Program-made: the position numbers and the translations under genes | Shown here: in pieces, positions 1 to 64,000 of the stretch | How positions within the stretch are numbered: position 1 is the first letter of the stretch | Layout: every line of letters begins with the position of its first letter | From: Chthonomonadales bacterium | GTDB lineage: Bacteria; Armatimonadota; Chthonomonadetes; Chthonomonadales; CAJBBX01 | Assembly: GCA_037443035.1 (NCBI GenBank) | Contig: JBBIPC010000004.1 | Location: 121,602-185,601, forward strand | DNA: 64,000 nt | Direction of reading: 5' to 3' | The notes under the pieces: generated by a model | What the model saw: the letters and a program-made list of their open reading frames with translations, nothing else | Databases searched by the model: none | Told to the model about the DNA's origin: nothing

Positions 1-1
1 C

Positions 2-61
2 GGTGCCGATAGCGTTCGGACGTGGTTCACTGAACCGAAAGGAGCAGTTACTCATGCCTAG
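2..61 (+). CDS. 3' end of an upstream gene, truncated by the window edge (...GADSVRTWFTEPKGAVTHA*); possibly another hdr subunit
   Basis: Frame 2 is open from base 2 to TAG at 59-61 and overlaps the hdrA ATG by 8 nt (ATGCCTAG), the same geometry as the mvhD/mvhG junction (ATGTCTGA). Too short to identify. Confidence 0.35.
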   Translation, partial: GADSVRTWFTEPKGAVTHA

Positions 62-2045
62 TCAGAACGGCTCGGTACGAATCGGAGTCTACGTCTGCCA
101 CTGCGGGTTCAACATCGCGTCGGTGATTGACGTGGAGGCGGTAGCGCAGTTCGCGCTGACTTTGCCTGGAGTGGTAGTTGCCCGCGACTACAAGTACATG
201 TGCTCCGAACCAGGCCAGACGCTCATCGAAGACGACATCAAGGAGCACAACCTCAACCGGATCGTCGTGGCAGCATGTTCACCGCTGCTTCACGAAGAGA
301 CGTTCCGGACCGCGGCCGAAAGAGCCGGCATCAATCGGTTCCACGTTCAGATGGTGAATTTGCGTGAGCACGGAGCCTGGGTGCACGACGACCGGGCTGC
401 CGCCACAGCGAAGGCCAAGGACCTTGTCCACGGGGCCGTCTTGCGTGTGCACTACCACAAGCCCCTACAGCCAAAGCGAGTACCCATCAACAAGGCGGTA
501 CTCGTGGTCGGTGGAGGCATCGCCGGCATCCACGCAGCGATTACTGTGGCGAACTCGGGCAAACCGGTCTATCTCGTGGAGCGAGAGCCGACGATTGGCG
601 GCAATATGGCCAAGTATGACAAGACCTTCCCGACGCTCGACTGCGCGGCCTGCATTCTGACCCCGAAAATGAACGCCGTCCGGTCTCACCCGAACATCAC
701 CATGTGGACCTATTCCGAGGTGGTGCAAGTGGACGGTTATGTCGGAAACTACAAGGTAAAGGTGCGGCGCAAGCCACGCTACGTGCGGGAGGACCTGTGC
801 GTGGGATGCCTCCATTGTGTGGACGCTTGCGTCTTCAAGGATCCCAAGTTTCCCGATACGTTCAACATCGGCATGAACAAGCGCAAGCCCATCTACCTTC
901 CGTTCGCACAGGCTACACCGAAGGTAGTCGTCATTGATCCAGAGGCATGCATCCAACTGAAGACAGGAAAATGCAAGCAGGCATGTGCCGCGGCTTGCGA
1001 GCGTGGCGGCATCAACTTCGACATGCAGGAAGAGATCCAGGAGATCGAGGTTGGCGCTATTATCGTCGCCACGGGCTTCCAACCATTCGATGCCACGCGA
1101 GCACCGGAATATGGCTACGGCGTGTATCCCAATGTTTATACCTCCATGGAGATCGAGCGCTTGGTGAACGCCAGCGGCCCCACGGGAGGCGAAGTGGTTC
1201 TCCGAGACGGAACGAGGCCGAAGTCTATCGGTGTGGTCTACTGCGTCGGCTCCCGTGATGAGCGATACAACCGATGGTGCTCCCGTGTGTGCTGCATGAC
1301 AGCGCTGAAACTGTCCCATCTGCTCAAGGAGCACACCGGTGCCGAAATCTACAACTTCTACATTGACATGCGCGCCGCAGGCAAGGGCTACGAGGAGTTC
1401 TACCAGCGGATCCTGAACGAGAGAGTTCACTTCATCCGGGGCAAGGTCGCCGAGGTTTGCGACTGGGCTCTGGACCCATCCGAAGAGGGCAAGCTCGTCA
1501 TCCGCGTCGAGGACACGCTCACTGGCTACGTTCGGCGAATCCCCGTTGACATGGTCGTGCTCGCTGTGGGGTTGGAGCCTCGCGCCGATGCGCAGGAAGT
1601 ACGGCGTATCATGAACATGAGCTGCTCTTCGGAAGGATTCTTCCTCGAAAAGCACCCGAAACTGGCACCGGCGCCGACCTATACCGATGGCGTCTTCATC
1701 GCCGGTTGCTGCCAGGGTCCCAAAGACATTCCCGATACAGTCATGCAGGCTGGGTACGCCGCGGCCGAAGCCATGGCCCTCGCGGACACGGGCTTCTTCG
1801 AGATCGAGCCCAATACGGCGCATATCGTGGAAGAGGAATGCTCGGGGTGCAAGTCGTGTGTAGACCTCTGTGCCTACAAGGCCATCAGCTTCAATGAAGT
1901 GAAGCACAAGGCAGAGATCAACCCCGTGCTGTGCAAGGGTTGCGGCGTATGCGTAGCCTCGTGTCCATCCGGTTCCATTCGTCAGGACCTCTTCGAGGAT
2001 GAAGAGATCTTCAGTGAGATAGAAGGGGTGCTGGCGACAGTCTAG
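54..2045 (+). CDS. hdrA: Heterodisulfide reductase subunit A-like FAD/Fe-S protein
   Basis: GVYVCHCG, YMCS, VVAACSP, FAD motif VLVVGGGIAG, DKTFPTLDCAACIL, CVGSRD..WCSRVCC, and ferredoxin motifs CVGCLHC, CSGCKSC, CKGCGVC. ATG at 54 follows RBS AAAGGAG. Confidence 0.93.
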   Translation: MPSQNGSVRIGVYVCHCGFNIASVIDVEAVAQFALTLPGVVVARDYKYMCSEPGQTLIEDDIKEHNLNRIVVAACSPLLHEETFRTAAERAGINRFHVQMVNLREHGAWVHDDRAAATAKAKDLVHGAVLRVHYHKPLQPKRVPINKAVLVVGGGIAGIHAAITVANSGKPVYLVEREPTIGGNMAKYDKTFPTLDCAACILTPKMNAVRSHPNITMWTYSEVVQVDGYVGNYKVKVRRKPRYVREDLCVGCLHCVDACVFKDPKFPDTFNIGMNKRKPIYLPFAQATPKVVVIDPEACIQLKTGKCKQACAAACERGGINFDMQEEIQEIEVGAIIVATGFQPFDATRAPEYGYGVYPNVYTSMEIERLVNASGPTGGEVVLRDGTRPKSIGVVYCVGSRDERYNRWCSRVCCMTALKLSHLLKEHTGAEIYNFYIDMRAAGKGYEEFYQRILNERVHFIRGKVAEVCDWALDPSEEGKLVIRVEDTLTGYVRRIPVDMVVLAVGLEPRADAQEVRRIMNMSCSSEGFFLEKHPKLAPAPTYTDGVFIAGCCQGPKDIPDTVMQAGYAAAEAMALADTGFFEIEPNTAHIVEEECSGCKSCVDLCAYKAISFNEVKHKAEINPVLCKGCGVCVASCPSGSIRQDLFEDEEIFSEIEGVLATV

Positions 2046-2063
2046 GGTCGTCAGAAAGGGGGT

Positions 2064-2606
2064 GTGATTATGGAGAAAAGCTTGATGACGGGCAGTAGCG
2101 GCGGCGCCAGTAGTTGGGAGCCCAGGATCGTCGCCTTTTTCTGCAATTGGTGCACCTACACGGCCGCTGACCTAGCCGGGGTCAGCCGCATGAGATATGC
2201 GCCCAATGTCCGCGTCATCCGAGTGATGTGTTCGGGCCGTGTCGACCCGCAGTTCGTGCTGGATGCCTTCGCGCAAGGAGCGGATGGAGTGTTGATCGGC
2301 GGCTGCCATCCTGGTGACTGTCACTACGTCGAAGGCAACTACAAGGCGCTGCGCAGGGTGGAGTTCCTCTACCGCCTTCTGGAGGACCTGGGCATCGAGA
2401 AAGACCGCCTATCCCTAGTGTGGATTTCGGCATCGGAAGGTGACCGCGTGCGCGTCGCTGTCAACGAGCTTACCGAGCGCGTGCGAGAGCTCGGTCCACT
2501 CAACCTTCGCCACCGCTACGAAGAACTCGACCGCGAAGTGGAGATCCACGACCGGCACAGTCGAACTCCCGTCCGACCGAGCGAGGAGGTGGCCACCCAT
2601 GTCTGA
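2064..2606 (+). CDS. mvhD: Methyl-viologen-reducing hydrogenase delta subunit ([2Fe-2S])
   Basis: FFCNWCTY.AAD, RVMCSGRVDP, GGCHPGDCHY..GN, WISASEG. Start is GTG 2064 or ATG 2070. Confidence 0.93.
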   Translation: MIMEKSLMTGSSGGASSWEPRIVAFFCNWCTYTAADLAGVSRMRYAPNVRVIRVMCSGRVDPQFVLDAFAQGADGVLIGGCHPGDCHYVEGNYKALRRVEFLYRLLEDLGIEKDRLSLVWISASEGDRVRVAVNELTERVRELGPLNLRHRYEELDREVEIHDRHSRTPVRPSEEVATHV

Positions 2607-3591
2607 CAAGCCAAGGATCGGCTTCTACTGGTGCGGTTCCTGTGGTGGTTGCGAGGAGTCCGTCGTGGACCTGGCCATGGATCTCGTTCCGGTGTTGGAA
2701 GCCGTGGACATCGTCTTCTTTCCCGTGGCCATGGACTTCAAGCGCGAGGACGTCGAGGCCATGCCGGACGGAAATATGGCAGCCTGCATGATCAATGGCT
2801 GCATCCGTACGTCCGAACAGGAAGAGATGGCCGAACTCCTTCGCCGGAAATCCCAGGTCCTCATCGCCTACGGGGCATGTGCAACGATGGGCGGAATTCC
2901 GGGTCTAGCCAACCAGTTCACCCGCGAGGACATCTTGAAGTTCGTGTACGAGCAGTCGCCGTCCACCTCCAATGAGCAAGGGGTACGCCCAAAAACACGG
3001 CATGATGAGAACGGTCTCCAACTCATGCTGCCAGCTCTTCGCGAGAAAGTTCGCTCCCTTGACCAGGTGGTGGATGTGGATTACTACATTCCAGGGTGTC
3101 CTCCGACGCCCGACTTGCTCAAGGGCGCTGTCATGGCGCTCCTCGAAGGAAAGTTGCCGGAGAAGGGCACCGTCCTGGCGCCGGATGTCGCACTCTGCGA
3201 GTCATGTCCGCGTCGAGACACCAAGCCTGCAGACCTGAAGTACGTCGCCTTCCATCGCCCCCATCTCACGCAGATGGACCCCGCGAAGTGTTTCCTCGCT
3301 CAGGGCATCGTCTGCATGGGGCCCGCCACCCGGTCGGGGTGCGGCGCGCAATGCATCGGCGGTAACATGCCGTGCTCGGGCTGCTTCGGACCGACATCGC
3401 GCGTTCGCGACCAGGGCGCCAAGATGCTATCCCATCTTGCGGCCTCGACTGCTGCCTCCACTCCCGAGGAAGCACGCAAGATACTGGCGGACATTCCCGA
3501 CCCCGTGGGAACGCTCTACCGCTACGGTCTCGCACACTCCCTGCTGCGGGGGACGCCGCCAGCGACAACAAACGGAGGGAGATCCGCATGA
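2599..3591 (+). CDS. mvhG: F420-non-reducing [NiFe]-hydrogenase small subunit
   Basis: WCGSCGGCEES, AYGACA.MGGIPGL, IPGCPP, LCESCPR, CFLAQG.VCMGPATRSGCGAQC...CSGCFG. ATG 2599 follows GAGGAGGT. Confidence 0.9.
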   Translation: MSDKPRIGFYWCGSCGGCEESVVDLAMDLVPVLEAVDIVFFPVAMDFKREDVEAMPDGNMAACMINGCIRTSEQEEMAELLRRKSQVLIAYGACATMGGIPGLANQFTREDILKFVYEQSPSTSNEQGVRPKTRHDENGLQLMLPALREKVRSLDQVVDVDYYIPGCPPTPDLLKGAVMALLEGKLPEKGTVLAPDVALCESCPRRDTKPADLKYVAFHRPHLTQMDPAKCFLAQGIVCMGPATRSGCGAQCIGGNMPCSGCFGPTSRVRDQGAKMLSHLAASTAASTPEEARKILADIPDPVGTLYRYGLAHSLLRGTPPATTNGGRSA

Positions 3592-5096
3592 GTGCTGTTG
3601 TCAACGAACCTGCGACGACTGCAGGCAGTCAGCAAACGCGACGCCATGTCGTCGTGGACCCCATCACTCGCCTCGAAGGCCATGGAAAGATAGATATCTT
3701 CCTCGATGAGTCGGGCAATGTCGAGCGAGCTTTCCTGCAGATCCCGGAGCTGCGGGGTTTCGAGGTCTTCGTCCACGGAAGACCGGTCGAAGAGATGCCC
3801 CAAATCACGAGCCGCATCTGCGGCGTGTGCCCGACCGCCCATCATATGGCCGCGACCAAGGCCCTGGACGACCTGTTCAAGATCGAGCCGACGCCGACGG
3901 CACGGAACATCCGAGAGCTGGTCTACAACGCGTTCATGCTCGAGGACCACGCGCTCCATGTGTACGTGCTAGGCGGTCCAGATTTCATAGTCGGGCCAAC
4001 CGCCGACAAAGCCGCCCGCAACATCGTTGGCGTTCTCAACACCGTGGGGCTGGAGGTGGGAAAGAGGGTCATCGAAGCGCGGCGCAAGCTTCGCGAAGTT
4101 ATCTCCTACTTCGGCGGTAAGGTCATCCATCCGGTCATGGGTCTGCCTGGAGGCGTCTCCAAAGGGTTGGGCGACGACTTCCTACCCGTTCTCAAGCAGA
4201 CTGCCGAAGAGAGTCTGGAGTTCGCCCGATTCACCTTGCAGGTGTTCAAGGATATCGTTCTAGGCAACGAAGAGTACGTGCGACTTATCACATCGGAGGA
4301 TTACACGCACCGCACCTACTACATGGGTCTGGTAGACGAAGCGAACCGAGTCAACTTCTACGACGGCCAGCTCCGGGTCGTCAGCCCCACTGGCCAGGAG
4401 GTGGAGAAGTTCCCTGTACAAGCGTACGCTAGTCACATTGCCGAGCACGTGGAACCGTGGAGCTACATCAAGTTCTGTTATCTCAGGAACATCGGCTGGA
4501 ACGGCTTCCAAGAGGGTGCCGCAAGCGGCGTGTATGCTGTGGCGCCTCTAGCGCGGCTCAACGCGGCTGACGGCATGGCTACCGAGCTTGCGCAGGAGGC
4601 CTACGGGGAGTTCTACGCAACTCTCGGTCCGAAGCCTGTTCATTACACATTGGCCAATCACTGGGCACGGGTCATTGAGATGTTGCAGGCCGCCGAGACC
4701 ATTGTCCGTCTCGCCAACGATCCGGTCACGGCAGGCAAGGATATCCGCAACATCCCGAGCGTCACCCCGTCCGTGGGCTATGGCGTGGTTGAAGCGCCTA
4801 GGGGCACGCTGATTCACCATTATGAGACCGACGAGAATGGTCTGGTGCGGGAAGCCAATCTCATCGTCGCGACGCAGAATAACGCAGCACGCATTGCCAT
4901 GAGTGTGGAGAAGGCGGCGAGAGGTCTCATCCATGACGGCGAGATCAACGACGGCCTACTGAACATGGTAGAGATGGCTTTCCGAGCCTACGATCCATGC
5001 CACGGTTGCGCCACGCATTCGCTGCCCGGCCAGATGCCCCTTGTAGCTCGGGTCATGACTCGTTCCGGTGAGGTGATTCGCGAGATCGTCTCGTGA
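3588..5096 (+). CDS. mvhA: [NiFe]-hydrogenase large subunit, group 3c-type
   Basis: TRLEGHG, RGFE, L1 motif RICGVCPTAH, EAPRGTLIHHY, L2 motif YDPCHGCATH followed by a cleavable C-terminal extension. ATGA overlap with mvhG. Confidence 0.92.
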   Translation: MSAVVNEPATTAGSQQTRRHVVVDPITRLEGHGKIDIFLDESGNVERAFLQIPELRGFEVFVHGRPVEEMPQITSRICGVCPTAHHMAATKALDDLFKIEPTPTARNIRELVYNAFMLEDHALHVYVLGGPDFIVGPTADKAARNIVGVLNTVGLEVGKRVIEARRKLREVISYFGGKVIHPVMGLPGGVSKGLGDDFLPVLKQTAEESLEFARFTLQVFKDIVLGNEEYVRLITSEDYTHRTYYMGLVDEANRVNFYDGQLRVVSPTGQEVEKFPVQAYASHIAEHVEPWSYIKFCYLRNIGWNGFQEGAASGVYAVAPLARLNAADGMATELAQEAYGEFYATLGPKPVHYTLANHWARVIEMLQAAETIVRLANDPVTAGKDIRNIPSVTPSVGYGVVEAPRGTLIHHYETDENGLVREANLIVATQNNAARIAMSVEKAARGLIHDGEINDGLLNMVEMAFRAYDPCHGCATHSLPGQMPLVARVMTRSGEVIREIVS

Positions 5097-5587
5097 CCCG
5101 TGTCGAGAAAGTGCTCGTGCTGGCGCTGGGCAACGAGCTGGCTGGCGATGATGCGGTCGGCCTGATCGCCGCCAGGGAGCTGCGAAAGGTGGTGCCAGCC
5201 GAGGTTGATATCATCGAGTCGGGCGAGGCTGGCCTCGCCCTTCTCGACCATTTCTCCGCTTACGACCGCGTCCTCCTGCTCGACGCGGTCGTGGCTCCCG
5301 ATCTCGAACCAGGTCGCGTACTCCACTATCAGATGTCCGAGCTGAGGTCGGTCGCCAACCCCTCACCCCATTACGCAGGTTTGCCCGACGTGCAGCGCGT
5401 CGCCGCGGAGCTCGGCATCCCCTTCCCCAAGGAAGTGCGGACCCTCGCAGTCGCCATCCAGCAACCGGAGCGTGTCAACCATGGTCTCTCAGAGCCAGTG
5501 AGCAACGCAGTACCCAACCTGGTGGCGGAAGCGCTGTCCGTACTGCAAGGATGGACATCCACCGCAGTTGGCGACGGAAGTCCGTAG
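5093..5587 (+). CDS. Hydrogenase maturation endopeptidase (HyaD/HycI family)
   Basis: LALGNELAGDDAVG, LLDAV and SPH motifs; GTGA overlap with mvhA. Confidence 0.9.
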   Translation: MTRVEKVLVLALGNELAGDDAVGLIAARELRKVVPAEVDIIESGEAGLALLDHFSAYDRVLLLDAVVAPDLEPGRVLHYQMSELRSVANPSPHYAGLPDVQRVAAELGIPFPKEVRTLAVAIQQPERVNHGLSEPVSNAVPNLVAEALSVLQGWTSTAVGDGSP

Positions 5588-5659
5588 CGCGTTCGAACAC
5601 TGTCCTCGTCCCGCGCTGCCGGGGCATCGACAGGTTGGCGAACTGCTGAACCTGGAGCG

Positions 5660-5668
5660 TGCTATAAT
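5660..5668 (+). promoter_or_regulatory. Extended -10 sigma70-type promoter for the P5C dehydrogenase gene
   Basis: TGcTATAAT ending 21 nt before ATG 5690; no clear -35. Confidence 0.55.
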
Positions 5669-5689
5669 CGGCCTGTGAGGAGAGATACC

Positions 5690-7237
5690 ATGGTGACGCC
5701 CTTTCAGAACGAACCCCTTGTGAGCTTCCAGGAACCTCGCCACCGTCAGGCCATGGAGGAAGCACTATCCTCTGTGGAAGCCGCGCTAGGCAGGGACTAT
5801 CCCCTCGTCATCGGCGGCAAGCGACTGACCACAGCGTCTTGGATCGTCTCCGCCAACCCGGCCGCGCCTGGTCAGGTTGTCGGCCGCGCTGCTCGAGCGG
5901 CCGCAGCCCACGTGGAACAGGCCGTGGAGGCGGCCGAAGCGGCGTTCGCCGACTGGAGCCGAACCGACGCCGAAGCGCGCGCTCGTTGCCTCCTCGAGGC
6001 TGCCACCATCATCAGGCGTCGGGCGTACGAGTTCAGTGCATGGCTCGTCTACGAAGTCAGCAAGTCCTGGGCGGAGGCGTATGCCGACACGGCGGAGCTC
6101 ATAGACTTCCTGGAGTTCTATGCACGAGAGATGCTGCGGCTGGAAGGCGATCACCCCACTGTGCCCTATCCGGGTGAGTGCAACGTGCTCCGCTATGTTC
6201 CGCTCGGAGTCGGCGCCGTCATCCCGCCATGGAACTTCCCCCTTGCTATCATGGGCGGGATGACTGCCGCAGCCATCGTCACAGGGAACACGGTCGTGCT
6301 GAAGCCGGCATCTCAAGCGCCGGTGGTGGCTGCGCTGTTCTGCGAAGTCCTCGAGCAGGCCTCCATCCCCCCGGGGGTCGTGAACTACGTGCCCGGTTCC
6401 GGGGCCGAGATCGGTGATGTTCTTGTGGATCATCCCCGCATCCGCTTCGTGGCTTTCACGGGTTCACGTGACGTAGGCGTACGGATCTTCCAGCGCGCCT
6501 CGCTGGTCCAACCGGGCCAGAAATGGCTGAAGCGCACTATCCTGGAGATGGGCGGTAAGGACGCCATCATCGTGGACGATACTGCGGATCTGGATGCGGC
6601 CGCGGAAGGCATTGTTGCGTCTGCATTCGGATACCAGGGGCAGAAGTGCTCGGCTTGCTCACGCCTGATCGTATTCCGTTCTGTGCAAGACGCGCTACTC
6701 GAAAGGGTCGTTGCCCGAACTCGGACGCTCAAGATCGGCAACCCTGTGTTGCCAGATGTGTTCTTGGGTGCCGTCATCGAAGATGCAGCTCGGCGGAAGA
6801 TTCGCGATTACATAGCTCTTGGAAGAACCGAGGGCAACGTTCTGTACGAAGGCACCGACATGCCGCCCGAGGGTTACTTCGTGCCGCCCACCATTATCGG
6901 TGATGTCTCTCCAACCGCGCGTATCGCTCAGGAGGAGATCTTCGGCCCGGTCCTCGCCGTGATCCCGGTCGAGACGTTCGACGAGGCCCTCGATGTGGCC
7001 AACGGAACGGAGTACGGGCTGACGGGCGCACTCTATTCGCGGGACCGCCGACGGATCGAGCGAGCCCGCCAAGAGTTTCATGTCGGCAACCTCTATTTCA
7101 ACCGCAAGTGTACGGGTGCGCTCGTGGGTGTGCAACCTTTCGGCGGTTTCAATATGAGCGGGACAGACAGCAAGGCTGGCGGGCAGGACTACCTCCAACT
7201 TTTCCTCCAGGCGAAGTCCATCTCCGAGCGTTTCTGA
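5690..7237 (+). CDS. pruA: L-glutamate gamma-semialdehyde (P5C) dehydrogenase, RocA/PruA type
   Basis: PFQNEP N-terminus, PPWNFP, FTGS, LEMGGKD, catalytic GQKCSACSR, EEIFGP, NRKCTGALVGVQPFGGFNMSGTDSKAGG. Confidence 0.92.
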   Translation: MVTPFQNEPLVSFQEPRHRQAMEEALSSVEAALGRDYPLVIGGKRLTTASWIVSANPAAPGQVVGRAARAAAAHVEQAVEAAEAAFADWSRTDAEARARCLLEAATIIRRRAYEFSAWLVYEVSKSWAEAYADTAELIDFLEFYAREMLRLEGDHPTVPYPGECNVLRYVPLGVGAVIPPWNFPLAIMGGMTAAAIVTGNTVVLKPASQAPVVAALFCEVLEQASIPPGVVNYVPGSGAEIGDVLVDHPRIRFVAFTGSRDVGVRIFQRASLVQPGQKWLKRTILEMGGKDAIIVDDTADLDAAAEGIVASAFGYQGQKCSACSRLIVFRSVQDALLERVVARTRTLKIGNPVLPDVFLGAVIEDAARRKIRDYIALGRTEGNVLYEGTDMPPEGYFVPPTIIGDVSPTARIAQEEIFGPVLAVIPVETFDEALDVANGTEYGLTGALYSRDRRRIERARQEFHVGNLYFNRKCTGALVGVQPFGGFNMSGTDSKAGGQDYLQLFLQAKSISERF

Positions 7238-7246
7238 GCTGCTGGC

Positions 7247-8224
7247 ATGCGCGATAGGCCACTCCGGATCGGTATCATCGGTTGCGGCGACTACGGTATG
7301 CGCCACGCGCTGAAGATGCGGGACATCCCAGGCGTCACCGTCGTAGCACTGGCGGACCCGGTGCCGGATTCGGCGCAACGCATTGCCGAAATCCTGGATC
7401 CACCACCGGCCATGGTGACGCGGGATCACCGTGAGCTGCTAGCGGCAGGTCTGGACGCTGTCTGCATTGCCAGCCCCGATGCCTTCCATGTACCACAAAT
7501 ACTCGACTGCTTGAAAGCTGGGCTGCACATCCTCTGCGAGAAGCCGCTCACACCAAGCGTTCAGGAACTCGAGCAGGTCCTCCAGGCGCGCGATGCTGCA
7601 GGCACCATCCTAGCCCTGACGTATCAGAGGCGCTACGATGGCGCCCATCGTGCCATGCGTCGGGAAATCCTCTCAGGTCGCTGGGGCAAGGTGACCGCAG
7701 TCACGATCTACAATGCCGAGGATTGGATCACACCCAACCGAGGCACATGGCGTCACGACCCTGATATCTGCCCGGGAGGCTTCTTCTACGATGCCAGCGG
7801 TCATCAGCTCGACATGGTCTTCTGGGCAACGGGCCTTCGTGGTACGCGAGTGCGTGCATGGACCCGCAACGCCGGTACGCGAGTGCCCATCCGGATCTGG
7901 GGCAACGCGCTCCTCACGGGTGATGTGCCACTGACCTTTCACTTCGTAGGCGACGCCCATGCCTGGAGGGAACAGGTCAACATCCACTGTGAAGGACGCG
8001 ATTTCTGCGTGGAGAACTTCCGCGCCCGATGGTGCGTGGAAGGCAAGCCGGAACCCATAGAACCGGGCGAACCCGGCGACGGCTCGGACGTGGAGTTCAT
8101 CAGGATGATTCGGGATGGAGCCCCCAACCCTGCTCCGCCTGAAGACACACGTGCGGTGATCCGCTTCACCGAAGCCGCACTGCGGTCCGCTGCTCGCGAG
8201 GAGGACGTGACTGTAGCGCCTTGA
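7247..8224 (+). CDS. Gfo/Idh/MocA family oxidoreductase
   Basis: IGIIGCGDYG Rossmann motif, CEKP, GGFFYD...H.LD. Confidence 0.88.
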   Translation: MRDRPLRIGIIGCGDYGMRHALKMRDIPGVTVVALADPVPDSAQRIAEILDPPPAMVTRDHRELLAAGLDAVCIASPDAFHVPQILDCLKAGLHILCEKPLTPSVQELEQVLQARDAAGTILALTYQRRYDGAHRAMRREILSGRWGKVTAVTIYNAEDWITPNRGTWRHDPDICPGGFFYDASGHQLDMVFWATGLRGTRVRAWTRNAGTRVPIRIWGNALLTGDVPLTFHFVGDAHAWREQVNIHCEGRDFCVENFRARWCVEGKPEPIEPGEPGDGSDVEFIRMIRDGAPNPAPPEDTRAVIRFTEAALRSAAREEDVTVAP

Positions 8225-9506
8225 TCGTCGTGTCGATGGACCTCGCGGCACCGTGCTTCAGCGCCCAATCCAGTGCAAGCGCCACTCTGTCCCGCAGCGG
8301 TGGATGCGTCGCAGCCCAGTAGACCATCCACTTCGGCGGATCTGGATCGGCATAGTCCCGCGTGCTGAAACTCGCCAGCGCTCGTGCCATCGAAAGACCG
8401 TCGCGGCCGGTTTCCAGAGCGTACAGGTCGGCTTCGTGCTCGAACGCCCGCGATATGGCACTGGCGACAGGCATCTGGAGAACGAGCAGCACTTGCAGGA
8501 CCAGCATGAAAAGAGGAACGGACGAAGGGCCGCTGACGCTCGTCACGCTCAGGCGGTCACCATGGCGCCGGACAATGGCCGGGACCAGCCTTGCGAGGAT
8601 CCACAGGATAACGAACATGCCTAGGATGTTCAGCACGACTCCTCTCCACACATGGTTCCGAGCATAGTGCCCGAGCTCGTGGGCAGCGACTGCGATGATC
8701 ATGTCGGGATCCATACTTCTCAACGTCGTGTCCCAGAGGACGATGCGCTTCGTGGGTCCGAGGCCTGATACATAAGCATTCTGCTTCAGTGTGCGTACCG
8801 AGGAGTCCACTACGAGCACTTGCGGACGACGAATGCCTGCCCTCGCAGCGAGGTCCATGAGCCGTGATCGCAGGATAGGATCGTGGAGCGGGACGAACTT
8901 GTTGTACGCCGTGTCCACGACTACCGGGTACACAACCACCATGAGCACGATGATCGGTGCGAGGGCGGTTCCGGTGATCCACCACCATCTACAAGGATAC
9001 CGCTCGATGACTCTGAGGGCGAGAGGCACGGCTGGAGCCCAGACGAGGGTGAACGCCCAGTCTCGTAGCCTGTCTCCAAGCCAGAGGTGCCATGTGATCG
9101 TCGAGAGGCCGTAAGCGCGATCTAGCATCGTCCATGCAAAGGCAGCGGGGATCTGCCACACCGCCATGACGGTCATGAGAGCGAACCATACCGCTGGTCC
9201 CAGGAACCAGACGGAAGCTGACCGCAGTGGGAGAAGCTTTGTGGTACGCTGCGCCAGCCTCGCGTGCACTGCTAGCCAGAGCCCTGACAGATACCATAGA
9301 GTGCTTACGACATGAAGAGCGTACCGGAGCGTGTTGTAGGACCGTATGCGTGCGGTGGCCCGAGGCAGAATCGTGTACGACAGATCATGAGCGATATCAG
9401 ACTGACCTGCAGCTTGTACAGTCAGCAGGATAGCGACGATCGCCAGCCCGACGCCCACCGAGCGTGCTGCAAGGCTCGATACTGTCCCGTGTGGCCGAGG
9501 AATCAC
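8166..9506 (-). CDS. M48 family (Ste24/HtpX-like) integral-membrane zinc protease
   Basis: Multiple TM helices, NAY..GLG.TKRIVL.DT, HELGH, SR..E..AD, THPP...R. Confidence 0.85.
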   Translation of the reverse strand: MIPRPHGTVSSLAARSVGVGLAIVAILLTVQAAGQSDIAHDLSYTILPRATARIRSYNTLRYALHVVSTLWYLSGLWLAVHARLAQRTTKLLPLRSASVWFLGPAVWFALMTVMAVWQIPAAFAWTMLDRAYGLSTITWHLWLGDRLRDWAFTLVWAPAVPLALRVIERYPCRWWWITGTALAPIIVLMVVVYPVVVDTAYNKFVPLHDPILRSRLMDLAARAGIRRPQVLVVDSSVRTLKQNAYVSGLGPTKRIVLWDTTLRSMDPDMIIAVAAHELGHYARNHVWRGVVLNILGMFVILWILARLVPAIVRRHGDRLSVTSVSGPSSVPLFMLVLQVLLVLQMPVASAISRAFEHEADLYALETGRDGLSMARALASFSTRDYADPDPPKWMVYWAATHPPLRDRVALALDWALKHGAARSIDTTIKALQSRPPREQRTAVRLR

Positions 9507-10801
9507 TTGCCCGGGGGTTCGTCTCCAACATTGTTGGATACGGCTGCCTGTCCCTTCGATCGGTTGTCGATTCTAATCGGTCCGCGCATCACGTTGTCCG
9601 CAATGACCGCGCGAGTAACACCTTCCTCCAGGAGGATCTGGGGCTTGTTCTCGCGGAACTCGCAACCGCGCACGATGAGAGCTCCGCCTGTGGCGTGCAC
9701 TGCCGATCGCCCCTCGCGAGCCTTGTCCCACTGGACGAAAGTGCAGTCGCTGAAACCGACGGTTCCTCGTCCGCCGACTTCGGCTATCTGGTTGCAGGGT
9801 CCCCAGAAGGCGCAGTTAACGAAGCGCACGCTACCCGAATGGGTATCGGTAACGCGGACCATGGTGGGGTTCGGCCCCTTGAATGAAACGAACTCCCCAT
9901 TAGTGATCAGGATGCCGAACGGCGCCGATTGCTCGATGTGCACGGCGGTGTAGCAGTCGTCAGCGCCAATCCCGAGGAAGTTCCCGTTCGTGACTCCAGC
10001 CTTGCTCTGGACGAACTTGTAGCCGATGCTGTAACCGTAGCAGAATGTGTTGAGCACGTACTGCCAGTCCGTCCGACCGAAAATGAAGGCTTCGCCGTTC
10101 TCCATCTGCCACTGGAAGAGCGCCGGCTTCGTGCTCCACCACGGGTTGAAGTGGACGTTCTCGATCCTGCCGATGTCGTAGATGCTGTCCACCCAGATAC
10201 CACGTCGCAGGGGCTGACCCTGAACGTTCCTAATCAGGTGACGCTCATTCTGGCTGGCGTCAATACCGTTGTATGGATTCAGCATCTCCACGTCCAGCAC
10301 CGCGGGATTCTTGCCACGCATGGCAATCGCCCAGGGATAGGGCGTTGGCACCTTGTCCTGCGCCTGCTCTGGGTAATAGATCACCACCCCCTTGAGCGTG
10401 GAGTTCGTGTTGAGCGTGATGGCAGCCGGAGCATCCTCGGTGCCTTTGTCCGCCGTCAGCAGAAGGGTCGTTCCGTCATCCGTCGGTTTCGGCAGACCAG
10501 CGTCGCGGAGCCCATTGTGGGCCGGCACCGACTCCCAGACCCCCTTTAGGGTCACGGCCTGGGGAATGCTCAGACGCCCTTTGAGCAGGTACTTGCCCCT
10601 AGGCAGATAGACGACACCGCCCGTCGGTCCTAGTGAATTCAGAGCGCTCTGAATGGCAGCGGTGTCATCGGTCTGTCCATCTCCACGCGCCAAGAATGGC
10701 GCAGCCGTCGCGTTCACTACATCCGCCGGCGCGGCTACGCACCCAAGCGCCAGCACAGCCATTGCACCGACCAACAACCAGTTCATCATCCCTCTCCTCA
10801 T
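9503..10801 (-). CDS. Secreted pectate-lyase-superfamily (Pectate_lyase_3-like) beta-helix protein
   Basis: Signal peptide, then ARGDGQTDDTAAIQSAL...GGVVYLPRGKY, followed by beta-helix-like repeats. Confidence 0.75.
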   Translation of the reverse strand: MRRGMMNWLLVGAMAVLALGCVAAPADVVNATAAPFLARGDGQTDDTAAIQSALNSLGPTGGVVYLPRGKYLLKGRLSIPQAVTLKGVWESVPAHNGLRDAGLPKPTDDGTTLLLTADKGTEDAPAAITLNTNSTLKGVVIYYPEQAQDKVPTPYPWAIAMRGKNPAVLDVEMLNPYNGIDASQNERHLIRNVQGQPLRRGIWVDSIYDIGRIENVHFNPWWSTKPALFQWQMENGEAFIFGRTDWQYVLNTFCYGYSIGYKFVQSKAGVTNGNFLGIGADDCYTAVHIEQSAPFGILITNGEFVSFKGPNPTMVRVTDTHSGSVRFVNCAFWGPCNQIAEVGGRGTVGFSDCTFVQWDKAREGRSAVHATGGALIVRGCEFRENKPQILLEEGVTRAVIADNVMRGPIRIDNRSKGQAAVSNNVGDEPPGK

Positions 10802-10830
10802 GAGCCTGGCCCGCAGCGGATTCCCAGGTT

Positions 10831-11472
10831 CTAGAACAAGGTCAGCCTAGGAGCATTGCGCAGCTCCACAACCCGTACTCGGGCAGTCTCGATGTCGCGG
10901 ACAAGCGAGCGCCGCGCTTCCTCGTACGCTGCTCCCTGCTGCCGAAGTATGTACGCCGGATGGAGTGCCGCCATCATGTAGGGTGCGTAACGACCATCGG
11001 TGAACCACTGCCCCCTCTCCGCGAGCATCCGGAAACCGCTGTGTATCAGCGTGTTCGCGCTCGGTGCACCTAGGCACACGATGACAAGGGGTGCGATGAT
11101 GCTCAATTGCGCATCCAGCCACTTGGCGCAAGCCGCGATCTCTGCAGGTCTCGGGGCACGATTCTGAACACTTCGTCCCTCGATGATACACGCTCGGCAC
11201 TTCACAACGTTGCATATATAAACGTGTTTGCGAGACAGCCGGCATTCCGCCAAGCATTCATCGAGGAGCTTGCCCGCGCGACCCACGAATGGCCGCCCAG
11301 TAGCATCTTCCTGCGCGCCTGGGCCCTCTCCCACGAACACAAGGGGGGCTTCAGGGTTTCCCTCGCCGAACACAACGTTCGTCCGCGTCTCCGCTAGCGG
11401 ACAGGCAGTACAAGTGCGAGCCTCGTTCGCCACCGCTGCGAGCTGCTCGGTCTTGGTCTGCTCAGAGTCCAT
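10831..11472 (-). CDS. Uracil-DNA glycosylase, family 4 (Fe-S)
   Basis: CTACPL, FGEGN, GEGPG..ED..GRPFVG, NVVKCR, LHPAY. Confidence 0.92.
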
Positions 11473-11947
11473 CCATACATCCTTTCAGGCGACGGTACGT
11501 AGCCTGCAGGGACGCCGGCATGATGCGCACATCGGCCAAGACCGGCATGAAGTTCGTATCCCCGTTCCACCGCGGCACGACGTGCACATGCACATGGTCC
11601 TCGAGACCGGCTCCTGCAACACGGCCAAGATTCACTCCGATATTGAACCCATGGGGATTGTACGCTTTCCGAAGAGCCTCGATGCCCTTGGTGACCAGGG
11701 TCCACAGATCGAGCACCTCGTCTGTGGCTAGCGAGCCCAGATCTCCCGTGTGTCGAAACGGCGCGACCATAAGATGGCCATTAGCGTAAGGGTAAGCATT
11801 GAGAATGATGAAAGCGCCTTGGGAGCGCGCAAGGATCAGCCGCTCTTCATCGCGTTGCTCGGCCGGGAATGCACAGAGGAAGCACCCGTCGAGACGATCC
11901 GCATTCTCGATGTACTCCAGGCGCCATGGCGCCCACAACCTCTCCAT
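11462..11947 (-). CDS. HIT family hydrolase (Ap4A phosphorylase-like)
   Basis: LWAPWR, CFLC, LNAYPY..GHLMV, histidine triad [14 protein letters not shown]. Confidence 0.9.
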
Positions 11948-11962
11948 ACGCGCTCTCCATCG

Positions 11963-13276
11963 CTATTTGGTGGCACGCCATCCAGCGTCTACCTGGTCGA
12001 CAAGCCCGGCAAGATGGTACCTGGACAGAAGCTCCACCACGGCACCACGCTGGGAAACACGTTTCACCATGCCGACACCGGCTGCAAACCAGACGTCCAC
12101 GGGACCATCTGCAACGACCGCGCGCAGGTGGAGGGACTCTGGGAACGTACCACAAGGCGTTGTCACTGTCTCCGAGCCGATAACCGCCCAGACGCTTCCC
12201 TGCGGCCGTCCGTCTTCTCGGGCTGCGTACTCTTCGTGCCACGGGCTACGTACATCTCTCGGTCGGTTTCGACGCCAGACCCCTGTAGCAGTAGTGAACG
12301 CTTGATACACGACGCTGTTACCGCCAGGAAGGAGACACTCCACACGCCACACGTCGCTGCGAGAGGTCGGTACTCTCGCGCGCACTGCTACGGTATACCG
12401 TGCGGCTCGCGCATCGGCGTCAGAGCGCCGCACGGAGTACTCCCACCAATTCCCTGCACGGAGTGGAAGCCACTTCCAGCCTGCTATCGTGACCGCAGGC
12501 AGTTCTCCGACGAGTGCCCTCTCGTCGAGTGGCTGACGACGAGTCTCTGCGGACTCCGGTCTGGGCCGTGACGCCAGGGAAACTGCCAGCGCCTCCATGG
12601 CCTTCACACGATCCTTGGCAGGGGGATGGTCCCGCAGGTAGGTTGGCACTTGCACGTCCTTCTCGAGCTTCTCCATTTCCTTGGAGGCTCGCACCGCACC
12701 CTGAGGATCGTAACCCGCAGCCCACATGAGTTCTGCACCACCCTCGTCGGCGTCTTGCTCTTGCTCTCTGGAGTATTGCGCACTGATGAGCGTCGTAGCC
12801 AGTTCCGCGACATCAGCCGAACCCAGGAGCGTCCCCGCGAGTATGGAGACGATGAGCGGCCCCCGCATCTTCTCGACCATCCGTCGCCAGTGACGATGAG
12901 CCGCATGGGTTATCTCGTGCGCCATGACGAAGGCAACAGCATCATCGTCCGGCAGACGCGTTAGCAGCCCCTCGTACACGTACATGAAGCCACCAGGAAG
13001 GCAGAAGGCGTTGAAGTCTCGAACCTCGAGCACCTTGAACTCGTACGGGTAAGCCTTCTCGGGCATGGCGCGGACCAGCGCGCTCCCGATGCGGCGAACT
13101 CGTTCCTGCATGGCAGGATCGCGAGAGACGTGCATCCGCGCCTCCACTTCCGCCGCGACCTGCCGGCCCAGTTCGATTTCCCGCTGCGGGTCGGTCCGCT
13201 CGAAGAGCTGGCCCTGCGCCCGAATGCCTACGACAACGGACAGCAGGATCGCGATGCCGACAAGACGCCTGTTCAT
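11963..13276 (-). CDS. Secreted M48 metalloprotease (BepA/YfgC-like) with a C-terminal beta domain
   Basis: Signal peptide, FNAFCLPGG, HEITH, YSR.QE..AD, DHP; C-terminal ETVTTPCGTF...WFAAGVGMVK. Confidence 0.85.
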   Translation of the reverse strand: MNRRLVGIAILLSVVVGIRAQGQLFERTDPQREIELGRQVAAEVEARMHVSRDPAMQERVRRIGSALVRAMPEKAYPYEFKVLEVRDFNAFCLPGGFMYVYEGLLTRLPDDDAVAFVMAHEITHAAHRHWRRMVEKMRGPLIVSILAGTLLGSADVAELATTLISAQYSREQEQDADEGGAELMWAAGYDPQGAVRASKEMEKLEKDVQVPTYLRDHPPAKDRVKAMEALAVSLASRPRPESAETRRQPLDERALVGELPAVTIAGWKWLPLRAGNWWEYSVRRSDADARAARYTVAVRARVPTSRSDVWRVECLLPGGNSVVYQAFTTATGVWRRNRPRDVRSPWHEEYAAREDGRPQGSVWAVIGSETVTTPCGTFPESLHLRAVVADGPVDVWFAAGVGMVKRVSQRGAVVELLSRYHLAGLVDQVDAGWRATK

Positions 13277-15516
13277 CGAGCTTCTCCCTCACCAACCGTG
13301 GTCCCCATCCGAGTTCCGAAGTACTCAGCATAGGCGGCAAGTGCTGCTGCCGCTCCCACGGCGTCACCACCATCTGTCAGGAGCGCCGCCAGCCGCAGGT
13401 GCGCCTCGGCATGGCGCGGATTGAGTTTCGTTACCTCCCGGAGCAGGCGAATAGCTTTGTCCGTCTCGCCCTCTTGCTCCGCCACAACCGCTTCGACGTA
13501 TCCAAACTGCGGGCTCCCTCCCCAGGTTCGCCTGGCTCGTTCCAGAGCACGACCGGCGTACTCCGCCTCTCCTAGTTCGGCAAGTGCGGATCCGAGGCCG
13601 AACCATCCGAACGTGTCGTCTGGCCGTGCCGACAGCGCGAGTAGGCCCTGGAAGAGCGCGAAGTCACTAGCCGCACGGTCGTAGGCATAGCCCGCGATGG
13701 CTACAGTGCGTGAGGTTACGAACCCAGCGTAGGGTGCATAGAGCCCCTCATCTACCCTTGCACCAGATCGGGCGCATTTCAAAGCATCGGTCAGCGCGTC
13801 CAGACACTCCCGCAGCGCCTGCTGAGCACCCGCGTCACCGCGTTCTTGCAGGCGATCCCACCTCTTGTATAGCAGTATGGCCAGCGCATGCCACGCCTCA
13901 AAATCGCGGCTCTTGCGCCGATCCTTGCCTTCACCAACCATGACTCGCTGTCGAGCAGCCTCGAGATCGGCATCGCCGTCCGAGCTGTTCGCCTCTTCCC
14001 GACCGAGAAGCTGTTGGGCCGCGTAATCCAGATCCGAGCGAACGGACGTCAGGTCGGGGTCTCGTTCCAGGGCGTGCCGCAGTACCGCCACCGCCTCCTC
14101 GTACCTGCCGACGTCCAGCAAGGCCCTTCCGTAGTCAACCTCACGCACGGGATTGTTCGGTTCAGCCGAGACAGCCGCTGCAGTCTCGGCAACGCGAAGC
14201 GAGGACCTGAAGCGCATGGCTCCCGGCGACGTTGTCGGCAGGCTGTCGAGAGCTTCGCGTACTCGTGCCGCACCCGCAAGGTCACCCAGCGATAGATAGG
14301 ACTCTCCGATAGCAACCAGAAGCGACGGAGACGGTCGTTTCCGGGGATCACGCGACTTCGCTTCAGCAACCATGGAACCATACGACGCCACGACTTGCGG
14401 TGCTTCCCCAGATCGAACCAGCGCCTCAGCATGGCGTGCGACGAGTTCGGTAGGCTGCCGATCGCCCGCCAGAGCAAGGGCCCGCTGGAGCGCGGCTGCC
14501 GCTGTGGCGTAGTCCTGCCGAGCTTCCGCGGCATCCGCCAGGTACAGGTAGTCCTGCTCGGTTGCCCGTGGATCGGCACAGATCTCGGTCCAAAGACTCA
14601 GCGAGGATGCGCCGTCTCCCGCTTGTCCCACCTCGAAGGCTCTCAACCGCTTCTCTGCAACAGGAAGTTCCTCATCGGAAAGCACGACCTGGACCAGCCG
14701 CTTGATCGGACCCGCATCCAATACGTCCAGGGGAGACTTGCCAAGCACGAACGTCACGGGCACCGCGAGGCTGGACTTCACTTTCGGCGCCGTGACCCTT
14801 GCGGTGAAGACGGCAAGCCCGGCATCGTCCTGGGCTGTCATGGCAAGCCGCTTCGATCGCCAAGTCTCCGATACGCATACCACCTCGAGATCTCTTGCCG
14901 CGCCTTGAGGCACACGTACCGATGCTCGTAGGAGAATCTCTTTGCCAGGACGTGCAATGGCGGGCTCGACGGCCGCATCGGCCAACTGCACTACCCCCCA
15001 TCCGCTAGCCGCCGCTGATGCTTCGGTGGCCCCCTCGCGCACGAGAACGATGGGTTCCATGATCACTGCGAATTGCTCGGCGTCGAGACTGCGGCATGGA
15101 CATATGCCCACGAACGGCTTGTACCCGGGAGCGGTTACCATCATCTCGAGGCGATTGACATCGATGCGTTTGGTACGGTTCATCGCACCGCCGGCCAGCA
15201 CACCGATCAACCCCGAGTTCAGGGCACGCCCAAGATCGAAATTCTGGGACATACGGCCGAGCAGCGCTTGTGCCACATAACGGCCCATGGCGTCCGTGAT
15301 TGCCACAGTCTTCCCCGTCTCAGCGAAGGCGCCGTCAGATCGTATCACGACTCGAGCACCAGCGAGAGGCGCGGAATTGGAAGCGTCATAGACCTGACCG
15401 CGGACTCGACCCCACGAAGTCGGCTGTACGGACTTGTCCACTCGCACGCCAGGTTGCGAGAGGGTGGGTACACCGCCAGCAAGATACAAGCTGATCAACA
15501 GGACTCGCAGTGCCAT
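13273..15516 (-). CDS. Secreted protein with a carboxypeptidase-regulatory-like N-terminal domain and TPR repeats
   Basis: ATG 15516 after GAGGAAGGA; signal peptide; VRGQVYDA..APLAGARV...TDAMGRY; many TPR-like helix pairs. Confidence 0.7.
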   Translation of the reverse strand: MALRVLLISLYLAGGVPTLSQPGVRVDKSVQPTSWGRVRGQVYDASNSAPLAGARVVIRSDGAFAETGKTVAITDAMGRYVAQALLGRMSQNFDLGRALNSGLIGVLAGGAMNRTKRIDVNRLEMMVTAPGYKPFVGICPCRSLDAEQFAVIMEPIVLVREGATEASAAASGWGVVQLADAAVEPAIARPGKEILLRASVRVPQGAARDLEVVCVSETWRSKRLAMTAQDDAGLAVFTARVTAPKVKSSLAVPVTFVLGKSPLDVLDAGPIKRLVQVVLSDEELPVAEKRLRAFEVGQAGDGASSLSLWTEICADPRATEQDYLYLADAAEARQDYATAAAALQRALALAGDRQPTELVARHAEALVRSGEAPQVVASYGSMVAEAKSRDPRKRPSPSLLVAIGESYLSLGDLAGAARVREALDSLPTTSPGAMRFRSSLRVAETAAAVSAEPNNPVREVDYGRALLDVGRYEEAVAVLRHALERDPDLTSVRSDLDYAAQQLLGREEANSSDGDADLEAARQRVMVGEGKDRRKSRDFEAWHALAILLYKRWDRLQERGDAGAQQALRECLDALTDALKCARSGARVDEGLYAPYAGFVTSRTVAIAGYAYDRAASDFALFQGLLALSARPDDTFGWFGLGSALAELGEAEYAGRALERARRTWGGSPQFGYVEAVVAEQEGETDKAIRLLREVTKLNPRHAEAHLRLAALLTDGGDAVGAAAALAAYAEYFGTRMGTTVGEGEAR

Positions 15517-15689
15517 CTTCGTGTCCTTCCTCAGTCCGCAGGAGAATCGCCATGCCTGAAGTGCATTTCGAACCGTTTTCTTCCCATACGCCCAATGCTC
15601 CTGCCGCCGTGCCTGGCGCGCCACATCACCGATCCGACGGCATGACGGACCCCATGTTGCCATGCATATCACATCACCCGGCACAATAC

Positions 15690-15718
15690 TTGACAAAGAC
15701 CACAACGGCTGTTATGAT
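15690..15718 (+). promoter_or_regulatory. Near-consensus sigma70 promoter for the pilin-like gene array
   Basis: TTGACA (15690-15695), 17-nt spacer, TATGAT (15713-15718), with extended -10 TG at 15710-15711. Confidence 0.8.
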
Positions 15719-15829
15719 ACTGCTAACGAGCATCCTGCCTGGCAGACCGCGATCCTCCCGTTCTGCAACATCGTGGCTGCTGGTCGGCGGGCATACGCGA
15801 TGCAACGTCCAACAAAGGAGATGCGACGC

Positions 15830-16645
15830 ATGCGTCGGAGAAGTCCAATAGGCTTCACCCTCATCGAGCTGCTCGTGGTGATCGCGATCATCGCGATCCT
15901 GGCAGCCATCCTGTTCCCGGTCTTCGCCAGGGCACGCGAGCAGGCGCGGAAGACTGTCTGTCTATCGAATCTCAAACAGATTGGCCTCGCCGCGCTCATG
16001 TACGTTCAGGACTACGACGAGCAGTTTCCCTGGCTCATGCAAGATGGACGGACCAACAACGAGAGTACCGGCTACAGCACCGGCCTGCCTACCGGACCGC
16101 CGCTGTGGAGCGTGGATCTCAATAACAAGCGCGGACTGTTCATGGAGTACGCTTTCGAGTCGTACGTGAAGAACTTCGGCCTCTTCGGCTGTCCCACGTT
16201 GCGTCCCGATCCCGTGGTTATGGCACCGGACGGGCGGGTGGCCAATCAGTTCGGATCCTACGGCTATGCATTCGGCGGCGTGGGGCCGGTACCGTCGCCC
16301 CGCTACGACAGAATACCATTGGAGATCTTCGTCCGGTTCGCTGCGTTGAACATGCCGCCCCTGGACGTCCTCGGACCGGAGTACAAGACCAATAACCCCC
16401 AGGATTTCTACATCGCAGGCCAGCCTCAGGCAGTGTGCAACACGCCCGCCCAGTCCGTCATCGCGTTCTGCAACTCCTACGGAGCGCATGCAGGGGTCAC
16501 GGACGACCAGGTGGTACCGCCTCCCTACGGAAGCGGTACCTCGGCAGGTGCGACACTCGCGGTCATGGTAGATGGTCATGCCAAGTACGCAAGCGGGAAT
16601 TTCATTGATCTTGTGAAGATGGTCATGCATCCCATGACCCGGTAG
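15830..16645 (+). CDS. Prepilin-type N-methylation / DUF1559 (H-X9-DG) protein 1
   Basis: [51 protein letters not shown]-terminal VDGHAK. RBS AAAGGAG; start 15830 (or 15821). Confidence 0.9.
15854..15925 (+). repeat. 72-nt constant region of the pilin-like genes (other copies start at 16932, 18080 and 26830)
   Basis: All four copies encode the identical 24 aa [24 protein letters not shown]. Copies 1-3 share the exact 26-mer GCGATCCTGGCAGCCATCCTGTTCCC. Confidence 0.85.
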
Positions 16646-16655
16646 GAGGGCTCCG

Positions 16656-16835
16656 GTGCTCAAACAGGAGATCAATCCGGTGGTAGCGATCGTCGTAATC
16701 GTTGTCGTCTTGATCGTTGCCGGCGTCTGGGTTTGGACTCGAGCTGCCGGGCGCACCTTCACCAAAGACTCGGTACGCGGTATACAGTTCGATATCTCCA
16801 AGGGGAAGGGATTGCCTGCCCCAACAGGGAAATGA
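16656..16835 (+). CDS. Small single-TM protein, 59 aa (MLKQEINPVVAIVVIVVVLIVAGVWVWTRAAGRTFTKDSVRGIQFDISKGKGLPAPTGK); not in the ORF track
   Basis: RBS AGGAGG overlaps the stop of gene 1; GTG at 16656; ~19-residue hydrophobic helix; TGA at 16833-16835. Confidence 0.75.
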   Translation: MLKQEINPVVAIVVIVVVLIVAGVWVWTRAAGRTFTKDSVRGIQFDISKGKGLPAPTGK

Positions 16836-16853
16836 CACGTAGGTCGTCATTCC

Positions 16854-16882
16854 GGTGACCATGCGCTATACGCGCGGTCACC
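16854..16882 (+). other. Intergenic stem-loop
   Basis: GGTGACC...GGTCACC arms with inner TGCG/CGCG pairing around a CTATA loop; no U-tract. Confidence 0.4.
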
Positions 16883-16910
16883 AGCTACTCGAAGAGAAGG
16901 GACAAGAGCA

Positions 16911-17720
16911 ATGCGTCACACAAGCCGAGCATTCACGCTCATCGAGCTGCTCGTGGTGATCGCCATCATTGCGATCCTGGCAGCCATCCTGTTCCCCGTT
17001 TTCGCCCAGGCGCGAGAGAAGGCTCGAAGCATCTCGTGTCTGAGCAATCTGAAACAAGCGGCTCTCGCCACGCTCATGTACGTCCAGGACTATGACGAGA
17101 CGTTCCCCATGAGCCTGGCACCATTCCCGGCTGCTACGCCAGAGTATGCTGCTGCCCCGTGTATCACCTCTTTCTACGACAGGGTCAGCCCCTATCAGAA
17201 GAATGCCGATATCATGCGCTGTCCCTCGAAGCCCACGGCGTGTGACCTCCCTGCTGGGTTTCTCCGCCAGGCGGGACTAGGCATCAAGCCTCTCTGCGCG
17301 TCAACGCCGCCGCTCCGGTACATCTCCTACAACTTCAACTACGCGGTGATTGACGACGGGACGCCATCCCGACCGGTCAAGAAGCTCGCCGACATTCCGT
17401 TCCCGGTGATGAACTCCCTCATCTCGGATGGTGTTCCCACGGAGCCCGGCGGGATCTGCGGCTTGTTCAACTCACCGGTTGACGCAAGGCATACTCTCAC
17501 GGTCAACTGCTCGTTCGTGGATGGACATTCGAAGCCAGTCCATGCGAAGATCGCCGTGGACGGGTCGGGCGTCCCGTACACGTGCAGCAGCATTGACGGA
17601 CAGACCCTGCAGATCTTTCTTGTGACGGACGATGGTCCATACGTCAATCGAGCAGAGCTGTGGGGTGTTGCGTGCCAGCGGGCCGATGGGACGTGGTACC
17701 GCGCCCAGCGCTGCAACTAA
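16911..17720 (+). CDS. Prepilin-type N-methylation / DUF1559 (H-X9-DG) protein 2
   Basis: A|FTLIELL..., [20 protein letters not shown], canonical [14 protein letters not shown]. Confidence 0.9.
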
Positions 17721-17748
17721 CGAGTAGCCCCGTGTTCGGAGGAAGGTC

Positions 17749-17916
17749 ATGGCGGACCTAGCGAAGCGCCCAGTCCTCGTGGTCGTGGTGGTCGTTGTCC
17801 TGATTGCGGCGCTTGCGTTCGCCTGGCGACAGTATAGGGCGATGACCGGCGTGACTCAGGAGAACTCCATTCAGCTTACGCCAGATCAGATGAGGGAAGC
17901 GCTCCGCCGGGATTAG
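17749..17916 (+). CDS. Small single-TM protein, 55 aa ([55 protein letters not shown]); not in the ORF track
   Basis: RBS GGAGG at 17738-17742, ATG 17749, Pro followed by a Val-rich TM helix and WR, TAG at 17914-17916. Confidence 0.75.
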
Positions 17917-17995
17917 CGACAAGTCGGTACCTGGGCACATGCGAGAGACATCCGTGCGTGCCCGGGAAAACAGACTCGTTACACGGACCAGTACG

Positions 17996-18028
17996 CGTGG
18001 CCGCCGGCGAAGGGTGCCGGCGGTGCGC
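17996..18028 (+). other. Intergenic GC-rich stem-loop before pilin-like gene 3
   Basis: GCCGCCGGC-gaagggt-GCCGGCGGT with flanking GCGT/GCGC pairing. Confidence 0.4.
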
Positions 18029-18058
18029 AAGAGGATCGGACAACACAGGAGGTTCGCA

Positions 18059-18760
18059 ATGTTATCACGCAGACACGGGTTCACGCTCATCGAGCTGCTC
18101 GTCGTGATCGCCATCATCGCGATCCTGGCAGCCATCCTGTTCCCCGTCTTCGCTCAGGCACGTGAGAAGGCACGGCAGACTGCGTGCCTCAGCAATGTGA
18201 AACAGCTCGGCACGGCTAGTGCCATGTACGCGCAGGACTATGACGAGAAGTTCCCCTACTTCCAGTGGTCGGCCGACGGCCTCCACCACGGGGAGATGTT
18301 CTGCTACGTGCTGCAGCCGTACATCAAGAACAACGGCATCTTGCGGTGTCCGAGCGACGGCGACATCAACGACATGTGGTGGTGGGACGGCCGGGACAGC
18401 AACCGCCCCAGCGTTCCGCTTCCGCCCGGCGGTCTCTCCTACGGAGCCAGTGAAGTCCTCCACTGGGGAACGAAGCTGGCGCGCATTCCCCAGCCGGCCA
18501 TCACCTTCTGGTTATCCGACGCTCAGGCGGCGTTGGTGCCGGACTGGCACTGGTGGCCCTGCCGTGTCATTGCAGCGCATGACAACCAGTACAACGCTCA
18601 TAACGTGGGAGTCAACGTGACGTTCGCGGACTTCCACTCGAAGTGGTACAGCAACAAGGGCCTCTGGGGCGCTTACCTGCAGGGCACGCTGCTCATCGAG
18701 CCGACGGCAACGGGACCGCGCTACACCGAACCCAACGGCGGCTGCGTAATCCCGAACTAA
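18059..18760 (+). CDS. Prepilin-type N-methylation / DUF1559 protein 3 (H-X9-DF variant)
   Basis: ATG 18059 after [14 protein letters not shown]..., YAQDYDE, LQPYIKN...[18 protein letters not shown]. Confidence 0.9.
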
Positions 18761-18785
18761 GCAGGGACATAGGGACGTACGGAGC

Positions 18786-18819
18786 GAGCGGGGCTCCACG
18801 ATGGGGTGGAGCCCCGCTC
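18786..18819 (+). terminator. Strong hairpin closing the pilin-like array
   Basis: Perfect 14-bp inverted repeat GAGCGGGGCTCCAC / GTGGAGCCCCGCTC with a 6-nt loop; only a weak U-tail. Confidence 0.65.
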
Positions 18820-18983
18820 ATGTCTGTAGCACGGTCGCAGGCAGGTTGAAGGGTATAGTTATTCGGAGCATGATGGAGCCTCGGACGTCCCGCAGGGGGT
18901 TGTTTCTATTGGTTTTGAAGCTCGGCGCAGCGTATGGGAGTTCGCGCCCTCCTTCGTCAATGCCGCCCAGCCAGGCAAACTGA

Positions 18984-19706
18984 ATGCTTCGTGGTATCCT
19001 CTCACGGCTGCGCAAAGGGAACTCTGCCACCGAGTCTCTGGCCTCGGATCAGGCACGGTCAGACGGCGGTCCATCTCAGAACAAGTTCACATCGTCTGCT
19101 ATCGGCATAGTTTCCAATTACCACGACACGACAGTGCGGGTAGCTTTGTTCCAGTACCTGCGAATCCAGGGCGCGCGGAAGCTTGTGTATAGCGGCCCTC
19201 TTGCAGTCCTGAATGAACCTGGCGAGCTGTGGAGACTCATTCAGTCCGGCGACGTCTTGTGGGTCTATGGCAAACCCGAGCGCCCACGCCTGGCACCAGA
19301 AGTTGGCCTGCTCCCAAGTGGCCCTGAGCAGATCGAGGTCAATGGCGTGCTCCTACGTCACTTCGCCAAGTCTCCCGTGGACGGCTCTGCAATCCGGTTC
19401 GGTCAGCTCCAGTGGCCGCCGCCCGGCGCCAATCAGCAGGAAACCGTAGAGGCAACGGCGTCAGAGACGGAGAACAGGATCATCGTCATAGGAAGCGGCC
19501 TGGAGTACGAGCGGTGGTCCTTCTACGCGCGGACAAACCGATGGGAGCTCGTGGAGCAGATCATGCCGGGCTACGCCGACAGCCCGGTAGTCACTATCGA
19601 ACTACCAGCGGATGAGCGCGCCGTCATCGTCCATCCCACCAGCAGCAACTCGTATTGCTCGATACTCGACCCCGAGAGGAACGTGCTTACGCTCTTCATG
19701 CTCTAG
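18984..19706 (+). CDS. Hypothetical protein; probable calcineurin-like metallophosphoesterase fold with degenerate metal ligands
   Basis: Motif order IGIVSNYHD, LVYSGPL, VLWVYGKPE, LLRHFAKSP, IIVIGSGL, VIVHPTS, YCSILD mirrors the YfcE-type order DxH, GD, GNHD, H, GHTH, NPGS, YAILD. Confidence 0.55.
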   Translation: MLRGILSRLRKGNSATESLASDQARSDGGPSQNKFTSSAIGIVSNYHDTTVRVALFQYLRIQGARKLVYSGPLAVLNEPGELWRLIQSGDVLWVYGKPERPRLAPEVGLLPSGPEQIEVNGVLLRHFAKSPVDGSAIRFGQLQWPPPGANQQETVEATASETENRIIVIGSGLEYERWSFYARTNRWELVEQIMPGYADSPVVTIELPADERAVIVHPTSSNSYCSILDPERNVLTLFML

Positions 19707-19911
19707 GCGTACTGCCGCTGCTGTCATCGCTTCCATGGTCCTCGCCTGCACCCGGACCCGGGCATTCACCTTGCAACTTGCGGAAGGGACGCTCGGACGA
19801 CGGTCGGCAGTTGCTTGCCGCCCACTCAGAGTTCTCGGTCACTGCCGCATCGCAGGAGAGCCAGGATGCACTATCGAAGTCTCCCTCCAACGCACTTCAC
19901 GGAGGCCGAAC

Positions 19912-22900
19912 GTGTTATGCCTTTGCCTTGCGGCTCTGTTCGCACCGGCAGCGCCTACGCCCGATAGTAGCAGTAGCGCATGGAATCGTTTCCACGGCGC
20001 GCTCTTGGCAGACGGGGGCGTGGTACGCTGCCACTCGCAACCGATTATCGCAGACGGAAGGATCCGGTTTCCGGATGACCTCGGGACGGGCGCGGACCTC
20101 CTCGGAGCTACTCCGTCGTCAGGTGCTGGCGATACCGTCACGCTCGTCAAGGGCCGATGGGAAGGTCGACGCGCCGTCCGGCTCGATGCTCAACCCCTTA
20201 GAGCACCTGCGTGCGTGCAACCTGGGCAACCTTTCTCCGTTGAAATGTGGTTTCGGAAAAACGGGGCCGGCGTCCACCGAGGCAACGACAATGCCACGAA
20301 CGGGACACTCATCTCGGAGGGCAACGGGTACTGGGATGGATGGCGGATCACCACCAGCTACCCGGAGGGAACGTTTGGCTTCGAAATCGGTAGGCCCCAG
20401 CCTGCCCGCTCCGCAGGTCTCTTCGGCTGCGGTCCGCTGCCCGACGGCGTCTGGCATCATGTTGCGGCCACGTGGGACGGCAAGACCATGCGCCTCTACC
20501 TGAACGGCATCCTCGCCGGTTCGCACTCGTACTCTGGCGGCTACACACCAGGTGATGTACTGCGTGTCGGCTACGCAGACGCAGGCTGGGGTTCCGTGAA
20601 GCTCGACGTTGATTGCGTCATCCTCTGGCGCAGGGCGCTTTCCTCTGTCGAGGTGCTGCGATCTGCGTTGTACTACGTCAGTGTGCCGAACGAGCAGTCG
20701 AGCCGACTCGCGCGTGCCGGCGAGCTCCTGCACGGCGGCCGTCCGGCCGAGGCAGCTCGGCTGTGCGAAGCCGTCATCCAGACGCCGCGTGTCGCTGCCG
20801 ACGTTAGAGCACTCGCCATGATCTGCCTGGCGGATTGTCGCCGACGACTCAGCGACGTGGGTGGTGCCGCGAGAGCACTAGCCGTAGCGACCCAGAGTGG
20901 TGTGTCTTACCACCTGCGCCGTACGGCGCTCAGCCGATTGCTCGCCTTCGCTCCATCACCCCAGGACGTGCTGCCGGAACCCGCTCTACGAGCTTGGGAG
21001 AGGACTCCGCTGCTGGATCCTCGGGAACGCTGGACTCTGCGCTTGGCGCTGATGCGCCGCGCGATGGCGAGTGGGTCGGCCGCTACCACAAGCCGGCTTG
21101 TGACCCAGATGCTAGAGGACCCTGACATGGATGCTGCAGCGAAGTTCGAGATCCGGCTGATGCTCGCCCACGTGTACCGACGCAGCAAGCAGTACGTCAA
21201 GGCACGAAAGGAATACGAGGCTATTGCGGCCGACGAGCAGGCACCACCGGCATTCAGGCAGTACGCCCGAATGCTCGTACTCAGAACCCTCCTCCAGGCG
21301 GAGGAGACCGCTGAAGCCAGGCGCGTTTGCCAATCCATGCTAGCAGACGTGGAAGCGCCGCTGGCGTCCCGTTACGAGGCGCAACTGGCCCTCCAGCTCA
21401 TCCAGCATCGCAGGAAGAGCGCTGCCTCGCGGAGAGGCATCGCACTCGTCCCATTACGCACCACGACCGTCCGTACGGTGGCACCGAGGATCGAGATCCA
21501 CGTCGCTCCATCAGGCTCGGACCGCAACCCCGGCACACGCCAGAAACCATTGGCTTCGTGGCTCCGGGCCCTGGCGGTGATCCGCAGGCTGAAAGCCCAG
21601 GGTGCCCTGCCGAGAGGCGGTCTGGCGGTGACCTTCCATGCTGGTGTGTATCCCGTGTCCACGGCCGTTACTATTACCACCGCAGAGGCAGGCACATCCT
21701 CAGCGCCTGTCGTGTTCCGAGCCGCGCCCGGGGAGAAAGTCGTTTTTCGCGGCGGCGTACGTCTCCGTACGTTCCAGCCCGTACGGGACCCAGCGCTTCT
21801 GTCCAGAATCCGTCCCGACGTCCGCCAACACATCCTCGAACTGGATCTCCGAGCAGCAGGCATAACCGACCCCGGACGCCTCAGCCCGCGAGGCGTCGGA
21901 AGCGAGCCCAGACCGTGTCCCGAACTGTACTGGAACGGGCACCCACTGACGCTCGCTCGCTGGCCGGATGCCGGATGGGCCTCCACAGCACGCATTGTGC
22001 AGGAACGGAACGAGCATGGCGGCTTCACATTCGAATACGAAGGCGAGCGTCCATCGCACTGGGCTGGCGAGTCGAATGGCTGGTTGTTCGGCTACTTCGG
22101 CTGGCTCTGGGCGGACCATGGTGTCAAGCTGGCCTCTGTGGATACGACTTCGCATCAGCTCCTTACCGCACATCCCAGTAGTTACGCGCCAAGGCAGGGC
22201 ATGCCCTGGTTCGCCTACAACATCCTCGCTGAGCTCGACAGACCAGGCGAGTGGTACTACGATGAAGACAACAGCCGCATCCTCGTCTATCCACCCACCG
22301 ATCCATCGCGGGCCGTTGTCGAGTACCCCACGCTCGATACACCGTTCGTCATTGTGGAGGGTGCCAGTCACGTGCGCATGGAGGGATTGGTCTTCGATCT
22401 GGGACGGTGGAACGGCATCGAAGTGAGGAACTCATCCAACATCCTCATCGCGGGCTGCACCGTCCAGCGATTGCGCGGAACCGCCGTGGTTATCGATGGC
22501 GGACGCAACTGTGGCGTCTTCGGCTGTGAGTTGGCCACGCTTGGCAGGAACGGCACGTGGGTCCGCGGCGGCGACCGCAAGACGCTCCAGCCCGCTGGCC
22601 ACTTTGTCGAAAACTGCCACATCCATGATTTCTCGAGGTGGGATCGCACCTACACGCCTGCCGCGTACGTCGAGGGTGTCGGCATACGCATCGCGCACAA
22701 TCTTATCCACGACTCACCCGGTCATGCTATGCGGATCGAGGGCAATGACCACCTCATCGAGTTCAACGAAGTTCACCATGTCGTTACCGAGACGGATGAT
22801 CAGGGCGCCGTGGACATGTGGTTCAATCCGACGTACCGTGGTGTCGTCATACGCCACAACTTCTTCCATCATATTGGAGGTGGCGGCGACGACCGCATGC

Positions 22901-23469
22901 GTGCTGGCGTACGACTGGATGACGCCATCTGTGGCGTCCTCATCTACGGGAATGTGTTCTGGAAGGCGTCCCAGGGTCTGTTTGGGGGTGTGCAGATACA
23001 CGGCGGTAAGGAAAACGAAGTCGTGAACAACCTCTTCGTAGACTGCAAGTACGCCGTGAGCTTCTCACGCTGGGGTCCACAACGCTGGAACGAAACCATC
23101 CAGAGCGCTGCGGTCCGCAAGTTCACCACCGAGGACGTGGATATCACCAGTCCGCCCTACAGCACCCGCTATCCCGCACTCGCTCATCTATCGGAACGAC
23201 CAGACGTCAATCGGATATGGGGGAACATGGCGGTTGGCTGCGGTGACTTCCTGACGCGTGACGGGGGGTCTCAAGAGACAGTGGACAATCTCATCGCGTT
23301 AGACGATCCGGGCTTCGTTGATAGAAACCGAGGGTCGTTTGCCTTGCCCTTGGACTCTCCTGTATACGGCAGGTCAGGCTTCCTGCCGCTCCCCCTCTCC
23401 ATGATCGGCCGCTACCCCCATCCCTTGTCTGTACCGGCGAACAGAGAAGCATCCAGGAGATTACGATGA
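19912..23469 (+). CDS. Large secreted protein: LamG/concanavalin-like domain + TPR-like helices + right-handed parallel beta-helix (putative glycan-active enzyme)
   Basis: GTG 19912 after GGAGG gives a signal-like N-terminus. LamG: FSVEMWF...WHHVAATWDG..RLYLNG. Beta-helix: IHVAPSGSDRNPGT..KPL, LARWP, ELD.PGEWYYD, NHIHD-type repeats. Confidence 0.75.
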   Translation: MLCLCLAALFAPAAPTPDSSSSAWNRFHGALLADGGVVRCHSQPIIADGRIRFPDDLGTGADLLGATPSSGAGDTVTLVKGRWEGRRAVRLDAQPLRAPACVQPGQPFSVEMWFRKNGAGVHRGNDNATNGTLISEGNGYWDGWRITTSYPEGTFGFEIGRPQPARSAGLFGCGPLPDGVWHHVAATWDGKTMRLYLNGILAGSHSYSGGYTPGDVLRVGYADAGWGSVKLDVDCVILWRRALSSVEVLRSALYYVSVPNEQSSRLARAGELLHGGRPAEAARLCEAVIQTPRVAADVRALAMICLADCRRRLSDVGGAARALAVATQSGVSYHLRRTALSRLLAFAPSPQDVLPEPALRAWERTPLLDPRERWTLRLALMRRAMASGSAATTSRLVTQMLEDPDMDAAAKFEIRLMLAHVYRRSKQYVKARKEYEAIAADEQAPPAFRQYARMLVLRTLLQAEETAEARRVCQSMLADVEAPLASRYEAQLALQLIQHRRKSAASRRGIALVPLRTTTVRTVAPRIEIHVAPSGSDRNPGTRQKPLASWLRALAVIRRLKAQGALPRGGLAVTFHAGVYPVSTAVTITTAEAGTSSAPVVFRAAPGEKVVFRGGVRLRTFQPVRDPALLSRIRPDVRQHILELDLRAAGITDPGRLSPRGVGSEPRPCPELYWNGHPLTLARWPDAGWASTARIVQERNEHGGFTFEYEGERPSHWAGESNGWLFGYFGWLWADHGVKLASVDTTSHQLLTAHPSSYAPRQGMPWFAYNILAELDRPGEWYYDEDNSRILVYPPTDPSRAVVEYPTLDTPFVIVEGASHVRMEGLVFDLGRWNGIEVRNSSNILIAGCTVQRLRGTAVVIDGGRNCGVFGCELATLGRNGTWVRGGDRKTLQPAGHFVENCHIHDFSRWDRTYTPAAYVEGVGIRIAHNLIHDSPGHAMRIEGNDHLIEFNEVHHVVTETDDQGAVDMWFNPTYRGVVIRHNFFHHIGGGGDDRMRAGVRLDDAICGVLIYGNVFWKASQGLFGGVQIHGGKENEVVNNLFVDCKYAVSFSRWGPQRWNETIQSAAVRKFTTEDVDITSPPYSTRYPALAHLSERPDVNRIWGNMAVGCGDFLTRDGGSQETVDNLIALDDPGFVDRNRGSFALPLDSPVYGRSGFLPLPLSMIGRYPHPLSVPANREASRRLR

Positions 23470-25175
23470 ATCCACCACCGCCTCCTCCGCCCATCTACAC
23501 CTACACCATCGCCCAGGATGGAACTGCACGCTCGTACGACGAGGCCCTGGCGGTGGCATGTCTGCAGGGTCTCATCAACCGTCGGGCCCCAGTCCTCTAC
23601 GTGCTCTCACGTGCGAACAGCCGCCCGCAATACTGGCTCGACCGCTTTACCCAACCCGGTCAGTGGCTTCACGGGCGGCCCATCGTGCCCCTCTCCGACT
23701 TGGACGCCATTATCAAACTGGCCGGCAAGCGCGTCAAAGGCGCCATCATCTGGGATCCCGGCGTCCCCGCAACGGTGAATGCAGCGACAACGATGGCAGG
23801 CATCATGGACGCCGTGGTGCTCTCTCCGGAGATGTCCGAAGAACACCTACAAAGCTGGAACCTGCCCGTGCTTGCCGATCTTCGCAGCAAGTTCAGTGGC
23901 AGAGAGACCGGCAGCGCCAAGAACGACGTGGTGCGCTGGTCCATCCGAGAGCACCTTGCCAGAGGACGGTGTTCCTCTCGCCTCCTCTGCCTGTACGAGG
24001 ACTCGTTCTCCACACGCCCCCGTGGTGACATCGGCTATGTCGTGACGCGAGACTGGGCGGTCAAGAACCGCGCTTTCACCTTCGATCTCTCGCCGTGGGG
24101 TGACGAGAAGCCAGGAGACGATCCGGATCAGCAGCTTGGCACGGACCTCGCGACCTACAAGATGGTACTCGAAGAGACGCTTCGGCAGTCGGGTGGCGAA
24201 CACATGACGGAGCTGGCGGGGTTCTTCGCTTTCGCCAAGTACAGCAATGTCCCTGGCCATGCGAGCCGCCATGACCCAGTGCCCACAGAATGGGAGACCG
24301 TGTGGCTCATCTCTCCCTACAACGTCTACCAGAACACCGTCGCAAGCGACTGCTTCAACCAGTCCTTCCACTGTCACGCGCCACGGAAACCGCTACACCA
24401 GAAACGGCCGGAGCCCACTAGGATGCTCGAGCGGAAGAACTACGTATGCATCCTCATGGCAGACTACGACTCGGCAACGCCCCTTTACGACTTCCTGCCG
24501 AACCACTGGGACGACCCGCAACGTGGCTCGTTGCCTCTTTGCTGGGGGATCGATCCCAACCTGGTGGAGACGTATCCCGACATCATACGATATGTCTACG
24601 AAACAGCGAGCGCTAAGGACTTCTTTGGTGCTGATGCCAGCGCCGCAGGTTACATGAACCCCAACCGCGTGCGTCCGGAGTACTTGCCCTTGTTCATCCG
24701 GCACAACCGCAGATTCTATCGCGAGGCGGACATGTCGCTCTCCCCCATGGTACTAGACTGGGATCAGCCGACGCCCGCGGTCAAGGATGCCTTCTCCCGA
24801 TTCTCGCCAGATGGCTTCGCGACCATCGTCATGGATCTCCACGGCACAGGAGGCCGGTTGCCCGAACCGCAAGTGTGGAAAGGAATGCCCATCACGGAGT
24901 TGATCAACGAGGCATGCAATTTCGCCGGCGTGGAACGAACCGCGGAGATCATGGACGCCGCCATGACACGGCGCGGTACCGAGCCACCAAGCTTCCACTT
25001 CTTCCGGATCGTCTGGACCTCGCCTTCCCAGGTTGCTGCAACCCTCGACGCGCTCAGGCGCCGTCGTCCGGACTTGAAGATCGAGGTTGTTGACCCTTAT
25101 ACCTTCTTCCGCCTCCTGAAGCAGCATCTGTTGGCGACAGCTGCTACGAACGCTCCGCGAGTGCGTCGGCGCTGA
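23466..25175 (+). CDS. GxGYxYP-family putative glycoside hydrolase
   Basis: LQGLINR..P.LY, IIWDP, N.ATT.AG, N.SFH, MADYDS, RGSLPLCWGI, motif variant SAAGYMNP; ATGA overlap with the upstream gene. Confidence 0.72.
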   Translation: MNPPPPPPPIYTYTIAQDGTARSYDEALAVACLQGLINRRAPVLYVLSRANSRPQYWLDRFTQPGQWLHGRPIVPLSDLDAIIKLAGKRVKGAIIWDPGVPATVNAATTMAGIMDAVVLSPEMSEEHLQSWNLPVLADLRSKFSGRETGSAKNDVVRWSIREHLARGRCSSRLLCLYEDSFSTRPRGDIGYVVTRDWAVKNRAFTFDLSPWGDEKPGDDPDQQLGTDLATYKMVLEETLRQSGGEHMTELAGFFAFAKYSNVPGHASRHDPVPTEWETVWLISPYNVYQNTVASDCFNQSFHCHAPRKPLHQKRPEPTRMLERKNYVCILMADYDSATPLYDFLPNHWDDPQRGSLPLCWGIDPNLVETYPDIIRYVYETASAKDFFGADASAAGYMNPNRVRPEYLPLFIRHNRRFYREADMSLSPMVLDWDQPTPAVKDAFSRFSPDGFATIVMDLHGTGGRLPEPQVWKGMPITELINEACNFAGVERTAEIMDAAMTRRGTEPPSFHFFRIVWTSPSQVAATLDALRRRRPDLKIEVVDPYTFFRLLKQHLLATAATNAPRVRRR

Positions 25176-25275
25176 GGCGTGACCTTCCTCTAGCCCTGAG
25201 CAGGACAATCGACAAGCAGATCGCGAGTACCGGCGGGGTACAATCGCCCATTCCCTCATGGACGGAGTGAGAGCT

Positions 25276-26412
25276 ATGCGACTGGAGACGCTCGCCATAC
25301 ATGCTGGCCAGGAGCCCGACCCAGCCTACGGTGCCGTCATGCCGCCGATATACCAGACTTCCACGTTTGCATTCCCGGACGTGGGACAGCCCGGGGAGTT
25401 CGATTACACGCGCTCTGGGAATCCGACGCGCAAAGCACTGGAGGAATGTCTGGCCGCCCTGGAAGGAGGTTCCCACGCTTTCGCGTTTGCGTCGGGAATG
25501 GCCGCCATCTCGACGGCTCTTGCACTCCTCAGCAAGGGCGACCACGTTCTGGTTCACAACGACCTCTACGGCGGCACATACCGTTACCTGACCTGTGTCA
25601 GTGTTCGGCACGGAATAGAAGTCACTTTCGTCAATATGCGAGACCTCGACGCGGTTCGCAGCGCCATGCGGCCCGAGACACGGTTGGTGTGGACCGAGAC
25701 ACCGACGAATCCGCTCATGAACCTTCAGGACCTTCGAGCCATAGCTGACATCGCGAAGGCTGCTGGCGCCCTGACTATTACGGATAACACGTTCGCCTCG
25801 CCTTACAACCAGCGGCCGCTCGATCTGGGCGTCGATCTCTCGCTTCACTCCATGACGAAGTACCTCAACGGCCACTCGGACGTCATCGCCGGCGCTCTAG
25901 TCGTCAGGGACGACGTTCTGGCCGAGCGCATCCGATTCTTGCAGAACGCCATGGGTACTGCGTTGTCGCCCTTCGACAGCTTCCTCGTCCTCCGTGGGCT
26001 CAAGACCTTCCCCGTCCGCATGCAGGTCCACAACACCAACGCCCTGACGATCGCCAAGTGGCTTGATGAGCAGCCACAGGTCTCCGAAGTGCTGCATCCG
26101 TTCCTCGAGCATCACCCGCAACACCAACTGGCGCGGAGCCAGATGCATGGGTGCGGCGGCACCTTCGCCTTTCGGATGGCGGGAGGAGGCCCGGCTGCGG
26201 TCCGCCTTCTGAAGCGAGTGCGCATCTTCACTCTGGCGGAATCTCTGGGCGGCGTGGAGTCACTCATCGAACACCCGTTCACGATGACACATGTATCCAT
26301 TCCCGAGGATGTTCGCCGAAACATGGGTATCACCGAGGATCTGATTCGCATTAGCGTCGGCATCGAACACGTGGAGGACCTCATCGAGGACTTAGCCCAA
26401 GCCATGGCATAG
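25276..26412 (+). CDS. Cys/Met metabolism PLP enzyme (cystathionine gamma-synthase/gamma-lyase family)
   Basis: PPIYQTSTF, YTRSGNPT, ETPTNP, DNTFA, PLP-lysine motif SMTKYLNGHSD, AESLGGVESL, RISVGIE. Confidence 0.92.
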   Translation: MRLETLAIHAGQEPDPAYGAVMPPIYQTSTFAFPDVGQPGEFDYTRSGNPTRKALEECLAALEGGSHAFAFASGMAAISTALALLSKGDHVLVHNDLYGGTYRYLTCVSVRHGIEVTFVNMRDLDAVRSAMRPETRLVWTETPTNPLMNLQDLRAIADIAKAAGALTITDNTFASPYNQRPLDLGVDLSLHSMTKYLNGHSDVIAGALVVRDDVLAERIRFLQNAMGTALSPFDSFLVLRGLKTFPVRMQVHNTNALTIAKWLDEQPQVSEVLHPFLEHHPQHQLARSQMHGCGGTFAFRMAGGGPAAVRLLKRVRIFTLAESLGGVESLIEHPFTMTHVSIPEDVRRNMGITEDLIRISVGIEHVEDLIEDLAQAMA

Positions 26413-26437
26413 TCTCTTTCCTACACTGATAAGAGAC

Positions 26438-26467
26438 TTGACATGGTGTATCGGAAGGCGCTAGACT
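26438..26467 (+). promoter_or_regulatory. sigma70-type promoter upstream of the cobalamin riboswitch
   Basis: TTGACA (26438-26443), 18-nt spacer, TAGACT (26462-26467). Confidence 0.6.
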
Positions 26468-26485
26468 GATTACTACAATCGAATA

Positions 26486-26636
26486 CGGTGCAGGGACCGT
26501 GCGCAGTTAGTCGCACGGTCTGGGGGAAGTCCGGTGTGAGGCCGGCGCAGTCCCGCTACGGTATGTGCCTTCGATGAGGCATGAGCCCGAATGCCCACCT
26601 GCATCGCGTCACGCAAGCCCTTCGCGAGAAAGGGTG
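26486..26636 (+). ncRNA. Cobalamin (B12) riboswitch
   Basis: Core GGGAAgtCCGGTGtgAGgCCGGcgcagtCCCGCtACGGT; B12-box-like GAGCCCGAATGCCC; outer stem CGGTGCAGG/CCTGCATCG; hairpin GACCGTGCG/CGCACGGTC; downstream CCCTT-cgcgaga-AAGGG hairpin whose loop can kiss the TCCCGC loop. BtuF-like genes lie downstream. Confidence 0.88.
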
Positions 26637-26781
26637 TGATGCAGCCTCGTTCCTACCGGTTACCGGCTTAGCACCAGGAGGTAGCAGACACACCATCCGC
26701 CAAGGATGGTGTTCTTGTTACAGGGGCGCAACAGACTTCCTCTCGCGATGGTGCGCAACCCACAAGGAGGGGTCCAGAGAA

Positions 26782-27549
26782 ATGCGCTCCATCAACACAC
26801 TGGTAAGGCCGCCGGAGACGCGGCACGGTTTCACGCTCATCGAGCTGCTCGTCGTCATCGCGATCATCGCCATACTGGCGGCGATACTGTTCCCTGTGTT
26901 CTCTCAAGCCCGGGAGAAGGCGCGCCAGGCGTCCTGTTCCTCGAACCTGAAGCAGCTCGGCCTGGCCACGCTCATGTACCTTCAGGATTACGACGAGACC
27001 TACCCGCTCTACCAATACGCCGACTGCCAGGGTTTCGTCTGCTATCAGTACTGGTTTGGGCTGCGCGTAGGAACAACGTGGGACAAGACACGTGGCCTTT
27101 TGTACCCATATATGAAGAACCATCAGATCCAGAAGTGTCCTAGTTTCTCCGCGGTGCCGCGCCTTGGTGACGGCAACGGTTACGGCTACAACTGGGGATA
27201 TCTCGGTTCCGACTACTACATCAGCTTCAACTGGCCTCCGCTGAATCCGGCATCGGAAGCGTCGCTGTCCAGCCCGGCCTCCAAGATTCTTTTCGCCGAC
27301 GCAGGTTTCGTCAACGTGCCCTGGTACGGTGGGAACGGAGAGCTAATCGAGACACCCGGCATCGATCCTCCGTCCATGTGGTGGGGTAACCCAACGGTGG
27401 ATTTCCGTCACGTAGATAACCGAAAGACTATTGACAGCGCCACCTTCACCGTGACCCATCATGGTCTTGCCAACGCAACATTCGCCGATGGTCACGTGAA
27501 GGCCCTGAAGCAGTCGGCCGTCACTGACGAGATGTTCACCCGCAACTGA
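26782..27549 (+). CDS. Prepilin-type N-methylation / DUF1559 (H-X9-DG) protein 4, downstream of the B12 riboswitch
   Basis: ATG 26782 after [15 protein letters not shown]..., [40 protein letters not shown]. Confidence 0.9.
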
Positions 27550-27550
27550 G

Positions 27551-28387
27551 ATGACGCCATCGGTTCGCGTGTTCTGCGATGCGCTGGGCGGAACGGTGGA
27601 AATACCTACGCGTCCCCGGCGCATCGTGAGCTTCGTCTCGGGTCTCACGGAAGCCATCTGCGTCATGGGCTTCGCCGAACGGCTTGCTGGCGTCAGCGCC
27701 TACTGCCATCGTTACGTGCCCGAGCTGTCGGCACCCGTCGTCGGTGACTACCTAACGGCAGATGAGGTTGCGCTGGAGTCGATTCAACCAGACCTGGTAT
27801 TGGTGACAACCGGCGTCCAGCGCAGCCTCGGCAGGCGTCTGCGGAGCGTCGGTCTGCCTGTTTTCGCATTTCCGCTGCCTTCCACGCTGTACGGTATCCT
27901 CGAGAATGTCGTCTTGCTTGGTGGTCTGCTAGGTGAGCCTGATGCGGCTCGAGATCTGACGAGGCGGTGGTTGCGGCAGCTCGACGATGTGCGCCATCAG
28001 GCGACCGGTCGGGAGCTTCGCGTCTACCCCGAGTTGTGGTTCGGCCCGCACGTACGTATTCCAGGGGGCCTCTCGTTCATTAGTGATATCATCCACTACG
28101 CGGGTGGCACGAATGTGTACGGCTCGGTACCGACTGCCTACCTCAAGCTCGACACCGAGGACGTTCCTTGGCGGGCCCCAGACGTGTGGCTCCTTTTCTC
28201 GGAGCCTGAGTATCCCGTGGATGCCGATCTTCTCCGTGCGCAACGAGGCTGGGACACACGCCTGCCGACCATGCGCCTGATACAGGCTTCCGTACGGCCT
28301 GCTCAGAATGTTATTCATGATGGGCCGTCCATGATGCAGGCGGTCCAGTGGCTTTCCGCATGCCTCGCCGGAGGTGAGCTCCAATGA
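27551..28387 (+). CDS. BtuF-like helical-backbone metal/cobalamin-binding protein, no evident signal peptide
   Basis: D.LG..V.IP.RPRRIVS...LTE, LAGVSAYC, PDLVL, FISDII..AGG.N, GPS. Confidence 0.8.
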   Translation: MTPSVRVFCDALGGTVEIPTRPRRIVSFVSGLTEAICVMGFAERLAGVSAYCHRYVPELSAPVVGDYLTADEVALESIQPDLVLVTTGVQRSLGRRLRSVGLPVFAFPLPSTLYGILENVVLLGGLLGEPDAARDLTRRWLRQLDDVRHQATGRELRVYPELWFGPHVRIPGGLSFISDIIHYAGGTNVYGSVPTAYLKLDTEDVPWRAPDVWLLFSEPEYPVDADLLRAQRGWDTRLPTMRLIQASVRPAQNVIHDGPSMMQAVQWLSACLAGGELQ

Positions 28388-29265
28388 GCGGTCTGATCGC
28401 TGTACAGCGTGGGTCTGTCGCAGCGGTGTTGCTCGCCGTCAGCGCCGCGGCGTCCGCGACTCCCCTCTCGGCCGTGGATGGAAGAGACGTCCGCGTCACT
28501 CTGCCCGGACCACCCAAGCGCATCGTCTCGCTGTCTCCGGCAGTTACGGAGACCCTCTTTGCCATTGGTGCAGGACGTCGCGTGGTCGGAGTGACGAAAT
28601 ACTGCGACTATCCGGCCGAAGCGCGGCGCCTGCCTAAGATCGGCGACTACAACACGAGCATCGAGAAAGTCATGGCCATACATCCCGACCTGATCGTCGC
28701 CGATGTGGAAGCCAACCGACGCGCCATCGCAGATCTGACTAGGCAAACCAGCTTGAAGGGGAAAGTGTTCGCATTGCGGCAGAGAAGCTTCGCCGAGCTG
28801 TTCAGCGCTATAGGAAGTCTCGGCCGCATAACGGGTTGTGAACCTGGCGCAGTCAGCGTGGTCAATCGTATTCGTGGCACGTTGCTTGCCGTCAAGCAAC
28901 GCGTCCAACGAGCACGCACCGAGCCGCGCGTACTGTTCGTTGTGCAGACGCAACCTCTCTGGGTGGCCGGCGGCAGCACGTTTATCAGCGAGATGATCGA
29001 GGCGGCAGGAGGGATGAACATAGGTCGCAAAGCCGGCAGTGGGTTCCGATCGCTGGGTATCGAACAGCTCATCGCCCTCGATCCGGAGGTCATCCTGACA
29101 ACCCACGCTTCGCCCGAAGAACTCCAGCACCGGCCGGGCTGGGCGGCGGTGACAGCTGTGCGGACCCGGCGGGTCTACGTCGTCGGCTTCGAAGCCGTGC
29201 GCCCATGTCCACGCCTGGGCGAAGCTGTGCGCCGGATCGCTGCTCTGCTACATCCGGAGCGTTGA
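28384..29265 (+). CDS. btuF: Cobalamin ABC transporter periplasmic binding protein (BtuF family)
   Basis: Signal peptide ending in ASA; RIVSLSPAVTETLFAIG, VGVTKYCDYP, STFISEMIEAAGG.N, EQLIALDPEVI, RP.PRL. Confidence 0.82.
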   Translation: MSGLIAVQRGSVAAVLLAVSAAASATPLSAVDGRDVRVTLPGPPKRIVSLSPAVTETLFAIGAGRRVVGVTKYCDYPAEARRLPKIGDYNTSIEKVMAIHPDLIVADVEANRRAIADLTRQTSLKGKVFALRQRSFAELFSAIGSLGRITGCEPGAVSVVNRIRGTLLAVKQRVQRARTEPRVLFVVQTQPLWVAGGSTFISEMIEAAGGMNIGRKAGSGFRSLGIEQLIALDPEVILTTHASPEELQHRPGWAAVTAVRTRRVYVVGFEAVRPCPRLGEAVRRIAALLHPER

Positions 29266-29328
29266 GCCTCGTTTCCGGCATCAGGCATTCCGTCCGCCAG
29301 AGGGCCGTGGTTCGCGAGCAGGGGTCCG

Positions 29329-29337
29329 TGCTACAAT
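29329..29337 (+). promoter_or_regulatory. Extended -10 promoter for the aldolase-sorE-srlD operon
   Basis: TGcTACAAT upstream of RBS GAGGTG. Confidence 0.5.
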
Positions 29338-29374
29338 AGGTTGTTGTAGCGAACGCACCGAGGTGGCCTATCCC

Positions 29375-30148
29375 ATGCACGACGCGCCCGACATCCTCGA
29401 CGAACTAGTCCTTCTTTCCCGTTACCTGGGTGACCCAGCGAATGACCTGGCGATTCTTGGAGAAGGGAATACCTCCGCCAAGTTCGACAGTGAGACGTTC
29501 TTGGTAAAGAAGAGCGGCGCAGGGCTGGCCGAATCCGCAAGGGACAGCTTCGTACAGGTTCGGTTCGCGCCCATCTTGGAAGCGCTAGACGGGCCTGAAC
29601 TGTCCGATGCTGCGGTGAAAGACGTCCTCCTCGCCGGGCGCGTCGGCTGCACGGGCGAAAGTCCTCGCCCATCGGTCGAGACGTTTCTCCATGCATATCT
29701 TCTCTCGCTGCCCGGTGTTCGCTTTGTCGGTCACAGCCATCCTACGGCCGTGAACGCCATCCTGTGCTCTCAACAAGCACGAGAGGCCGTGTCAGGCCGG
29801 CTCTTTCCCGATGAGATCGTCTGCTGCGGACCTGCTGTGTGCTTCGTCGAGTACACGGATCCTGGCATCGTGCTTGCGCGCGCACTCAGAGAAGCCGTGG
29901 AAGAGTATGTGAGTACGCACAACATGCCGCCGAAGGTCATCCTCATGCAGAATCACGGTCTCATTGCCACAGGCAGCAGTACGAAGGATGTCATCGCAGC
30001 GACTGCCATGTATGTGAAGACGGCGCGCGTCCTGCTCGGTACGTACGCTCTCGGGGGTCCGCGTTTTCTGACGCCTGCGCAAGTTGCACGTATACATACG
30101 CGTCCAGACGAGTACTACCGCAAGAAGCAAATCGCGGAACAGCAATGA
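29375..30148 (+). CDS. Class II aldolase/adducin family protein (similar to the aldolase domain of RhaD/RhaEW-type enzymes)
   Basis: GEGNTSAK, PSVETFLHA, VGHSHP, FPDE, MQNHG metal/phosphate motifs. Start ATG 29375 (or GTG 29363). Confidence 0.85.
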   Translation: MHDAPDILDELVLLSRYLGDPANDLAILGEGNTSAKFDSETFLVKKSGAGLAESARDSFVQVRFAPILEALDGPELSDAAVKDVLLAGRVGCTGESPRPSVETFLHAYLLSLPGVRFVGHSHPTAVNAILCSQQAREAVSGRLFPDEIVCCGPAVCFVEYTDPGIVLARALREAVEEYVSTHNMPPKVILMQNHGLIATGSSTKDVIAATAMYVKTARVLLGTYALGGPRFLTPAQVARIHTRPDEYYRKKQIAEQQ

Positions 30149-30166
30149 TAGACATGGAGCGTGAAC

Positions 30167-31882
30167 ATGGATAAGCTCGAGGAATACAAGTCCGGCCGAG
30201 GCCCGATCCCTCGTCGCATGCTGAAGTGGTTCTTGTACGGCCAGGGCATCGAGAGTCTCAAGATCGCCGAGGTGGCGGTGCCGGAGATCGGTCCGGATGA
30301 GATACTGGTCCGCCAAGACGCCAACGGCCTGTGCTTCTCCGACACCAAGGTCATTGCGCTTGGCAACAACCATCCACGCATGCAAGGTCGCGATCTTGCG
30401 ACGGATCCCGCGACACTCGGCCACGAGGTCGCTGTCACCGTTGTCAAGGTTGGAGAGAATCGCAAGGCCATGTTCTCCGTCGGCGATCGCTTCATCGTCC
30501 AAGCTGACGTCTTCTACAAGGGCGTCTCCATGGCCTATGGCTACGCCATATCGGGCGGCCTTGCACAGTACAGCGTCATACCGACGCCCATGATAGATGG
30601 CGATGAAGGCTGCTACTTGCTGCCCGTCGCTAGAGATACCGGTTACGCCGAGACCGCTCTCGTCGAACCGTGGGCCTGCGTCGTGGGAGCCTACAACCAG
30701 TCTCACAGAGGCGGGCCCGCGCCAGACGGTCATATGCTCATCCTGGCAGGCGAAGGTGCTTCCCACGTCGATCTCGCACCGCTATTAAGCAAGACCACAC
30801 AGTTTCGCTCCCTTGTCATCGTGGGACCAGCATCGGCCGAGCTTGCACCAATGGTGACCGCAGAAAGGCTCGGCCATGTGGAGGATTGGGCGGCTCTCAA
30901 GGCGAGACGAACCGGCGACCACGGGTTCGACGATATTCTCGTGCTGGGCGAAGTGGCCCCCCAGCAGGTCGAGGAGGCGGCCGCGCTTCTGGCCAACCAC
31001 GGGATCGTGAACTTCACCGGGCCCTACCGGTTCGCGCGAAACCTCACACTCGACATTGGGCGGATTCACTACAACTGGCATCACTATGTCGGCACCACGA
31101 GCCTGAACCCGCTGGACGCATACCAGGAGAACCGTGGTGCTGATCTCAAGCCCGGCGGGGCAGCGTGGTTCATCGGTGCGGGCGGCCCCATGGGTCAGAT
31201 GCACGTGCAGCGCGCCGTCATGCACCCGAACCCTCCGGCCGTAGTCGTGGGGACCGATATTGACGCAGGCAGGCTCGCCACTCTCGTGGACAGGTACAGC
31301 CAGACGGCTCGACGGCGTGGCACCCGACTGATCGCCCTGAATCCGAAGGAGATGTCCCCGCAGGAGTTCGACAGCCGTCTGCGCGAGGTGTCGGGTGGCG
31401 GTTTCGATGATATTGTGTCGCTCGTGCCTGTGCCGGCGCTCATCGAACATGCCACGGGGTTCCTTGCCGATGGCGCCTGGTTCAACGTTTTTGCCGGTGT
31501 CGCCCGAGGCACCATGGCGTCCATCAATGTCAATGACATCCGCGAGAGACGTGTGCGGTACGTGGGAAGCAGCGGTTCATCCATCGCAGACATGAAGCAG
31601 ACCCTCGCCATGGTGGAGAGCGGCGAGCTTTCCACGAATGCATCGCTGGCCGCCATCGGCGGTATGCGCGCAGCAGCCGAAGGACTGGCAGGCGTCCGCG
31701 ACGGACGTTTCCCCGGCAAGACCCTGATCTTCCCGCTCATCGAAGATATGCCGCTCATGGCACTGACACAGCTCAAGGATGTCTATCCAACCGTTTGCGC
31801 CAAGCTCGCAGACGGTAAGTTCTGGACTCGTGAGGCCGAGGACGAGCTATTCCGTCTCACGATCGCGAGGGAGGGTGAATGA
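30167..31882 (+). CDS. Zn-dependent medium-chain dehydrogenase, L-sorbose-1-phosphate reductase (SorE)-like, with a duplicated Rossmann domain
   Basis: LCFSD.K, LGHE, RFIVQA, LVEP.ACVVGAY, GAGGPMG, TDID..RL, GFDD. About 570 aa, longer than a typical member. Confidence 0.75.
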   Translation: MDKLEEYKSGRGPIPRRMLKWFLYGQGIESLKIAEVAVPEIGPDEILVRQDANGLCFSDTKVIALGNNHPRMQGRDLATDPATLGHEVAVTVVKVGENRKAMFSVGDRFIVQADVFYKGVSMAYGYAISGGLAQYSVIPTPMIDGDEGCYLLPVARDTGYAETALVEPWACVVGAYNQSHRGGPAPDGHMLILAGEGASHVDLAPLLSKTTQFRSLVIVGPASAELAPMVTAERLGHVEDWAALKARRTGDHGFDDILVLGEVAPQQVEEAAALLANHGIVNFTGPYRFARNLTLDIGRIHYNWHHYVGTTSLNPLDAYQENRGADLKPGGAAWFIGAGGPMGQMHVQRAVMHPNPPAVVVGTDIDAGRLATLVDRYSQTARRRGTRLIALNPKEMSPQEFDSRLREVSGGGFDDIVSLVPVPALIEHATGFLADGAWFNVFAGVARGTMASINVNDIRERRVRYVGSSGSSIADMKQTLAMVESGELSTNASLAAIGGMRAAAEGLAGVRDGRFPGKTLIFPLIEDMPLMALTQLKDVYPTVCAKLADGKFWTREAEDELFRLTIAREGE

Positions 31883-32670
31883 AGCGTCTAGAGAACCGTG
31901 TAGCCATTGTCACGGGTGCTGCCCAAGGACTGGGTGAGGCAATTGCACATCGCCTAGCCGCGGAGGGATGCCGTGCCGTGACGGTCGCGGACATGAACTA
32001 CGCCAAGGCGCTTTCTGTTGCCGAAGCGATCAAGAGTACCCATGGGTGCCAAGCGATCGCCACGCATACGGACGTGACGAACGAGGAGCAAGTAGCAGCC
32101 ATGGTGGGCGCGACTCGCGAGGCATTCGGCAGCGTGGACATTCTGGTAGCGAATGCAGGCATCCTCATTGCCAAGGACATCCTCGAGTTCGAGCCACACC
32201 TATGGCGCAAGGTCATTGACGTGAACCTTGTAGGGTACTTCCTCTGCGCCCAGGCCGCAGCACGCGTGATGGTCGAGCAGAAGAGCGGCGTCATCATCCA
32301 GATCAACTCCAAGTCCGGCAAGAAAGGCAGCTTTCGCAACAGCGCCTACGCCTCCAGCAAGTTCGGCGGCATTGGTCTGACCCAGAGCATTGCGTTGGAT
32401 CTCGCGCCGCATGGCATTCGCGTCAATGCAGTCTGCCCTGGCAACCTCCTCGATGGCACGCTGTGGCAAGAGAGCCTCTACGAGCAGTATGCTCGTACGC
32501 AGGGTCTGACCGTGGAAGAGGTCCGGCGTAAGTATGAGAGTCAGGTCCCGCTGGGACGCGGGTGCACCTATGACGACGTAGCCAATGTGGTGGTCTTCCT
32601 GTGCTCTGACGAAGCTTCCTACATGACCGGACAGGCCATCAACGTCACTGGCGGACAGGAGATGCGCTAG
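31879..32670 (+). CDS. srlD: Sorbitol-6-phosphate 2-dehydrogenase (SDR)
   Basis: TGAAQGLG, IQINSKSGK.GS..NSAY.SSKFG, GNLLD, QYA..G...EEV...Y...VPL.RGC.Y.DV, TGQAINVTGGQ. Confidence 0.85.
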   Translation: MKRLENRVAIVTGAAQGLGEAIAHRLAAEGCRAVTVADMNYAKALSVAEAIKSTHGCQAIATHTDVTNEEQVAAMVGATREAFGSVDILVANAGILIAKDILEFEPHLWRKVIDVNLVGYFLCAQAAARVMVEQKSGVIIQINSKSGKKGSFRNSAYASSKFGGIGLTQSIALDLAPHGIRVNAVCPGNLLDGTLWQESLYEQYARTQGLTVEEVRRKYESQVPLGRGCTYDDVANVVVFLCSDEASYMTGQAINVTGGQEMR

Positions 32671-32687
32671 CGGCGCCGTGACGAGCA

Positions 32688-34085
32688 ATGCCACGCTCCC
32701 AGTCCCGCTATGTCTGTGCAGAGTGCGGCCACGTTGCGTCGCGGTGGCTGGGGCGCTGCCCTGAGTGCCAGGCGTGGAATAGTCTCACAGAAGAAGCCAT
32801 ACCCCATCCTCGCTCGTCGCAGGTTACAGGACGCAAGTCCCCTTCTCCCTCTTCGGCCCCTCAGCCAGTCGTCGCCATCGGGCGCGAAGCGGAGACAAGA
32901 GTCTCGTCGGGCATCGGCGAGATGGATCGTGTGCTCGGAGGCGGAATCGTCAGCGGTTCTGTCGTCTTGGTTGGCGGAGATCCAGGCATCGGTAAGTCCA
33001 CCCTCCTGACACAGGTAGGCCATCGCGTGGCCTCCAGCTCTGACGCCGGCCACGCCAGCGTCCTCTACATAACCGGAGAGGAGAGCCCACGACAGCTTCG
33101 TCTTCGCTGCGAGAGGCTCCGTGCCGTGAGCGATCGGTTCCTCGTTGTAGGCGAGACGGCGATCGACTCGATCGTTCATCACATACTCGCTGTGAGACCG
33201 CTGATGGTAGTTGTCGACTCTGTGCAGACGACTTTCGACCCATCCCTGGAGTCGGCACCCGGAACCGTAAGCCAGGTCCGCAATGCGGCGGCGACCCTGG
33301 CTACCCTTGCGAGAAATGAAGGTCTGTGTGTGTTTCTCGTGGGACACGTTACGAAGGAGGGGGTCCTAGCTGGCCCACGGGTATTGGAGCACATGGTGGA
33401 TACGGTGCTCTATTTCGAGGGTGACCGCCACCAGGCATATCGTGTCCTCCGCGCTGTGAAGAATCGCTTCGGTCCAACGGACGAACTCGGTCTCTTCGAG
33501 ATGCGGGATGATGGTCTGCAGGAGGTCGTCAACCCTTCGGCTGCCTTTCTGGCCGAGCGGTCTGCCAACGCCTCAGGGTCAGCCGTGGCGGCTACCATGG
33601 AGGGGACGCGGCCTCTCTTGGTAGAGGTTCAAGCTCTCGTGACGCGCTCGTTCCTCTCCAGCCCACGCCGTGTGATCAACGGGCTGGACTATAATCGTGC
33701 CAACATGATCATGGCCGTGCTCGAAAAGAGGCTGGGGCTGCGCCTGGGCGAGCACGACGTGTTTCTGAACGTCGCGGGTGGTGTGCGTGTCACCGAGCCT
33801 GCATCTGACCTCGCCGTCGCCGTGGCCATTGCGTCCAGCTACCGCGACAGTCCTGTGGACTCGGAGACGGTGATCATCGGCGAGGTCGGCTTGGGGGGAG
33901 AGGTGCGCTCCGTCTCCCATGGCGACCGGCGCATCCGAGAGGCGAAGCGGCTGGGCTTTCGGCGTGCTCTCGTACCGAGGAGCAGCAAGGTCGGCGACAC
34001 GGCATCGGTTGTCTTGCACCGCATCCGCAATGTCTTCGAAGCGGTGGAAATCAGCCTCAGGACGGTTGAAGGAGAGGCGTCATGA
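32688..34085 (+). CDS. radA: DNA repair protein RadA/Sms
   Basis: Zn finger CAECG...CPEC, Walker A GGDPGIGKST, KNRFG motif, Lon-like C-terminal domain. Confidence 0.96.
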   Translation: MPRSQSRYVCAECGHVASRWLGRCPECQAWNSLTEEAIPHPRSSQVTGRKSPSPSSAPQPVVAIGREAETRVSSGIGEMDRVLGGGIVSGSVVLVGGDPGIGKSTLLTQVGHRVASSSDAGHASVLYITGEESPRQLRLRCERLRAVSDRFLVVGETAIDSIVHHILAVRPLMVVVDSVQTTFDPSLESAPGTVSQVRNAAATLATLARNEGLCVFLVGHVTKEGVLAGPRVLEHMVDTVLYFEGDRHQAYRVLRAVKNRFGPTDELGLFEMRDDGLQEVVNPSAAFLAERSANASGSAVAATMEGTRPLLVEVQALVTRSFLSSPRRVINGLDYNRANMIMAVLEKRLGLRLGEHDVFLNVAGGVRVTEPASDLAVAVAIASSYRDSPVDSETVIIGEVGLGGEVRSVSHGDRRIREAKRLGFRRALVPRSSKVGDTASVVLHRIRNVFEAVEISLRTVEGEAS

Positions 34086-34957
34086 TCGCAGGGGCAGACA
34101 ATGCACCGACAATCGAGCGGTTCATTCTCGAAGCCGTCGTCAGGAATGCGTTGTTGGAAGATATCGGAACTGGCGACGTCACGACAAACGCTGTAGTGCC
34201 ACCCGATCTCAGGGCCGTGGGTGAGATCGAGATGGGATCGGAAGGAGTAGTGGCGGGGTTGCCGGTCGTCGAGGAAGTCTTTCGACAGTTGGATCCTGGC
34301 ACCACCTTGCAGCGGCTGGTCCAAGACGGTGCAGTCGTCCGCCGAGGAGATATCGTGGCTCGTGTCGAAGGTGCGGCGCGCTCGGTGCTGACGGGCGAAC
34401 GCGTGGCACTGAACTTCCTGCAGCGGATGTCCGGTATCGCAACGCTTACCGCGGCCTATGTTCAGCAGGTTGCAGGGACCAGGGCGTTCATCACCGACAC
34501 GCGCAAGACAACCCCCGGATTGCGCGCCCTCGAGAAGTACGCCGTCCGGATCGGCGGTGGCCATAACCATCGCATGGGCTTGGGCCACGCCGTCCTCATC
34601 AAGGATAACCATATTGTGGCAGCCGGCGGTATCCGCGAGGCTGTTGCACGCGCCACCCGCGCTACGGCACATACGATGACCGTCACGGTGGAGTGCGAAA
34701 GCCTGGACCACGTTCGGGAGGCCCTGGAGGCCGGAGCCGACATCCTGCTGCTGGACAACATGTCGGATGAGATACGCAAGGAGGCGGTCGCCATGGTTGG
34801 GGGTCGTGCGATCACAGAGGCATCGGGTGGCGTTACGCTCGACAATGTGGCTTCGGTCGCAGCTTCGGGGGTGGACTGCATCTCCATCGGCGCCTTGACG
34901 CACTCCGCGCCCGCTCTGGATATTCGGTTGAACCTATCGCTGGTGCAGATGCAGTGA
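34082..34957 (+). CDS. nadC: Nicotinate-nucleotide pyrophosphorylase (quinolinate phosphoribosyltransferase)
   Basis: ED...GDVTT, ER.ALN, DTRKTTPGLR, NHRMGL, IKDNH, LLDNM, EASGG. Confidence 0.96.
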   Translation: MIAGADNAPTIERFILEAVVRNALLEDIGTGDVTTNAVVPPDLRAVGEIEMGSEGVVAGLPVVEEVFRQLDPGTTLQRLVQDGAVVRRGDIVARVEGAARSVLTGERVALNFLQRMSGIATLTAAYVQQVAGTRAFITDTRKTTPGLRALEKYAVRIGGGHNHRMGLGHAVLIKDNHIVAAGGIREAVARATRATAHTMTVTVECESLDHVREALEAGADILLLDNMSDEIRKEAVAMVGGRAITEASGGVTLDNVASVAASGVDCISIGALTHSAPALDIRLNLSLVQMQ

Positions 34958-35733
34958 ACCAGGGCGGTCCTCGAATCCGTCAGATGGAGGACGGTACCTA
35001 CCTCCTAGAGTTCGAGCAAGTAGACTCGACTCAACTGGAGGCGCGTCGCAGGCGGCAGCGTGGTGAGGTAAAGCTCCTAGGCGTGCGCGCCGATTACCAG
35101 ACCGCTGGACACGGCCGCCGTGGAGCCATGTGGCATGCGCCACCGCGTGAGGCACTGCTGGTTACCTATCTCGCCGATGGCATTGCGTCGGACGCCAGCT
35201 CTCAGGCTTTGCTCGCCATGGCAGCAGGCATTGCAGTGGCACGGGCAATTCGCGACATTACTGCGCTCGAAGCCTCTGTTCGCTGGCCAAACGACATTCT
35301 CGTGGGTGATCGGAAGGTTGGCGGCGTGGTCATCGAGATGTTTCCCGCCGTGGACCAGGGCGACGTTCGAACAATGGTTGCCGCCATCGGCATTGGTGTC
35401 AATGTGAACGTTGCGACGTGGCCCGACCATCTCAGCCGCACGGCCACGTCTCTCTATCAGGCGAGCGCGCGGCTGTGGCCCATCGAAGCCGTGGAAGCCT
35501 CGGTGCGCACGGCGCTCTGGCCGCTTGTGCGGCGGATCAGCCGAGGCGAGAGAGCAAAGGTACTGGAACTCTGGCGCCGCTGGGACAGCACAGCCGGCGT
35601 GCGATACGAGTACCCTACTGTCGGTGGTTCAGAAGTTGGCGTGGCTGCCGCCGTCACGGACAAAGGGGAGTTGGTGCTCCGGCTTCCTAACGGAAGGGAG
35701 ATAGCGGTGGTACAGGCACGCCATCTGCCCTAG
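34954..35733 (+). CDS. birA: Biotin-protein ligase without the HTH repressor domain
   Basis: VDSTQ, QTAGHGRRG..W, RWPND, KVGGVVIE, GIGVNVN. Confidence 0.88.
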   Translation: MNQGGPRIRQMEDGTYLLEFEQVDSTQLEARRRRQRGEVKLLGVRADYQTAGHGRRGAMWHAPPREALLVTYLADGIASDASSQALLAMAAGIAVARAIRDITALEASVRWPNDILVGDRKVGGVVIEMFPAVDQGDVRTMVAAIGIGVNVNVATWPDHLSRTATSLYQASARLWPIEAVEASVRTALWPLVRRISRGERAKVLELWRRWDSTAGVRYEYPTVGGSEVGVAAAVTDKGELVLRLPNGREIAVVQARHLP

Positions 35734-36356
35734 GCGCCCGACGTCTCTTGCCCGTACCAGTCCAGCAGAACTTGGCGAATGCAAGCAAGGGCTTTGCCGC
35801 GGTGGCTGATAGTGTGTTTCTCGGCCGGCGTCAGCTCTGCCATGTGGCGACCCAGCTCAGGTAGGAAGAAGATCGGGTCATAGCCGAAGCCATAGGCACC
35901 CTTTATCTCGCGAGCGATGCGTCCCTCACAGACGCCCCAACACACATGCTCTCGTCCTGACGGCTCGACAATCGCGACGGCAGCCCGGAACCTGCAGGTG
36001 CGCTGATCATCGGGCACGTCCGCCATGAGGCGGAGGATGCGTGCCATCTTGTCAGGGAATGGCGTGTCCACGCCAAGAAACCGGTGGGAGTGAACGCCGG
36101 GTTGTCCCCCGAGCGCGTCTATCTCCAGACCGGCATCGTCGGCAACGGACGGCAGGCCGGTGACCCTGGCGACGGCACGCGCCTTGATGAGTGCGTTCTC
36201 ATCGTAAGTGCATCCATCCTCTGCGACGTCTTCGCCATTGGGATCCAGGTCCAAGAGCGACACGATGTCCCACCTTGGCGAGTCGAGGATCTCTGCCATT
36301 TCCCGTGCCTTCTTTGCGTTCCTGGTGGCGAGGACGAGCCGGAGTACTGTTTTCAT
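35730..36356 (-). CDS. rdgB: Non-canonical purine NTP pyrophosphatase (Ham1 family)
   Basis: ATRN.KK..E, ENALIKA, ADDAGL, FGYDPIF, SHRGKA. Confidence 0.95.
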   Translation of the reverse strand: MKTVLRLVLATRNAKKAREMAEILDSPRWDIVSLLDLDPNGEDVAEDGCTYDENALIKARAVARVTGLPSVADDAGLEIDALGGQPGVHSHRFLGVDTPFPDKMARILRLMADVPDDQRTCRFRAAVAIVEPSGREHVCWGVCEGRIAREIKGAYGFGYDPIFFLPELGRHMAELTPAEKHTISHRGKALACIRQVLLDWYGQETSGA

Positions 36357-36386
36357 CAGACGAGGGGATGGCCTCTGAGGCCGACG

Positions 36387-36797
36387 CTATCCCCGTCGAG
36401 CCTGATTGACGAAGTTCATGCGCAGCATGGCCACCAGATTGCGCAGCTCGCGTTGCGCACTTTCGTCCACGAGAGGCTCCACGTTCTCCGCGAGCGATGC
36501 CACTCCGTCTATGAGAATCTTGGCATCATCGAGATTCCGCTCCACCTTGTTCGTAACCGGGTCCTCCACGAGGCCAAGCGCAATCCAGGCGCCCTGCTGC
36601 AGGATGTCAATGCACATGAGGATGCGGTCGGCTGCCACCAGTCGCGGATGACGGCTAGCCTCCTCCTCCGCGTCCTTCTGGCCTGCACCACCAGCCGACG
36701 CCGCAGGACCAGCCGCCGATCTCTCGTCAGCTTCTCCAGCCGGTCGTGCCGTTCGGCGCTTGTCCACGAACTCGAAGTGTTCTTCTTCCTCAGGCAT
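36387..36797 (-). CDS. DUF1844-like protein
   Basis: F.FVDKRR N-terminus; AWIALG...DP......NL..AK..ID; L...L..LRMNFV. Confidence 0.75.
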   Translation of the reverse strand: MPEEEEHFEFVDKRRTARPAGEADERSAAGPAASAGGAGQKDAEEEASRHPRLVAADRILMCIDILQQGAWIALGLVEDPVTNKVERNLDDAKILIDGVASLAENVEPLVDESAQRELRNLVAMLRMNFVNQARRG

Positions 36798-36843
36798 GAG
36801 CCCCTCCTACGCAATCGCCTGGGATTGCGTCATACTGAGCGTT

Positions 36844-36871
36844 ATCATACCCACATGTGCGGTCTTCGCAA
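36844..36871 (-). promoter_or_regulatory. sigma70-type promoter for DUF1844-rdgB
   Basis: Minus strand TTGCGA, 16-nt spacer, TATGAT. Confidence 0.45.
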
Positions 36872-36885
36872 GAGGGAGAAGAAGG

Positions 36886-37638
36886 GTGCTTCTGACGGAA
36901 TTGGTAGGCTATCTCGATGAATACCTCCGCGTGCCGGAGACACCCGACCACCCGAAGGCGCACAACGGCCTGCAGGTGGCCGGCACCCGCGAGGTTGGCC
37001 GAGTCGCTCTAGCAGTAGACGCGTGCCTCGCGACAATACGCGAAGCCGTGGAGATGGGAGCCGATGTCCTTGTCGTCCACCACGGTCTCTTCTGGCAAGA
37101 TCCCGTCCCAATGACAGGCGCCGTCTACAATCGGCTACGACTGCTGTTCCAGTCCGGCATGGGACTGTATTCCTGTCATGCGCCCCTCGACGTGCATCCG
37201 GAGGTAGGTAACAACGCCGTTCTATGCCGGTTGCTCGGCATGGAGCCGTGCGGTACCTGGGCACCCTTCGAAGGAACTGACGTCGGGCTTCTCGCCGAGA
37301 CTGACACCACCACCAGCGAGCTTCGCACGCGCTTGGACGATCTGCTCGCCACCAACACGCGTCTGATCTCCGGCAACACAGACGCGGTCCGGAAGGTCGC
37401 AGTCCTGACAGGCAGCGGCGCCTCCTACGCCGCTGTGGCAGCCGACCTCGGATGCGACACTCTCATCACCGGCGAAGGCACACACCACAGCTACTTCGTG
37501 GCCGAGGAGTCCGGGATCAACCTGTTCCTGGCAGGCCACTACGCCACGGAGACGCTGGGACTCCGTGCTCTCGCGAGCCATCTCGAGTCCAGGCTAGGTC
37601 TGGAGTGCGTTTTCATAGACCACCCCACGGGTCTCTGA
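36886..37638 (+). CDS. Nif3-like dinuclear metal-centre protein (YbgI/DUF34)
   Basis: NGLQV, VHHGLFW, H.PLD.H...GNN, ITGE..H, GHYATE. GTG start at 36886. Confidence 0.92.
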   Translation: MLLTELVGYLDEYLRVPETPDHPKAHNGLQVAGTREVGRVALAVDACLATIREAVEMGADVLVVHHGLFWQDPVPMTGAVYNRLRLLFQSGMGLYSCHAPLDVHPEVGNNAVLCRLLGMEPCGTWAPFEGTDVGLLAETDTTTSELRTRLDDLLATNTRLISGNTDAVRKVAVLTGSGASYAAVAADLGCDTLITGEGTHHSYFVAEESGINLFLAGHYATETLGLRALASHLESRLGLECVFIDHPTGL

Positions 37639-39510
37639 GGGATGACCCCATGCCCAGGCCAACAGCATGAGAGGCAAGAGATGCATGAGAAGCCTCCCCA
37701 GGCTCGTGCCCAAATGCCATTCTATCGGATGGGGAGTGAACACATAGACCAGGGTGTAGGCAACGGCCTGGAGCAGCACGACGCTTCGGACGAGGAGCCT
37801 CGCCTTTCTGTTGCCAAACGGAGCCACCAGACCGATGATGGCCAGAAGCCATAGGAGGCCGAACGAGGGCGGTCTTGGAGTTACGGCGGTCACCTGTCTC
37901 ACGATCGCACTACCGATCGGCCAGAGTCGTTCGACGGACCCCGGAGGAGGTCCACCTCTGCGCCAGGGAGGAAGTACCTCTACGACTGCGTAGCGACCTG
38001 AAGCTAGGTCACTACTCACCGCAAGTGTCCGCCTCAGGAGATACCAGGGCGCGACCAGGACGGCCAGCAGGATGCCTGCCATGACCCAGTGCCGACTAGG
38101 TAGCCACAGCCGGTGCCATATCAGTCTCAAGAGCCAGAGTGCAAGCCAGAGCAGTATCACAATCCCCGCCAGCACCGCACCCTCGTTCTTGCACTGCGCC
38201 GCACCCGCCAGGAACGCCGCCGATGCGTAAGTCGCTCGTGACGAGAGCCGACCCATGGCACGCAGACCAAGCGTGCCTACACCTGCGGTTGCAAGTAGCG
38301 CCAGGGGCAGATCCGCGTACCCCGATACGGCGTGGTACACGAAAAGGGGCTGGGAGGCGATCAGGCCTGCAGTCAGCAGCCCCATGGTCCGCCCGGAGTA
38401 GAGCTTGGCTAGCCCGTAGACCATTGCTATGAGGTCGCCGTAGAATAGCAGGCCGCCAAATTGCGCCACTTTCTCGTTCGGATGGCCCCAGTGAACGTAA
38501 AGCCACCAAGAGTGAAGCGGTACCAGAAGCGGGTAGTCGGGATGAGAGACAGCAAAGGCTGGATCTGTCAAGATCCGCGCTGACCCGTCATGGAAGAAGG
38601 CACGCGCCTTCATCTGCCAGATCACCCACCCATCCCACGCGATCCCACGAGCGCCCCATAGCATGATCGCGCTGACACAGCCCAGCACGAGGAGGAGTAT
38701 CGCCGTCCAATCCAGCAGACCTATCGGCCTCGTCGGGGCGACGTCAGCGTGAATGGCGCGCGTGCCAGCCTTGCTCGTATATTTCCATAGAACGCCGAGC
38801 GCCGATATGGCGGCCACGATATAGACAGCACCACCGTCCAGACGGCCGGAGACGCACCATCCAGCCTGGACGGCGACGGCCAGGAAGCTCACTCCCAGCA
38901 CGTGGGCCGTTGCCAGACGCATGGGCCATGGCGTGGAGCCTAGGCCGGTCAATCCCGCAAACGCCCACCCTGTCACTATCAGCGCGGCCAGCCCGACGAC
39001 TAACTGCCCTACCTCCACAGGCCAGGGTGCGTCTGCCCTATCGGCTTTCGGCTGCAGTGCCTGAGCCTGGCCGATGCTGACCGTCACGTTCTCGTAGCCG
39101 AACTGCTGCCACCCTACACGTTCCCTGGCAGGACGCCCATATACCACGACTGCCGCAACGTCCTCCGGAAGCCGCTCTGGTTCTCGAGACTCGACACGAA
39201 GCGCGAGTGGATAGGTCAGGTAGCGCAGGCGCCATTCGAAGGCCCGGGCACCCAGTCGCTTCTCGGGATCGTCCAGCCCATGCAAGACCAGCAGGGCTTG
39301 GCGGCCAGCTGTAATTGACCGTCGGAGTTGCGTTGCTGCCCACTCGGGAGCTGGAACCTGCCTGGCCTTACGAGGTGACGCAGCCACCCACACAAGCTGG
39401 CCCCATCGTGCGCCGGCATTCACCAATGCCACGGCAACCGCCAGCGTCAGAAGAGCTTTTCGCCACAAGTAGTTCAGGCCAGTCGCCGGTCGGCACCGGT
39501 TCTCCGTCAC
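37594..39510 (-). CDS. Polytopic GT-C (GT39/ArnT-like) glycosyltransferase-type membrane protein
   Basis: Many TM helices; WDGWVIW..KA..F, HPDYPLL.P, GYAD.PLA, KNEG. Confidence 0.65.
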   Translation of the reverse strand: MTENRCRPATGLNYLWRKALLTLAVAVALVNAGARWGQLVWVAASPRKARQVPAPEWAATQLRRSITAGRQALLVLHGLDDPEKRLGARAFEWRLRYLTYPLALRVESREPERLPEDVAAVVVYGRPARERVGWQQFGYENVTVSIGQAQALQPKADRADAPWPVEVGQLVVGLAALIVTGWAFAGLTGLGSTPWPMRLATAHVLGVSFLAVAVQAGWCVSGRLDGGAVYIVAAISALGVLWKYTSKAGTRAIHADVAPTRPIGLLDWTAILLLVLGCVSAIMLWGARGIAWDGWVIWQMKARAFFHDGSARILTDPAFAVSHPDYPLLVPLHSWWLYVHWGHPNEKVAQFGGLLFYGDLIAMVYGLAKLYSGRTMGLLTAGLIASQPLFVYHAVSGYADLPLALLATAGVGTLGLRAMGRLSSRATYASAAFLAGAAQCKNEGAVLAGIVILLWLALWLLRLIWHRLWLPSRHWVMAGILLAVLVAPWYLLRRTLAVSSDLASGRYAVVEVLPPWRRGGPPPGSVERLWPIGSAIVRQVTAVTPRPPSFGLLWLLAIIGLVAPFGNRKARLLVRSVVLLQAVAYTLVYVFTPHPIEWHLGTSLGRLLMHLLPLMLLAWAWGHPSETRGVVYENALQT

Positions 39511-39560
39511 CGCAACGACCTCAGGTTGCCTAAGCGGTCACGCGCGAGATGGAGCCGGGG

Positions 39561-40880
39561 CTACAGCACGTAGTCGCTGGCTGGAATCTCGATCCGTGTT
39601 CTCTTGGTCATGGCCTCGTTGGCGCGGACCGCAGCCACGCAGGCGCGCAGCCCATCCCGCCAATCACAGGAAACAGGAGCACCCGTGCGCACGCTGGCGA
39701 AGAAGTCCTCCATCTCCAAGAGGTAGTCATCCTTGCCCTCCACGGAGCCTCGAATCTCCTTCTGCCCGACCCTGGCACCAGTCGTACCCAGCTTCTTCGT
39801 CGCCTCTGGATCCAGCTTCAGCCCCTGCTGGCCGCGTGGCCCACTCTGCTTGTTGGCCGGGTCTTTCATCCACTCCTCTGGCGCAGCCGTCGGCTCACGA
39901 TAGTACTGCCCCCCCGTCTGCTGGGACACAATGAGCGTTCCGTCTTTGCCCATGAACTGCTCGTAGAAACCGTCGAACTGGTTCGTCGTCAGGGACGTGT
40001 AGTTGAGCTTCACACCACTGGGGTACTGAAAGATCACCTCCACATTGTCGAAAACCGTCCGACCATCCTTCCAGTAGTCAATGCCCCCGATTCCCACTAC
40101 GGCCGACGGCGCCTCGCCCAAGTACCAGTTCGCCACGTGGATCTGGTGCGTTCCCAGCTCGGCCATGAGTCCCTGGGACAGGTCCTTGTACAGCCGCCAG
40201 TTCCAGTGTCGGTCCGTAGTGTCCTTGGGTACTGGGCGACGCCACGAACCGTTCCGGTTCCACTGGGCGCGGACGTGCGTCACTTTCCCGCACACTTTGG
40301 CCTTGTTGATAAGCTCCCACCCATGGTTGTAGATGATATTGGAACGTCGTTGGTGACCTATCTGCAGCACCTTTTTCGCGGCGATCGCTGCTCTGGCCAT
40401 GCGCTTGGCATCTTCGATGCTGTAAGCCATCATCTTCTCGCAGAAGACGTGCTTCCCGGCCTGGAGAGCCGCGATGGCGACAGGCGCGTGGACGGTGAGA
40501 GGCGTGGCGATGAGCACCGCCTCCACATCCTTGCGGTCCATGATCCTGCGGTAATCCTTGTAGCCGGTAGCACCAGGCACGAGATCGAGTGCACGCTTGA
40601 GGTTCGGTTCGTAAATGTCGCACAAGGCCACGAACTGAACTCCGGGTACGCTCAGGGCGCGCTTGAGATCGTGTGTGCCCTGCGAACCAACGCCCACGAA
40701 GGCGCACTTCACGGGTCGTGCATCCGCCGCAGCCTGTTCCCGGCGCTGCTGCGCTTCCGCAGCCATTTCTAACTCCACGCCGAACGCTGCCGCGATTGCG
40801 GCCGATCCCATCAGCACCTCGCGCCGTGTAGTACCTGACGTCGCTAGAAAGACCTGTTCCACAGGACTCGTGTCGAGCAT
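39561..40880 (-). CDS. Gfo/Idh/MocA oxidoreductase with a Tat-like signal
   Basis: ATG 40880 after GGAAGGAGG; TTRREVL twin-arginine motif; VGVGSQG, FCEK, QIGHQRR, NWR.Y...S.G.M.ELG.H. Confidence 0.88.
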   Translation of the reverse strand: MLDTSPVEQVFLATSGTTRREVLMGSAAIAAAFGVELEMAAEAQQRREQAAADARPVKCAFVGVGSQGTHDLKRALSVPGVQFVALCDIYEPNLKRALDLVPGATGYKDYRRIMDRKDVEAVLIATPLTVHAPVAIAALQAGKHVFCEKMMAYSIEDAKRMARAAIAAKKVLQIGHQRRSNIIYNHGWELINKAKVCGKVTHVRAQWNRNGSWRRPVPKDTTDRHWNWRLYKDLSQGLMAELGTHQIHVANWYLGEAPSAVVGIGGIDYWKDGRTVFDNVEVIFQYPSGVKLNYTSLTTNQFDGFYEQFMGKDGTLIVSQQTGGQYYREPTAAPEEWMKDPANKQSGPRGQQGLKLDPEATKKLGTTGARVGQKEIRGSVEGKDDYLLEMEDFFASVRTGAPVSCDWRDGLRACVAAVRANEAMTKRTRIEIPASDYVL

Positions 40881-41068
40881 TCGATCATCCTCCTTCCGTG
40901 GACTGGCATGCACTCGGGCCTCGAACCACCCATTCTTTGGCGGCACCCCAGCCCATCCAATAGTGCTACACGTATTCTCCCCCAGACAATGCTCTCCTGC
41001 TCCGGAACCCATGAGGCCGCTACACCGTACGAACTGCACATACATTCTGTCGCAGGAGGTAACGCATC

Positions 41069-41695
41069 GTGAATCGCGTCTATGTCGTATTCTACAGCAC
41101 GTATGGTCATGTGTATCGTCTAGCTGAGGCAGTAGCTGAGGGCGCAAGAGAAGTCGCCGGTACAGAGGTCTCTGTCTACCGCGTGCCTGAGACGATACCG
41201 GAGGAGACCCTTGCCAGGATCGGTGCTCTGGAGGCACAGCGCGCCTTTGCCCATGTGCCAGTGATCGAGCCAGACCAGCTTGCCGAAGCCGATGCCATCC
41301 TGTTCGGAACTCCGACAAGGTTCGGCAACATGGCAGGACAGATGCGCACGTTTCTCGATCGCACTGGCGGCCTGTGGCAGCGAGGCGCCCTCGTCGGCAA
41401 GGTTGGCAGCGTATTCGCCAGCACTGCAACGCAACATGGCGGCCAGGAGACCACTCTGACGAGCTTCCATGTAACACTGTTCCACCATGGCATGGTTGTG
41501 GTTGGCGTGCCATACTCCGAGCAGCACCTGCTAGATATGGGCGAGATCACCGGGGGTACGCCTTACGGCGCCACGACCTTGACCGGCCCAGACGGCTCAC
41601 GGATGCCAACGTCCAACGAGCTGGCTATCGCGCGGTTCCAGGGACGGCATGTCGCTGAGATCTCGGCGTGGCTGAAGAGAGGCAGAATGGCCTGA
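41069..41695 (+). CDS. wrbA: NAD(P)H:quinone oxidoreductase, type IV flavodoxin-like
   Basis: [42 protein letters not shown]. Confidence 0.95.
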
Positions 41696-41929
41696 GCGCA
41701 TTGTCCTCGCGACTGCCGCCACGGCAAGGTTTTTCGTCTGTGGGAGCATTGGGCGCCTGGGTGCGACCTGGTGGTCAGGCGCAGGAAATCCCGAGCGCCT
41801 CAGTGAACATAGGTGCCAGTCCGGATGGTGTTGCCGAACGCCCGGCTGGGCGTCTATAAGGACAAATGGAACGTGCATGTCGTTGCGAATCGAGCTCCGA
41901 TGTCATGTAACTTTGGCGCAGCAACTACC

Positions 41930-42574
41930 ATGGGCCGGCCAATGTCCATGAGACGATCGGCCGCGTCAGTGTCACAGCCAACGTCAGAGGCGGCTGCGCG
42001 GTCGCCGTCGGACGAGGATCTGCTGCGTCGTTGTGCAGACGGCGACGTTTCGGGTCTCGAGGAACTGACTCGGCGCTATCAGTCGCAACTCTTCGCTTTT
42101 TTGTACCGGCTCACGGGGTCCTACGAGGACGCGGAAGAGGCCACTCTCGAGGTCTTCTTGCGAGCATGGCGGACCGCGAAAGGTTTTCAGTATCGAGCGA
42201 GGGTGGCCACGTGGTTGTACCGAATAGCGCTGAACATTGCGCGCGATCTGCACAGCCGCAAGAAGGCACGCCCTCAGGACCCCTGGCCGGAAGATGAGGA
42301 GGTGGCGGCGGAACTGGCCGTAGGCAGCGCCGAGGAGGAGGCCATCGCGGGGTTACATAGTGCCGACCTCGCTCGTGAGGTTCGTGCAGCTATGGACAAA
42401 CTCTCGCCTTCGGATCGGGAACTACTCACTCTCTATTATCTTCAAGATAGCGACTATGATGAGATACGGGAGATCACGGGGCTCTCGTACACCGTCCTCA
42501 AGACGCGCCTTGCCCGTGCAAGGCAGAGGCTGCGCCGCCTCCTAGAAAGGGCGCAGGTGGTCACTGAGCCATGA
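41930..42574 (+). CDS. ECF RNA polymerase sigma factor
   Basis: SDEDLL...GD, DAEE...EVF, TWLYRIALN, region 4 HTH with LKTRL.RAR. Start uncertain (41930, 41942 or 41948). Confidence 0.9.
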   Translation: MGRPMSMRRSAASVSQPTSEAAARSPSDEDLLRRCADGDVSGLEELTRRYQSQLFAFLYRLTGSYEDAEEATLEVFLRAWRTAKGFQYRARVATWLYRIALNIARDLHSRKKARPQDPWPEDEEVAAELAVGSAEEEAIAGLHSADLAREVRAAMDKLSPSDRELLTLYYLQDSDYDEIREITGLSYTVLKTRLARARQRLRRLLERAQVVTEP

Positions 42575-43044
42575 GGTGCTGGGATTTCGAGATCGACGTT
42601 GCCGATTATGTACGAAAGCGTCTGCCTGAAGACCGCAGGGCAGCCATGAACGCGCATCTGGAACACTGCCCGAGATGCAGGCGCGTTGTAGCTCTGGAGG
42701 AGACGCTGCAGACTGGTGCTGCCCGACTGGCGGCTCCACAGCTTCGGCGAGATCTGTGGCCGGAACTCGCTACGCGTATCCAGACAGGGCCGGGTCCGGC
42801 ACGTCATCGCAGCTCATGGCTTCTCCTGCGCTGGGCAACGGCGGGTGTCGTCACAGCGGTCATGGGTGCCATGGCATTTCGACTTGCCGTCAAACCCGAC
42901 CAGCAGGCGATGGCAAGGCCCGAAGATGAGGTCCGCGTCGTGCGCATGATGACCACCGTGGAGCCCATCCAGTATGTGGATGCCGACGTCCTGACCCGAC
43001 AAGAAGCCCAAAGGATTCTCCTGATCGGCGCATCGGAGCCATGA
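42571..43044 (+). CDS. zf-HC2 anti-sigma factor, single TM
   Basis: C...HLEHCPRC (HxxxCxxC) followed by a TM helix; ATGA overlap with the sigma gene. Confidence 0.85.
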   Translation: MRCWDFEIDVADYVRKRLPEDRRAAMNAHLEHCPRCRRVVALEETLQTGAARLAAPQLRRDLWPELATRIQTGPGPARHRSSWLLLRWATAGVVTAVMGAMAFRLAVKPDQQAMARPEDEVRVVRMMTTVEPIQYVDADVLTRQEAQRILLIGASEP

Positions 43045-43565
43045 GCATGTCCAGGTTCACCGCTCTATCCTTGGCGGCTGTTGGCCTAGCGGTGCTCGCC
43101 TGCGGGACCATCCTGGCTCAGCAGGGTGAGCCAGGCGGCCGACACGCGGGGCCGCGAGCTGGACGCGCTGGTCCCCCTGGTCCATCGGAGGCAGACAAGG
43201 AAAAGGCCCGTATCCGCATCGGCATTACGAAAGAGCAGCAACGGCAACTCGAAGCCATCCTGGAGGATACCGGCAGGAAAAGCAGAGCGGTCTTCGAGCA
43301 GATCCGCGAGAAGCACAGGCAGCTCCACGATCTGTATGATTCGTACGAGATAGATCGTCAGCGCGAGAAGACACTCATGCGGGAGATCACGCGGCTTCGC
43401 ATTAGCCTCCTCCAGATCCAATCGGAACATGAGACGAAGGTGCGGCAGGTACTTACCAAGGAACAGCACGAACGCCTGCGCGCATTGATGAAGGAGGCCA
43501 TGGAGGAAGCGCGCAAGCGCTGGGGCAACCGACCTCCCCCGCCGCCCGGTCGAGATATGCCTTGA
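43041..43565 (+). CDS. Spy/CpxP-family periplasmic chaperone-like protein
   Basis: Signal peptide; ITKEQ and LTKEQ (LTxxQ) motifs flanking a coiled coil. Confidence 0.8.
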   Translation: MSMSRFTALSLAAVGLAVLACGTILAQQGEPGGRHAGPRAGRAGPPGPSEADKEKARIRIGITKEQQRQLEAILEDTGRKSRAVFEQIREKHRQLHDLYDSYEIDRQREKTLMREITRLRISLLQIQSEHETKVRQVLTKEQHERLRALMKEAMEEARKRWGNRPPPPPGRDMP

Positions 43566-43681
43566 GGCGGCACCCCGCGACGCTGGTCCCGCATCCGGGC
43601 CACAGGCCTTCCTTTCGCCTCCAACGCCTCGAGCAGCGTCGGCGCAAGATCAAGCGTGAAGTGTGCTTGGTGCGGTAGCTC

Positions 43682-43924
43682 TCAGGCCGCTACGGCAACT
43701 TCCCAGACGATCTCCCGAATTCCCGGCCGTTGGCGCAGGATCTTGCGGATGATGTCGGCCTCTTTCTCCAGGTCCACGTTTGGATGGGACCGTAGCTTCC
43801 GCATGATCCCGCGCATGTAGACTACTCCGTGGATGACTCGGACGTCCATCATGGACCAGTCCACACAACGTCGGTTCAGCTCTCGCATCACCAGGCGCGT
43901 GGTCTCGGCGTCACCAACCCCCAT
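43682..43924 (-). CDS. Small BON-domain-like protein (80 aa)
   Basis: ATG 43924 after GGAGG; D....R.....L....VD....DV.V..GVVY.RG ... PGIREIV, a BON-like pattern. Confidence 0.6.
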   Translation of the reverse strand: MGVGDAETTRLVMRELNRRCVDWSMMDVRVIHGVVYMRGIMRKLRSHPNVDLEKEADIIRKILRQRPGIREIVWEVAVAA

Positions 43925-44055
43925 AATTGCAGCCTCCGATCGGAAGCACATGCCCTTTCCGGATCCGCTCCGGACCGGGCGCGAAAGGTCAGAGAACTTG
44001 CCGTATCACTCGTGCGATCGCCAGCGTTGTTCACTGGCTGCCTGTACCCTTTGTT

Positions 44056-44086
44056 TATATGACGACGGACACTGAGAAAAGTTTCG
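44056..44086 (-). promoter_or_regulatory. ECF sigma promoter (SigW/SigM-type) for the BON-like gene
   Basis: Minus strand GAAAC-ttttctcagtgtccgt (16 nt)-CGTC-ATATA. Confidence 0.65.
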
Positions 44087-44218
44087 CATGGCCCCGCGGG
44101 ATCCCATTCCCGAACCCGTGGACGCGCTGTAATGGCGCCTGCTGGATCAGTCTCGCAACCTTTCGCTGATCTCCTTACGTCTGGTACAGTTAGATGGAAC
44201 AGTGACTGGGAGGTGTGC

Positions 44219-45280
44219 ATGCACCGCATCGGTACGTCATGGTTGCTGACTTGCTTACTGGTTTGCACACAGGCGTTCAGCTCGGCACAGGAGCCATCCC
44301 TGCAGGAGCTCTTCAGAGCCGAAATCGCGCTCGTTGCTCCGAAGCTGAGAATAAGACAAGCCGACCTAGATCCGGACGTGGCCTTGGCTCTTGCATCGTC
44401 GGGCACTACCTCGCGACCTTCGGTTGGCGGATACTCGTTGTTCGCAGGCGACACGAAACATCTTGTCTACAGCCCACTTCAGACGAGAATACGCGGCTAC
44501 AGAGCAGCCCTGCAGCTTGCTGACAAGCGCGCAGCGTTCAGCTTCGCACTGTCGCTAGTACTCGAACCGGACTCACCCGCTGAGACGATCTGGTCTACCG
44601 CATATGAGGTAGTCGCTGCCTACGGTGACGGTTTCGATCGCGTTCTGGTAGGGATACTCAGTGCGCCAACTTCGATGCCGTTGCTACCCAAACTCGCGTA
44701 TCCTGCGGCAGATGTGCTCGTCATGCGCGCCGACCCGAAGCACATACCGCTGTTTCTCGCGCTGGCCCAGAGTCGAGACGTCTACCTGCGAAGCCGCGGC
44801 ATCGCTGGCCTTGGCCTTGTCTCCTGCACAGAGTCGGCTGCGTTAGCGGGCCATATCGAGGGTCTCCTTGCACCGATCCGTACGTGCTCTGTCAGCGCTA
44901 CCCAACGGGCCATGTTCTCGGAGCTCTTCGAGAAGGCTGCCAAGGACAGGTCCTACCGAGTGCGCGGAGCCGCTGCGCTCGCGCTGGGCCTGGCCGGAGA
45001 CGACGAATCGAGGTCCCTCCTCGTTCGCCTGGCTAGGGACCCGGCTTATATCATCATGGAGGGTCAGAGCCGCGGTTCACGACGTGTCGTGTATCCAGTA
45101 CGAGCGACCGCCGAGACGGTGTTGGCCCGATTGGGGTATCCGGTCACCCGAAGCGGAGGTGAGTTCGCGGATCGGGATCTGCGCAAGGCCACGCGAGGGG
45201 GGCGCGACGTCACACGAGACACGCGGGGCACGGCGCGCGGCATGATCAGCCGCGTGCTCTTCAATCCATGGGGGTGGTAG
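44219..45280 (+). CDS. Secreted HEAT-repeat protein
   Basis: ATG 44219 after GGAGGT; signal peptide; D..LRSRGIAGLG and D.SYRVRGAAALALG repeats; upstream TGgTACAGT. Confidence 0.65.
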   Translation: MHRIGTSWLLTCLLVCTQAFSSAQEPSLQELFRAEIALVAPKLRIRQADLDPDVALALASSGTTSRPSVGGYSLFAGDTKHLVYSPLQTRIRGYRAALQLADKRAAFSFALSLVLEPDSPAETIWSTAYEVVAAYGDGFDRVLVGILSAPTSMPLLPKLAYPAADVLVMRADPKHIPLFLALAQSRDVYLRSRGIAGLGLVSCTESAALAGHIEGLLAPIRTCSVSATQRAMFSELFEKAAKDRSYRVRGAAALALGLAGDDESRSLLVRLARDPAYIIMEGQSRGSRRVVYPVRATAETVLARLGYPVTRSGGEFADRDLRKATRGGRDVTRDTRGTARGMISRVLFNPWGW

Positions 45281-45286
45281 CGAGAG

Positions 45287-46033
45287 CTAGGCGCACTCCT
45301 GACGGCTGACGATCTCTCGCACCGCCGCGAGGTCCTCTGGCGTGTCCACCGATAATGGTGCCGAGCCCACTTCGACCATGCGTATCCGTACACCATTCTC
45401 CAGGACACGCAGCTGCTCCAGCATCTCCGTTCGCTCCAGTGGTGTCGGCGGCATAGCGGCATACTGAAGCAGGAAGTCCTTTCGATAGGCGTACAGCCCG
45501 ATGTGCTGCATCACCGGTATCGCAGGCTCGGTCGCTCTTGGGTAGGGAACGCGACTGCGCGAGAAGTACAGTGCGTATCCGTTGCGGTCTGCCACCACCT
45601 TCACTGTCGCAGGATTGTCGAGCTGGTCCTCCGGGCACCTCGCCATCAAGGACGTCATCTGGAGGCTCGCATCGGCCAGCAAAGGTTCCACCGCTGCATC
45701 GATCGTTGCCGGATCGATGAGAGGTTCATCGCCCTGAATGTTCACCACAACGTCCACATCCAGGTCCCGCGCCGCCTCGGCCAAGCGGTCGGTGCCAGAC
45801 CGGTGCGTCTCCGCAGTCATGATCGCGACGCCGCCGAAACTCTCCACAACATCGTAGATCACGCGATCTGGCGTGGCGATGTAGACCGCATCCAGGAACC
45901 GAGCATGCATAGCTCGCTCCCAGACGCGCTGTATCATCGGCTTGCCACAGATGTCCACCAGTGGCTTGCCCGGAAGCCGGGTGGCTGCCATCCGAGCCGG
46001 TACCATGCCAACGACTCTGCATTGTCCCTTCAT
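45287..46033 (-). CDS. kdsB: CMP-KDO synthetase (3-deoxy-manno-octulosonate cytidylyltransferase)
   Basis: PARM..TRLPGKPL, SGTDR, NIQGDEP, YFSR, HIGLYAY, LEQLR, VDTPEDL. Confidence 0.95.
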   Translation of the reverse strand: MKGQCRVVGMVPARMAATRLPGKPLVDICGKPMIQRVWERAMHARFLDAVYIATPDRVIYDVVESFGGVAIMTAETHRSGTDRLAEAARDLDVDVVVNIQGDEPLIDPATIDAAVEPLLADASLQMTSLMARCPEDQLDNPATVKVVADRNGYALYFSRSRVPYPRATEPAIPVMQHIGLYAYRKDFLLQYAAMPPTPLERTEMLEQLRVLENGVRIRMVEVGSAPLSVDTPEDLAAVREIVSRQECA

Positions 46034-46073
46034 GCCGAGCATACTCCTATCTCTAGCCGGTTCAAGTCGACGC

Positions 46074-46979
46074 TCACGCAACAACTTCCGGCGAGGAACG
46101 CCAGCGATCGTGGAACCAGAGCCACTGTTCCGGATTCGCGCGAATAGTCTTCTCGAACAGACGGTTCATCTCAGTCGTCATGCGTCTTGTCTCTTCGCGC
46201 AGCGGCGCCGAACGCTCCGGCCATATGAGACCCTCGATGGACACGTGGTAGCGCAGGCCCGGTTCTCGGACGCACTTCCCGACCACGATGGGGGCTCCCG
46301 TATGAAGCGATAGGCGCGCGGGACCGTCCACCGTGCCAGTAGGTTTGCCGAAGAACGGCACGTAGATCTCGCCGGCGTTCTGGTCCGCCAACAAGGCCAC
46401 GCATTCACCACGTCGGAGCGCAGCAATCATCGGCTTCGCTGCCTGGTCCCGCCGCACGGTGACCATTCCATTGCGTTGCCTCAGAGCGTCCATGAGGCGC
46501 GTTGTCCGAGCATCCCGAGCCGGTCGCACCACGACCACGACAGGACTGCCGAGCATGCCGACTGCGCGCGCCGCTAACTCGAAATTGCCGAAGTGCGCAC
46601 TCACGAAGATGATCCCCTTGCCCATGGCGCGTAGCCGTTGCAGACACTCTATGGTATCTTGGTCCAAGTAAACGTGCCTGCTCGCCTCTGAATCGGCCAA
46701 GTTCGCGAACTTCATACACTCGAAGAGGAACATGCCGAACTGCCGAAAGCACTCGGCTGCGATGGCCGCCCGTCTCCGAGGGTCCAACTCGCCGTTGAAT
46801 GCGATCCGAAGGTTCTTGTCCGCAATCCTACGCCGATGACGCGAGAGGACTCGGATGAGATCACCCACACGCCTTCCGAACCAGATAAGGAAACCTAACG
46901 GCAGGAGAGGCACCACGACGAGACATCCCCGCAGAATAAGGTATCCCACGTACCGGCCTGCGCTCTTCAGCCACCTCAC
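46074..46979 (-). CDS. lpxL: Lipid A secondary acyltransferase (HtrB/LpxL family)
   Basis: AHFGNFE, ADQ, VPFFG, PEQW.W.H.RW. Confidence 0.88.
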   Translation of the reverse strand: MRWLKSAGRYVGYLILRGCLVVVPLLPLGFLIWFGRRVGDLIRVLSRHRRRIADKNLRIAFNGELDPRRRAAIAAECFRQFGMFLFECMKFANLADSEASRHVYLDQDTIECLQRLRAMGKGIIFVSAHFGNFELAARAVGMLGSPVVVVVRPARDARTTRLMDALRQRNGMVTVRRDQAAKPMIAALRRGECVALLADQNAGEIYVPFFGKPTGTVDGPARLSLHTGAPIVVGKCVREPGLRYHVSIEGLIWPERSAPLREETRRMTTEMNRLFEKTIRANPEQWLWFHDRWRSSPEVVA

Positions 46980-48097
46980 AGTTGCACTCTCTCAGCGTGA
47001 CGACGGACCTCTTCTTGGATTGTGGCCACGAGCTTGTCCAGATCGTCAACGACAAACTCAGCCTCCAATGTCCAAACGGGAATGCATGTTTGCAGTCCTG
47101 GCCACTTCACCGCATCCTTCGCGGTGATCACGAGCGCCGATGCCCCTTCCTGCGCCGCCTGGTCTGTGATGCAGAGCGCTTCCTCGGCCGTGGGAGGTCG
47201 GTGGTCTAGCAGACGAAAACGACGAACGAATCTCGCTCCCGTGCTTCGGACGGTGCATTCGAACGATGCGGGGTTGCCCAGCCCGCACAGAGTTGCGACG
47301 GGCATGTGCCGAAGCACCTCCAGCGGCAGGATACGCTTTTCTGCCACATCCACCAATCTCGAGGGGCGATAGCGCCCCTGAAGAAGCAGAGCACGTGGAA
47401 CGCGGCGTGCGATTTCGGCTGACCATCCTCCTCCCGCGGTACCCTCGCAGACGTTGAAGACCACAACGGATGCGCGTCTCAAGTGGCTCGGCGGCTCCCT
47501 CAACACTCCGGCCGGCAGGGTCCATCCGTTGCCGAACGGCCGGTCGCCTGCGAGGAGCACGACCTCTACGTCCCGTTCGAGCTGATAGTACTGCATGCCG
47601 TCGTCCAGAAGGATCACATCGGGAGCGAACCGCTCCACAGCGGCCAAGCCTGTCTCTCGCCTGTCCTTCCCAACCAGGACCGGCACGCCAGGCAGCTCCT
47701 GCGCCAGCAAGTATGGCTCGTCACCCGCCTCCGTCGGGCCTAGCAGCACTTCTTCACCCGTCGAGACTGCGGCCACAGCGCCTCTGTACGACCCGCGGAA
47801 ACCCCGGCTCAATATGCACACGCGCAATCCCACATCCCTCAGGCGCTTTGCCACGGTGATGGCCAGCCCGGTCTTCCCAGTGCCACCAGAAACGAGATTG
47901 CCAATGCTCACCACGCAGCACGGGAGCCTGTAACGATGCCGTATGCCCAGCTCATAGAGGCTCAGATACGCGCGGAGTCCTGCGGCGTACAGAATAGCCA
48001 AAGGCGCCAGACATGTCACGACGAGTCGAGCCGCCATGTCCCGACGCTCGCCCAGAAGCACGGGTAGAAGCCAATGCAGGATCCGCGGGCCGAGCAC
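46976..48097 (-). CDS. lpxK: Tetraacyldisaccharide 4'-kinase
   Basis: SIGNL.SGGTGKT, SRGF, GDEP, LDDGMQ, LPAG.LREP, TAKDAVK. GTG 48097 follows GGAGG. Confidence 0.93.
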   Translation of the reverse strand: MLGPRILHWLLPVLLGERRDMAARLVVTCLAPLAILYAAGLRAYLSLYELGIRHRYRLPCCVVSIGNLVSGGTGKTGLAITVAKRLRDVGLRVCILSRGFRGSYRGAVAAVSTGEEVLLGPTEAGDEPYLLAQELPGVPVLVGKDRRETGLAAVERFAPDVILLDDGMQYYQLERDVEVVLLAGDRPFGNGWTLPAGVLREPPSHLRRASVVVFNVCEGTAGGGWSAEIARRVPRALLLQGRYRPSRLVDVAEKRILPLEVLRHMPVATLCGLGNPASFECTVRSTGARFVRRFRLLDHRPPTAEEALCITDQAAQEGASALVITAKDAVKWPGLQTCIPVWTLEAEFVVDDLDKLVATIQEEVRRHAERVQL

Positions 48098-48146
48098 AGT
48101 CGAGCCCTCCAGATTGCTGCGGCGCGCTCGGCACAACATGCGACGC

Positions 48147-49484
48147 TCAGACACTCGAAGTATCCACGGAAACTCTTCTCGCGAGGCGCGCCAGACACTC
48201 GTGCGCGCAACGGGCAGCAGCACCGCGGTTGGTCTGCACAAGAGCTAGAGCACGCCCACGCACGTTCATCCGCTCGTCCTCGCTGCGAATCAGGGTCACT
48301 AGCGTGGCGGCCAGTTCTTGGACCGACGACACAGCCCACGCCACGCCCGCCGCGCTTGCCTCAGCCACGACGTCGCGGAAATTGCTCATGTAAGGCCCAT
48401 GCAGTACAGGCTTCCCCTGGGCCAGCGGTTGCAGAATGTTCTGGCCTCCGCCTGGTGGAACGAGACTATTACCAACGAAGGCAACATCTGCCATAGCATA
48501 CACTCGAGCCAGCTCCCCGAAAGTGTCCAGCACGATCGCCTCGCATGTCCCGTCGAGCTCTGCAAGCTGTGTCCGTCGCACCACCGCGAACCCAGCGTCC
48601 CGAACCCCGGCCACCACAGCCTCCGCCCTATCGACGTGCCTCGGTGCCAAGATCAACACCAGATCGTTCAGGGTCTGCTTCGCCAGACGGTAAGCGGCGA
48701 GGACCATCCGCTCTTCCTCGGCTGTACGAGTGCTGCCGACGACCCATACTCGACTCCCGGTCGGAATGTGGAACTCCGCCTTCATGGCAGCGATAGCTTC
48801 ATCGCAGAGTGGGTCTTCAGCCTGGTCGAACTTCACGTTGCCCGCAACCATCACGTTCTCTGTGGGCGCCCCGAGCGAAATGAAGCGGTCGGCGTCGTGC
48901 TGAGACTGTGCCAGGATCACGTCGTAGCAGCTCAGAGGACCTCGCAGCAACCATCGTATGCGTCGGTAGCGCGGATAGCTACGATCAGAGATGCGCGCAT
49001 TGATAAGGACCGACGGCACGTCGCGCGTGTGCAACGCATGGAGGAGATTGGGCCAGATCTCCGTTTCCACTCCAATGAATAGATCCGGCGCGATGTGGCG
49101 TACCGCTCTCTTCGTCAGCGGCATTAGATCGAAGGGAAGGTACCCCACAGCGGCCAGCAGCTTATCCACCATGCCTTGTGCGATCTCATGGCCGCCTGGA
49201 GTTATCGTGGTCATGACGATCTCGAGGTCGGGATCGCGCGCCTTGATTTCCTTCAAGACGGGTGCAGCGGCCATCACCTCGCCTACCGAGGCAGCGTGGC
49301 ACCAGACACGCGTGGCAGTGTGCTTGCGCATGGCTTCAGGGAGTCGCCCCCAACGCTCGCCCCAGCCATCTCGCGACTTTCCTTTCGCCAAACGCCACGC
49401 AAGATACCCGGCCAGGAGAGGCGATCCTGCGACGAGTGCTGCGTTGTAAACCACGAACGAAGCTCGCAGCCGCCGGTCGCTCAT
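48147..49484 (-). CDS. waaA: KDO transferase
   Basis: W.HAASVGE, ETEIWPN, NARISDRS, GNVKFD, APRH, DTFGEL, GGQN.L.P; ATGA overlap with the DUF374 gene. Confidence 0.94.
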   Translation of the reverse strand: MSDRRLRASFVVYNAALVAGSPLLAGYLAWRLAKGKSRDGWGERWGRLPEAMRKHTATRVWCHAASVGEVMAAAPVLKEIKARDPDLEIVMTTITPGGHEIAQGMVDKLLAAVGYLPFDLMPLTKRAVRHIAPDLFIGVETEIWPNLLHALHTRDVPSVLINARISDRSYPRYRRIRWLLRGPLSCYDVILAQSQHDADRFISLGAPTENVMVAGNVKFDQAEDPLCDEAIAAMKAEFHIPTGSRVWVVGSTRTAEEERMVLAAYRLAKQTLNDLVLILAPRHVDRAEAVVAGVRDAGFAVVRRTQLAELDGTCEAIVLDTFGELARVYAMADVAFVGNSLVPPGGGQNILQPLAQGKPVLHGPYMSNFRDVVAEASAAGVAWAVSSVQELAATLVTLIRSEDERMNVRGRALALVQTNRGAAARCAHECLARLARRVSVDTSSV

Positions 49485-50179
49485 ACCGGCCAATCCTCAG
49501 GATACGGGTACCCAGCCAGTTCCTCGGCGCGACGTTCCACACGGTTCATCGCCCGCTCCAACTGCTCCGCCAGAGCTTGCCTCTTCTCCTCGTCGGCGTC
49601 TTCGGGGACCTCGAGGGGTTCCCCCACCACCCACCAAACACGGGAGAATGGGAGTGGCACCATGTACCGATCCCATGAGTTCACGAGAATGCGAGGGCGT
49701 GCGCTGATCCCGACCGGCACCACGGGAGCACCGGACTTCTGGCCGAGCATGATTGTGCCGAGCTGCACCTTGTGAGTTGGCCCGCGAGGTCCGTCCGGTG
49801 TGAACGCTAGGACGCCACCCTGGCGCAGAATCCGGGCCAATTGCAGCGCTGCCTTGATGCCACCGCGGCCTGTAGAGCCACGTACGGTATTGAACCCAAA
49901 GCGTCGGAAGATGCAATTCTGCAGTTCTCCGTCCCGGGAGAGTGAGATGAGAGCCCAGTATCCAAGGTGGCGAAGAACGTTGGCTGGGATGAGCGTCCTA
50001 CCGTGCCAGGTCACAAGGATCGCCCCTCTGCCCGAACTGACGACACCGTCCATGACCTCACGGTTCTCGAAGCGAATGCGAGCGGTCGCTCCGACGAACC
50101 TGGCGATACCCCATACGAGAGCCGCCAGTATGCGGGTGGACAGCGGTGGACGCTGCCGCGTCGTGGGCACGTCGGCCAT
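49481..50179 (-). CDS. DUF374 lysophospholipid-acyltransferase-family protein (LpxJ-like)
   Basis: WHG, S.SRDGE, VRGS..RGG, TPDGPRGP, SWD...P.PFS. Confidence 0.88.
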   Translation of the reverse strand: MADVPTTRQRPPLSTRILAALVWGIARFVGATARIRFENREVMDGVVSSGRGAILVTWHGRTLIPANVLRHLGYWALISLSRDGELQNCIFRRFGFNTVRGSTGRGGIKAALQLARILRQGGVLAFTPDGPRGPTHKVQLGTIMLGQKSGAPVVPVGISARPRILVNSWDRYMVPLPFSRVWWVVGEPLEVPEDADEEKRQALAEQLERAMNRVERRAEELAGYPYPEDWPV

Positions 50180-50182
50180 ACG

Positions 50183-51985
50183 TTAACTCGCCTGGGCAGA
50201 ACGGAACTGTCGGGCGTAAAGGTGCGCGTAGAGCCCCTTCTCAGCCAGCAGCTCGGCATGCGTGCCGCTCTCTACGATCTGACCGCCATCGAGCACCAAG
50301 ATACGGTCTGCATTGAGGATCGTCGAAAGTCGGTGGGCGATCACGATCGTCGTTCGCCCCTTCATGAGCTGTTCCAGTGCCTCCTGCACGAGGGCCTCCG
50401 ACGAGGCATCTAGCGATGAAGTCGCCTCATCCAGGATGAGCAGACGCGGATCCATGAGAATGGCTCTGGCGATAGCAATTCTCTGCCGTTCCCCGCCGGA
50501 TAGCCGTACGCCTCGTTCGCCCACGAGCGTATTGAACCCATCCGGCATACCAGCAATGAAGTACGCGTTCGCCGCATACGCTGCGCGCTCTACCTCTTCG
50601 TCGGTTGCGTCACGACGTCCGTAGGCAATGTTATCCCGCAATGTACCTGCGAAGAGCCACGTGTCCTGCGGAACGATGCCAATCTGGCGGCGCAGCGTCT
50701 CCAGCTTTACGTCGCGCACGTCTATGCCATCGATGAGCACGCGCCCGTCTGTGACATCGTAGAACCGAGGGATGAGATCCACGAGTGTGCTCTTGCCGGC
50801 TCCGCTATGGCCAACAAGAGCCACCACTTCTCCAGGCCGCACTTCCAGACTGATATCCTGCAGGACAAAAGGCCCATCGTTGTAGCGGAAGTACACGTTC
50901 TCGAAGACGACGTGCCCTTTCAGCCGAGGCATTGCGATGGCATTGGGCTTCTCCTGCACCTCGCTACGTTGGTCGAGGACCTCCGAGAAGATCCGGCTGG
51001 CCGCTGCGAGAGCTTGCTGACGCATGGTGTTGATACCGCCTAAGTCGCCCACAGATCGCGCAAGCGTCTGGAGGACCACGACAAACATGCCAAGGCCGCC
51101 AAGCGTCATATTGCTCTCTCGGGGTAGGCCCAGGCTCTCCAGCCTTGCGTTCCGGACCACCTCGTTCCCTGCAAGGAAGATGACGAGGGCGATGCCAAAC
51201 GCCCCGAGGAACTCCACGATGGGTCGCAGTCTCGCACTTTGCTTGACACCCTTCATGACCGCATCCAGAGTGCGCTCGTTCTCTTCCGTGAACCGCTGTA
51301 TCTCGTGATTCTCGGTGGCGAAGGACTTGATAATCCTGACGCCCGCCAGGGTCTCCTCGGCGATGGTGCTGATGTCGGCGAGTTTGATCTGCACAAGATC
51401 GGATATCCTGCGAATCTTCTTGCCTATCCGCGAGATCGTGTACCCCATGATGGGTACGACGACTACGGCTATCAGCGTGAGGCGCCAGCTTGTGTGGAAA
51501 AGTATCGCCATACAGGCAACGATGGACAATGGCGCTGCCACGACGTCGCGGATGGAGATGGTCGCGTTCTGGATGACCGGCAGATCGCTGGTCAGGGTGG
51601 CCATGATCGCCCCGGTCCTTCGCTGATCGAAGAAAGATAGGGATAACCCGTGCAAGTGAGCGAAGATCTCTTCTCGCAGCTTGGTTGTCACCCGCTGGGC
51701 AGCAAGGGACAGGAAGTACGTCTGCCCGTAGGCAAGGACGCCCTTGATCAGGAAGACCAACACCACCACCATACACACGAAGTTGAGGCGTCCCACCTGG
51801 TCGCCTGTCATGGCATCGATGGTCATCTTGATGCCGATGTTGAGTGCGGCGGTTATCGCAGCCACACCTGCGGAGCAGAGCAGACCGGCAACGATTGTTT
51901 TTCGGTGCGGCATGAGGTACGCAAGCAGTCGCCGCTCAACGTTGGCGGCATCTGCCTTCACGTTCGGGACTCGTTCTTGTTCCAT
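50183..51985 (-). CDS. msbA: Lipid A flippase ABC transporter
   Basis: TM domain plus NBD: GHSGAGKST, LSGGERQR, LDEATS; located within the lpx cluster. Confidence 0.88.
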   Translation of the reverse strand: MEQERVPNVKADAANVERRLLAYLMPHRKTIVAGLLCSAGVAAITAALNIGIKMTIDAMTGDQVGRLNFVCMVVVLVFLIKGVLAYGQTYFLSLAAQRVTTKLREEIFAHLHGLSLSFFDQRRTGAIMATLTSDLPVIQNATISIRDVVAAPLSIVACMAILFHTSWRLTLIAVVVVPIMGYTISRIGKKIRRISDLVQIKLADISTIAEETLAGVRIIKSFATENHEIQRFTEENERTLDAVMKGVKQSARLRPIVEFLGAFGIALVIFLAGNEVVRNARLESLGLPRESNMTLGGLGMFVVVLQTLARSVGDLGGINTMRQQALAAASRIFSEVLDQRSEVQEKPNAIAMPRLKGHVVFENVYFRYNDGPFVLQDISLEVRPGEVVALVGHSGAGKSTLVDLIPRFYDVTDGRVLIDGIDVRDVKLETLRRQIGIVPQDTWLFAGTLRDNIAYGRRDATDEEVERAAYAANAYFIAGMPDGFNTLVGERGVRLSGGERQRIAIARAILMDPRLLILDEATSSLDASSEALVQEALEQLMKGRTTIVIAHRLSTILNADRILVLDGGQIVESGTHAELLAEKGLYAHLYARQFRSAQAS

Positions 51986-52003
51986 TTGCTTACGTTATAC
52001 CTG

Positions 52004-53236
52004 TCACACCGCTTGCGCCGTCTCAGTAATCAGAGACAGTGCCAGTTCGGCGGTGCGTTCGGTCGCGCCTGGGCTACCCAGGGAATCTCGGACACCAGCG
52101 AGATCACGTAGCATGGACTCGCGCCGTCGAGCGTCCGAGAGGATCTCGAGAAGCGCAGTCGAGAGATTCTCAGGTGACGCTTCAGCGGCGACAAGCTCGG
52201 GAACAATGGTCCTGCCGGCGATAATGTTGGGCAGGCCAATCCACTGCAACCGCCCGATCCGCCTCAGAACGTACTCGACGTACATCAGGCCAGATCCCCG
52301 ATAAAGAATCACCATGGGCATCTGCAGGATGGCTGCCTCGAGCGTAGCGGTTCCTGAGCACACGAGACCAGCAGTAGCACTGGCGAGCACGGCGTGTGTC
52401 ATGTCCTGTACAACGCGCACCACGGGACGTCCCATTCCGTCTCTATGCCTGAGCAGTTTCCGCATCCGCTGCTCGACAAGCGCCACCGGGCTACCCGAAC
52501 TCAGCGCCACGACGAACCGGCAGGAAGGACGTTTCTGATGAACTACAAGTGCCGCTTCCGCCATGGCAGGAGTGTTGTGGACAAGCTCGGCTGTGCGGCT
52601 TCCAGGAAGCAGTGCGATGAGCTCGTCGTTGGGGTCGAAGCCGAGGGAGGCAAGAACGTCCTCCCGAGGAGGCTGGGAGCCTATCAGATCGAGCAGGGGA
52701 TGGCCAACGAACAGAGACCGAGCGCCGGCAGTCCGTAGGCGCTCGTCCGACCATGGGAACTGCGTTGCGACTGCGTCCGTTATGCTGGCGAGATTCGTGG
52801 GAAGCGGGCCCTCCTTTCGCCACGATCCGGGTGGCAGATAGTACAGCACGCGCACGCCCTGCCGCTTGCACCACCGACACACTGCAACGTTGAACGCACC
52901 GAAGTCTATGGGGATGACAAGGGATGGTTGCCGACGGCGTATCTCCCGCAGTAGCATCGGGTAGACCTGGAAGCGTAGCCCTGGTGCGACCTTCAGGGAC
53001 TCCACGATACCGATGGCGGCCCAGCCACGGCAATCGGCCAATATCTCCACGGAAGCGGACCGCATCCGTACTCCTCCGAGTCCCCAGAGACGAAGTCGAG
53101 GGGCTCGCTTCAGAAGAGCCTGGGCCAGCAGTGCTCCGTAGGCGTCGCCAGAAGCTTCACCGGCCAAGATCGCCAGATTGGCGGCCTGATGAACAATAAC
53201 CCCCGGGCCGTCAGTCGCGCCGCTTCTCGTTTCCAC
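52004..53236 (-). CDS. lpxB: Lipid A disaccharide synthase
   Basis: AGEASGD, ID..AFN, VGHPL, LLPGSR..E, SGTATLE, LPNI. Start uncertain (GTG 53236 or 53263). Confidence 0.93.
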   Translation of the reverse strand: METRSGATDGPGVIVHQAANLAILAGEASGDAYGALLAQALLKRAPRLRLWGLGGVRMRSASVEILADCRGWAAIGIVESLKVAPGLRFQVYPMLLREIRRRQPSLVIPIDFGAFNVAVCRWCKRQGVRVLYYLPPGSWRKEGPLPTNLASITDAVATQFPWSDERLRTAGARSLFVGHPLLDLIGSQPPREDVLASLGFDPNDELIALLPGSRTAELVHNTPAMAEAALVVHQKRPSCRFVVALSSGSPVALVEQRMRKLLRHRDGMGRPVVRVVQDMTHAVLASATAGLVCSGTATLEAAILQMPMVILYRGSGLMYVEYVLRRIGRLQWIGLPNIIAGRTIVPELVAAEASPENLSTALLEILSDARRRESMLRDLAGVRDSLGSPGATERTAELALSLITETAQAV

Positions 53237-54017
53237 GACCAGCGTAGCCGCTCTGAGTCCCACGCATGAACTTGATCAGGTACTCCAGCTCTTCCGTCAT
53301 TTCCAGCTCGTCCTCGATGCGAGCAATGGCCTGCGACAGGTTCAGGTCGGAGCGGTACAGTAACTTGTAGGCTTGCCTGAGGGTTGTGCGTGAGGCAGGC
53401 GGTACGCCAGAACGGCGCAGGCCGATGACGTTCAGCTCGATGACCCTGGCCGGCACTCCGTCAGCCAGCATGAAGGGCGGCACATCTTGGTTCACCTTGC
53501 TCACACCACCCAGCATGGCTAGCCGCCCGATTCTGCAGAACTGGTGTACGCCTACCATCCCACCGAACACGGTATTGTCCTCGAGCGTAACGTGGCCCGA
53601 GAGGCCGACATAGCTGGCGATCGTATTGTTATCGCCGAGTTCGCAGTTGTGGCCGACGTGGGAATACGCCATGAACATATTGTCGTTGCCGATGACAGTT
53701 GCGGCCCCTTCGCCAACCGCCCGATGCAGCGTCACACATTCCCGAATGGTGTTATTGTCGCCAACGATGAGGAGGCTCTTTTCACCACGGAACTTGTGGT
53801 CCTGGGGAATACCTCCCAGCACGGCGCCGGGGTAGACAACGCACCGGCGGCCCAGCCGAGTTCCAGGCATGAGGCAGACGTGGGAGATCAACTCCGTCCC
53901 CTCTCCAACGTGAACATCATTATGGATGACGCAGTAAGGGCCGACCACTACGGTGTCAGCGAGATAGGCTCCAGGATCGACAACCGCTGTCGGATGAATG
54001 CGTGGTGGCATCCTCAC
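53211..54017 (-). CDS. lpxA: UDP-N-acetylglucosamine O-acyltransferase
   Basis: IHPTA hexapeptide repeats, PQD.K, IRE.VT.HR, H.GH.C, VHQF, N..GLRR. Confidence 0.95.
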   Translation of the reverse strand: MRMPPRIHPTAVVDPGAYLADTVVVGPYCVIHNDVHVGEGTELISHVCLMPGTRLGRRCVVYPGAVLGGIPQDHKFRGEKSLLIVGDNNTIRECVTLHRAVGEGAATVIGNDNMFMAYSHVGHNCELGDNNTIASYVGLSGHVTLEDNTVFGGMVGVHQFCRIGRLAMLGGVSKVNQDVPPFMLADGVPARVIELNVIGLRRSGVPPASRTTLRQAYKLLYRSDLNLSQAIARIEDELEMTEELEYLIKFMRGTQSGYAGRGNEKRRD

Positions 54018-54487
54018 TTGCCTCCATTTGCGTTTGCCAGGATTTCGGCGTTCGGCGTCCGCGGCGGAATCAGCTTGAAGTGCATCTCAGCCTCTGCGAC
54101 GATGTCGCCCTCCACTCGCCCCACGAGGGTCACCTTCCCCACCATATTCCGGAAGTAGACGAGATTCACTTCCGTGATAAGCGCATCACCTGGCACGACG
54201 GGTCGCTTGAAGCGCACATTGTCCACCCTCGCGATGACTGGGATCATATTGCGGAACTCTGGAACCGACAGCATCAGAACGCCCCCGACCTGCGCCATCG
54301 CCTCGATGATCAGCACCCCGGGCATGATCGCTTGGGCAGGGAAATGGCCATTGAAATAGTCTTCATTGATCGTGACGTTCTTCAGACCGACGGCACGTTT
54401 GCCCGGTTCGATCTCCAGGATACGGTCCACCAACAGCATGGGGAAGCGATGGGGTAGACACGACCTGATGTCTTCAACGTCCAGCAT
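54014..54487 (-). CDS. fabZ: 3-hydroxyacyl-ACP dehydratase
   Basis: LPHRFPMLLVD, KNVTINE.YF.GHFP, MPGVL..EAMAQ. Confidence 0.96.
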   Translation of the reverse strand: MLDVEDIRSCLPHRFPMLLVDRILEIEPGKRAVGLKNVTINEDYFNGHFPAQAIMPGVLIIEAMAQVGGVLMLSVPEFRNMIPVIARVDNVRFKRPVVPGDALITEVNLVYFRNMVGKVTLVGRVEGDIVAEAEMHFKLIPPRTPNAEILANANGGK

Positions 54488-54502
54488 TACTCTCTCCTTG
54501 TG

Positions 54503-55399
54503 TTATCGAATGCTCCCGTGCGAGCAAGCGCTTGGAACTACGTCTGCGGCACTGTACAACCCGCGCACGAGACAGTGATTGAGTTTGTGCCCCGGTTGCA
54601 CGGCAGTGATGTGTCCGAGAAAGCGGCGCCCGATGACAAATAAGTCGCCGATGAGGTCCAGCACCTTGTGGCGAAGACATTCATCTGGGAACCGCAGGGC
54701 GCAAGAGTACCGGTCCTCGTAAATGACCACGGCGTTCTCCAAGCTGCCGCCCAACGCCAGCCCGCGCTGAAGTAGCTCCTGGACCTCCATCGCGAATCCA
54801 TAGGTTCGCGCCGGCGCTAGCTCCGTCTCGAATGTCGCTGGTGTCACGGCATAGGCTCCGGCCTGCGTCCCCAGCAACGGATGCTCATAGTGCAGGACAC
54901 AAGTGATGCTTGTCGAGTGTGCAGGCTCGGCCACCAGACAGCTCGAGCCTGCGACGACTGCGTAGGGTACCACAGGTGACACTGCTACGGCTTCGGCTGG
55001 CTGGTCCACTACGCCTGCAGTTAGTATGGCCTCGACCCACGGTCGTGCGCTGCCATCGAGAGCTGGGATCTCCGGTCCGTCCACGTGCACGCTTGCGTTG
55101 TCTACGCCGAGACCGTGGAGAGCCGCGAGAAGGTGTTCTACGGTCATGATCTGGGCGCCGTCGGCTCCAACTGTCGTCGCCCGCTCGGTGGATAGCACCG
55201 CTGCGGGGCTAAGAGGCAACCGCGTTCCCGCTACTACGAACTCGATTCCCCGATCAGCCTCCGCCGGTTCGATGGTGACCGTGCTAGTGGCACCGGTATG
55301 GAGTCCAGTACCCGTGAGGGTTACCGAAGTGCGAAGTGTTCGCTGCGGTTCACCAGTTGGTAACTCTGCAAGCCGCCTGGCCTGCAATGCTGCACTCAC
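54503..55399 (-). CDS. lpxC: UDP-3-O-acyl-GlcNAc deacetylase
   Basis: [41 protein letters not shown]. Confidence 0.95.
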
Positions 55400-56559
55400 C
55401 CGTCTTCTCGTGGCGATGGGTCTGGCCCGTGGCCCGTACGCAGCGACCTTTGCAGAGCTTCCTCGAGAGATGCGATTCGGGCCGCGAGTGCGGCATTCTC
55501 TTCTTCGAGCCTTCGTATGGCGCGAAGAGTCTCGGGTCCCCTGACGGCGGCGGCTTTCTGGCGAAGGCGTTCCCGATGGGGTTGTGCTGGGTTACCGGAA
55601 AACACGGCGCCGGCAGGTACGTCGCTCCATACGCCCGCCTGTCCGAGGAGCGCAGCCCTTTCGCCAACGACGACGTGGTCCCTAAGCCCGACCTGGCCGG
55701 CGATCGTTACCCCGTCGCCGATGACGGCGCTCCCCGCAATGCCGGTCTGTGCCGCAATCACAACATCCGCTCCAATCCGGACGTTGTGAGCAACTTGCAC
55801 AAGGTTGTCAATCTTGGTACGCGGTCCGATGATGGTCGAACCCGTCTTGGCTCTGTCGATCGTGGTGTTCGCACCAATCTCAGCATCGGAGTGGATGACG
55901 ACGTTGCCGATATGAGGAACCTTGTGAAGCCCGCTGCCAATGCGGACGAAACCGAACCCGTCAGCGCCTATGACCGCGCCCGCGTGAATGATGACGCGAG
56001 CACCGAGAACTGTATGTGCGTACAAGACCACGTTGGGGTGGAGGATGCAGTCCTCGCCGACAATGCAGTCGTCACCGATCACGCAGTTGGCCAGAATGAT
56101 CGCCCGTTCGCCCACGACCGTACGATCACCAATGTGCACATGCGGCCCGATGGACGCAGACGGAGGAACGACTGCCTCCCGACCGATGACCGCAGTGGGA
56201 TGGATACCAAGCGGTGGTGCTAGTCGGGGTGCGAAGAGGTCGAGAATCTGTGCGAACGCGAACCTAGGATTCTCGACCTTGATGAGCGGTTTGTCCGGCA
56301 CGACGGCATCCAGAAACGCCACGACCGCCGATGCTCTCGATCGGGCTGCTTCGGACAGAAAACGAGCGTTCTCAGCGAAGACGATATCCCCTTGCTCTGC
56401 ATCCCTGATGGAGGCTACTCCCCCGATCTCCACGGATCCATCGCCGGTGACCTTGCCCTGCACGGCCTCGGCCAGCTCGTTGACAGTGAGGGATCGGGCC
56501 GAACGTGGGCACCGTTCACCGATGGTAGGATTGTCTAGATCAGCGTTCTCCTCGGTCAT
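55396..56559 (-). CDS. lpxD: UDP-3-O-acyl-glucosamine N-acyltransferase
   Basis: Hexapeptide repeats, [28 protein letters not shown]. Confidence 0.95.
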
Positions 56560-56580
56560 ATTCGCTCCAACTCGATACCG

Positions 56581-57642
56581 TTATCTTGCCTTCCAGAGAT
56601 CTCCAAGGTACTTCTGGAGATCGGTTGTACGATCGGGCAAGTGCTTCCCGCCATGCAATGCCAATTCCCATCGCTCCTCGCGCGCGTAATAGCGGGCTCG
56701 TCTAAGAGCATCATCGCGCACTGCCGCAGAGAGCCATGGAGCATGCACCTCTCCGTTGGATGGTGTGGCATCGCTGCTGGTTGTAGTGGGGGACGGCGCA
56801 GCAGCCAACGGCGGCATGCGCACACCACGGCGGGCCGGCGAGTATGCAAGCTCTGGCACCTCGGCCACTGCGCGTACCGTGGCCTCTCGGTAGCTACGCA
56901 CCGCCCGCGCGAGCTCGGCTGTCTCGGCCTGGATCGCAGCCTCCCGTTGAGCTATCCTAGCGTTTTCTGCCTCCTCCAGCCGAAGGCGGGCCTGCTGGTA
57001 CTCCTCGCTCCGGATGCGTGCTATGTCCGTGCGCAGCCGTTTCTGCGCCTCCTTCCTTTCCTGCACGGTTACAGCCAGTTGGTGCAGCACCTCGCTCTGT
57101 GGTCCCGCAGCAAGAGAACCGACCTGTGTCTCGAGTCCTATCTGACGCAACTCGAGCGCTCGCATTCGCTGTGACGCCTCCCGAAGCAGCGGCGCCTCGC
57201 GTTCGGCGGCGCGTGCCTCGGCCTCCCGATATGCCGTGGCCCGAGCAGCCTCCATTGCCGCTAAGTCCAGGCCCACTCGTCTTCCCGCGTGCCGTTCGAT
57301 CCGCATGGAGGCTCGCGTCGCCAGCAGCTGTATCCGCTCTTCGTAGGCTGGCGGACCCGTGTACCGCCGCATCCTCTCGACGGCGGCTCCAACATCGAAC
57401 GGGCGAAGTTCCTCCTCAGACAGACCGCGCGCATACCTTGTGGACGGTCTGGCAGGCTCATCGGGCGCAGCGGGGCGCTTGCCCTGGTCCAAGGCACGAA
57501 ATGCCGGGTGCATGGCACTCAGACGGACCCAATCCACAAAGACGACGTGCCGCGTCGTCGGCCGGTTCTGCGCACATCCCGAGGCCATCATGGCAAGGAT
57601 CAGAGCCGCCCGGTTGGCCCGCGGTCTCCGCCGTGCCTTCAT
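56581..57642 (-). CDS. Predicted lipoprotein with Skp/OmpH-like ends and a long coiled coil
   Basis: Basic N-terminus and lipobox MASGC; VVFVDW..L...HP start; long helical region; C-terminal D.T..L. Confidence 0.55.
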   Translation of the reverse strand: MKARRRPRANRAALILAMMASGCAQNRPTTRHVVFVDWVRLSAMHPAFRALDQGKRPAAPDEPARPSTRYARGLSEEELRPFDVGAAVERMRRYTGPPAYEERIQLLATRASMRIERHAGRRVGLDLAAMEAARATAYREAEARAAEREAPLLREASQRMRALELRQIGLETQVGSLAAGPQSEVLHQLAVTVQERKEAQKRLRTDIARIRSEEYQQARLRLEEAENARIAQREAAIQAETAELARAVRSYREATVRAVAEVPELAYSPARRGVRMPPLAAAPSPTTTSSDATPSNGEVHAPWLSAAVRDDALRRARYYAREERWELALHGGKHLPDRTTDLQKYLGDLWKAR

Positions 57643-57653
57643 CGTTGGCAGAC

Positions 57654-58319
57654 CTACTTGGAGTTGAGGTCCTTGATCACCTCGTCTGTCAGGTCGGCAC
57701 CGGCATACAGAGCAACCTGAGCATCGAAAACTATACTGATGCTCTTCTTCTCGGCGACTCGCTTGACGGCCGCCCTGAACGCCTGCGTGAGGCGGTCCTG
57801 GTTAGCCATCCCAAAGTCCCGCAGTGCAGTGTCCTCCTCGTCTCGTATCTGGTCTATGCGCTGTTGCACCCGACTACGCGCCGCCTCGGCGTCCTTGAGC
57901 CGCTGCTTGTCGGCGTCCGTCAGGTCCTTCTCCGGCTTCTGCATCAGGGCGGCGACCTCGCCCGTGAGCCTTATGCCCTTGTCCGAAAGCTCCTTGGCCT
58001 TCGCAGTTTCTTCTGGTGTCCGCGTTGCGGGATCTTTGGCCTCGATGGCATCCAGCTGTTTGAGCTCGTCTTCCGTCAGGTAAGGCATGTTCATCCAGCG
58101 CTGGATTCGGGCATTCGCCTTCGCCTGCCTCGCGCTCAGCTCCGTCTGAGCCACCTGCATCGCCTTGTATTCGCGAGTAACCTTCTGCACGTCTACCGTG
58201 CCGAACGTGGCGCCGGCAGCAGGCTTGGGGCTCTGACCCGTAGCAGCGACTGCCACGACGACGCAGAGCAGAATTGTGGCGAGGATCAAAGCTCGCCACG
58301 AACCGACCGTATTGGTCAT
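57654..58319 (-). CDS. skp: OmpH/Skp periplasmic chaperone
   Basis: Signal peptide, GTVDVQKV, coiled coil, VAEKK...IVFD....YAG.DLT.EVI. ATG 58319 follows GGAGG. Confidence 0.88.
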   Translation of the reverse strand: MTNTVGSWRALILATILLCVVVAVAATGQSPKPAAGATFGTVDVQKVTREYKAMQVAQTELSARQAKANARIQRWMNMPYLTEDELKQLDAIEAKDPATRTPEETAKAKELSDKGIRLTGEVAALMQKPEKDLTDADKQRLKDAEAARSRVQQRIDQIRDEEDTALRDFGMANQDRLTQAFRAAVKRVAEKKSISIVFDAQVALYAGADLTDEVIKDLNSK

Positions 58320-58349
58320 CAATTGGTCCTCCGTAGATTTGGCCGCGAC

Positions 58350-58358
58350 ATTATAGCA
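58350..58358 (-). promoter_or_regulatory. Internal extended -10 promoter upstream of skp and the lpx genes
   Basis: Minus strand TGcTATAAT in the bamA-skp intergenic gap. Confidence 0.55.
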
Positions 58359-58371
58359 CTCGGCTCCCCAC

Positions 58372-60237
58372 CTAGAAGACGTGCCCGATACTGAAGTGTG
58401 TTCGCGCCCCCTCGCGTCCGAAACCTTGGTCGATCCGAATCGGACCGATGGGCGTCGTCACGCGGAGACCAAGGCCGAACCCAACCGAAGGGCTGAAGCC
58501 TGCGTGCTGCACGAAGTTGGCGAACGTCACTGCGGAGTATGGTCCGCCCCACGCATCGCCCACATCCACGAACAGCACACCCGTCAGCGCCTGAGCCAGG
58601 GGCGCTCGCAGTTCCACGGATGCCAGGAACATGTTCTTGCCCCAGAAGCGATCCTCGTTGTAGCCACGGAGTGTTTCGGCGCCGCCCATAAAGTACTGTT
58701 CGAAGAATGGGACTGTTCCCCCCGTCATGCCCAGCGACAGTCGCGTTGCCACAGTCGTCACCCGGTCGGTAGCCTTCTTGCGACGTCCACGAACTGTGAA
58801 GTACCTGCGTGCATCCACCTGCACCTTCTGGAAGGTCACAGATCCTTCCACTACAGGAGCGGTACCCGTTGAACCGAGAACCGGCTTGAGGTCGGCCTGG
58901 CCGATATCCACACTGTAAAGCTCGTATCCGCCCGACGACGGGTCGAGATTGACGTCCCGAGTGTTGTGCGTGAGCCGAACGCTCGCGACGCCGATGGGTC
59001 CTTTCTGCAGGGCCGCAGCGTCGTTCGGATTGAGGTTCAGCGAGGGTAGGTTCACGTTGTCGTACCGCAGCCCAACCGACCCGCGATAGCTCTCCCCGAA
59101 TGGTCGGCTCAGCGTGACCTGGCCGCCCGTGTGCATCTCGTAGTAGTCGTTACTCGTCTCGTCCACAGTGCCTGTCGTGCTGTAGATCCGTTGCGCGAAC
59201 CTGTACACCGTCTTGTCGTAGGCACTGACAGACAGCGACGTGTTCTTCGAATCGAGCCATGGCTCTGTGAAGCCGACTTCCACGCTGTTCCGATTCGCGA
59301 AGCCACCAGTATCCCACCGAAGGCTGATGGCCTGGCCGCGGCCCTGGAAGTTGCTCTCGACGATCTCGGCGCCACCCACCAGGCTGTTGCGACTGCTGTA
59401 GCCAATAAACACCGAGGCATTCCCCGTACGCTTCTCCTCGATGTTCAGCGTGATATCCACAAGCCCCGGCGACTTCGGGATGATCGCGGGAGAGATGTCA
59501 GCGAACAGGTCTGTGTTGATGATCCGGTAGTAGTCTCGCGTGAACACCTCCGAGTTGTAGTACTCGCCTTTCTTGAGTTTCATTTCCCGGGTCACTACGT
59601 ACGGCCGTGTCTTCTTCAAGCCGGTGATCTTCACCTCATCCACCTTGGCCACAATGATGGGGATCTCGAGGATGCCGTTGGGCATGCTCACATCGCTGGA
59701 CACGATGGCCATGTACCCTTTCGACCGGTAATACTCCTGAATGGTGGTGGCATCCGTGCGTAGGATGCCCATATTCAGGACGAGACCTTCCTTCGTCTTC
59801 ATGAGGTCTCTGATGACCTTCGCCGGAATGGGGCCGGAGCCTGTGATGCTGATACCTTTGACGAGGTCGTTTTCTTCCACCTCGATGGTCACCTGCGCAC
59901 CGCTACTGTCAGCCGCGGCGACGATGCGCACTGCTTCGTCGGGATCATCAACGCGGTTCGCCCCGAAAAGCTGCGTCTGGAGAAGCCGCTGCTTTGCACG
60001 ATCGAGCGCTTGTTGGTTGATCGGATCCCCAACCTTGAGACCGGAGGCGCTGATGATAGCCTCACTGCTCAGGTTCTTGTTACCCTTGACCACGATGGAC
60101 CTAATGATCGGCTCCGGTGTCTGCCCCATCACTGCCGCTGGTAGAGTGACACCAGCAACCACCATGACACCAGCGACCACCGCCGTGCCAACTGCTACGA
60201 TGAGCTTCAAGCGGTTCTCTCCTTCCCGGGTAGTCAT
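58372..60237 (-). CDS. bamA: Omp85/BamA outer-membrane protein assembly factor (about 3 POTRA domains)
   Basis: POTRA repeats (I.V.GN, I.ITG), EE...G, N..GRGQ, TEPW, GG...LRGY, G.GLR..TPIGPIR.D, terminal FSIGHVF. Confidence 0.92.
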   Translation of the reverse strand: MTTREGENRLKLIVAVGTAVVAGVMVVAGVTLPAAVMGQTPEPIIRSIVVKGNKNLSSEAIISASGLKVGDPINQQALDRAKQRLLQTQLFGANRVDDPDEAVRIVAAADSSGAQVTIEVEENDLVKGISITGSGPIPAKVIRDLMKTKEGLVLNMGILRTDATTIQEYYRSKGYMAIVSSDVSMPNGILEIPIIVAKVDEVKITGLKKTRPYVVTREMKLKKGEYYNSEVFTRDYYRIINTDLFADISPAIIPKSPGLVDITLNIEEKRTGNASVFIGYSSRNSLVGGAEIVESNFQGRGQAISLRWDTGGFANRNSVEVGFTEPWLDSKNTSLSVSAYDKTVYRFAQRIYSTTGTVDETSNDYYEMHTGGQVTLSRPFGESYRGSVGLRYDNVNLPSLNLNPNDAAALQKGPIGVASVRLTHNTRDVNLDPSSGGYELYSVDIGQADLKPVLGSTGTAPVVEGSVTFQKVQVDARRYFTVRGRRKKATDRVTTVATRLSLGMTGGTVPFFEQYFMGGAETLRGYNEDRFWGKNMFLASVELRAPLAQALTGVLFVDVGDAWGGPYSAVTFANFVQHAGFSPSVGFGLGLRVTTPIGPIRIDQGFGREGARTHFSIGHVF

Positions 60238-60839
60238 TCTTCCGTTTCGTCTTCCCTGCGATGCGCGCCGAGGTAATACGCCCCCAGACGTTGCCGGAGC
60301 ATCGCCCGCGCTCTGGATAGGCGCGTCTTGACGTTGTCCAGCGATATACCTGTCGCGTCGGCTATTTCATTATAGGATAGTCCCTGCAATTCCCGTAACA
60401 CCACCACTTCGCGGTAGTCTGGCGGGAGGGACTCGATGGCAGCCATGATTCTCGCCTGCAACTCCTTGCGTTCCAGCACAGTATGTGGGGACTGGCTCTC
60501 GTCCGCTATCTCCATGGTATCCACGCTACCGGTACCGGTATCCGCCCTCGCCGGCTCGTCCAGGGATATAGTTCGCGCGTCTGTCCGTCTGCGACGGCGA
60601 AGGCGGTTTCGGCTGTGGTTGAGTGCGATTTGGTAGAGCCACGTGTAGACAGACGATTCCCCACGAAAACGATGGAAGTGCCGGTAGGCGCTGATGAAAG
60701 CCTCCTGCGTCACGTCGGCGGCCTCTTCGTAGTTGCCGAGGATCCGATACACGACGTTGAAGATCGGCTTCTCGTACCTAGCGACGACCTCATCGAAGCT
60801 GCTGAACTCCTCGCCTCTCGCAGGCGGCCGGTCATCCAT
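60234..60839 (-). CDS. ECF RNA polymerase sigma factor (RpoE/SigW-like)
   Basis: A.DVTQEAF, FRGESS.YTWLY.IA.N, region 4 LSYNEIA....VKTRLSRAR; ATGA overlap with bamA. Confidence 0.92.
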   Translation of the reverse strand: MDDRPPARGEEFSSFDEVVARYEKPIFNVVYRILGNYEEAADVTQEAFISAYRHFHRFRGESSVYTWLYQIALNHSRNRLRRRRRTDARTISLDEPARADTGTGSVDTMEIADESQSPHTVLERKELQARIMAAIESLPPDYREVVVLRELQGLSYNEIADATGISLDNVKTRLSRARAMLRQRLGAYYLGAHRREDETEE

Positions 60840-60946
60840 GAGCCGTCATCCGTACTGCGCGCCACCCGCGCAGCAGCGCATTCCGCAGCTTCATCTCCGG
60901 ACGTCCTGGCCCCACCGCACCTGTCTGCCCGCAGGCAATGCATCAT

Positions 60947-63900
60947 TCAGAAACTATAGACTCCTTCCAGCAGGTACGCGTTCGTCCGCTGGCTATCCAG
61001 ACTGTAGGTGAGCCGGAACGCATTCCGGAGGCGCATCCCTATCCTGAGCTCCCACGCACCGATGTCGCCGACAGTTTCGTGCCCTCCGGCGATGCGCCGC
61101 CAGTACGTTGCCTCGAAGGGTCCGACAAGATTACGGGACACACGGAGGACGAAAGCGCCGCTCGTGCTGTAATCTAGCGCGAACTCCTGCAGACCCAGCG
61201 CACGGCCAAGGCCCATCTCTTCGAACAGATCGGGAAGGAGCGCGCCTCCAAGGTAGTCCACAGCCTGACCCATGAGGATTTGAGCTCCTGCCCCACGTTG
61301 CGAGAACACCGCCTGAATCGCCTCTTGTCCGCCGAGCAACGCAGTCATACGCTGGGCCAGTCCGGACTGACTCAGGGCCAGATCTGGCGGCTCCGTCCGG
61401 TAGGTCAGCCGGAGCCGTCCTTCCGTGATCTCAGCTGGCTCCTCCGGTCTGCCCATCAGCGGTCCCTGCGCCTCTACCGTGACGCGATAGCGCCGGCGCA
61501 CACCTGTCACCGAGGTTGCAGTGACGTTCGCCGTCGCTTTCAAGTTCACCTTGACGTCAAGACCTGTCTCACCCAGTTGTGCGGCCGTCACGGCCGGATA
61601 GCGAATGTCCACCCGCCCGTTCCTAGCTATCATGAAACGTGCTGTTGGAAACGTAAGCTTTCCGCCTTCAATGACGAGGCTTCCAGCCAATCGTGGCGCG
61701 CTCAACGAGCCGCTGAAACGAATAGGCTGGCCACTCGCTGTACTCAGTGACGTAACCATCAGGCTGTTCGTAACGCTGACGTTCGGGCCAACTGCAATCG
61801 CAATATCGAATCGCGGGTCAACGACTCCTTGTCGAGGAGTACTGCTGAACAAGGGATCTGTCGCGGGAAGTCGGAGGGTCGTGTTGCGAAGTGCCACGCT
61901 GCCCGTGATGGTGGGTTCCATGACGGAGCCATCGATCCGAAGCTGAATCCCAGGCTGCCCATTGTCACCTGCGAACTCGCCTCGAATGCGGCCAGTGGCG
62001 AAGCCAGGCAGCGGGCTTTCCTCGAGACGCAGGTTCCTCCCCACGACTTCAAGACCGCCCTTTCGACGTTCCTCGGTGATCAACGGAATGGCGCCTGTTA
62101 CTTCAATGTCTCCTGCGTACAGATCGGGCGCACCAGCGGTAGTGCCGCGCATGACGAGTGTGGCAGCGGGCCGTCCGAGCTGCTGGGACCGAGCTTCCAC
62201 CATGCCATCTGCCACTCGTAAGTCGAGATTCACATCCTTCAGCATCGTGCGTGCGGATCCGAAGCGGATGCGGTCCGCCGTTAGCCGTGCATCGCCGACG
62301 ATCTGAACATCGCCAGGCGACACCGACTCACCAGAAGCGAGTCGTCGTATGGCTCCAACGGATGCTCGCACATCGAGCTTTGCCGATGTCTGTCCCACAA
62401 GTTCGACGTTCGCGTCACCTAGCAGCGAACGGAACGTCTCCAGACCCTGTTGAGGCAGTTCGAGACTGAGCTCCGCAACAACGTCGTCCGGCGGCATAGG
62501 CTGCCGATAGCTGAAGGGCATCTTGGCGCGTGCGTGCAGCTCGAGGGGTCGCACCGGCGCTTGCCCAAGTTGAGGACTGCCCGCAACGGTGATGGCAAGG
62601 TCATCGATGGATATTAGTCCTTCGCGCAGCGTTGCCCCCGAGACACGCGCAGCAGGCACGAAGGCGCCGTTCAGCCCTGCCTTCGCACCGGGCGGCGATG
62701 CCAGACCGATGCCTCGAGCTGCAGCGTAGAAGGTGACCTCCGGCGATTCCGGCGTACCACTAACCTCAGCGCTGATGGTATCCACACGGCCCGTGACGCT
62801 CTTCAGTGGGCTGTCCGGAGGCAGCCACTGGGAGAGTGTGGACAGTGCAACACCATCCGCTGACACTGTGCCGCTGAGGCGCTTTCCGTACTCCAGTTCT
62901 CCGGCAGCCGAGATGGCAAGTTCTCCAGACTGGAGCGACAACGCTTCGACGATGAGCTTGTTGTTGGTCAGATTCATCGAGCCAGACACTTGCTCCAGCG
63001 GCGTATCTCCGATTTGGAACCGCCGTCCGTCCACGCGTACCGTGACGTCGAAGTCCGTCTCTACAGCGTGGGCAGCGACATCCGCCGAGACATTGCCCGT
63101 CACCGGCATGAGTGCTCGGCAGACCCGAGCCAGGGGACCGGAAGGCTCGTTAGCCACCACCGGGCTCTTCTCGATGATGCTCCGGACTTTCTCGAGCGCC
63201 GTTTCCGAGACGCGCGATGAGGCCAGGAATTCCCTCTTACCGGTATCGTAGCGCAGCGATTCGACGGTCACGGTGCTCTTGCCATCAGTTAGCTGTAGGA
63301 CCGGCTCGGAGTTGTCGGAAGGAGCTCCCGTCACGATGCCATCACTCATCGCCAGATGGCAGTATAAGTCGCCGACGCTTTCGCCGTTCACCAGTAGATC
63401 GCGGGCCGAGACCTCACCGCTGCCGTCGAGTTGCCAGCGATTCCCCGATCGGTGGAGGCCGGCCACCTGAATGCTGCCGTGGAGCGTCCCGCTCAGGGAG
63501 CCGTACCTTGCGCAGTACTGACCAAGCGCCCCCAGCGGCAGTCCACGGACATTCAGAGCCGCACTGAACCGGGAGCCCGACGCGTATTCGCCCGTCCCAT
63601 GCAACAACCCATCACCAACCTGGACGTCGAGGCTGTCGCAACGAGCAACCAGTCCCTCTGGCGTGCTTTGGAGACGACCGCCAATCCTGGCGCCCGAGAC
63701 TTCGAGGTCGCCGATCCACAGGCGATTCGAGGCAACAGTTACGTCCTCGCCACGCAAGCGATCGAGGGAACCCTCGACGTAGCCCTCGGCCCTCACCATG
63801 CCAGAAATGTCGTACTCCTGGCCTGCCGCTGCGACGATCTCCTCTGCGGCAAGATTGTCAGCTTGCACTCGGGCCGAGATCCACGGCCTGCCGCTAAGCG

Positions 63901-64000
63901 GTTTCCTCACGAAGCCCTGTACCGTGGCGATGGCCGGAAGTCGCACGAATTCTCCATCTACAGCTAATGACTCGCGGGTGCCGTCTAAGCTAAAGACCGC
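60947..64000 (-). CDS. tamB: TamB/DUF490 (AsmA-like) protein, 5'-truncated by the window edge
   Basis: Frame is open from base 64000. Repetitive beta-taco G..L..P...G pattern; DUF490-like C-terminus ending ...LEGVYSF; sits next to bamA. Confidence 0.85.
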   Translation of the reverse strand, partial: AVFSLDGTRESLAVDGEFVRLPAIATVQGFVRKPLSGRPWISARVQADNLAAEEIVAAAGQEYDISGMVRAEGYVEGSLDRLRGEDVTVASNRLWIGDLEVSGARIGGRLQSTPEGLVARCDSLDVQVGDGLLHGTGEYASGSRFSAALNVRGLPLGALGQYCARYGSLSGTLHGSIQVAGLHRSGNRWQLDGSGEVSARDLLVNGESVGDLYCHLAMSDGIVTGAPSDNSEPVLQLTDGKSTVTVESLRYDTGKREFLASSRVSETALEKVRSIIEKSPVVANEPSGPLARVCRALMPVTGNVSADVAAHAVETDFDVTVRVDGRRFQIGDTPLEQVSGSMNLTNNKLIVEALSLQSGELAISAAGELEYGKRLSGTVSADGVALSTLSQWLPPDSPLKSVTGRVDTISAEVSGTPESPEVTFYAAARGIGLASPPGAKAGLNGAFVPAARVSGATLREGLISIDDLAITVAGSPQLGQAPVRPLELHARAKMPFSYRQPMPPDDVVAELSLELPQQGLETFRSLLGDANVELVGQTSAKLDVRASVGAIRRLASGESVSPGDVQIVGDARLTADRIRFGSARTMLKDVNLDLRVADGMVEARSQQLGRPAATLVMRGTTAGAPDLYAGDIEVTGAIPLITEERRKGGLEVVGRNLRLEESPLPGFATGRIRGEFAGDNGQPGIQLRIDGSVMEPTITGSVALRNTTLRLPATDPLFSSTPRQGVVDPRFDIAIAVGPNVSVTNSLMVTSLSTASGQPIRFSGSLSAPRLAGSLVIEGGKLTFPTARFMIARNGRVDIRYPAVTAAQLGETGLDVKVNLKATANVTATSVTGVRRRYRVTVEAQGPLMGRPEEPAEITEGRLRLTYRTEPPDLALSQSGLAQRMTALLGGQEAIQAVFSQRGAGAQILMGQAVDYLGGALLPDLFEEMGLGRALGLQEFALDYSTSGAFVLRVSRNLVGPFEATYWRRIAGGHETVGDIGAWELRIGMRLRNAFRLTYSLDSQRTNAYLLEGVYSF

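Follow-up and report, generated by a model that had tools for sequence, protein, structure and literature searches.

How does a B12-dependent bacterium with two membranes acquire its cofactor when its genome encodes no recognisable receptor for the outer one? The prevailing view is that B12 gets through an outer membrane by way of a TonB-dependent receptor. The host genome studied here is 100% complete, carries the diderm marker Omp85 and encodes MetH and NrdJ, indicating that B12 is needed, whereas MetE, NrdB, CobU/S/T and CbiB/A/C/D gave no match in it. The domains expected of a TonB-dependent system, namely the barrel (PF00593), the plug (PF07715) and TonB_C (PF03544), likewise had no match anywhere in the genome. 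Within the window, the 64,000-nucleotide stretch of DNA that was analysed, the first gene behind a cobalamin riboswitch instead encodes a pilin-like protein, P0001, followed by two BtuF-like genes, P0002 and P0003, all on the plus strand and in the order from promoter to BtuF that the initial annotation had given. The evidence points to the pilin as a replacement for the missing receptor, and we consider a role for P0001 in B12 acquisition to be very probable.

The leader of this operon begins with a sigma-70-type promoter-like site (TTGACA-18-TAGACT, 26438..26467, 10/12 matches), which is weak evidence alone given that the motif search found two such sites against 0.7 expected; TTGACA is nonetheless present upstream in 4/4 aligned relatives. 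A covariance-model search then identified a compact cobalamin riboswitch aptamer at 26475..26616, which matches Rfam RF00174 with 49 bits (gathering threshold 31.5, E 3.2e-9) over the full model (1-189) and is the sole cobalamin riboswitch in the genome. The riboswitch had thus been correctly recognised by the initial annotation, and the span it assigned (26486-26636) is shifted relative to our match, though it takes in the P13 hairpin at 26618..26634, which is identical in all five aligned leaders. Going by the sequence and by general riboswitch architecture, we take the P13 loop (26623-26629) to be a segment that could pair with the L5 region (26549-26556) once ligand is bound. A hairpin that resembles a terminator but has an imperfect U tract (26690..26720) is clear only in this genome and in G163, and because this amounts to two of five leaders we rejected transcription termination as the conserved output. 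Kept in all five leaders is an element at 26737..26747 with a conserved CTCGCG (26742-26747), which is complementary to the P13 loop and overlaps a possible anti-Shine-Dalgarno stretch. Pairing computations assign the interaction between CTCGCG and the P13 loop a probability of 0.69-0.96 in four of the five leaders. When P13 was fixed, pairing of the anti-Shine-Dalgarno with the Shine-Dalgarno rose here (from 0 to 0.41) and in G399 (from 0.16 to 0.69), with no rise in G199, G062 or G163; the Shine-Dalgarno-like sequence itself, AAGGAGGGG, lies at 26764..26772.

P0001 (26782..27549, 255 aa) is a DUF1559-type pilin-like protein that has a class III leader, then a long helix, then a head that resembles a type IV pilin and carries a large insert. 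The leader has its cleavage site at G16|F17 and a glutamate, E21, at position +5; it exceeds the respective cut-offs for N_methyl (34.9 bits) and TIGR02532 (36.1 bits), and its F, T, L and E residues are invariant in 72/72 aligned sequences. The match to DUF1559 (PF07596) scores 49.4 bits against a gathering threshold of 23.3 and covers only positions 2-37, within the first 37 of the 268 in the profile. The DGH motif of the H-X9-DG proteins is kept; TIGR04294 scores 17.1 bits, below its curated cut-off of 19, and the family histidine aligns with H210, which lies 25 residues from the DG because of an insertion between the conserved FRH and DGH, while the literal H-X9-DG match uses another histidine. 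Conserved in the clade to which P0001 belongs are W91, G105, G133-Y-G-Y-N137, Y140, P197 and F208-R-H210, and these clade-specific head residues persist across very different sets of operon partners. All four aromatic motifs highlighted by the initial annotation are present in P0001. We rejected WYGG and WWG, which had been put forward as ligand residues, since they are poorly conserved among 112 riboswitch-linked pilins (W181 21%, Y182 18%, W200 31%). P0001 probably binds a corrinoid directly.

The AlphaFold model of P0001 (pLDDT 93), predicted free of ligand as was that of the head, has a helix at residues 2-54 and strands up to 228. Its best structural matches are 6XXD (Z 5.6, rmsd 3.2, 120 aligned residues) and 4LW9 (Z 5.0), and although Z values of 5-6 are middling, the top 15 matches are all pilins or pseudopilins and span the helix and the C-terminal sheet; Foldseek returned nothing for the same model at E<=0.001. 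P0001 is accordingly predicted to fold like a type IV pilin enlarged by an insert of considerable size, and neither the domain search nor the model contains a beta-barrel or plug domain. When the head was modelled by itself (pLDDT 91.5), no solved chain resembled it at Z>=2, Foldseek gave nothing at E<=0.001, and a search of PDB sequences with a profile of the head was empty at E<=1. These negative results do not establish that the fold is new, nor that it is one that binds B12.

Downstream, P0002 (27551..28387) begins after a gap of 1 nt and is joined to P0003 (28384..29265) by an ATGA overlap, as originally described. Both belong to the Peripla_BP_2 family by domain search, but the operon does not encode two periplasmic BtuF proteins, as had been proposed, since P0002 has no signal peptide and is likely cytoplasmic; among the loci read, its only orthologue is in G163 and also lacks a signal peptide. 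P0003 has a signal-peptide-like N-terminus and is closest among solved structures to the vitamin B12-binding protein 5YSC (E 2e-23), with haem and iron binders close behind, and it scores under the NCBIfam BtuF cut-off (NF002894). Single btuC- and btuD-like candidates lie outside the operon at C13:9732-10706 and C1:~270990, so that the reported lack of BtuC and BtuD is true of the operon only, while BtuB and TonB were found nowhere in the genome. The search for a prepilin peptidase and filament genes that the initial annotation had recommended recovered PilD, PilB/GspE, four PilT matches and six secretin matches in the genome, which encodes 45 DUF1559-type pilins (P0001 and 44 paralogues).

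Homologues of P0001 sit behind cobalamin riboswitches in related genomes. The best homologue match lies 202-725 nt downstream of an RF00174 match in 105/127 cases, and in 54/57 at E<1e-40. Once second paralogues are included, together with operons located by way of their riboswitch, the riboswitch-pilin operon is present in 125 of 137 genomes of the phylum, which were picked mostly because they carry the homologue; a riboswitch match is present in 129 of them. RF00174 also lies upstream on the same strand at 51/60 loci, with mostly Verrucomicrobiota record titles, in a scan that used one divergent member as query, the head alignment being too divergent for this purpose. All 113 riboswitch-linked pilins, including ones selected through their riboswitch instead of their similarity, fall into one clade together with just one of the host's 44 other paralogues (SH-like 97), and an earlier sequence set gave the same clade (SH-aLRT 97). 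The host's clade member at C3:209532 has no cobalamin riboswitch, and eight of eight close homologues read in family f11 have no riboswitch match, with a second paralogue carrying one in most such genomes. A literature search found no account of a DUF1559 or prepilin gene with a cobalamin riboswitch; most subscription papers and supplements, in which regulon tables might list the gene, fell outside its scope.

We further compared what follows the riboswitch in 80 genomes with no strong homologue match, drawn mainly from receptor-positive genomes: it leads to a BtuB-like receptor in 36 and to a pilin in 38, to both in only 4, and 10 have neither or are unreadable. The Fisher p of 2e-9 for this set overstates the association, because of the receptor-positive selection and because kin are not independent. 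BtuB-like receptor and pilin nearly alternate in the riboswitch-led slot, and BtuF does not. This pattern and the predicted pilin fold favour the original suggestion that the pilin occupies the receptor slot. G142, G333, G084 and G116 carry both arrangements, and in G285 a second riboswitch is followed, as judged by eye, by genes resembling ExbB/ExbD at the end of a contig. We rejected a strict phylum-wide lack of TonB-dependent receptors, as 256/401 genomes carry one.

Our favoured reading, held with moderate confidence, is that P0001 is a corrinoid-capturing pilin that acts in concert with the type IV filament machinery and passes its ligand on to BtuFCD, replacing the outer step of BtuB. 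Under low B12 the riboswitch would keep the operon on and prepilin peptidase would cleave P0001 at G16|F17, whereupon a filament machine encoded elsewhere and common to the roughly 44 paralogues would assemble it into a short pilus or pseudopilus passing a secretin. The insert in the pilin head would bind corrinoid via W91, G133-YGYN137, Y140 and F208-RH210, retraction or disassembly would carry the ligand to the periplasmic BtuF P0003, and the orphan BtuC and BtuD would then take it into the cell to supply MetH and NrdJ. None of the pilin operons read contained a recognisable filament-assembly gene, so the link between P0001 and the filament machine is drawn from its leader and fold, and we put dependence on filament and secretin at close to an even chance.

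Corrinoid binding could also serve a simpler arrangement, in which P0001 is a periplasmic sink or relay held in the inner membrane by its leader, no filament forms, and B12 enters through a porin, an open secretin or an unrecognised receptor. We regard this as unlikely, even if the lack of recognised assembly genes in pilin operons suits it, as do planctomycete proteins combining N_methyl and SBP_bac_10, which fractionate unlike plain pilins according to the available text of PMC8567305. At least one TonB-dependent receptor is also retained in 86/125 pilin-operon genomes; none was seen behind a riboswitch, and in those genomes B12 could still enter through a receptor that is regulated differently. 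Such a sink does not readily explain why the pilin nearly alternates with BtuB and not with BtuF, and with BtuF so often encoded beside the pilin a second periplasmic binder looks redundant. Retention of the entire predicted pilin fold and of the glutamate at +5, and the failure to find a TonB system in the host genome, also argue against such a sink.

The partners and fusions of the riboswitch-linked pilins also speak for our favoured reading. Across loci the operon partners include BtuF, FecCD, an ABC ATPase, CobU/CobT/CobS, BtuR, CbiA, DUF6580 and DUF4465, and one PEP-CTERM partner family weakly resembles BtuH2 7BIZ (profile E 4e-4); DUF4465 corresponds to BtuJ and 7BIZ to BtuH2, B12 binders in Bacteroides as far as the available text of PMC13616437 describes them. 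The pilin is also fused to other domains, some fusions recurring in several assemblies: P0231 joins DUF6580 to the pilin, and P0166, P0217, P0244, P0260 and P0265 consist of a secreted domain, a PEP-CTERM-like segment, a basic linker and a prepilin motif. P0244 by itself gave no match to BtuH, and A4, a PEP-CTERM partner family of ~200 aa, found nothing useful in PDB or Pfam. Frequent co-transcription or fusion with PEP-CTERM, BtuH-like and DUF4465 proteins would suit a P0001 that does not bind B12 and acts as an adaptor displaying, exporting or retrieving the true binders, or as a secretin gate under B12 starvation. We think this quite improbable: tblastn of the host genome with DUF4465, the BtuH-like family and the second PEP-CTERM family gave no match, at many loci the pilin either has no partner or is accompanied by nothing more than a small ferredoxin- or UDG-like gene, and the head retains its clade-specific residues despite very different partners.

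Type IV pilins are commonly adhesive, and P0001 might be a B12-repressed adhesin to B12 producers or to B12-rich particles or hosts, with no direct part in transport. The available text of PMC13174399, in which a type IV-like pilus mediates Akkermansiaceae glycan attachment, lends this some precedent. We nevertheless hold it to be very unlikely, since the pilin alternates with BtuB-like receptors, and since a single clade over two phyla and a separate thiamine-linked clade suit a small fixed ligand more than variable surfaces. The thiamine link, which also counts in favour of the capturing pilin, is seen at the host's sole TPP riboswitch: behind it come a pilin paralogue (C2:53343-54188) and then a thiN-like gene, an arrangement found at 24/30 loci in relatives and 13/27 further loci of the phylum; 34/38 TPP-linked pilins form a clade apart from the cobalamin-linked ones, and no FMN riboswitch occurred in 41 genomes. 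Chance adjacency, conceivable with 45 such genes in one genome, is refuted by the recurrence at 125/137 and 51/60 and by the single clade.

Other paralogue clades, one of them tied to thiamine, would serve other nutrients likewise. We tentatively extend the capturing-pilin reading to a broader possibility, to which we give somewhat less than even odds: DUF1559 pilins would form a library of interchangeable, ligand-specific receptors in retractile type IV filaments, fishing nutrients (B12, thiamine, probably sugars or others) through a secretin to periplasmic binders, a TonB-independent route in Armatimonadota, Verrucomicrobiota and probably Planctomycetota. Such a library would explain the dozens of DUF1559 genes per genome. 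A large family, present in dozens of copies per genome and of no established function, thereby gains a ligand hypothesis, for which the B12 and thiamine clades provide reciprocal controls of ligand specificity.

The route proposed for P0001 is that of DNA-uptake (competence) type IV pili with a ligand-binding minor pilin such as Neisseria ComP: there, a pilin head binds its ligand outside the cell and the filament, on retracting through a secretin, hands the ligand over to a periplasmic binding protein. The ComP structure 5HZ7 matches the P0001 model at Z 4.5; P0001 differs in that its proposed ligand is a small cofactor and not DNA, its head is much larger and its gene lies outside a pilus operon. 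With BtuB-TonB and BtuFCD systems (E. coli type; Bacteroides btuB/G/H/J, available text of PMC13616437), the locus shares the riboswitch class, the first-gene slot, and partners such as BtuF, BtuC/D, BtuJ/DUF4465, BtuH-like proteins and salvage enzymes. Part of the phylum does hold a BtuB-like receptor in that slot, whereas here P0001 takes it, with its 255 residues, prepilin leader and predicted pilin fold, and no barrel, plug or TonB was found in the genome. P0001 has in common with DUF1559/SBP_bac_10 (PF07596) and H-X9-DG (TIGR04294) proteins, described as of unknown function in the available text of PMC10632474, the N_methyl leader, the DUF1559 N-terminal helix, the C-terminal DGH and a large paralogue set (41 or more per genome in Planctomycetales; available text of PMC8567305), and differs in its partial DUF1559 coverage, sub-threshold TIGR04294 score and a clade tied to B12. 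The Akkermansia MUL2 locus, implicated in glycan attachment and uptake in the portion of PMC13174399 available, is likewise a type IV-like pilus used for nutrients in Verrucomicrobiota, but it concerns glycans and a machinery locus and not a riboswitch-controlled, vitamin-specific pilin.

The bindosome of Saccharolobus (Sulfolobus) solfataricus, as the available texts of PMC3047682 and PMC13705601 present it, consists of sugar binders with class III leaders encoded at ABC-transporter loci and regulated by substrate; a single type IV filament machine, whose genes lie elsewhere, serves them, and many paralogues share an N-terminus and diverge at their C-termini. P0001 resembles these binders as a nutrient-linked protein with a class III leader at an ABC locus, its candidate machinery also lying elsewhere. 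Dependence on assembly is demonstrated for the bindosome, whereas for P0001 it is proposed. The bindosome binds sugars; the head of P0001 has a predicted pilin fold with an insert matching no solved chain. The bindosome is moreover archaeal, with no outer membrane or secretin, in contrast to a diderm bacterium with vitamin riboswitch control. Should the filament route prove true, P0001 would represent the bacterial equivalent of a bindosome, with passage through an outer membrane in addition.

Searching Rfam places a cobalamin riboswitch (RF00174) at 26475-26616 of the window, with a score of 49 bits against a cut-off of 31.5, and this element, which is preceded by a promoter-like site, is both the sole RNA match within the 64-kb window and the single cobalamin riboswitch of the whole genome. 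The three genes downstream are spaced by a 1-nt gap and then an ATGA overlap. The initial annotation is confirmed both in the riboswitch that it placed ahead of a pilin-like gene and in the gene spacing that it described. The first gene product, P0001 (26782-27549; 255 aa), carries a prepilin motif and matches DUF1559 over that domain's 37 N-terminal positions, and P0002 (27551-28387) and P0003 (28384-29265) are Peripla_BP_2 proteins of the BtuF family. P0003 has a signal-like N-terminus and a B12-binding protein as its nearest solved structure. A signal peptide is absent from P0002 and from its orthologue in the relative G163 (60% identical), and P0002 is possibly a cytoplasmic corrinoid binder; the operon of another relative, G199, has no P0002 orthologue, and further signal-less BtuF-like proteins are present in relatives' operons. 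Close homologues (60-72% identity) belong, judged by database names, to the Armatimonadota, family Chthonomonadaceae.

All five leaders compared retain the P13 hairpin and, further downstream, a CTCGCG that could pair with the hairpin's loop by complementarity; folded without constraint, loop and CTCGCG do pair in four of the five. With P13 held fixed, as ligand would hold it, Shine-Dalgarno masking rises only here and in the relative G399 among the five, and a terminator-like hairpin is clear in two. The leader is likely an off-switch, through which B12 would repress the operon. In leaders of several families (loci L143-L155), the first ATG lies ~20 nt past the aptamer and, used as the start, would add a long in-frame extension to the N-terminus of the pilin.

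P0001 is predicted to adopt a pilin fold. In its AlphaFold model (72 sequences, pLDDT 93, pTM 0.87), a helix of 53 residues is followed by ~100 residues that form loops and short elements, and then by a C-terminal sheet with the DGH motif. Type IV pilins and pseudopilins make up the whole of the 15 top structural matches (best Z 5.6), a middling but consistent resemblance, and the head searched alone gave no structural match.

At E<=1e-10, the P0001 head region has a match in 187 of the 401 genomes of the phylum. Our RF00174 search took in 137 genomes, namely 127 with a listed best match and 10 of the same order with a weak or no match (58 other matching relatives were left out), and returned a match in 129; the best homologue lies 202-725 nt downstream of it in 105 of the 127. 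Of the 51 riboswitches then left without an explained target, 48 were read; many of them precede another pilin as the first to third gene, and the pairing, second pilins counted, is present in 125 of the 137 genomes. The remaining riboswitches precede metE, ribonucleotide reductases, cob/cbi genes, btuF operons or PEP-CTERM genes, one precedes ExbB/ExbD-like genes at a contig end, and a recognised receptor stands behind none of those read. In one family of relatives (f11) it is a more distant paralogue that has a riboswitch match and the closest P0001 homologue that has none; in loci L113-L120 these close homologues sit in housekeeping-looking surroundings, and the distant paralogue has its riboswitch in most of these genomes. 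A divergent member used as query returned 78 loci outside the phylum; most are titled Verrucomicrobiota, two are Phycisphaeraceae, and some of the labels are doubtful. Of these, 60 were scanned, preferring those with the most upstream DNA. In 51, an RF00174 match precedes the pilin on the same strand at a distance of no more than 3.5 kb, and one or two genes of secreted or PEP-CTERM-like type usually intervene. The linkage of orthologues to B12 riboswitches in related genomes, which had been named as a check on the proposal, is thus borne out within the phylum and beyond it.

All 113 riboswitch-linked pilins and one of 44 other paralogues from the source genome form one group (support 97; FastTree, unrooted, no bootstrap), and 77 of the riboswitch-linked pilins also grouped together in an IQ-TREE quick-mode tree, likewise unrooted and without bootstrap. 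Because many of these pilins were picked from the riboswitch side, the grouping is not a product of similarity search. G105, G133, Y136, N137, Y140, F122, R209 and W91 are far more conserved in this B12 clade than in the other paralogues of the source genome, which encodes 45 DUF1559-type genes. The aromatic motifs WYGG and WWG, previously put forward as ligand motifs, proved to be local features that the clade does not conserve. A second clade member in the source genome (contig C3:209532-210383, L262) lacks a cobalamin riboswitch and lies between a dehydrogenase/phnE-like cluster and panB.

A thiamine counterpart lies beyond the window (C2:53343-54305, minus strand), where the genome's only TPP riboswitch (C2:54196-54305) stands directly ahead of another DUF1559 gene and a thiamine-pyrophosphokinase-like (thiN-like) gene; thiN identity was established by Pfam in three relatives. 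A pilin follows the TPP riboswitch in 24 of 30 relatives' loci returned, as it does in 13 of another 27 loci from the phylum. Of 38 TPP-linked pilins, 34 fall into a clade separate from the B12 clade (support 99). That two vitamins go with two clades in one and the same slot is the best indication that the paralogues differ by ligand. Within the window, three consecutive DUF1559-type pilin genes (15662-18760) are followed by genes for a laminin-G/beta-helix protein (19612-23469) and for a putative glycoside hydrolase of the GxGYxYP type (23466-25175); these surroundings resemble a glycan locus and would fit sugar-specific pilin paralogues.

Of the 401 phylum genomes, 256 encode TonB-dependent receptors. 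We surveyed the slot behind the riboswitch in 80 genomes without a strong homologue match, nearly all receptor-positive, leaving out eight weak or partial riboswitch matches. A cobalamin riboswitch is present in 77; what follows it is a receptor in 36 genomes (33 assigned by coordinates, three by best BtuB-model match, below cut-off) and a pilin in 38, with both in four and neither or unreadable DNA in 10. As a description of this biased set of related, non-independent genomes, the two arrangements mostly alternate. Among the 125 pilin-pairing genomes, 39 have no receptor match and 86 have a receptor that was not seen behind the riboswitch.

The source genome (3.76 Mb, marker completeness 100%) has Omp85 and six secretin matches, and the bacterium is therefore diderm; the single Omp85/BamA match lies within the window at about 58375-59352 (minus strand). 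Searches for a TonB-dependent barrel, plug and TonB C-domain, each positive in three expected control genomes, found none in this genome. It encodes MetH and a B12-dependent ribonucleotide reductase, and tblastn with relatives' homologues found no MetE, NrdB, CobU, CobS, CobT, BtuR, CbiA, CbiB, CbiC or CbiD. Given these B12-dependent enzymes and the synthesis, salvage and TonB genes not found, the cell probably depends on importing B12 in complete form, with no recognised outer-membrane receptor for it. The earlier statement that BtuB, BtuC and BtuD are missing holds genome-wide for the receptor and within the operon for the transporter, as one FecCD permease for which BtuC models are the best match and one corrinoid-type ABC ATPase (both under curated cut-offs) are encoded outside the operon.

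Partners in pilin operons include BtuF, FecCD, an ABC ATPase, CobU/T/S, BtuR, CbiA, DUF6580, a diphthamide-synthase-like protein, DUF4465 and PEP-CTERM proteins; in close relatives the pilin is often accompanied by no more than a small ferredoxin-like or UDG-like gene. In many same-order genomes, a UDG-superfamily gene (L035, L036, L038, L043, L045, L122) or a ~75-aa BFD-like [2Fe-2S] gene (L036, L037, L042, L047, L048, L050-L052, L057) directly follows the B12 pilin. One partner family weakly resembles 7BIZ (E 4e-4) and 8BLW chain B (E 3e-6), the latter presumably BtuG1. DUF4465 corresponds to the B12 binder BtuJ, and 7BIZ to the B12 binder BtuH2 (PMC13616437). A ~200-aa PEP-CTERM family (A4) with a conserved GYW...W...G(S)WDGW recurs behind cobalamin riboswitches (L064, L070, L073, L093, L099, L101, L108, L109, L208, L209), has no Pfam or PDB match and is a candidate new B12 binder. 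In most Verrucomicrobiota loci (L268, L274, L278, L281, L289, L290 and others), the pilin is immediately preceded by a member of a ~300-aa secreted family without a Pfam match, sometimes fused to a BtuH-like domain.

Among the 19 longest of the best 150 profile-search matches, one is a fusion of DUF6580 and pilin (P0231). In several others, a single frame runs from a secreted domain through a PEP-CTERM-like anchor and a basic linker to a prepilin motif, and the fusion P0217 has seven equal-length members from three sources. With their pilin heads, P0166, P0217, P0244, P0260, P0265, P0231 and L312:2244-4103 are candidate polyproteins cut by prepilin peptidase. Because this layout would allow such splitting, it suggests that the prepilin leader is really processed.

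The filament machinery anticipated by the initial annotation is encoded in the source genome: one PilD-type prepilin peptidase inside a pilB-pilT-pilC cluster, a gspE/F/G/K/D cluster, a third cluster of pilB-pilC-pilin-secretin, and three additional PilT. Three tandem secretin genes (C34:7281-11198), with no assembly ATPase within the 9 kb read, are candidates for a pore common to the pilin paralogues.

We consider it probable that P0001 is a corrinoid-capturing pilin acting with this machinery: prepilin peptidase would process it, its head would bind a corrinoid, and the pilin, assembled by the filament machinery, would pass through a secretin and hand its ligand to BtuF. That the protein is instead an anchored periplasmic sink seems unlikely, and that it is an adaptor for other binders more doubtful still. 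We regard an adhesin as highly improbable.

DNA-uptake pili resemble the proposed route of this corrinoid-capturing pilin. Compared with BtuB, the pilin-like protein occupies the same slot and probably the same role, but it has no beta-barrel or plug domain of such a receptor. The literature gives the function of DUF1559 proteins as unknown (PMC10632474, PMC8567305), and a literature search that took in neither subscription papers nor supplements found no paper on the pairing of a cobalamin riboswitch with a DUF1559 pilin. Closest in logic is the archaeal bindosome, whose class III binding proteins are encoded at ABC loci and served by a remote machine (PMC3047682, PMC13705601), and the riboswitch-pilin system would be a variant of such type IV filament-linked nutrient capture.
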